From assembly GCA_977016875.1 (NCBI GenBank), contig CDRNST010000002.1, forward strand, positions 2,232,001 through 2,296,000: a DNA stretch of 64,000 nucleotides, in the 5' to 3' direction. The notes beneath the pieces were generated by a model, which searched no databases, was not told the origin of the DNA, and saw only the letters and a program-made list of their open reading frames with translations. Position 1 is the first letter of the stretch. The number at the start of each line of letters is the position of its first letter. Both the position numbers and the translations under genes were made by a program. This document shows, piece after piece, positions 1 through 64,000 of this stretch. The DNA comes from Pavona decussata (taxonomy: Eukaryota).

Positions 1-865
1 CCCTGGCCTCAAAGTTGTTCTCTTCCTCTAGGAACATCTTCAAGGCCTGGTCCAGGCAGCAAAACAACTAGTCTAGAGAAAAAAAGGTCCAGGACTGTTG
101 TAAGGCACAGTGTGTCCACGGCCACGACCCCTTCCTCCATCGGCTTTTTGGAATGATGCCGGATTGAACAGTGGCCCAATGTTCTTTACATTTGGCGCCA
201 ATGCAGGGGACACAGTAACAACTGGCATAGAGGCAGGGCTGCTGAAGATGCAGTAACAGCTGGAACTGTATCTGTTGTCGTTGATGTGCTGGTTGAGCTG
301 GTAGTAGTCCAAGGGTTTTATCCTCTTGAATCGATCAACCCTGCTGTTAATCGCTGGCTGGTTTAACAATAAGAGAAGTGGTCACAATCCCTGAAGAGTG
401 TTGTTGTTCATGTTCATGTTCAGCAGCGTTTATGACTGGAATGTTTCATGACTCTATGAGTCGATGTTTCATGAAGCATCGCGTCATTATTTGGCAATGG
501 GATAAAAGTCGCCGCCAACCCTTGGAAATTTAGGACTCTTGTTTTCTGGAATTCATCTAGCTTAGTGAAATTAAGTAACAAAGAAGGCTTTGATAAGAAC
601 AAACAGACTAAGGTGCTGCTTATCCAGTATGGTAATGTTTGATTGATTAGTTAACAGCATCAAGAGAGATTCACACAAAGAGCAAGCATAATAGATAAGA
701 AACGTTGCTGAACAGTCTCTTCAATTTTTTGGTGTTATTGATCACTATAATCTTCTCATAACAGTTCTTTGGTATCGGCTAATGAAAGCAGCTGTGTGTA
801 TGAGATTGATTCTAAAATAATCAGTAAACAGTGTTCTCGTTTGTCTCACAGTACAGTCACTTTAA

Positions 866-1149
866 AGATGTAAATCACAGCGTTTCCCTTCTCCAGGTGA
901 TGAAGTCTGATAACGCGGCAACAGTTTGACTATTAAGAGCTACTGACTGTAAATATCAAAAATCTCACGACAGATAGAAAATTTCAGATTTTATTTTATT
1001 TTGCCTAAATGTTCCCTTTGGTGAACTATTTTCAAAAATCACAATTAAAAGTTCCGTGGCTCTTTCGTTTTTTCTAAAAAATTGAAAATTTGAATTAAGG
1101 GTGTCTGGCCCGTTTCAGCCCCCTGGAGAAATTGAAATATTGTGCATCT
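866..1149. mobile_element. Possible degenerate Kolobok-type MITE
   Basis: TTAA (862-865) then AGATGTAAAT at the left; ATTGTGCATCT then TTAG at the right. The TIR is short and imperfect. Confidence 0.3.
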
Positions 1150-2058
1150 TTAGCAGGCCTGCACACAGCAACGTGAACTACTTCTGTCTTTCTATGTTGG
1201 CTACAAGTAAATCTTTCTATTATCTCTTGTTAAGTGTAAAAATGAAGTCACAAGTCATATTTTTAATGTGCTAATTCACTAGTTGAAGATAGCGACCTTC
1301 AAGGGTTAGATTTCGAATTGAAATTAGCGCCGATTTCAGAGGCCTATATCTGTCCTAGCATATGTTTTCTGGCGCAAAACTATAGGTGAAGTCTAACCCT
1401 AATCCTTCCTTTTTACTCCCTCAAAGTGCCTTTTTTTGGCACGCCTAATGGTTAGCATCCGGAATGAAAAGTGTACAGCTGACGACAACTGTTGAAGAGC
1501 CAAAGGTCACGAACTTGTCGCGATGAACGTAGCAGGTGGGAAATGCTTTACTAATCTAATAAAGTCAGGAACCATGGATTGTCACTGATTGTCGGTGATT
1601 TGATTGATTAAAGTCGAATGTAAACTGAAATGCAATGCAAAAGATTATACAGACTAATTACTTAAATGTTTGCGGTGAACCAAGATAGCAAGAATCACGA
1701 ATGCGCAGATACACAGTTTTACAATTACAAAGAGCTAGTAGCTAAATTACAAAAAGGCGAAATCGAAACTGATCAAAAATCTATGTACTTGTTCTTAGCT
1801 AAATAGCATGCGTAGAGAAGTCTTGACAAAAATTAAAATCCTAAAGCACTATTTGAAACTACAAGTACATGATAACAAAGGCTGTGCTTGCGGAAATGCC
1901 GTAACAAGCGAAACATGGCAGCTTGAAAGTGAAAAACCAAGTTACTTGAAATGTCCAAAAGCACAAAGGGAGCTAAGACTACATGTAAGTTATTTGTTTG
2001 TAGTTCTAAAAAGGACGTAAGGGCAAGATTAAAGACTAGGGCGTTGTCACATGCTTAA

Positions 2059-2826
2059 GGTGGCCAAACACAATTTGCGTGCGCTTTACAGATTCTGTTA
2101 GTGATGCTATTAAGCGTGCGCTAGGGTTGTGGTAAGCAAATACTTTCGATCCCTCAATTTTATACCAAATGGATCACAAAGGTAAGTTTTTGCTCTTAAA
2201 ATAACAGTTTCTCGTTTGTAAATCCTTCTTCATCTATCGCCGAACGAGGAAAGTTAGTTCACAATGAGCTAAGCCTTTTGTATGATTTTCATCTTTGCTG
2301 AGAAAACCTGATTAAAAGCCACACATGTGCATTTGAGCAAAAAATTGAGACTGGTTGTTTTAATGGAAATGAACTGTTTTCTAAAGAACCGCTTGTTAGA
2401 ATTTCGTGAAATTTGACAAAACAGTAGTTTTGTAAGAGCGTAACTGGCCTACAAACCAAAAACAAAATCTAACAGAGGGTATCTTCAAAAAACATTAAAG
2501 TGCAAAACCAACATCTACAGGAGATCTCTCTGTTAAAATTACATGAAAATAGCGTCACTATGTCAGTATTTTGTGAGTTTTTTGAATACAAAAAATGGAA
2601 AAAATCTTATGAGTGCATTTTCTAAAAATTAAGGAAAACCATTATTTGTGGACGGTTAATAGCTTGCTGCATTGCCGTGGCAACGGCACCTTGCTTAACG
2701 AGAAGTATCAAAATTTATTCCTTCTTAGTTAATCTTGCGCCATGTTAATTTTGGGTACTCTGAAGTATGTAGTTTTCAAATAATCTCTACTAACATCTGT
2801 ATACTGCAAAACTGTGTTCGGCCACC
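2059..2826. mobile_element. Non-autonomous Kolobok-type element (MITE), 768 bp
   Basis: TIRs GGTGGCCAAACACAATTTGC and GCAAAACTGTGTTCGGCCACC; perfect TTAA at 2055-2058 and 2827-2830. RR termini plus TTAA TSD is the Kolobok signature. Confidence 0.8.
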
Positions 2827-3598
2827 TTAACTTAAAGTGCACGCTAAAGGAACTAAAAATATTGAGCACAAGAAAAACTAATATCCTAGACGAGTACCTG
2901 TAGACAAAAGTATTAAGATAATTGTACTTACACATCAGTTCCCGCTTGTGCTCTAAAAGGCCAAGGATGACTTAAAGACTTCCCTTACCAAAATACTCTT
3001 ATCAAGGCGATACGGTACTTAGGACTAAAAGGCTAATGGCAAAATGCTGCTATTTCCTACAAAATGTTTCTACGTGCAAAGCTAATGATGTAATACTAAA
3101 TAAACGAAATTAGCGAATCAGGAGGGGTCACTTGTAATCATTATAAGTAGATAAGCCTCATTAGGTGTTCTCTACATGTAGCTTTAAAAAGGTGATTCGG
3201 ACGCTCGCATTTAGAGGTCGTGAAAAATGCGACAATTAATAATTTTGTTTCAAACTTTTTGGTGTACTTTGATAGCCAGCTCTATAAGCTTTAATTTGAC
3301 ATAGGGGTTTAGGTATCTACAGTTTAAACTGGACGCGCTACATCACTTAAAGGCGGGACACCTCTGAAGATATAGGGTAACCTTAAGATACAGCTGATGT
3401 GGTGTTCAATTGCCCTCTGTCAAAAGCTTGTGGTTGTTGCAGGAACATTTCAACAGTTTCAGTGCCTGGTTAATTAAAGGAGTGAAAGTAAAATGCAAAC
3501 AGAGCATGTCATCATCATTGTCAGAACTAAAAATTCCAGTGTCTTCATAAAATAAAACAAATTGTACAAAAGAAGTTGATACAACGAAAGTAGCTGCA

Positions 3599-4305
3599 CT
3601 ATAGCTGCTCAATACGCTGGTTGTGAACAGGGCTACCAGTAATTTGACTCCCCCGCCTCTTTCCTACATAAGCAATGATTTGTTGTGCCACTTCCACATT
3701 CTCCATGGCATGATTGGATCGTACTCTGGAGGGCCAGCGAAATTCCACCATGGCAGACAAAGAACGTCCCTTAATGGTATCAGCGTGATTGTTTGTTGCA
3801 CAAACCAAGTAAACACATAGACGCAAAAATCCATCAATTTCGCTATGCACAATGAATTTCCAGCAAATAGCTTGTGGTTTCCGTCAAGGTGCCAGAGAGA
3901 GTTTGGGCCAGGAACTTGATATTGCCTTTTTGCAACCACGTGCTGAAGTCTTCCATGGATGTTAAGGCTGTTTTCTTGATGCAGCGATGCCTGGACCCTC
4001 TCTCTCTCTCTCTCTGTACATGAATTCCTCTGCTTTCCATCTCCCCGTGAGCCATTTGAATACCACTGAAAGGAAGTTGTCCCACAATATCCTGCACAAA
4101 ATATAAAATCAGGGTCAGAAATGGCCGTAAATCTTGGCATATCATTGTAGCGAGTCCAAGCAATCAACAGTGGACGTTTAAAGTACTGATTCAGACGCCC
4201 AACAACTCAGCTATCTCCATCCATTTGAATGAAAAGTCCTTGAGGTAGCTGATTGCGGATGCGTAATGATGAAGCCAGGTCGGCCTATACTTCCTTGTTC
4301 CATCA
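3599..4305 (-). pseudogene. IS3EU-type integrase-core (DDE) transposase remnant, frameshifted
   Basis: Motifs across frames: FSFKWMEIAELLGV (HTH), RQYQVPGPNSLWHLDGNHKL, IDGFLR.CVYL.CATNN, WPSRVRSNH..EN, RGSQITGSPVHNQRIE. Confidence 0.7.
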
Positions 4306-4382
4306 GGCATCGAAATCTTACAGAATGAAGGGTTCTCATTTTCTCAAAAATCCGAAGTAGTAGCACTTTCAGTGACACCTCT

Positions 4383-4537
4383 AGTAAGATACGACAAGAT
4401 GAAAATATACAGGGAATAAAAATCCACAGTTACGAATTCCAAATTAGCTAATTTGCTGATGACACCTCCTTATTATGTTAAGGTCTTAATTTGGTTGAAA
4501 ATGTTATTGCCTTTCTTAATGTCTTTGGACGTATATT
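4383..4537 (+). pseudogene. L1/Tx1-clade reverse transcriptase fragment
   Basis: Manual translation: SKIRQDENIQGIKIHSYEFQIS*FADDTSLL...VIAFLNVFGRI, containing the FADD motif in an L1/Tx1 context. Confidence 0.65.
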
Positions 4538-4880
4538 GCGTTTTTGATCAAGAGTCATTATAATGCATGTGAGTACAAGCGACAGACTTTTTAATCATTG
4601 TACGAAAATGGGCTCTCATGAATTCTTATAGGGACTTAAGTCATATTTACAAACTTTTTTATATTTAATTTCTAATGATAAATTTGTGTTTGCAAGGCAA
4701 GTTTCGAAATCAGAGTATCTTGATAACTTCATTTTTATTTTGTTATTTGGCAAAACATTTCCGGGTGCCTTCCCACTGGGACGTAAAACTGGATTCCCCT
4801 CCCTTGTCACCTGTTGTAGTAACTCCTAATGCTGTAGCCTGGATACCCTCAACTCTTAACTTTGAAACCTGGTTGAACAT

Positions 4881-5333
4881 TTAAGTATTCAAGGGTGACA
4901 CAACCACCACAACAGATGGTCCAACGGTGTCAACAGTTGACTTCGCGTCTCTTTCCTTCAATAAGCCAGGCAAAACTTGGAACACTAATGATTTGCCATA
5001 GCCTGTTGGAAGTACAGCTACCAAATCTCTTTTTAGTTGAATGGTTTTTAAACAGGTGAATTGTTTAACTTTCAAAATGATGTTATCGAACCCAATTAAA
5101 AGCAACATGCTTTAGAGATAGCTCAGAAATTTGAGCTTCATTTTGAATCTCTCTTCGATATTTCTCTCTCCCCTAGATAGTATTACATTGTCGTGTTAAC
5201 AAAATTTGGTAATGGACCTAACCTCCCTGTGGTTTGATTGCTCCACCTGGTCAAGTGATAAACTTCACTCAGGGTCTCTCTCTCTCTCTCTCTCACGTGG
5301 GCGGGAAGAAAAGAGACCCTGGGAACGATGTTG
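4881..5333 (-). mobile_element. AcademH-like terminal fragment carrying a RecQ-type helicase N-terminus
   Basis: RDLVAVLPTGYGKSLVFQ (motif I) and VVVVVSPLN (motif Ia); adjacent hairpin terminus CAGGGTCTCT...AGAGACCCTGGGAACGATGTTG ending at 5333. Confidence 0.55.
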
Positions 5334-5859
5334 CTAAAGGCTCGTCTTCAGGGTTTAATGATAGAATTTATCGAGCCCACGCCCTCTTCCTCTGAATGCA
5401 AGAACGCTTCATCAGACGAAGATGATTCAGAAGTTGAGAATTTATTCTCTGTCATTTTCGACAGAGCAAATCTGCTAAGAATATAGCTCAAAAGTAGTTA
5501 GCTTATGAGGTAATACTGAATACTGAACAATATTGTATTATATATACTTAATACTGAATACTAATACTGAACAGTGCTTGTTGTCTAAGGGAAATGTTTA
5601 TCCAGGTAAAAGTCAATTTAACCAACAGCCGTAGGTTTATTTGTGATTAAATGAACACTGATTCAACCAAAAGTATTAAGTAGTAAGTAACTCAGGAGCT
5701 CCTAGCTAATATATACTAGCACATCAAATTATGTAAACAAAGGTAAGCGACGAACTACGCGCGATCACCTTCGCATATTTTTCCTTTTCTGAAGAAAATC
5801 GGTACTTAAAAGAAAGAGTTAGGTTAAACGAGCATAAAAGAAATTTGTGTACAAATATA

Positions 5860-6758
5860 CCTGGTGTTGGACATCGTCTTCCCCAGCATTTCCAACAATG
5901 GTTGAGGCATTCAAAGGTAGATCATTCTAAAAGAAATTTGCCACCTTTAGAAAAGTTCTTGTAACTTGGAAGCGGCAATGAGGTATCTAGGATTGTCAGG
6001 ACGTAAATAAAAATAAATCTGGAAAAACGCTATCGAACATAAAGTTGTTTACGTCTTTTTCTGGCGAAGACTGCCTTTGTGATGGTACTGTAACAAAATT
6101 TAGACCACGATGGTTTTTTCCCTCAGATTCCCTTGCACTCTTGGCCAAGGTGCATGGCACAGACGGTGATATTTCTGTACAACTCTTCACTGTTTCGAAA
6201 GAACTCTGACTTTCACTGATAATTGTTTTGAAGGAAATAAAAATTTTCAAGCGTCTTTCACCAAGCCTACATAATAGATGTGGAACAATTTATCTTGTCT
6301 CAACGGCGACCATAGTTGTCCTCAGCAGCGGCGAGCAATGCGCAATTTCCTTTTGCGTAAATGTTCTTCGAGCAAGATGCGTCTCCAACTGATTTACAAA
6401 GCCTGCAACAACTGATATTTGCAGTAGTGGAAGATTTACTGAGGCCCTATGCGCCACCTTGGCACCAGGGGACAAGTAAAAGTAAAGGAAGATTTACTGA
6501 TCTTTTTGGGCGTCCGCTGAATACTCACGGTTGACATAACTCAGTCCGAAGTGCTTCACGTGTAGTTTGTTTTGATTGCCGACAAGCTACGCTTCCCAGT
6601 GGAAAAAGTGGAGACAAACTCCACACTTACCTGCCCCTCCCTCAAACCGCTTATTTGTAATCTGCTAAAATTTGGAAGACACGTGACCAGCCCAAACCAG
6701 GGTCTCTCCTCTCACGCTTTCTGGGAAGTGAAGAGGAGAGACCCTGGGAACGAGGTTG
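5860..6758 (-). mobile_element. Second AcademH-like terminal fragment with a degraded Cys-containing ORF
   Basis: Same terminus family (CAGGGTCTCTCC...GGAGAGACCCTGGGAACGAGGTTG, ending at 6758); broken ORFs 5996-6475. Confidence 0.45.
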
Positions 6759-6759
6759 C

Positions 6760-7095
6760 AACTTTGACTGGTAAAACTCTTGGCTTTGTATAATATAGTA
6801 CTTGTAGTCATGCTCTTTTAAATAGTGGTCGAAGGCTGCCAACATGGATTTTAAACTCAGGTTTGTACTCAAACCTGTCTTCTGTACATTTTTCTGTGTA
6901 GAAGATTTTCAATATTTTATCCAGTTGTTCGTGCTCATATTTGTCCATTTTTGGGTTTCCTTATCTTTCAGTTGCTAGTGCTTGCCAGCCAATTTAACCA
7001 GGTCTGTGTAGCATTCAGCGTGTTTTTTGTTTTTTGCATTTGCTTTAAATTGCTCAATGATGTTTTGGTTTGACAAGTGGAAATCTGCTGCCCAA
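6760..7095 (-). pseudogene. Crypton (CryptonA/DUF3504-associated) tyrosine recombinase N-terminal fragment
   Basis: KNTLNATQTWLNW...LDKILKIFY...EYK(P).SLKSMLAAFDHYLKEHDYKY.I....EF matches the KCTD1/QRICH1/ZMYM-like Crypton N-terminal region; cut off at 6758 by the element above. Confidence 0.6.
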
Positions 7096-7593
7096 GCAGT
7101 GAAAGCCTGACCCTGTTTATGACAAAGTATTTGCACTTTTCTTACCTTGTTTATGACATGAATTAATTTTTTGATAAGGAAAAAAAATGTAAATTTCTTA
7201 CTTGCTAATCCGTTTTAACAATTCGTAGGTAGTCAGAGAAAAATAGACGTATTCCTTCCCCCACCCGCCCTCCATGGGGGGAAAACGCGTGAAGAGCCCT
7301 AAGAGTCATCGTAACTATTACAATTCAAAGACCATTCCAAACTATTATAAATTAAAGCCACCTTATAGTTAAGCCCATGGCAACAATGGCCACTTTCATC
7401 GCCATATCCACGAGTTAACGATAGTGTCACTTTGATTAAACTTTTTTGTTTCCATGCGTGGCCCTGCGCTTGTAGTCATGCTTTGAGCTCACGCACTGCT
7501 GAAGTGCCGTTACACAGGCTAGGGACTACTAGTAATCTAGAAAATTCTAGGAAGAAATTCTTTTTTTTACATTAATTTTTTTAAACTATTGCT

Positions 7594-8200
7594 TATATTG
7601 CACTGCGGCACCAATACATAACATATTTTTCCCATTGCTCTCTCCTTGTTATTGAAATTAAAGGGTTATATCCTATCTTTGCAAAAAAAAAAACACTCTG
7701 AAATAGATGTGCTCAACTGAAACATCTAAAATTTTCCTATTTTCTAAAAGTGGATGAAGCAATATATCCAACATGAAACCAGCCAGTGCCAAAATCCATG
7801 TCAATTGCTATGGCGTTGTTGTCTCTTTCATTTGTTGGTTCTGGCCGGAAGTTTACTTGAACTGGATACTTGTCTTTGTGCAGTTTTCTTTCTGCTGCTG
7901 TCAGAAAGGCTTGATGTGGCTTTTCATGTGCAGCACCAATACACTTAAATCCCAATTTGTGCTGCACACTTTCGTCATCACTTCCACCATTCTCACTGCC
8001 ACCATAAGAGCTTTGACTTGACTCAAGGTCACTGCATGGAGGATTGCTTGTAGTTTGTGCATCTGGCCCTGAAAGTTTACACAATTTTGTTAATTGATAT
8101 GCAAATCAATTCAAATTATGAGTTAGGAGATATACTGTACCCATCTTGAGCCCAGACTTCTCAGGCTCTTTGTTAGTGCTTGGTGACTCCTAAAGAAACC
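7594..8200 (-). pseudogene. HIRAN-domain protein remnant, probably the end of a spliced TE-associated gene
   Basis: FKCIG...VQVNFRPEPTNERDNNAIAI...WFHVGYIA (HIRAN EPxNxxDxNAI...VGY); broken continuation IGYNPLISITRREQW near 7620-7680. Confidence 0.55.
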
Positions 8201-8639
8201 TATATACAGTTTCTAAATTATGTTATTGATTGTTTGCAGAACAAATTTGTTTGAATATATTTAGAATTTTTTATTGGCTGTTGCTCTGTAAATGACCAAT
8301 TTACACAACCCAGCTGGTGACTGTCAAAAGAGTCTGAGAACTCTGGTCTAAAGACTAAAGGTGTACAAAATTTAAATATAGTCCCATATAGAGTTATGTG
8401 AAAGATTGATTTGTAATTTGGTTGCAAAGGTTTCTGTAGTCGCATGTATAGTATACACATGGAGACAAAATTTGTGGGTAAGTGTCCCATTGAATAGTTT
8501 CAGTTTCAATTTGATGAAAATGAGTACTACTGCGAATATTACAGACAGTGGCCCTTTAAACATTCACAGTTACCAACAATTTGTAACACACAACTGATGT
8601 AATTGTCAGTGATACATTTACATGTATATGAAACATCCT

Positions 8640-9008
8640 GTAGGCGGGGACCCTCGGGAGAGGTGTCCGCTTATGGGGCATTAAGACTACAGGGATTGCA
8701 TTTGCTTGGGACCTGGAACCACGACTAAGGCTATGTTTACATGGGACCAGACTGAAACCATTGCGAACCAGCTTCCATTTCCAAGGTACTGTTGGGAATT
8801 GTTTCAGGTTTTTAAACGGGATCTTTCTGGAACCAATCTATAATTGATCCAATACTGGACCTGTAAAACTGGAGGCCCAGTTTTGGGTTGGTTTTCTACC
8901 AGTTCCAGAATGGCCGCATGTATTCAGAAGGCCTATCTGGCTAAACCCAGTGTAAACATTGCCTGAGTGTCCGTTTGAGAGGGGTGTCTGTTAGCAGAGA
9001 CTCAACCG
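8640..9008. mobile_element. pogo/Tigger-type MITE end, interrupted by a Harbinger MITE
   Basis: GTGTCCGCTTA-like subterminal repeats resembling those of the 17299 element; ends ...CTCAACCG followed by TA. Confidence 0.45.
8729..8963. mobile_element. Harbinger-type MITE, 235 bp
   Basis: TIRs GGCTATGTTTACA and TGTAAACATTGCC; flanks TAA and TGA (3-bp TSD with one mismatch). Confidence 0.6.
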
Positions 9009-9485
9009 TACTCGCCCATTTTCCATACAGGATTACAAACCTTACCTTCATCCTGGCTTTCTTCACGCATGCTTGGCCGAAAAATATGCCATTCATCTCC
9101 GGAAATGAAGCACAGTTGCATTTTACAGATAATCTCTCCAATTCCAAGAATGGAGCCACTGGCAGGGTCTCTTCTAGTACCTTTGGAGGCTGTGAATTAG
9201 CAGTTTGAGACAAAACTTTGTGCACTTCAAAATCCCATATAAGCAACATATTTTTCTCGTCATTCTCCTCGGGGTCGAACTGGAAACAAAAAAAAAAAAA
9301 AACACTAGCAAATAAAATGGCCTGTGCCTCTTGAGTTTTGATTGTGTCCATATCACAACTCATAGCGGAGCTCCGACCTCTTCAGCATCTGGGTTCAAAT
9401 GAATGCAATCAACATTTTGTCCCATGATCCTTTGCGCACTGCTGTCCAACCTCCTCGAAAATGTCAAGGTCCTTTTAAAAATTCT

Positions 9486-9800
9486 TCAGTTGGTGGGGGT
9501 TCCTTCATTCCAATGGTGGGAGCAATTTGCTTTGGGTGAAAACCTGTTCACTTTGCCAGAAGGCAATATGAAACTGTGCTCTTCTATGCGGTGCGCCTGT
9601 GCAGCATTTTTGGTACAAGGAATGGGAAGTAGCTGGAGGTTTTTTTCTTCCTTCCATAACCGCATGGAATTTCTGAGGTCTTTAAGAAAATTTCCTGTGA
9701 CCTTGCTCTTTTTCTCCTTAAGCTTTGACTTTCTTGTCAAGTGCATGTCGTGGTCAATCACAGCTAACATCACTCTCATGATGACGTAAGGATACGTAGT
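9486..9800 (-). pseudogene. Possible Kolobok-type transposase C-terminal fragment
   Basis: YVIMRVMLAVIDHDMHLTRK resembles the 'R..LA.(L/I)(D/H).N....R' block seen in the 35-42 kb Kolobok (RHILASLHFNENVKR). Confidence 0.35.
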
Positions 9801-9949
9801 AGATGGTGATCACATAATAATATAACTTATTATTTTTATCTTTCTGTTATAACTCCACTGATATTTGATTTGGATGGTGCTGGGTGGTTGTTGCTCATAG
9901 GGGTGTCATGGTTAAGCACCTTGCTTGACTCAGTTCACCTGTTGCTTAA

Positions 9950-10560
9950 GGTGCCCCTAACCGTTCAATTTGTTTTCTTTTGGTAGATTTCCATATCTGT
10001 CAAGAACTCATTTTCGAAAAAAAATTTGAGAAATATTAAATCCTTTTTTTACAAGAGCTAGAAGTGAAGGCAGTGTTGTCGATATTTTCACCTATTGTTC
10101 GCATTAGTCCCCCACTAGGCCAAATGTGTCCAAATATGGAGTGTGACGTAAGAAAAGGACATCATGCAAAATTATCCGAAGATTGGCGGTAATGCTTCAA
10201 TTGTAAACAGAGAAAATGGTTGAAAAATGTGTGGTTTTTGGATGCAGCAACTCTCGAAATGTAGAGAAAGGAATCAGCATGAATAAGATTCCTTCTGAAT
10301 CCTTCTGGTGTCCTTTTCTTAGGTCACAGCTAAGAAAGTGTCAAATATTGGTCGCTTCTCATTGGCTCGTTCCTAATTAGCCCACAAGACAAAAATTTGT
10401 CCAGCGGGGCTTAAAGGGCGCAAAAATTTAAAAATTTCAGTAACTTTTAGCGCTCGTAAAATAAAAGGATTCAATATTTCTAAAAAAACATTTTCGAAAA
10501 TGAGTTCTTCACAGTATGGAAATCATACCAAAAGAAAACAAATTGAAGGGTTTGGGGCAC
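9950..10560 (+). mobile_element. Kolobok deletion derivative with long TIRs and a THAP N-terminal remnant
   Basis: TTAA at 9946-9949 and 10561-10564; imperfect TIR of about 70 bp (GGTGCCCC.AACC.TTCAATTTGTTTTCTTTTGGTA...CTCATTTTCGAAAA); internal MVEKCVVFGCSNSRNVEKGISMNKIP from 10216. Confidence 0.75.
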
Positions 10561-11240
10561 TTAAACCAGCAATCTTCAAGCAAATCATTAGCTAACTTTT
10601 CCGTGGTAAAAACAATAAAGACCACATTTCCAGGCTAGGTACTGTTAATGGTTCCAATAAAATCATGACTTAGAAGTTGGCCACACACTTGGAAGTTGAA
10701 ATTTTGCAATAAAACCACACTGCTATGACAAAGCTACATAAAAAAAATGTATATAAACAGAGGACCATACTTCTTTGGTCGCTCAATTTTCTTTATTATA
10801 TCCATACTGCAGATCCCTACGCTTGGAGCTTTTATCAAAGTGGTAAAGAAGGTTTGTTGGCAGTATTGACTTAAAGCACTCGACAAAAGTTTATAACTGA
10901 ACTAATTTCTTGGCCATCTGTCGGCAGGTATATTTTTACTTCATTAACTTCGTCTTGTGAATAAGGGGCGGGTGGCACTAGTGTAAAATGTTGTTTATTT
11001 TGCAAAAAAATCTGTCATCATGTAGGGTTTGCTAGTGCGACCTCTAGTTAAAAAATTACAAAAATGAGCGGAATGCACGAAATGTTCAAAGATACCGCCA
11101 CTTGAAATTGGCGAGCTCTAGACCTCGCCAAAATGTCACAAAACATCAAAAAAGCTCTTAAGATGTCAATCATCACGTAAATAGAAATCAATAGCGCAGT
11201 AAAATCAATTTTCTTGCGAGTTTAGCGCCATTTTCCTGAG

Positions 11241-12165
11241 ATGGATCCTATGTGGCCATATGCAAACTCTGGTGCTTTCAGTTACCTTCCATTCAATCAG
11301 CGAGCTTCCATCAGACAAGCAAATGATGTCAACCGTCCTGCAGTTCATTCGATGAGCCAGCCAACCTTCAGCCCTGCATATTCCACACTGCATCCGGCGT
11401 ACAACCCTCGTGGCTCTGGCTCTGGCTCTAGTTCCAACTCCAGCTCCATCGGTGAAACTCCTTTGCTGATCGATCGCAAAGAAGAGATTCAGATAACAAG
11501 CCCTGCTTCAAGCAAGAGGTACGACAGGTGGAAAAACGAACAACAGAGCTACTTGGTCCAGCTCTGGGCAGATAAGCAGGACCAGCTCAGTAGCAAGGAT
11601 TCCGAGTGGCTTGGCGGGACATTGCCGAGCTGATCAACTTGAAGTTTGCCACCTACAAGACAATCGATAAGTGCCAACGAAAAATGAAATATTTAATCAA
11701 TGCCTACAAAGAGAAGAAAGAGTGGAACAAGAATCAGACGGGTGGAAACCTAAGGAAATCTGTGTTCTACGATGAGATCGATGCTGTTTTGGGGTGCCGT
11801 GATATCCTGACTTTGCGCCATGTCTTAGACGCAGGGGCTCATGATTCATCAACGCGATCGTCTTCCTCAGACAGCGAGACAAGCCCAGTGAATGTGATCC
11901 GAGAAATAAAACGGGAAAATAGACCATTGCTACGCCAAAGACTCGCACAGAACAAAAGAAGGGGCAAGGAAAATGAAAAAGGAAGTTGGAGGATGCCAAT
12001 GATGAAGAGTACGAAGTGCACCACAAGCGCACTATTGATGACATCAAAAGTCAAGGTGAGCGGGTGGTTTCTTGTATGGAAAAGATGCAGGAAATGCAAA
12101 TGCAGCAAATGCAGTTTATGAATCAGTTTATGGGGAATTTTCTCCAGGCATTTAAGGACAAGTAA
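11241..12165 (+). pseudogene. Harbinger Myb/SANT-like DNA-binding protein, two frameshifts
   Basis: RWKNEQQSYLVQLW.../AWRDIAELIN...KTIDKCQRKMKYLINAYK...SVFYDEIDAVLG; convergent with a Harbinger transposase. Confidence 0.75.
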
Positions 12166-12521
12166 TTTGAAATTTACCACTATTTTTATTATGTATATTA
12201 CAAGCTTAAGCATGGCGTTACTTTAATTTGCGTTACAAACTATACATCGTGCAGGAAAAGATTATTATACTGACATTAAGGAAAATGAAATTTTAAATTG
12301 TTTTTTTTTTCGGATAAACTAAGTCTGTAGTTTTTGCATTTTCTTTTCACTAGTAATAATTATACAGATGTTCAACAATAAAATTATTTACCATTTGTAG
12401 CATTGCACTGTTCTGATTATCATTGAGCCAGTAATTTTGTTTCTTCTAAATGTTTACCGTTTGGAAGCCTATGTACAAGCCGGATTTACCGATTAAACTT
12501 CTACGATAACAAAAGCCAGGT

Positions 12522-13060
12522 TTACAAGGACGAAATATATGCTTTTAAAATCTCCCTTACGTTATCTCCATCGTGCATTGTATTAACATCATCATCAGCG
12601 TTATCGTCACCATCATTTCCATCGTCGTCCCAATCATCACCGTTCATTATGCAGAAGTTATGGAGTACTGCACAGGCTACTACACTCTTGACTGCAAAGT
12701 CAATGCTACTGTCTAAACGCTGAGCTAAAATCCTCGATCGGCTCATCAAAATACCAAAGGCACATTCTATAGACACTCTAGCGGCAGTCAGCTCCTTATT
12801 AAATGCAATCTCATCCCGGTCTCTAGTAGCCTCGGAAATGGTTTCTGCAGCCATAGTGCAAGTGGATAAGTGCTATCCCGCACCAGATAAGGCCGAATAA
12901 CATGATGACTTACTTGTGCAGTGGGGTTTGTCAGAACTTCATCACCTTCTGCGCATCTGTACAACGTGCTGTTCCTCAATACTCGTGCATCGTGTAGGCT
13001 ACCAGGAAATCCTGCAGCAAAATCAAGGAACACTTTCCTACCGTCCACTACCCCTTGGAC
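12522..13060 (-). pseudogene. Harbinger (HARBI1-like) transposase, C-terminal half, frameshifted
   Basis: GFPGSLHDARVL, LVRDSTYPL, ARVSIECAFGILMSR, CAVLHNFC. Confidence 0.85.
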
Positions 13061-38471: not shown

Positions 38472-41400
38472 TTATTGAATAACTTTTCAGTTTAGAATTT
38501 GTTCTGAAACCTGCTGCAGACAGTGTCTAGGAAACAGTTCCTGGACTGGGAAAAAATGTGTTTCATTGTCTTAAACTGTAGAATGTTTTGATGATTTCGC
38601 AGTTCTGTAATATAATCCACTTCTGACAGTTGGTTAGTGCTTTAGTGACATCTTTTTTTTTTTCTATAATAATAATAATAATAATAATAAGAAGAAGAAG
38701 AATAAGAATAATAATAATAAGAATAATAATTATTATTATTATTATTAATTTAAGAATGAATGAAATTTTGTGATCCTTGCAGTGTTTCTGTAAGCTTTAT
38801 CAGAAATCTGAACAAAACCTGCTCTAGATGATACACTTTAGCCCCACTGCTAGGGTCAAGATGCCATTTAAGGTTGTGCAGAGGAGAGCACTACATTTAC
38901 ATGACCATGATAATTTGCATGGTTTTCTCTAAGAGCAGAAGCTAAACAACCTGAGGTTGAAAGGAGATGGCAAAGTAACAAATATTACCTGCAAAAAGAT
39001 CCTAGCCAAGAGAAGTGGATCATCTTAGGGTGCCAGTAATTTAGTGTTGCATGGTACCCTTCAAGACAGCTTGTCTGTGTGTCTGCAGACAACTTCTTTA
39101 TGTCTCCAAGAAGTTGTTTACTGTCCAGGATGTTTGACACCTTGTCATAAGCTTTTGTACCTGAAAATTAAAACAGTGAAGCAATTATCAAATTGGAAAA
39201 TTTTACATTGAAATGAAAGCACACAACATTACCTATCTTAATCCATTTCCTTGGAGCAATCTCGTCATGCGCACACTCTCTAAACAGTGCATCTGGATGG
39301 TCCTTGTGTTTATTGCTGAGGTGACGCATGAACGACTTCCACTTAGCCAAAATCAGATTTTCAAAGCCTTGTACGGTTGTCGTTACGCACCAGTATAAAT
39401 GGTTCCTCACAGCTCTCATCCATTCTTTGATTCTCTCACACCCCTTTTCATTGCTAGCCTTCAGCAATTTCTTATTTATTGATCTGGCCACGTGCCAGAT
39501 GTCAAAGAAATGAGATGTTTGGGGCTGAAACTGCCTGATCCACTTAGCGATGCCCCTATGGCGATCAGAGACGAATGTAGCAACAGTCAGTCCCATCCTT
39601 TGCAAGAAATTGAAGCAACGTTTTGCCCCCTCTAATTCCATGGCATTACTGCTCCCAGTTTCATTGGCCTAAAGAAAAGGAAGGGAAAAAAAGGGAAAAG
39701 ATAATAAAAGGTAATTTACAACATTCACTACCAACAGGGAACTCTTTTCTGATGATAGATATATTTTGGAAGCGTTTTCCACTTCAAACATGGTCTATTG
39801 GGAAAACAGGGTCTGAACTTCCTGGTGAATATTGTTTCATTATACTTCCCGTTCAGAGTTGCTGCTAGCCTTTGTTTCAATATGAGAATAAGTACAGAAC
39901 CTTAGATAAAAAAGTGAGTTGTTATTAATTTACAAATAAAACTAATTGTCATATCAAAAGTTTTTCAATTGTCCTGATAATGAAACAGAGGCCAAACTCA
40001 ACTCAGACACAGCCTCCTCTGTGAAACGTTTCCCAAGTTCTGCTGGTTCTGCCCCCACCCTCCCACTCGAAACACACACCCACCCACCACCAGATTTGAG
40101 CAAGTGAATTTGGAAAACATGCAACTGCCAACATATATTTAAACTCGTAAAATAAATTGTAATACTCCACTTTCTACTTGTAAAAGTTCAAAATGGACAA
40201 TTTTCATAATTGTCGAGCAAAACATAGTGTAGGCTCCATATTTTGCATTGTGCCCCATGGAGTCATATCTCCCATCACCACACCACACAACGTCACTTGC
40301 TGTCTTGAGTTGAGTGATTAAGTTACCCCGGTATGTCTCCCAGTGATAGAGAATGGCGGGGAAAACAAACTTCTTCTGATGTAAAAAGTAAGTACGGGTG
40401 CTGTAGGTTGAGAGGCCCATATGCCGGAACACCAAAAGGACCTTGCAAATAGGACGCACCAGCAAATAGGACTGCAAAACTCAGAAGGACATTTCCAACA
40501 GGATACCTCCCCAGGACTGGATGGTATGGCTGACTTCTCCAGGTGTATGGCTTTCCTTCACAATGTTTGCAGTGCTGAAGCACAGTAACCGTAGTCCCAG
40601 TCTGCTTCATTTCAACCTTCGGCTTGCCTACTTTGCAGCGAAAGCAGAACATTGAAAATAAGCTCAGAAGCATACTGTAAAAAACCAAGAACTTTGGTTC
40701 AGTCTCCACAGGTGTGTTGGTCTCTACCCTTTTAGCAAAAAAATAAAAAAATAGAGTAATAATAATTTCACAAATACAGCAAGCTATAGTGGACGTGTGT
40801 AGGCAATAGCATTTTCTTTTCACAACTCCACAACTATATATGCGAGTTTGTTGTTGTTACTTACAATAAATTTATTTATTGTGATAATTTTCAAGTTGTT
40901 AAAATGGCATTCAAGTAAAGATAAATCGAAATGCACAACAATATCAAGTGAAATACAGTGCTGACCAACCTCAGTTTTCTTTCTTTTTCATCATCATCGT
41001 TGTCACTGTGGGAAATATCTTCCTCCAGTGAAGCCCAGTCAGGATCAGCCTCATCATCTGTGTCTGTTCCAGTGGAAAAAAGATGGCCTTCTTCATGTCT
41101 GTATGGTTGTCCAGAACCAATTTCTTCATCGTGATCGTCATCATCACTATCATGATCCTCCGAGCTATCAGTTCTTTCCTCAATTTGTGCCTAATCAGAG
41201 AAGAGAGAGAATTAGATGTAAAAAAGGTATTTCGTAAAAGACCAAATTAAAAGGAAAAAAATGAAATAATACTAGAAGGCTACAATAACATATCCTAGTA
41301 ATACATGTGTTATATTGGTTACATCTTCTCCAGGCAAGTGAAAAGCCATTTTATATTCATAATTTAGGTACTTACAAATAATATTCACGGAAACAATGTA

Positions 41401-42030
41401 ATATTAAATAAAAAGACAAACCGCAAGAAAAAACAGAAGTAAAGGTGTGTGAAAGATGAGTCCCGACCGAACGCTCGATGATAGACATAGATTACGATAT
41501 GCATTGTTATTACAAATTGCTGTAGTTGTCGTTGTTGATTCAAGCCGCAATACTCACGCGTTTCAGTTCTTCTTTTAGCTCGCGATCCCTCTTGCGTAAG
41601 TACGCGTTTTCTTTTTGAAGACGCCTATTTTTTTTGGAGAGATGTGAGCATTTGCTGCACGATGGCGGACTCGGTGGCCTTTCGGCTCCGACAGGAGTTT
41701 CAGTGATGTGATACTCAGTGGGCTGTTGTTCGATGTCATCAGGACAAGTTGGGTCAGGATTTTGTTCCTGCGGTGCGCTTTCCACATCTTGAGCCGTTGA
41801 AGATAAATCAGATAAATCCGCCGATGGAGATGCCGTAGTAGTCAACAACTCTCTAAGGAACTAGATTCAAAAGAATAATTTTCAGATTGAGCCTTACACG
41901 GATCGTGGAACAATTTGAATGTTCTATTGGAACTTCTCACATCAATAAACATGAGAGTTTTATATGCGGTACACTCACCATTCTTCGATCTCGATCTGCG
42001 CATGAAATGTCGCAAATTTCAAGCCTCGGA
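37397..42030 (-). pseudogene. Kolobok DDE transposase, multi-exon, frameshifted
   Basis: EPKFLVF..., CGDGRYDSMGHNAKYGAYT (D), AMELEG, FVSDRH (D), FFDIWHV, QTSCLEGYHA (E), HILASLHFNEN, C-terminal CRKCHQPMRGH. Frameshifts near 40452 and 38090. Confidence 0.85.
38412..38745. repeat. (ATT)n and (AAT)n/(AAG)n microsatellites in a Kolobok intron
   Basis: Visible at 38412-38470 and 38666-38745. Confidence 0.9.
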
Positions 42031-42849
42031 GGGAAATTTCAAACCACTAAAAATAATGGATTTTCTTCACGCCAAAGCGGGAAACGACTGAAAATGAAGT
42101 TTAAGGAAGATAAGCAATATAAAAACGCAAAAAAGTGTGACAGTACAATTTCGTTTCATGTGCACTTTAAGAAAATAATTCAATCCGAGTTGTTACAACA
42201 AAAATACGGTACAGCTGAACTAGTTAAGGGCATCCCTCTTACCATTTGAATTGTTTCCTGCCCAGGTGGAGACATTTCTTCCTGCTTGGAAAAACCTCGA
42301 GTACATGCATATGACCCTCGTGTGAAAAATGACATTTCGTGTACCAAACACGATTATACTTTTTAGCGGTAATTCAGCAGTAAGTCTGCGTGCCCTTTCA
42401 AGGAAAATGGCGGTTACTCCGCTAGTTGGGACTTTTGCTGTGAAAGCTGTTAAATTTGAAGCTTCGAATTTTTAGAAAGGTACGTTTATTATTCATTTTT
42501 CTTTTCATAAAAAGTTGTCTACTTTTGTGTTTAAAGGTATGGCCGTATGAAGTTTAACAACATTCTCTTTTAAGAAAAATTCTGCAATAATCTGCAGGGT
42601 TTGTTCTTTTTGCCACCCAGGCCTGTTTTGGCTCAAATCAAGCTTCAGGGAATTGGTTTAGTACCATTAAGTGTTTTATTGAGTCTTGTTTTGTTATCAT
42701 CGTCCCCTAATAGCCTATGACAGCTGTAATAGTGCTATAGTGCTTGCCATGGATTACCCTATACCTTCATCTCTCAAGCCTCTCTGAAAACTCAAGATAA
42801 TGACTTTGCTATCTAAAGACAATTAACACGCGCGATACACGTGCTTTAT

Positions 42850-43792
42850 TATTGTTGCTTCGTTGGCGCAACGGGCCAGAGTCGATAATATTTTCGTGGG
42901 ACTGGTTTGACACAAGGACAGTCGGATTTTTTGGTTTGAACAAGGTTCTCGGGATAACCTCTTTCCCTTAGGCGTGATTTGAGATTTTTAATTTTCTCTT
43001 CAAATATTTTTTTAGAAGAGTTCTGAAAAGTCTCAGAGCCTCGCCTATGATGAAGCCTTTTTTGACCCCTGGTGGGTGGCACGAAGAATAGTGCATATAT
43101 TGAAATGTTTCAGTAAGGTTGAAGTGCGTACGCACATCAAAAACTGAATTGCTTCTGAATCTTCCACCTTTGTAAATCTTTGAGCAATGGTTGTTGCTCT
43201 TTTAAGTGCCAGTCTTTCAAGAGGATTTGTTTAAAGTTTGGCACTGGTGGGGGGTATTGTGTTATGAAAGGCAAGATTCGTTTGTTCTCCTTTGGTTTTT
43301 GAAGGAGTGCTATTTTCCTGTTTTCAAATTGCACTTCTGAGAGGGTCCTTTGAACAAGGTTCTCGGGATAACCTCTTTCCCTTAGGCGTGTTTTAACATT
43401 TTTAATTTCTCTTCAAATATTATTTTTAGAAGAGTTTATTCTGAGAAGTCTCAGAACCTTGCCTTTGATAAAGCCTTTTTTGACCCCTGGTGTGTGGCAC
43501 AAAGAAAAGTGCATATATTGAAATGTTTCAGTAGGTTTGAAGCGCGTACGCACATCAAGAACTGAATTGCTTCACCTTTGTAAATGTTTGTTTCCAGAAA
43601 TGTTGTTTCTGTCTCTGAAATTTCAGCCGTGAATTTAATTGTCGGGTGGTGGTTGTTTGCTTGTTCAATGAACTGCAGTATTTCCTCTCTGTTTAGAGTC
43701 CAGATGGAAAATATGTCGTCTATATATCGCTTCCAAATAAGCAGTTATAGTGCGCTTTGGTTTAAAATCTCCGTTTCAACCTTACAGGGTGT
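42850..43792 (-). pseudogene. Penelope-like element RT/thumb fragment with internal partial duplication
   Basis: WKRYIDDIFSIW, HPTIKFTAEISETETTFL, FKPTETFQY, RLRERGYP, ILPFITQY; about 42935-43175 is a diverged copy of about 43350-43585. Confidence 0.8.
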
Positions 43793-45181
43793 CCAGTTCC
43801 TATTTTTTAGCTGGTAAAGCCAATGTGTGTTACAAAATTGAAAATGAAGTTATAGTTGTGTTTCAGACGAAGATTCAGGATAAAGCAAGTAGTGAAATAT
43901 CATTAGTTTATGTTTGTAAAATTTTCTTCTGCCCCATTGTACATTTATCTAGTAATGTAGTTCACTTGACTATTTTGAACTGAACATGATATTCTGAATA
44001 AACCCATCGAAAAAGCATTTCGTTATCCATAGATGTAGTTATTTTGAAATCTTGCAAGCTTATTGGTAGGTTCTTAAAGAGAAAAGCCTGTGAGAAGAAG
44101 TTTGGAAGTGACCTTGCAAGTAGTGACTGTAGTGCAAACAATCAGCTAGACTTTCAAAAAAGTCCTTCCCATTAATATGGCGCGGGAAGAAGGACTTTTC
44201 CTACTTGATTGGCGCCAGTTTTAGCAACCCAAAAACGGGTCGCTGTCGAGGCGATTCTCAACAATTGCCGGCACAGTATTAAAAAGTGTTGACGGGCCAA
44301 CTTGACTCCTGCAGTTCGCAAATAGATTTTGTAATAAAGCCTTCAATGGGGTATGTTAGCTCTGCTTAATGATGTCGATCTCAATCATGAAGGGAAAAAC
44401 TCAATGTACTGAATGGAGGTTTTCTTACTGAACATTCTGAGCTGTCAGGAGAAGTTTTTCACTTGCGATTGGGTACGTTAGCTCTGTGGCATTTGTTTAC
44501 CGGCTCGGATCAACTGCAAAATATGTTACGAAACAGCGCTAAATAAATGCTATCTATGAAGACATCGGATCCGCGGATTTTGTAACTCGTGATTTTACGC
44601 TTTTCTGCAGTGAGATTGCAGGATATTCCTTTAGCATGAATATGAGAGTCTAATAGGTCCACGTCTTTACAAGACAGCGCTACTGACTATATTTTGTTGG
44701 GTTTCGTTCTTGTCAGCACAGTTATGTTAACAAACAGTCACTAGAGATCTCCTCTCCCAGTATTGACTCGAGATTGAAACAAGCTTTTGTTTTTTTCCGG
44801 CCGCCTGAGGGTGTCAACTTACGCCTAAAATCTTTGTTAGAAACAACTTTTGCGTAAAGTAAACAAATTTCCTTCTTCGATGATCGAGATACGTATACAC
44901 ACACGTTCGATAGATTTTGTTGGAGTGGAATCAAATCTAATATCTTTACGATATGTCATTTTATGTCTGTATGTTTAACAATAGGAGTATTACTTCGATT
45001 ATAATAAGTTGTGATTAAAAGTAAAAATATATAATATAAAATGTAAAATGTACAAAAAACATGCATATAAAACAACTACTTAAAAAAATAAAAATAAAAA
45101 ATAAAAAAAAAAAAGTAATAAAAAAAATCAATCAGGAGTCAATGCAATAGTACAAAAGGTGTGTCTTAAGTAGCGCCGTAA

Positions 45182-48100
45182 GGGGGCCCTCTGGTTGAAA
45201 ACCATCAATAAAATAGGTCATTACTAAAATAGTCATAGCATCCCCCCCATTTGTGGTAGACTGCTGAAATTTGGTATGAAGCAAGTGTTTGACTCTATGT
45301 ACCAACTTGTGAGTGAACTTGACCATATTTGTGTATTCTTAGTTAATTATTAACAACAACAAAGATTATATCAATTTTCAAGCTGTCTTCTGCCCCCTCA
45401 AATAAAAAGAACAAAATACATCTAATTGAGCTGGTTTTAAGCCTCATTGATCTAATTAAGAAACACTACAAACCTATTGAGCGAAATCGGGTTTCGACTA
45501 TTTGTGTCACCATGGCAACCAAAGCACTTGAAATAAAAATCAACTTGTCAAATCTCCAGTTATTTTTAGTGAAATGGAATTTGGCTCAATAGGTTTATAG
45601 TATGTCATGTCAAAAATATTTGTGCCAAATTTGGTGATGTCTGCACAAATACAACTTGAAAAATTTAAGGGGGCAGCCAAAAATGCACGAAAAATGCATA
45701 TTTTCAGAAAATGCAATTTAAAGTAATTAATGCCTAGAAACATGACTTCAAGTTAGTTTTCCACAACAAAACACAATATGTTGGCAAAAATGTGTTCAAA
45801 TGGATATGTTCAAAGTCTTGTCTTGTTCTACTTTGCCTTTTTCTTCCTTTTGGGTTCATTGCAGGGTCCAAGTTCATTGAAAGCCCCAGCTGCATACGTA
45901 ACATCCTCGCGATGGATCCTTAGGTCTTCATCACGCTGTTTGGCTTGTCTCCGAGCAACTCTGTATTTCTTATGCAAATCTTGCACTCTCTTCTCTGCCT
46001 GCTTAACTCTCTCTGAATCCCTTCTCCTTGCTTCTTTCTTGGCACTCTCACCCACACTTAGCCCAACCTTGCCCATGATAGCATGCTTTGCGGAGGCACC
46101 ACCACTGAAATGTAAGGCAGCTGAAGAAGCAGCCAACTGCACTCTCTTATTCCCATGCCACTTGTGTTTTGGACATTTGTTCCAGACCAGTGAGTTGATG
46201 GACTCATTAGCATTCTGGGTATATCCAGGCAAACATCTGGCAAGCAGAGCAGAATCTGTAAGCCGGTCATAAATCTTGATGAGATGTTCCTTGAACACGC
46301 TGTCAAGATGGTATGGCTTGTCGGGGCAAGGTAGCCCTTTCTTGTATTTACACCATGAATTTGATGGACAATACTTGTGTCTTTCTTTATCTGGCAGTTT
46401 TAGGCAGTGAAACAATTTTGCAAGAATTGCAGTCTTCATAAGTTGCACAGCCTGGTCCCTCTCTTCAGTAGTTGTGATGTCTTTCTTTACATTGTTGCGA
46501 ATTGCCTTGCCATAATACTTTTTCAGTTTTTCTATGGCAGCCTTCGTCAGTCTTCCATTCCTCCCCTTCATTGGCTTTCCATCATCTAATTTGACTGAGG
46601 ATTTTTGAAACTCATACAGAGCTTTTCCAAGCCTCTTTTGGACATGGCCAATACAGTCAAGTTTCATGACCCTGTCACAACCTGCAGTTCCAGCCAGATG
46701 ATCCTCTTCCCACTTCTTGAAATTCTCTGAACTTTTCCAGTTGACATATTCTTTGTCAGTACTTTGGAGGTTTTCATAATGGTGGCAAGTGTCACAGGCA
46801 CCATAAATGCTCCAAACTGCATTATAGGCCTTTGAGTCTCCATCCGAAATCATCCATGTGTATCTGATGAAATCACACTCACTTCTTCCCCACAGCCTTT
46901 TCGCACATTCCATCTCCATACTTGGGCTGGATCCTTTGTAAGAGCCTTTACACTGATGGGTCTGGAACCAATCTTCAAATTGCTCTTCAGTCAAACTTGC
47001 TTTCTTTTGTAGACACAAGCCACAGGTTTTGGAAATAACTTCCAGGTCAAGTACCTTGCCAGTTGCAGCCGAAATAACAAATCCAACACAATGATTGGCA
47101 GTGTAACCTCGTTTTGACCATGAGCCATCAAAACTTACTGGAATACTAATTACTGTTTGGTCATCAGCATCAGTGATGCCTTCTTCTTCTATTGCCTGCT
47201 TTCTTGCCTCAGCTTTGTTTAGCGCTAATTGTTCCTGTACTACCTCCTCGTGAGCCTTGCTTAGTGCCTCTTCATGGTCATACCAGGTTGAAAGTGACAT
47301 ACTGAATGGCATGTTGAGCATTTCACACAGTTTAGAAATACCTTCTTTTCCAACTCCCATCTCAAAAGCACCATAAACTATCCGCCTATTCAAATCTTTG
47401 CCTTGAATTGTCCTTGGGATGGTGTCGTTGGAGGGATGATCACCAGTGCCGAGGAACTCTGTCATGCCACAGTCACACTTGACAAAGATTGGGCTGCTCA
47501 TCCCCATTCTGTTCACTGTGCTATCTAATACTTCAATTTCACCTACAAGGTAAATTAAAGGAGATAATTTATCATTTTCTTGTTTAAACCTTCATAATTA
47601 GTGGATTACAAATTCATTTTCACGTTTTGCTTCCTAACTATAACATTATGTAGAAATTTCTACAAGCTCACCTGAGGCACATGGTGTATGAGTGTGAATT
47701 CTCTTCACAAATTTTCTTAAACTTTCCATCGATACCAGGCGATATCCTTGAGCAGTTTCTAAGTCCTCCAGTATACTTTCATCCGAGGAAGAGGCATCAG
47801 CTACACAAGCGCCAAGTTTTAGAGAAGAAGCCGGCACTGTTGGTGGTGGAATCATTTCGCTCACCACATCATCTTCACCAACAAACGTGATGTTCACATT
47901 TCGCTCTCTCGTAGCGTTTCTCGCTGTTTTTGCTTGTTTTTGAACACCTTTAAATCCTTTTCGCCTCTTTGGTTTGCCTTTCTTCAAAACAGACTGTTTT
48001 TTCCCTAGCTTCGGCATAATTTACCTTGTTTTGAACGACATAAAATACTGTATATAAACTGTAAACTGACACACGCGAGTGGAAAATGGCGACCTTGTTT

Positions 48101-48432
48101 GAGATTGCTAGTGCTTTGCATCCAGGCCTCCAAAATGACATCCAGGAATCTGGAATGAACTACAGGATGTAGGGGACCTCAGGACTATGGAATTGAGTGT
48201 TGCTTTTACATTTTAAGACTAGAAGATTGGGGAAAAAGCTATTGTTTACAATAGGTTACCATGGCAACGGAAAAACAAACTTCAAAACAACTGCGTTTTT
48301 TACTCCGCAAGAGAATTTATGTAAAAATAAAAAGCATATTCCAAATCTAAATAGATTTAGTAGATATTACTCTAAAAAAAAAAAATTCTCAAAAATTTTT
48401 CAAATTTTCGAAATTTCAACCAGAGGGCCCCC
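45182..48432 (-). mobile_element. Single-gene Kolobok-type DNA transposon, 3251 bp, intact
   Basis: 19-bp perfect TIR GGGGGCCCTCTGGTTGAAA; flanks GTAA (45178-45181) and TTAA (48433-48436). Confidence 0.9.
45828..48017 (-). CDS. DDE transposase ('Mutator-like' domain family, Kolobok type), 2 exons, about 686 aa
   Basis: Exons 48017-47672 and 47542-45828 splice in frame (2061 nt). Motifs SFDGSWSKRG (D), GSSPSMEM, ISDGDSK (D), KLDCIGHVQKR, TQNANES (E). Confidence 0.88.
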
Positions 48433-48436
48433 TTAA

Positions 48437-49260
48437 ATTGGGTGATGTTGCCGCGGTCTCGTAAATGTTCTGAAAAATCATTCCACAGGCTAGGTGCGGC
48501 CATTGCAAAACGATCCCCTAATGTCTTATATGATTTAAAACTTGGATGGCGCAACAATAAACTGTCATTGGATCTTAAGCCATACTTACATGGTGTCATC
48601 ACAACTATAAGGTCCTTGATGTAGTCGTGTGCAATACCATGAATAGCTTGAAATGTGATGAGCAGCAACTTAAATTGGATCCTGAATCTGACTGGCAGCC
48701 AGTGCAGCCTCTTGAGCAGTGGCGTCATCTGACAATATTTAGACTTGCATGCAACTAGCCTAGCAGCAACATTCTGGACACGTTGTTCTTTTCCTATTTG
48801 GTACGCAGGAAGTCCCTACATTAAGCTATTACAGTAGTCAACCCTGCTCTAGATAAATGCGTGCACAAGCGTCTCTGCTGCATCCGGTGACAGGTACTTT
48901 CGTATACGTCTGCTGTTCTGGAGATGGTAAAACGAAGTACCACAGGTCTTTGACACATGAGAGGCCATCGAGAACGTTGCGTCGAACCATGCACCAAGGT
49001 TTCTTGATGTTGGTATCTGCGCCTCACCAACGTGAAGGCTGCTGATGGAGATCTTTGCAAGCTGCTGCCGCGTACCAATCACAATGAACTCTCTCTTCCC
49101 ATCATTCAACATGAGACTCTTCAGCCATGCCCATGACTTAATGTCACTTACACAGTTCTGCATTGCCACTGCGACGCACTCTTCACTAATGCCAGTAATG
49201 CAAGATGGTCTAAAGGACTAGTAGAGCTGAAAGTCATCTGCGTATGAGTGCACTGTAGGT
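48437..49260 (-). pseudogene. L2-clade LINE RT 3' part; its last codons and 3' UTR lie at about 45000-45177
   Basis: HSYADDFQLY, LMLNDGK.EFIVIG, RNLGAWFD, LVHAFI, DYCNS, LHWLPVRFRIQFKLLL, APSLWN; the frame continues NITQFK|ALLKTHL across the Kolobok insertion. Confidence 0.85.
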
Positions 49261-49269
49261 TGCTGCTAC

Positions 49270-50160
49270 GGATTGCCTCGCGTTCGGTGGGTGGCAGATT
49301 GCTTTTAGGCTTTATTAATCCTTTTTCTGCTAGTCTGCTGTCTGCTGTCTTTCGATCAATGCACTAAATTGTGTGACGCTTGACTGGATATTTGCAGCGA
49401 TTGATTTTACATTGTTGATGGTTACATTCATATTAGCTGGCGCCGAGCACGCTGGTTCCGATTTGCTTTTACTGTTTCAAGCAGTGCATTGACCTTTCGG
49501 TCTTTTCGATCGTTTTATTTCGACCCTTTGGCGGTCAATTTCTCGATAGTGAAAACAAGTGAGCGCCTTGACATATTCTTGGTCAACATTCTTTCGGATA
49601 CATTTCACGTCCGTTTTAAAGTCAGTGTCCAGGCTTATTCTTGCCCTCGCCCTATGTTGAAGGGTTTCCGGGCACATTTCTTTTTCAGTGTGTCTTTCCA
49701 AGGACATTATGGCTTGCTCGGAGTGGCTGATCTTTTCCTCGGCGGATTGGCTGTGGCGGCCCTTTCTGCTGTCTCTGTTCGTATTCTGGAAGCTGGGTCT
49801 CTTTGAATCCTTTCTTTGGTTCTTGTATGTGTTCTTCGGCTCCTTGAAAGGAGGAAGTTGGTCATCAGATTTGCCAAGAAGAGTGTCTTCGTCAACATTT
49901 TTACATGTTTGCATTTTATTCTCTGTGCTTGTGCCAGGGGCTACTATAAACCCTTCTGATGTTAGTGAAGTCATTTTTGTTTGTGTAAGTCAGGCAATAC
50001 TGCGGTTTAGATCCTAATCCTGCGGATCTCATCATTTGCTGATTAAGGAGGAATGATAGAGATAGTTCTCTGTATCAATTCGGAGAAAGGGGTGTTCCCT
50101 TTAGGTTTTATACTCGAGCGAAGGATCGCAAATTCTACGTTCTTAGCGGTCGCTGTGGTC
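49270..50160 (-). mobile_element. Probable 5' region of a Penelope-like element (N-terminal ORF part)
   Basis: 165-aa ORF 49477-49974 with ..CPETLQHRARARI..D.DFK.D...IRK. Assigned from recalled similarity only. Confidence 0.35.
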
Positions 50161-50254
50161 ACTTTTGTACACTTCGAGCAAAATTGAAAAACCCTCTAAA
50201 ATTCAACATAAGTCGGTTACACTCTTAGCCCTTCAATTATCATGGTACATGGTA

Positions 50255-50680
50255 ACTGTCCAATGCATTGAAGAGCAGCGGTTCACTGCTATTGGGAAAC
50301 ACTTGAAGAATGATCACCAAGTTGACACAATTAGCGACCTAAAAAGCAACTTCACTATCCTAAAGAAATGTCAGGGAAAGCTTGTTAGCTTAATCCTTGA
50401 AATGGTTTGGCTCCGCAAGAAGAAACCGAGTCTAAACACCCAGTCAGACTCCATTCGCGCGAAACTATTTGTTTAAGCCAGTAAACAGACATAATTCTCA
50501 CTTTATAACACCTCTCTGAATGAACACCGGACAGTTACTTTTAGTCTTAATTTAATTTATTCTATTTTACACCTTTACTTTCTGTATAAATTATCTTTTG
50601 TGATATATTCTTTACTTGATAATGGTGCAAAGATGACACCGAAATGTCGTTCCGTTTTTCCGCTAACTTTCATACTTAAC
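50255..50680 (+). mobile_element. Penelope-like element 3' fragment (GIY-YIG C-terminus plus 3' region)
   Basis: QCIEEQRFTAIGKHL..DH...FTILKKC..K...LILEM..LRKKKPSLNTQSDSIRAKLF; downstream CTTGATAATGGTG...CACCGAAA stem-loop. Confidence 0.75.
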
Positions 50681-51014
50681 TGTACAAGTGGTTGATTTTG
50701 TAAATGGGCGCAAACAGACCTCGTATAAATGACTGTTTATAATAATAATAATAATAAATTAAATGATCTCTTTATTAAAATATTCCAAGTAAAATGTTAT
50801 TTACAGGTTAAAAGTAGCTATTAAAACTTATTTACAATTCTTTTCGATAAAAAAAGATTATTTTTAAGCAAATTTTTTTTTTGAAGAAAAGGGGAAAAAA
50901 ATCTCATCGAATTACAACAATATTATTATTATTCATTGATTTTTACCTAAAAAAACCCCATCAAACTATATCATAAAAAAAAGAAACAAGAAAAAGTATG
51001 TATAAAAATCATAG

Positions 51015-51131
51015 GACCTAGATTTTGGCGAGGCATCTATCTAATTCGAAGTCTGCGTCTCAAACGTTGTTTCCAATTTCTCTTCTAACTGTTCTTGACC
51101 CTCTTAGACAGAGTAAAGCGGACCTAAGGAT
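51015..51131 (-). pseudogene. Extreme 3' end of an RLE-type (CRE-like) non-LTR ORF
   Basis: LRSALLCLRGSRTVRR motif. Confidence 0.4.
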
Positions 51132-51137
51132 TGATAT

Positions 51138-51142
51138 TAATA

Positions 51143-51222
<80 letters not shown>
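51138..51222. repeat. (AAT)n microsatellite
   Basis: Directly visible. Confidence 0.97.
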
Positions 51223-51223
<1 letters not shown>

Positions 51224-52400
51224 TGTTTGTATGAAATCCTAATAATAAGCATCTGGATCACCAACAACAAAGTTGCAAATTGTCTAAGCTTTTAATGTAT
51301 ATATTTGTAACAAACATTAGTAAAAATATTTTTATTATTCGTTTTACATTTTATTAATAGCAAGAAAGTAATTGGTGAGTAAATGTATTAAAAATTTAAC
51401 CCAATACTGTATTTACCCACGGATAGGCCGCACCCCAAACTTTCAATGGTTTTCACGGGGAAAAAAAATAGTGAGGTCTAGTACTGGGATAAAAAAAGCA
51501 AAGTTTGAAACAATAATTTCAAAAAGCAACTAGCGCTAATATAATCAGATGCTTTAAATTGGACGACAGTTAGACACTTGTTGGTATTCATACAAGATCC
51601 TAAATTGAAGCCCTTGAACTTGACCATTTCCTTATTCGCGATATTTCTCAGTGCAACAGGGGCCTAATTCAAAGCCCTTGAAATGAATACAAGCATGACA
51701 AATTCTCAGAAAAGGGCCCCGAACAAAGTTGTCAATTGTACTGGGGTGAAGTCACAAATTCCCCAAAATTGTGAAATCACTGGTTGTCTTCAAAGATTTT
51801 AACATCTTAAGAAGGGGTGCCTGGAAAAAAGCCCTAAGTGAATTTTGATAAACTGCTAGAATCTCCTTCCAACTTTTCTTGTTTTTGGTTATGTAATAAA
51901 AAGAGAATTTGACCTTACATCAAAAGTCGCTCACTTAAGGCCTTATGCCGAGCACCCCTTCATTTATAATATTATACTTAGCTGCGTGTGGCTACGACTG
52001 AAATTGAAAAAGTTGGCCAACTTTTTCAAGTTGCTAATACTGTGAATTTTAGACAAGTCGCTAGTTGTTAGAGCATGTTACAAGCCAGGTTCAAATTTTT
52101 TAGTAGTTTTGACCAAAATGCAGTATAATAGCTGTGACAGTACAGCCTAGTGCCCTTTTACTATGTATTCCGAAATGTTATAATTAATAATGATCCTGTT
52201 ATTTTCTCTGATTGACATCAGCTCCCTCTCGTCGGGATCATTTTGTAGAAAATTCGGGTCCTTTTGAAAGGTAAACCTCTGCACCCTTCCTTCAAATCTA
52301 AAAACAAGACAAAAAAAAAAAACCTATTCAAGTTAAAAAAAAACCACCAGTGATGTCAATCAAAGGCATAAAATCAAAACTTGCACTGCACTATTTAAGG

Positions 52401-52732
52401 CAGGGCTGTCAACTCTCCAGATTTTGTACCCTTGGCTATCTCCTGTTCTCCACTTCAATGTCTTTAATCTCCAGATTTTGAAACTTTTTCCTGGTCTCCA
52501 TAGTTATGTCTGTAATCTCCCGTATATTAACTTTCAGACACTAAAATCTGAAATCTTAAGCATTGTTTCAGGTGCTGTTTGATATACTTCAAAGAGTCTT
52601 CCCCCCTCTTCCCCACTCCCACTGAAGTGGTTAATTGAGCCTTGATGCCACGCCCCCTGTAAGGCCCTTTGTTGTTGCTGGCTGGGATGTCATATTCTCC
52701 ATATTTGAAGATGTGGGAGGTTGACAGCCCTG
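52401..52732. mobile_element. hAT-like MITE, 332 bp
   Basis: TIRs CAGGGCTGTCAAC and GTTGACAGCCCTG; TTAAGG directly on both sides. Confidence 0.7.
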
Positions 52733-53165
52733 TTAAGGTTACTGAGATTTTGCTCTCTTTGATGCAAGTAGAATAAATGTGGATCGCCATTTTGATTTGA
52801 ATGATACTTTGATAATTAAATTTTGTAGGGTTGACCTAAAATACGGAATCAGTTTTATTGCATTTTGAAATGGCATCAAATTTACATAATTTTATTTTTT
52901 AGTTAAATTTTTCTTAAGAGGTCAGGCCAATGTACAGACACCAGTTAAGACTAGCAAAGATAATCACATCGATGAAATGTGAAAATCTTGACAACAGAGA
53001 ATGCACAAATAATACACTGTACAAAAGTATGGAACACTTCTGACAGACAATCAATAAATTTTCTCACTGATCTGAAAATATGGTACTTCAATAAGTAAAT
53101 TTTGTAGGGTTTACCTGAAAAAAAGAATCCAGTAATCAGAAAAGACTTTTCATCTCGGCTTTACA

Positions 53166-53788
53166 GTTAGTTAGTCAGTTAGTTAGTTCTCTCCGCGCCA
53201 TGAGGCGTATAAGGCTGCAACTTTCGTTTTCCAACCAGTCCTGTCTTTTGCTGCAGTCCTGTATTCAGCCCAGCTGGTCCACCCTTCTTGTCTGCACATC
53301 TCTCGTGCTATTTGCGCTGCTTTTCCAACTGTGTACATTGTTCGTACGTTCCAGCATCCCACACGCATTCTTGATTTTGGCGTTGCCAATGACCTTGTCG
53401 GTCTGCGGGCTTCCCGTAGGCTTTCACCCATTGAAGTCATGGTGTGTCCGGTTGTGCCTCCGTCCACGGCCACAGCTTCGCCATTGCTAGTTAGTACTTG
53501 AGAAATTGCAGTTTCGGTAATCTTCTGTTTTTTTTTCCGGGGGCAAGTGATTGGCCTGCCGCCCAACCCCCATGACCTGGAGGGCCGGTGGTTCTCTGTC
53601 AGGGTTTTCCTTCCCTTAGGGGTATTATGGCTCCCCAGTTGGTGCTGCTTTAGTCTGGACCCTCACCGCGCAGACCAATCCGGCATGGTTAGACCTGCCA
53701 GGAGCACAAGGCTCCTGCCGGCATAGCCCTGGGGGTTGTAAGGTCACACAAGCTTCCCCGCCAGGATAAGGCACACCACCAGGGGGAA
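53166..53788 (-). mobile_element. Bipartite (internally deleted) RTE non-LTR retroelement, 623 bp
   Basis: 9-bp TSD GGCTTTACA (53157-53165 and 53789-53797); (TAAC)n-like tail; APE start MRVGCWNVRTM fused in frame to the RTE C-terminus GWTSW...AAKDRTGWKTKVAAL. Confidence 0.85.
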
Positions 53789-56677
53789 GGCTTTACATCA
53801 TATTTCTATTTCTTTTTTCTCATGCTGACTAGAGCATCATGTGGGAATTAGACATCAAGTACTACTGCAACCATGCAACGTGAAGGGAGCAGGTCGCTGA
53901 AGTTTGTGTCAGCTTAAAATGCACCAAATCAGATGACTTACCTCTCAACTTCCTGGTCGTTCCTGCTCAGCAGCACACTGCCTTTGGGTGCATACAACCC
54001 CGTGGAGGCCGATCCCTGGATGAGCCCTCCTTGAATCTGATTGAGGAACTCACCCAGGGATGATGAAATTTGCGGATCATCGATCATGACCACCATGGGT
54101 GTCTGGGATAGTATCTCCAGCACTTTTTTCCTATGAATGAAAGTGATCGGATGCAGTTAGTTCAAGGGTAAGTTTCTTTTTTTTAAACACCATGGTTACA
54201 AATAGCAAAATTAGTGCAACAAACTAAATTATTCTGGAGCAACAAGGAGAGAAATTAACTCAACTCTTGAAAAGGAAAAAAATTGTGATCTGTTTTTAGT
54301 GGTTTTATATCCTTGCATTTTAAAAGTTTCAATCCATCTGACCAACTCCACCTCTGGTCACAGGGATTAATCAACAGTTTTATTGCACTAGGGTAATGAC
54401 AAAATATTTAAGCCAAAGTTTTTGTGTTTGTTGACAGATAATCATTTTAGCGTTTTGAAATAAATACAGATTTATGTAATACTTCCCCCCTTTAAGGCTT
54501 TTTTTTTGCTCAACATACACTGTACAAAAATGTTGCACACTTGTGACAGACAGTCAGGGATGTGTCCTTTAGGGCAACTAAGAGAGATGTGTAATATTAA
54601 GTAATAGATTACTAATGGTTATTTAATAATGATTATAGTTACATACGCAGATATCCCAGAGGTGGTCTGATTTCCTCCTGAGAGGAGGAGCGGGTGATGT
54701 CTACTAGCCAGACCCTGTAGCTTACTAAGTAAGTACAGGGTCAGGCTTTTCCTGCAGTTCTTCTCGGCAGAATATATCTGTCCTATGTTGCTTTCACCTT
54801 CCAAATTTGGAAAAAAAAATTATTAGTATCAGGTGTGGTTACACACACCTTGGGTCTGGGCCTTCCAATGGGTAAATGGTTTGGTTTCGGTTCAGCTCGC
54901 GTTTTATGTTACCCGTGGAGTATGTGGACTCCCCTCTGGTAAAACGTAATTTAGTTTGGCAGGAAAAATACAGATAATCATGGATTTTGTAAGCTTATTT
55001 GAAGTGAATCCCCCAGAAATATGACAGTCCAGCATTGCTTTGTGAGAAGACACTGCAGAAGGCGCTTTCAACTAGGCAGTACCTTCAAGGTTTGCATTTA
55101 TGAGCTCATAGCAAACTTGCTTGCCAGACAAGAAGTACTTCGTTATTTCTACAACCACAGGACAGTGCCAATAATTGGCAATATCAAATGATTGGAAATT
55201 TGTTTTCAATGGTAGTCTAATATGAACTACTAAAGTATTATAACAGCGGAGTATGAGGAAGTATCAATAAAGAGTTCATTTAATTACACATTTTTAAAAA
55301 AACATTTCAACAACCCAGCATGTACACCGCAGCCTGATTTAAAGGCAAAACTTTGGTGCAATTAAAGCCCTAATAGGCTTTTAACATGTCAAAAATGACT
55401 GGACATACAGTTTATTTACCCAGCAAACATTTTTTGAATGGAACAAAGAACTTAAAAATCATGTCAATCTTTGTACACACCCCAAACGTCATCCAGACTC
55501 TGAGAGCACAGCAGTCTGGACAAGGGGAAGGCCAGGGCAAGTTGAAACTGGAGCGTATTCAGGCCCATATAGCATGACTTGGTCCAGAGCCTTTCCAAAA
55601 AAATAAAATATATAAAAAATAAACGATTAATCATCAATACACAAAGCAAAGATCATGTGGCAGCAGTGAGTGTATGTATGCAAAGCATACATTCATTGCA
55701 ACATAATCTTAAATGAATGACTTTTCAAAGTTTTAACTCTCCCGCAGCATCAACAAACTCACTTCAGACCTGCCAACGTCCCTAGTTGGAGGCGTGCAAA
55801 TCTGGAGATTTCTTGTTTCAAACTGTTTTTGTTTGTGCTCCCCTTTTTTTAAGTATAAGGCTGAGGCCCCAAGATTTCTAAGTCAGTTTCTGTTTCACTC
55901 TCAAAGCAAGCCATCATTTTGAGTTATTTAACTGTTCACAACTCTTAATGATTCCTAGCAGACCTACAGCAGCTGTGATTTTAGTGACAATAGAAAATTG
56001 TACTCAGGTTTTCTCGCAAACAAATTTTGACCTTAAAGACATCCCCATCCACCCTTGGATAACCTTCCTTGGAGTGATATGGATTTTGACAATCCATCAT
56101 GACATTATTTACATGAAAATTAGGTAATGGTCACATGTCGCAATATACAAAAATATATATTATTGTTCATGTTTAGATACAAACATGTTGATTTAAGATT
56201 TTTTAATGTTTTCCTGTCACACGCATTGAATAAATTCTGCTTTGACAGCAAAGCTACGTTAAAGTCTTTAGCGTACATTATTAGCTTTGCTGGCTCAAGT
56301 ATCTGATATTGCCTCTCATGAGAGGGCACCAATTTGTTCCTCCACAAGTGGACCTGAAAAATACAAAAAAATCAAATACATGCATGTGATAATATCAGTC
56401 AAACAACACAATACTGACTACAGTTAAACCTCCGATTAGCAAGCACCCATAATGTCAAGACTGGGCATGGTAACTTTGAGATCGCAATTACAGCCAAGCC
56501 AGAAGGGGTCTAAATTTTTATTCATTAGCATACAGTAACTGCAGAAGAGACTTGGAACCCCATGCCCAAATTCTTACCTTAAAACATTATAACTTTGAAT
56601 TTCAAATAATCGACAGCATAACAATTGGTTGCCCCTTACAATCTTACCTCAGGTGCACGTGGTTGCAATTGAGAAGC

Positions 56678-56816
56678 TATGGGTCTAAAACACAGGTACA
56701 GTTCACAGGTTGTGGTTACAACCATAACCCTCACTCTAGCCTAAGCTGGGGTTAGAGGTAGGGTTAGGGTTGTGCCTGTAACCAGTGTTACCTGTGAACT
56801 GTGTTTGAGACCTGCC
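56678..56816. mobile_element. Small palindromic MITE with AACCCT/AGGGTT core (possibly IS3EU-type)
   Basis: GGTCTAAAACACAG..CAGTTCACAGG versus CCTGTGAACTGTGTTTGAGACC. Confidence 0.4.
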
Positions 56817-57533
56817 ATTTGAGAGGTGGCCACAAGGGGAGCTTTGACTGTATATGCATTTGACAATCTCATCACTGACATTTTGATTTTATCACTGACT
56901 ACACAACATAGCCCTGTACATAGACCAATAATTTTAAACATAAGCTTAATTCAGGTGACAGTGCATATCTTGTACTGTCAAAAGAAATTCTCATCTTTAA
57001 ACATCCATGTACAGCCAGGCTCTAAATGATAAACTAACAAGAGTCCTTGCAGGTTCATCAATATATTATTACCTGTAGAGCAGACAAAACCTTACTTAAT
57101 TTTTATGTTACCTCTTCGCTTATGAGCCAGTAGTTTTTTTGTTGGGCTCCTAAGTGACGTGCCCCATTGACTTTAAGACTGCCCTGGGGATCATAATGGG
57201 TTAAAAGCCATTACCAGTATGCACACACGTGTCCATTTTTCACATTTGGTGCAAATGATAAAGTGCCTGCAGGGAACTGGGCCCTTAAAGTCTCCAGTAA
57301 AGCTCTTTTACTGTCGAAAGCACTCCCTTTCAAGGTTATAGTTCTGAAATAAGCAAAAGACCATATAAGATATATAATTCTTGATCTATTGGCTATATTA
57401 AAAGCAGCAGCACGGTATTCTTGTAATTAATGAGTAACAAGATGATAATCAGTTTATATTAATATATGGTACAAGGAGGGAATTTTTGGGCCTAATCTGT
57501 GCCTTCAAACATGCAGACGCTAAAGTCCCAAAA

Positions 57534-57572
57534 GGGAGGCAGCGTGGTCGAGTGGTTAGGGCGCCAGACTTG
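57534..57572 (+). repeat. tRNA-derived SINE head fragment
   Basis: GGGAGGCAGCGTGGTCGAGTGGTTAGGGCGCCAGACT: A box present, no B box. Confidence 0.5.
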
Positions 57573-57725
57573 CCCTTTGAACACAGCGCTTAAAGTAAAT
57601 TGAGTTAAACCTCAGTGTGGATTTTCCCAGTGTTCAAAGACTCAAATCTGTGAACAGTCATTCTTTGACATTCGGTGTCTTGATGATTTGGCTAGGTTTG
57701 AAGTAGAAAATTGATCGCAAGTGCT

Positions 57726-57843
57726 GTTACTGACTAGTTTGTCACGCTGGTGTAAATTGCAAAGGGGAAACCCTAACCGTTACTGACTAGTTACTGACTA
57801 GTTTGCACGCTGGTGTAAATTGCAAAGGGGAAACCCTAACCGT
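57726..57843. repeat. Local tandem duplication of about 55 bp
   Basis: GTTACTGACTAGTTTG(T)CACGCTGGTGTAAATTGCAAAGGGGAAACCCTAACCGT twice. Confidence 0.85.
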
Positions 57844-58467
57844 AAATCACTCTTTTTCAACCTTTGTCCCACTTGTCCCCCAAGCCACTGCTTTGTTGTA
57901 TCTAGTCTTAGTAGTTTTATCTACTTTTGTCCTCCATTGACCGAGATTTCCTATTATCAGGAAGAAAAATTACTTGGTATTCATTTTGTTTATGAACTGC
58001 TGATCCGACCTGTTGACTCATTGACTCATGACTCATTTGACTCATGAAACATCCATTCTCTTTACCTTGTGAACTTTTTAGAGAAAACAAAGCCAGTGAG
58101 TGAGACCAGCCACTGACCCTCCATACCCAAATGTTACGATGGTGAGTGGATGTCACCCACAAGCTTCAATGAGAAGTCCGCAAACAAAGAAACATCCCCA
58201 TTACTCTCCTGAAAAAACGTTTTGCCTTCGCTTGGGATGAATGTCTCTGTAGAGGCCTTTCAAAAAGAAAAGAATGAAGATTTAATTAACACACACAAAA
58301 AGTCATGCACCGGAATGAGGAGCAAATTAAATTATTGTGAACAGTGATCTGAGTGAGAGGGGACAAAAAAGAGCAAAATATGACACCAAAATAATGTTGC
58401 AGCTGAAAAAAATATCATTTTAATAATAAATATCTTTGCAGAAAATTAAAATTGCCCATCATCCCTG

Positions 58468-58547
58468 GGTGTCTCGAAAATGAAGACCTCGAAAACGAAG
58501 AGTCCCAAGACCCTAAGACCCCGAAAACTCGAAAACGAAGACCCCCC
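58468..58547. repeat. GAAAACGAAGACC-type short repeat cluster, TE-terminus-like
   Basis: Repeated CTCGAAAA(C/T)GAAGACC and AAGACCC units. Confidence 0.5.
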
Positions 58548-59113
58548 AAATTTCCAAGTGTAGGTACAAAAAAATAAAATAACATAAAAATACATTAATT
58601 TATACCTCAAGTGAAACTTAAGTCCTTCCTGTGGTCCTACCATAGTTATCCACCATCCTGAGCTGAGCAGCCGCGTTTCTTGGAATACTGACCGGAAGTG
58701 TGTTTCCCGCTCCACTGGACCGGAAGCGGGCTTCCAAACGTCTTAGTTGCGCTGCTGGGTTTTTATTTAATTACCAACTACAAAGAATTGAGTGTTAAAT
58801 CCCTCCTTCTAGGAATTACAACCACATGATTGTGAGAGCAAAAGAAATGAAGCCTAGGCTTTCTATTATGAAAGTTGCTGTAATGACTTGGAGGTTCTTC
58901 AATCCCGAGTACATCCATACATTTATCTCGATAGCAAACCAGCCGTGAACTGCTACTAAGCCATAGTTCGTGGGAAAAAATACAGGAAAATGTATGGAAA
59001 GTTCAAAACACGTCTGGACGCCTTCTGGCACAGCTTTAATACATCCCTCCAATTTTTTTCCTTAAATCCTTTTCCTAGTACCAAAAGTTCCCATTTCATG
59101 AATATTTCAGAAG

Positions 59114-62100
59114 CAGGGCTCGAAATTGCGCCTGTATCGGGCGCATTTGCGACTAAAGATTTTGCTTTTGCGACTAAAATTTGTCCATTAGTAGCGATTT
59201 TGCAAATGTTTTACAGCCCAGCATATAAATAAATTATATTCAACAGTCTTGTGTCTTACTTGTAACTGGTAGCTGTAATTGTACCCGAAAAATTCTGCGA
59301 AATTCAAGTTAGATGTTACGTGACTTAATCGTTGATTTCTTGCTCCATTAAACGTGGTTTATCTAAGAAGTGTATCACGGGCGCACTTTTTTCAGATACT
59401 ATGTCGTGAAACGCTCATGAAATTTAGACATACTCAGAAATTTCCGTTCTCATTTCCGGTTCCGGTGGTAGAAGGTTGAGCAATATTCCCCTCTTATTTG
59501 CAATAGACCCTTATGACAATGTATGCAAATGACCAGGAGTTATCCGCTTTTAAGGCTCTTCTTATTAATGAGAATTTAGAAGAGGCAAAGAGGATGTTCA
59601 CCAGTAAGCTTGACGTATTCAGGAACCAGATTAGAACTGAAAGTGACCTTGTTCTTCAAAATCTTCCCCGCTTCGCCAAGTGTTTGATCCCAGCAGATGT
59701 CAACCAGGTCAAAGGTGAATTTTTTTCTGCACTCGAAGCCACAGCAAACGGAGACTGCTTGTTTAACTCCAGTTCAATTCTTCTGCACGGGAATGAATCT
59801 CTTGCAATATTATTGCGCCTCTTAGTTGCAGGTGAATTATATTTTAACGCGGAGTTTTATAGTGACCATGACGCTCTTAAAGAAACGAACAGAATTAGCA
59901 CGGATCTTACCTTGGGAACACTGTTTTCAATTGCTTTAACCAAAGAAGCCATGGATAAGTTTTACGAAACAGGCAGCAGGGTCGAGGCAGTGAAGGCTGA
60001 AGCGCTTGTTGCCTGTACCAGATATGGGTGGTCTTCTTTCGTACATTTTTTGGGGCTTGCCTCTGTCGTTTCAAGACCAGTACATTCAGTGTATCCTGAC
60101 GTGAATTTCCGCTATCGGATGCTCATACACAGAAGCCTATATCCAAGAACATCTCCCGCGTCTTTCCAGCCTCTGGTAGATGCAGCGCCCATGTACATCC
60201 TCTGGTCAAGAGATGGAAATTTTAACAATACCCCAAGTTCATGGTTTGAACCTAACCATTTCGTTCCTCTAATTAGCGAGAAGGAAGAGGTTACAACCTG
60301 CCCTAAAAAACAAGAAATCAAGGACTGCACTGGACAGAAAGCCAAACAACAAGCGACGCTTTCATCCTTTCTCATGGCAAAGCGCACTGGTGAAAGTCAG
60401 GCCAGTAAGTCAACTTCTATAGGAAGTCCATCTGGGCAAAAACGAACAGCTGCAGCTGCTAAACTCAGTAAAGAAGTTCAGCCAGATGCCAAGAAATCAA
60501 CTGCGCCACTCACAAAGCACATTGACAAGAGTAAGATGCTATACAAGTGGAAAGAAGAATTTCCATGGCTAACTATAAGGGATGAAGACCAAGCCCTCTT
60601 GTGCAGCCTGTATTGTAAAGCCCCAGACGTAGCAGGCAATACACAGTTTTTGACGGGCTGTTTTTCCATCAAGAAGGATTCCATGCAGAAGCACCCAAAA
60701 AGTAATGGCCACTTGCGCGCACAGACTGCTGTACTAGCTATACAGAAGCCAGTGCGCGAGACTGTTATAGCCCAGAGTCTCAGCTAAGGCAGGAAGGATG
60801 AGGAAGAAAGAGATCTGAAAGAGGTGGCAGTGAAGACGACAACAGCCTACTTCATTGCGAAGGAAGAACTTCCTTTTAGCAAGTTTCAAGGTCTTATCAA
60901 CCTACAAAAGAAAAATGGTTTAGAGATATCGTCCACTTATGCAAACGATAAATCTTGCGCTGAAATGGTTTCTGTCCTCGGAAAGGTGTTTAAAGAAAGA
61001 ACGACTGCTGAGATAAGCCAAAGTAAATAAATCAGCGTGATGGCAGATGGAGCCATGGATGCAGGCGGCCTCAAAAACGAAACTGTTTTCTGTCGATATC
61101 TTCAAGATGGCCGCCCAGTTAATCAGTTGATTGGACACAAGGCTGTCGAACATGCACATGCGGAAGGTAGGTAAAATAAATAACCAACTCAAATAGGCAT
61201 GGTGATGAATTCAGGCAGTCTGCTAGCCAAGTTTAACACTAAAGACTACAAACCAAGTATCTGGAGTTAAACATTACTCTGCAGTTTTTCTTGTATTGTT
61301 AAGTCAATACATTGGCTTTAAAAAAAGTAAAAATTTCAGTTCTTAAAAGTGTAGTTCTTAAAAGTCTGCTTTCTTCAAAATGTCAGGATGTTTAAAAAAA
61401 TTACTTAAAAAAAAACACAGAAACGTCACGGCAATTGGTGTGTTCCAGTAGGTGGTCAAATATCATGAAAAGCTCGTTTCTATTCTGTAAGGTAATCGAT
61501 AATTTTCAGTGATTTGGTCCCACAGGATTATTTAGTCATTGCAATAATTATAATATTATCGGTAAGAGTACATTAAAGTTTTCAACTTCCATCCTCTCAC
61601 ACTTACTAGAAGACGTCGGCCGTTATACACTGATGTATTAACCCGGACGGTTTGTTCTTTTCTTGTCTTTGGTGTATTAGCTAAATAATAAGCTCAGCAA
61701 GGCCTATATGTAATTTTCTGTTATTTTTAGGACTAAAGGATTCTATCTGTGCTACGTTCAAAGAAGCTGACTTGAACTGGGAGCGCAAAACTCGTTGCTT
61801 TTGGCGCGGACGGTGCATCGGTAAACCTAGGCAAGAAAGCGGGGCCTGCTGCTCTCCTGCAAAAAGAATTGCCCTTTCTTGTGGACTTCCACTGTTTGCC
61901 TCATGGGCTCGAACTCGCTCTTTTGGAACGTCAGAAAAGCTGTAAATCGGTGGATGATGTTTACAATGTGCTCAATTTAATCTGGAAAACATACCACTAC
62001 AGTGCTAAGAGTGTCTGTGCTTTAAAATCCATTGCCGATGAGCTTCAAATCAACATACTGAAGACAACGCAAGTGAGAGGCACTCGCTGGCTTCCACACG

Positions 62101-63260
62101 TTAGCCGGGCCCTTAACGTGTTTGTGGGATCTGCCAAGTCTATTTCTGTGTCTCAAGCTGGTCAGTATTCTGCCGTGTTAATGCACGTGGAAGATCTTGG
62201 CGTTAATTCAAAGGTTGCTGATATTCAGGGTCGAGCACGATATGTTGTTGAAAAAATGAAAGATGTTCATTTCGCTGCATTTTGCATATTTCTTAGCCGA
62301 TTTATTTGCTATTTTAAGTCGACTAAGTTTACAGATGCAGCGGAATGACATTCTTCTTCCGACTGTCGTATCTCATCTGAAGGAAACGAAGCTGCGCGTT
62401 GAATGCCTCACCAGTCGTCCTGTTCCAGATGTCCATTTGGAAAACTTTCTAAAGAAGGTGAACAAGAGCCGGTCATTCCAGGGTGTGGTTCTCAGAGGCA
62501 CACTTGAGGGAAAAAACTACACGTGGGGGGAGTATGACAGGCAGCCTTCAGTCTGAAATTGCCACTGCAGTCAATCTCTGCATGAAAGGCCTAAGCGAGA
62601 GGTTTGGCATTTTCTTGCAAGCAACTGAGTGTCAACGACCCATTAAAACGCCAACAACTATTTATGGCCCCAAGGAGGTTGTCAGAGATATGCTGGTCTT
62701 CAATGTGGATGTCTGGCCTACACGTAGCAGTGACCTAATGGACTATGGGGGGGAGGAGATCCAACGCCTGACCAACTAGTTCAAAGTGCCCTTAGAAAGA
62801 TCAGGCTGCGATGTCCAGAACATCCACTACCAGTGGGTTTCCCTGAAGATCTCAGTAAACAGCCAATTTCGCAAGATGGATTACGCCGCCCTTTGGGAAA
62901 CCTTGTTGACCAAATTGCCGTACAAGGAGGACTTTGCAGATGTTTTACATCTAGTGGAGATTCTTCTTGTACTGCCAATTTCGGCAGCGCAATGTGAACG
63001 AGCTGTGTCATCGCAGAATCGGATCAAATCCAGTACCCGAGCAACCCTTAACGTGGCGGTATTAGAGGACTTGATCCGTCTGTCTTCTGATGGCCCACCT
63101 GTGGCTGACTTTGTCCCAGCTCCTGCAGTTAACTGTTGGTTTGAACGGGACAAATCAAAGGGAGAACGCTCGAGGAGACCTCACTTTTCGGTGACTTAAA
63201 CTGTGAAACTGAACACAAAAATCTTGCTTTCAGGTTTACTAAAAGGCACTTTGCCAGTTT
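59114..63260 (+). mobile_element. hAT transposon; left end present, right TIR not found
   Basis: Starts CAGGGCTCGAAATT, followed by TTTGCGACTAAA subterminal repeats; transposase gene downstream. Confidence 0.75.
59513..63199 (+). pseudogene. Vertnin-like OTU domain + zinc finger + hAT (ZNF862/C17orf113-like) transposase, disrupted
   Basis: OTU ANGDCLFNS...WSS...PNHFVPL; finger WKEEFPWL..LCSLYC..H..S..H; AYFIAKEELPFSKF, MADG, GADGASVN.G, HCLPHGLEL, GTRW, LPISAAQCERAVS..NRIK. Stops at 60785, 61028 and 62777; frameshifts; intron about 61168-61730. Confidence 0.85.
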
Positions 63261-63455
63261 AGAATACGAGCAGGCTCACTTGCTTGGGATATCGCGAACG
63301 ACGCCGGCTTTACCACCTTGCAAACGCGGCATTTGCGCGCAATAGTCATACCCTAAACAAAGTTAATTTGCACTTGATTGCATTAAATGCTCGTGGCATG
63401 GTTATTATTTACATAACTATGTAATCATTTTTCAAGGATGGTGCCTACCAAACAG

Positions 63456-63645
63456 TAGACTGTTCACAGTCCCCCTATTTTTTCGTGGGATTCTCGAGAC
63501 CGGTACGCTTCTATGGAACCGCCGCCATCTTGGTTTGTAAAAGCGAGTGCGATCTGGGGAGAGTGTCTAAACTACCGAGGGGAGCGGGAGTGGGTGTTAG
63601 TAAAGTCGGTGAGGGAAAGCGAAAAAATAGAGGGACTGTAACAGC
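63456..63645. mobile_element. TE terminus/MITE with internal palindrome (AcademH-like TAG end)
   Basis: TAGACTGTTCACAGTCCCCCTATTTTTTCG versus CGAAAAAATAGAGGGACTGT.ACAG. Confidence 0.45.
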
Positions 63646-64000
63646 TTCTCACTGTCTCACATTCCAAAGGCCAGTTGCAGCAGCAACGGCAACACCTCAT
63701 TGGTCAATTAGACAATAATACTTCCGAAGCGTTGACAGCGTAACTGACGTATCTTTCACCGCCAGTTCTAAAACTGGATACGGCTGGTGTGTAATGTTGT
63801 GAAGATCATGGGGAATGTTTTGATCTTTGCTGGCTCAAAACGGTTGAAAATCAGCAGACGTGGCAGGCGGCAGACTGCAGTTTTCCGTCTCTTTGGACTG
63901 CTTTAAAGTAGATGGTGAACTGTAGGGACGACTTTCTTAACAATTCTCTGGGGCGAAACAACACACACAAAGCGATTGAAACGTTTCTGATCGTGGCTTT

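Follow-up and report, generated by a model that had tools for sequence, protein, structure and literature searches.

A dead transposon copy, very probably of the hAT5 group, with an OTU domain joined to its predicted transposase in the coral Pavona decussata

Introduction

Proteases of the ubiquitin family have been gained independently by several transposon superfamilies, with Ulp1 found in MULEs and Ginger1 and OTU in Ginger1 and Helitrons. To our knowledge, the role of these transposon-borne proteases has never been established. In Ginger1, the DDE transposase has an OTU or Ulp1 domain at its C-terminus (Bao, Kapitonov and Jurka 2010, PMC2836005), and OTU domains have also been described from Helitrons and Helentrons (HLE2) (PMC11417382; PMC2836005). 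Among the hAT transposons, the hAT5 group is known from Nematostella, Hydra and fish (Putnam 2007, as cited in PMC9004415); a TSD of 5 bp is the known exception that defines this group among hATs (PMC9004415). An OTU-like domain of papain fold is also present in vertnin, where the catalytic site is reportedly absent (PMC10318531).

OTU fusions have been published for Ginger1 and Helitrons; for hAT5 or any other hAT transposase, we found no report of an OTU domain in the literature searched, with Repbase entries lying outside that search. This agrees with a preliminary description of the locus studied here, according to which canonical hATs have no OTU. Here, we analyse a hAT element with an OTU domain that lies in a 64,000-nt stretch of contig CDRNST010000002.1 of P. 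decussata; this whole stretch is called the window in the following.

Results

Ends and class of the element

We find that the region from 59114 to beyond 64000 is very probably a dead copy of an autonomous DNA transposon of the hAT5 group, in which a single two-exon gene combines an OTU domain, a linker, a zinc finger and a hAT transposase (Table 1). The left end of the element is at 59114, where three copies share a sharp boundary and have unrelated left flanks. This end lies 399 bp upstream of the ATG at 59513, close to the ~400 bp that had been estimated earlier. The left TIR is CAGGGCTCGAAATT, and its reverse complement is located at the right ends of the copies C2, C56 and C273 and of 11 non-autonomous derivatives. 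With 14 bp, the TIR is short as in the hAT superfamily, where TIRs measure ~10–25 bp and often start with CAG or TAG.

The preliminary description had suggested a check for 8-bp TSDs. We looked for this canonical hAT duplication and found none; the TSD is 5 bp, both here (AGAAG/AGGAG) and in the derivatives. The right copy, AGGAG, lies beyond the window at ~65971–65975. More than ten paralogous copies of the host MITE represent the empty site and contain AGAAG once, which gives a TSD length of 5 bp. Furthermore, nine of the 11 non-autonomous derivatives have a perfect 5-bp TSD. We assign the element to the hAT5 group because a 14-bp TIR and a 5-bp TSD occur together with a hAT transposase; the basis of this assignment is the known hAT5 pairing of a 5-bp TSD with a hAT transposase, both of which are present here.

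A truncation of the copy on its right side at 63455 was considered and dropped: a 1233-bp MITE is nested there, which interrupts the hAT element and is not part of it. Behind the MITE, the hAT sequence continues from 64689 to its right end at window-equivalent position ~65970, outside the window. Without the nested MITE, the hAT element has a length of ~5.6 kb.

Table 1. Features of the hAT element and its gene, in positions of the window
Feature	Position	Strand	Evidence
Left copy of the 5-bp TSD, AGAAG	59109–59113	+	Empty site in paralogous host MITEs; flanks compared
Left TIR, 14 bp, CAGGGCTCGAAATT	59114–59127	+	Sharp boundary in three copies with unrelated flanks
Subterminal region and 5' untranslated leader	59128–59512	+	96–98% identity to C56 and C273; no long ORF
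Exon 1: OTU, linker, zinc finger, first part of the hAT DDE core	59513–61166	+	tblastn against intact L036 exon 1
OTU cysteine-protease domain, aa 1–258	59513–60286	+	Motifs, alignment A1, predicted fold
PIP-box-like motif Q-A-T-L-S-S-F-L in the linker, followed by basic residues	60350–60373	+	Motif counts in relatives
C17orf113-type (BED/TTF-like) zinc finger, aa 350–406	60560–60730	+	PF25431
Intron, 564 bp, GT..AG, phase 1, AT-rich	61167–61730	+	Splice sites conserved with L036
Exon 2: remainder of the DDE core, putative C-terminal hAT dimerisation region	61731–63199	+	tblastn against L036 exon 2
3' subterminal part of the hAT, ending where the nested MITE begins	63200–63455	+	Alignable to C56 and C273 until 63455
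Nested MITE, 1233 bp, long TIRs, 9-bp TSD ACYAAACAG	63456–64000, on to 64688 beyond the window	.	Absent from C56 and C273

Gene structure and decay of the window copy

The two-exon gene of the element that starts at 59114 spans 59513–63199. Its predicted product is a protein of ~1030 aa. The OTU domain comes first, and the linker behind it contains a PIP-box-like motif; the C17orf113-type zinc finger and finally the ZNF862-like hAT DDE transposase follow, the latter with a putative dimerisation region at its C-terminus. Homology searches were run exon by exon, with exon 1 and exon 2 taken separately. An ORF of 424 aa is present at 59513–60787; the second Met, at 59519, is probably the start codon, and an ATG at 59513 is missing from other copies.

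Exon 1 of the window copy aligns with exon 1 of L036, an intact element with 65% identity, over 555 aa in a single frame (69% identity, tblastn). It has two in-frame stops, a TAA at 60785–60787, which is private to the window copy, and a stop at 61028–61030, which precedes the first catalytic-Asp motif. The reading frame beyond the TAA continues with hAT sequence in the same frame, as had been described before. What did not hold is the earlier claim of a single stop, since there are also stops at 61028 and 62777. The copy further has three 1-bp frameshifts and a 564-bp intron. Exon 2 aligns with that of L036 at 73–83% identity across three shifting frames (tblastn). The damage to this exon comprises 1-bp insertions at ~61785, ~62286 and ~62511 and a stop at 62777–62779; the natural stop codon of the gene is at 63197–63199. 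The three extra bases are missing from the contigs of other runs.

The splice donor is G/GTAGGT at 61166/61167. Donor and acceptor are common to the window copy and L036, the frame is restored across the junction and the GC minimum is 0.32. None of the assembled contigs contains a splice joint; they read through the intron, which neither confirms nor refutes splicing. One true RNA-seq library contains exon pieces that are 90–95% similar, for which DNA carry-over is possible. Since its frame is broken by three stops and three frameshifts and its zinc finger is damaged, the window copy cannot make the protein, judging from its sequence. It is a fossil, and we see no consequence for the host locus.

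The hAT transposase core

Exon 2 of L036 matches ZNF862-like, DUF4371 and HAT-dimerisation proteins (E 1e-100 to 1e-121). Its relatives are ZNF862-like proteins with 40–46% identity (E ~1e-120) and the domains DUF4371, zf-C17orf113 and Dimer_Tnp_hAT. The DDE-core motifs A-D-G-x-x-D and G-A-D-G-A-S are present. The catalytic Glu of hAT transposases is part of the C-terminal dimerisation domain (Dimer_Tnp_hAT, PF05699), for which a C-E-R motif is present here. This domain scores 17.5 bits in the window, at 62891–63076, and 17.2 bits in L036, both under the cutoff of 21.4; it scores 24.9 bits in P0140 and 36.9 bits in P0352, and is found in the precomputed annotation of relatives that are 65–85% identical to L036 exon 2.

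The OTU domain

The preliminary description had named an OTU with catalytic Cys and His, followed by a linker and a Zn finger. We recover all of these: the 424-aa ORF contains the Cys motif N-G-D-C-L-F-N (Cys82, codon 59756–59758) and the His motif E-P-N-H-F-V-P (His249, codon 60257–60259), and zf-C17orf113 follows at aa 350–406. Both motifs fit the OTU pattern of [DN]-G-[DN]-C-L-[FY] with a His near the C-terminus of the domain. Among relatives, the Cys is kept in 181 of 183 and the His in 179 of 180 (~99%), together with the motif context G-x-C-L-[FY]-N and N-H-[FI]-V-P. The acidic residue two positions past the His, which is canonical in OTU, is missing (H-F-V-P). As a guess, the third residue of the triad might be the conserved upstream Asp of an I-P-x-D motif, found in 121 of 151 relatives.

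We observed a dN/dS of 0.28 for the OTU core and of 0.09 for the N-terminal part of the hAT, with the value for the OTU indicating that this part is under purifying selection. Homologues were found down to E 1e-175 in a word search, which rules out chance. The identity of the domain was established via relatives, profile and predicted fold, whereas direct searches of the window ORF were silent: PF02338 gave no match in the window ORF (E up to 1) or in L036 (E up to 10), and a PDB sequence search with the window ORF gave no OTU match. In the relatives P0061, P0066, P0192, P0237 and P0294, PF02338 scores 25–28 bits against a cutoff of 23.3. The AlphaFold2 model of the OTU has a pLDDT of 76.6 and a pTM of 0.78, and all top Foldseek/VIA matches of this model are OTU deubiquitinases (Z 11–12.6, 137–194 residues aligned). 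The predicted fold suggests the extended type that resembles A20, VCPIP and TRABID. In molluscs, the OTU clade borne by the transposon is also fused to DUF7869-type and other proteins.

Linker and zinc finger

The linker between OTU and zinc finger comprises ~90 aa and is fast-evolving (dN/dS 0.51). Its PIP-box-like motif has the form Q-G-T-L-F-S-F-[MLF] in relatives and is found ~26 aa past the His motif in 58 of 130 of them, compared to a background of 6.5%. Several distant members have the canonical Q-x-x-[IL]-x-x-F-F at this site. That the motif might bind PCNA is something we only infer. The zinc finger scores 25.5 bits with PF25431 in the window and 37.4 bits in L036, at a cutoff of 29.5; in the window copy, one Cys ligand is changed to Tyr.

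The fusion in other copies and relatives

In all three copies of the family of the window copy, the same DNA runs without interruption from the TIR via the OTU part into the core. The sister copy C56 has no stop in the 558 codons of its exon 1. In L036, one ORF of 547 aa spans OTU, zinc finger and first Asp motif. A distant family in the same genome includes at least seven copies with single ORFs of 1169 codons, where the OTU and hAT matches are in frame and 1341 nt apart, as judged from the match table only. The distant OTU-hAT relative P0352 has OTU, DUF4371 and Dimer_Tnp_hAT in a single ORF of 1046 aa; the element around it is bounded by TIRs, with CCAGT as a perfect 5-bp TSD on both sides. 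For the Acropora homologue P0021, we found no record of the encoding contig. Other relatives are OTU-less, ~780 aa long and start close to the zinc finger (P0140). The OTU part thus seems to be missing from close vertebrate ZNF862-like relatives, which suggests that it is dispensable for some lineages.

We conclude, from comparison of these sequences, that the fusion of OTU and transposase is real and conserved. A hAT lineage with a built-in OTU protease domain had been proposed before, along with a search for the fusion in other copies. The one-ORF arrangement in C56, L036, the 1169-codon copies and P0352 and the purifying selection bear out this proposal: the fusion is open in C56, intact in L036 and part of single ORFs elsewhere, and the OTU part is neither missing from the other copies nor a separately inserted fragment.

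Relation to vertnin

When PF02338 clusters are excluded, the vertnin cluster is the fourth-nearest ESM-Atlas cluster (0.83, 154 of 256 features), which the tool rates as a lead only. This cluster has HTH_Tnp_1, HTH_23 and Vertnin_mid and is without a hAT domain. No HTH_Tnp_1/HTH_23 region follows the OTU in the window ORF or in L036, where zf-C17orf113 and the hAT core are found instead. Vertnin was absent from the 67 word-search matches and from the best 150 of 3271 profile matches, and a word search with the OTU region of P0274 resulted in two proteins only, with no vertnin among them. Furthermore, the OTU family of hAT5 keeps its catalytic residues, whereas vertnin is reportedly without a catalytic site (PMC10318531). 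A link between the hAT5 OTU and vertnin is weak, with the single ESM-Atlas feature score as its basis.

Discussion

We tentatively propose an enzymatic activity for the OTU part: as an isopeptidase of the deubiquitinase type, it would be carried by the transposase to the place where the latter acts and would remove ubiquitin or a ubiquitin-like modifier there; we regard this as quite possible, if somewhat short of probable. The modifier could be stripped from the transposase itself or from host factors of chromatin, replication or repair. Its removal might then stabilise the transposase or steer the repair of the excision or insertion site. A wider scenario seems quite unlikely to us: OTU and PIP-box-like motif would together anchor a transposon-encoded deubiquitinase on PCNA where DNA is replicated or repaired, and ubiquitin would be taken off PCNA, histones or the transposase to allow hAT5 excision and gap repair; the dead OTU-like domain of vertebrate vertnin would derive from the same OTU clade.

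Viral OTU/papain-like proteases cut polyproteins, and the OTU could similarly be a protease that acts in cis, cuts the linker and releases a conventional transposase with zinc finger and hAT core. The OTU forms the very N-terminus, and the ~90 aa of the fast-evolving linker (dN/dS 0.51) lie between it and the zinc finger. This arrangement would fit self-processing, as would the OTU-less relatives of ~780 aa that begin near the zinc finger (P0140). However, the linker in alignment A1 has no conserved Gly-Gly or LRGG-like site, its sole conserved motif is PIP-box-like and unlike a cleavage site, and cellular OTUs are isopeptidases; we consider self-processing unlikely. The OTU might also be catalytically inert and serve as a module for ubiquitin binding or protein interaction, as proposed for vertnin. 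Vertnin is a reported inactive OTU homologue (PMC10318531) and a weak neighbour in feature space (0.83), and the hAT5 OTU does not have the acidic residue that usually follows the His. Yet ~99% of more than 180 relatives retain the Cys and the His, and with them the motif context on either side; this is unexpected for a dead enzyme and makes an inert domain highly doubtful.

Finally, the OTU could lie outside the transposase altogether, as a captured fragment of a host gene, a separate insertion or a chimera of gene prediction. OTUs of Helitrons are often discussed as captured (PMC11417382), and the window copy is broken between OTU part and core. However, the stop at 60785 occurs only in the window copy, all three family copies are continuous from TIR to core, the two parts are combined in one ORF in C56, in L036, in P0352 and in the family with 1169 codons, and the OTU is under purifying selection. 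That the OTU lies outside the transposase is thus extremely improbable.

Excision and integration assays are well developed for the hAT transposases Hermes, Ac and Tol2. The lineage described here is an experimentally tractable case, with an OTU inside the transposase ORF, conserved catalytic residues, purifying selection and intact multi-copy relatives. As hAT excision and integration can be assayed and the OTU lies in the same ORF, deletion of the OTU or a Cys-to-Ala exchange could reveal the role of a transposon-borne deubiquitinase.

Comparison with known systems

With the hAT5 group, the coral element has in common short CAG-type TIRs, a hAT DDE core with a putative C-terminal dimerisation region, a 5-bp TSD and a cnidarian host. 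The coral element differs in its OTU domain, which is not mentioned for hAT5 in the papers searched.

ZNF862 is a host gene and not a mobile element. The vertebrate ZNF862/C17orf113-type proteins have a homologous zinc finger (PF25431) and core, with 40–46% identity to the fish and frog ZNF862-like proteins, whereas those examined (P0140) start near the zinc finger and are without OTU. For the OTU itself, A20, Cezanne, TRABID and VCPIP1 are the best structural matches of the predicted model, including the N-terminal helical extension (Z 11–12.6, 182–194 residues); these are host signalling enzymes, with 13–17% identity to the coral OTU.

With Helitrons and Helentrons, the coral element shares an OTU that is recurrently carried by a eukaryotic DNA transposon. 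Helitrons, however, have a rolling-circle Rep/helicase, and their OTU is often incomplete and considered a capture, whereas the OTU of the coral element is conserved, has intact catalytic motifs and is located in the transposase ORF. Ginger1 likewise combines a cut-and-paste DDE transposase and an OTU in one protein, has introns in the transposase gene and occurs in cnidarians, and also in molluscs. The two differ in the transposase, whose DDE is of integrase type in Ginger1 and which is of hAT type in the coral element, in the position of the OTU (C-terminal in Ginger1, N-terminal in the coral element) and in the TSD (4 bp in Ginger1, 5 bp in the coral element).

Fusion of an OTU domain to a hAT transposase

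In the window, we found an ORF of 424 codons (59513-60787) whose product carries an OTU part and a zinc finger. With 67 homologues in a word search (best E 1.8e-175), the named ones from the corals Acropora, Oculina and Desmophyllum, this ORF is not a chance frame. An intact relative on an ENA scaffold (L036; 65-69% amino acid identity, two ORFs of 547 and 544 aa) served as guide for the exon/intron model of the window copy. All similarity searches were run exon by exon.

Four independent lines lead us to conclude that the OTU part is truly fused to the hAT transposase. The DNA is continuous from the TIR via the OTU part to the core in all three copies of the family. OTU part, zinc finger and first Asp motif lie together in exon 1 of the sister copy on contig C56, which is open for 558 codons, and also within the 547-aa ORF of L036. 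Lastly, a protein search detected a second, distant family in the same genome (36% and 33% identity), at least seven copies of which stay open for 1169-1176 codons; there, 1341 nt lead in frame from the OTU match to the zinc-finger/hAT match. The fusion proposed in the preliminary description is thus borne out, and the same ORF arrangement is found in P0352, a protein from another genome (single 1046-aa ORF; OTU 22.5 bits, DUF4371 87.5, Dimer_Tnp_hAT 36.9). The OTU part occurs in all three copies and in L036, the distant family and P0352; it is neither missing from other copies nor a separately inserted piece. The P0352 element has TIRs CA[AG]GGGCGGATCTAG and a perfect 5-bp TSD (CCAGT), and compared to L036 its OTU part is 38% identical, whereas the transposase reaches only 20-31%. 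Further proteins with OTU and DUF4371 come from Mytilus (P0222) and metagenome contigs (P0274, P0291).

Features of the OTU-hAT gene and its product, and non-autonomous derivatives in the coral genome (G000)
Feature	Location	Description
Exon 1	window 59513-61166	
Intron	window 61167-61730	GT..AG, phase 1, 564 bp, GC 0.32
Exon 2	window 61731-63199	
OTU-type Cys motif	Cys82 of ORF product	N-G-D-C-L-F-N
His motif of OTU part	His249 of ORF product	E-P-N-H-F-V-P
Linker between OTU part and zinc finger		about 90 aa
C17orf113-type zinc finger	aa 350-406 of ORF	PF25431, 25.5 bits
Non-autonomous derivatives, loci L042-L052	contigs C132, C19, C122, C78, C219, C196, C83, C318, C118	
Non-autonomous derivatives, loci L070, L071	contigs C250, C95	

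Element ends and hAT5 identity

Searching the 602-Mb source genome of the window at the DNA level, we detected two more copies, on contigs C56 and C273 (94-96% identity), and fragments on C104 and C6. The left end is sharp at window 59114 (CAGGGCTCGAAATT) and common to all three copies, with unrelated flanks; from there to the ATG it is 399 bp, matching the roughly 400 bp noted earlier. On the right, the window alignment with the sister copies ends at 63455, and C56 and C273 go on together beyond. Here the 3' region of the window copy is interrupted by a nested MITE of 1233 bp (63456-64688, across the window edge at 64000) that neither sister copy contains. Its long TIRs and 9-bp TSD (ACYAAACAG) suggest a Mutator-like element. 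The hAT tail picks up again at 64689 and runs up to the inverted TIR, which closes the element at window-equivalent 65970.

The hAT copy itself was inserted into a high-copy MITE, of which more than 10 paralogous copies have the empty site, with AGAAG once; around the window hAT, the duplicate reads AGAAG on one side and AGGAG on the other. This MITE-like host repeat, with inverted ends of about 111 bp, covers about 58800-59113 and resumes at about 65976; at least 40 copies are listed, at 87-93% identity. Among 11 short non-autonomous derivatives (0.8-1.45 kb) that share these TIRs, 9 have a perfect 5-bp TSD. Their similarity to the element spans the 14-bp TIR and roughly 70-100 bp of either end (76-86% identity).

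Neither the window pieces nor L036 reach the Dimer_Tnp_hAT cutoff of 21.4 bits; both score only about 17. L036 exon 2 has 177 relatives, among them fish, frog, crinoid and nemertean proteins named ZNF862-like (40-46% identity, E about 1e-120), which bear DUF4371, zf-C17orf113 and Dimer_Tnp_hAT. Both Asp motifs are present, as is the Glu motif C-E-R. A 5-bp TSD is known from the literature as the hallmark of hAT5, first seen in cnidarians (PMC9004415). Taken together, relatives, motifs, TIRs and TSD place the element in the 5-bp-TSD (hAT5) subgroup of hAT. Fused copies with TIRs were found, with TSDs of 5 bp instead of the 8 bp looked for.

Decay of the window copy

Measured against L036, three stops interrupt the reading frame of the window copy (60785, 61028 and 62777), three 1-bp insertions shift it (near 61785, 62286 and 62511), and one Cys of the zinc finger has become Tyr. 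The stop first described at 60785 is thus present but is not the single one. Contigs of four public runs from the same or related corals have an A at 60785, giving Lys, and lack the three extra bases of exon 2, so this stop and the insertions are private to the window copy. The ATG at 59513 is also missing from these contigs, which makes Met3 at 59519 the probable start. The window copy is dead, a fossil of an OTU-carrying hAT5 transposon.

Damage differs between the sister copies. The one at C56:6428612-6432657 is missing the stretch equivalent to window 61898-62223 (326 bp), and its tail is interrupted by 1.4 kb of inserted DNA; in the one at C273:3201041-3220030, exon 1 is broken up by two insertions, one of about 5 kb and one of about 8.6 kb. 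A 300-bp tail segment common to C2 and C56 is missing from C273.

Conservation of the OTU domain

With 25-28 bits, relatives exceed the PF02338 cutoff, and a profile of the family's OTU domain (alignment A1) detected 3271 proteins at E <= 1e-3 among 1.84 billion representatives. Among 245 retrieved domains, the catalytic Cys is kept in 181/183 and the His in 179/180, within the contexts [ND]-G-[ND]-C-L-[FY]-N and N-H-[FI]-V-P; an upstream Asp (I-P-x-D) is kept in 121 of 151 relatives. An AlphaFold2 model of the OTU part (pLDDT 76.6) matches OTU deubiquitinases only (Z: VCPIP1 12.6, TRABID 12.2, OTUD3 12.0, A20 11.5, Cezanne 11.3), and for the A20-like enzymes the match of this predicted model takes in the N-terminal helices too. 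Between C56 and L036, dN/dS is 0.28 in the OTU core, 0.24 in the finger, 0.09 in the hAT N-part and 0.51 in the linker. Given the low dN/dS, the conserved residues and the OTU fold, selection has kept the OTU domain as part of the transposase. We infer that the OTU part may be catalytically active. Such a protease might process the transposase itself; however, the linker in alignment A1 has no conserved Gly-Gly-type site, which argues weakly against self-processing.

About 26 aa past the His motif, a conserved PIP-box-like motif (window 60350-60373, aa 280-287) is followed by Lys-rich residues. Close relatives have Q-G-T-L-F-S-F-[MLF] at the equivalent position, and several distant OTU proteins the canonical Q-x-x-[IL]-x-x-F-F. 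The motif is carried by 58 of 130 proteins, against a background of 6.5%. It may be a PCNA-binding peptide.

The OTU subtype was also observed N-terminal to DUF7869 (Mytilus P0202, P0319), three times beside an LRAT/NlpC-type domain (Dreissena P0187, 1221 aa), and C-terminally with no other Pfam match in metagenome-contig proteins of 991-1520 aa (P0203, P0215, P0263).

Comparison with known systems

Vertnin is described in the literature as an OTU-like protein that is inactive (PMC10318531). Its ESM-Atlas cluster is the fourth-nearest once OTU-Pfam clusters are left out (score 0.83, a lead only). Domains of this cluster are HTH_Tnp_1, HTH_23 and Vertnin_mid, and hAT is not among them, whereas the window element has a hAT core. 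A tie of its OTU to vertnin, or to vertnin's origin, is unproven.

OTU fused to transposases has been published for Ginger1 (PMC2836005), and OTU domains occur in Helitrons (PMC11417382). For OTU in any hAT element, a literature search on hAT, OTU and transposase, with Repbase outside its scope, found no paper. The fossil OTU-carrying hAT5 copy in this coral is real, and the OTU-hAT5 architecture, which is widespread in marine invertebrates, is a variant on the known theme of protease-bearing DNA transposons.
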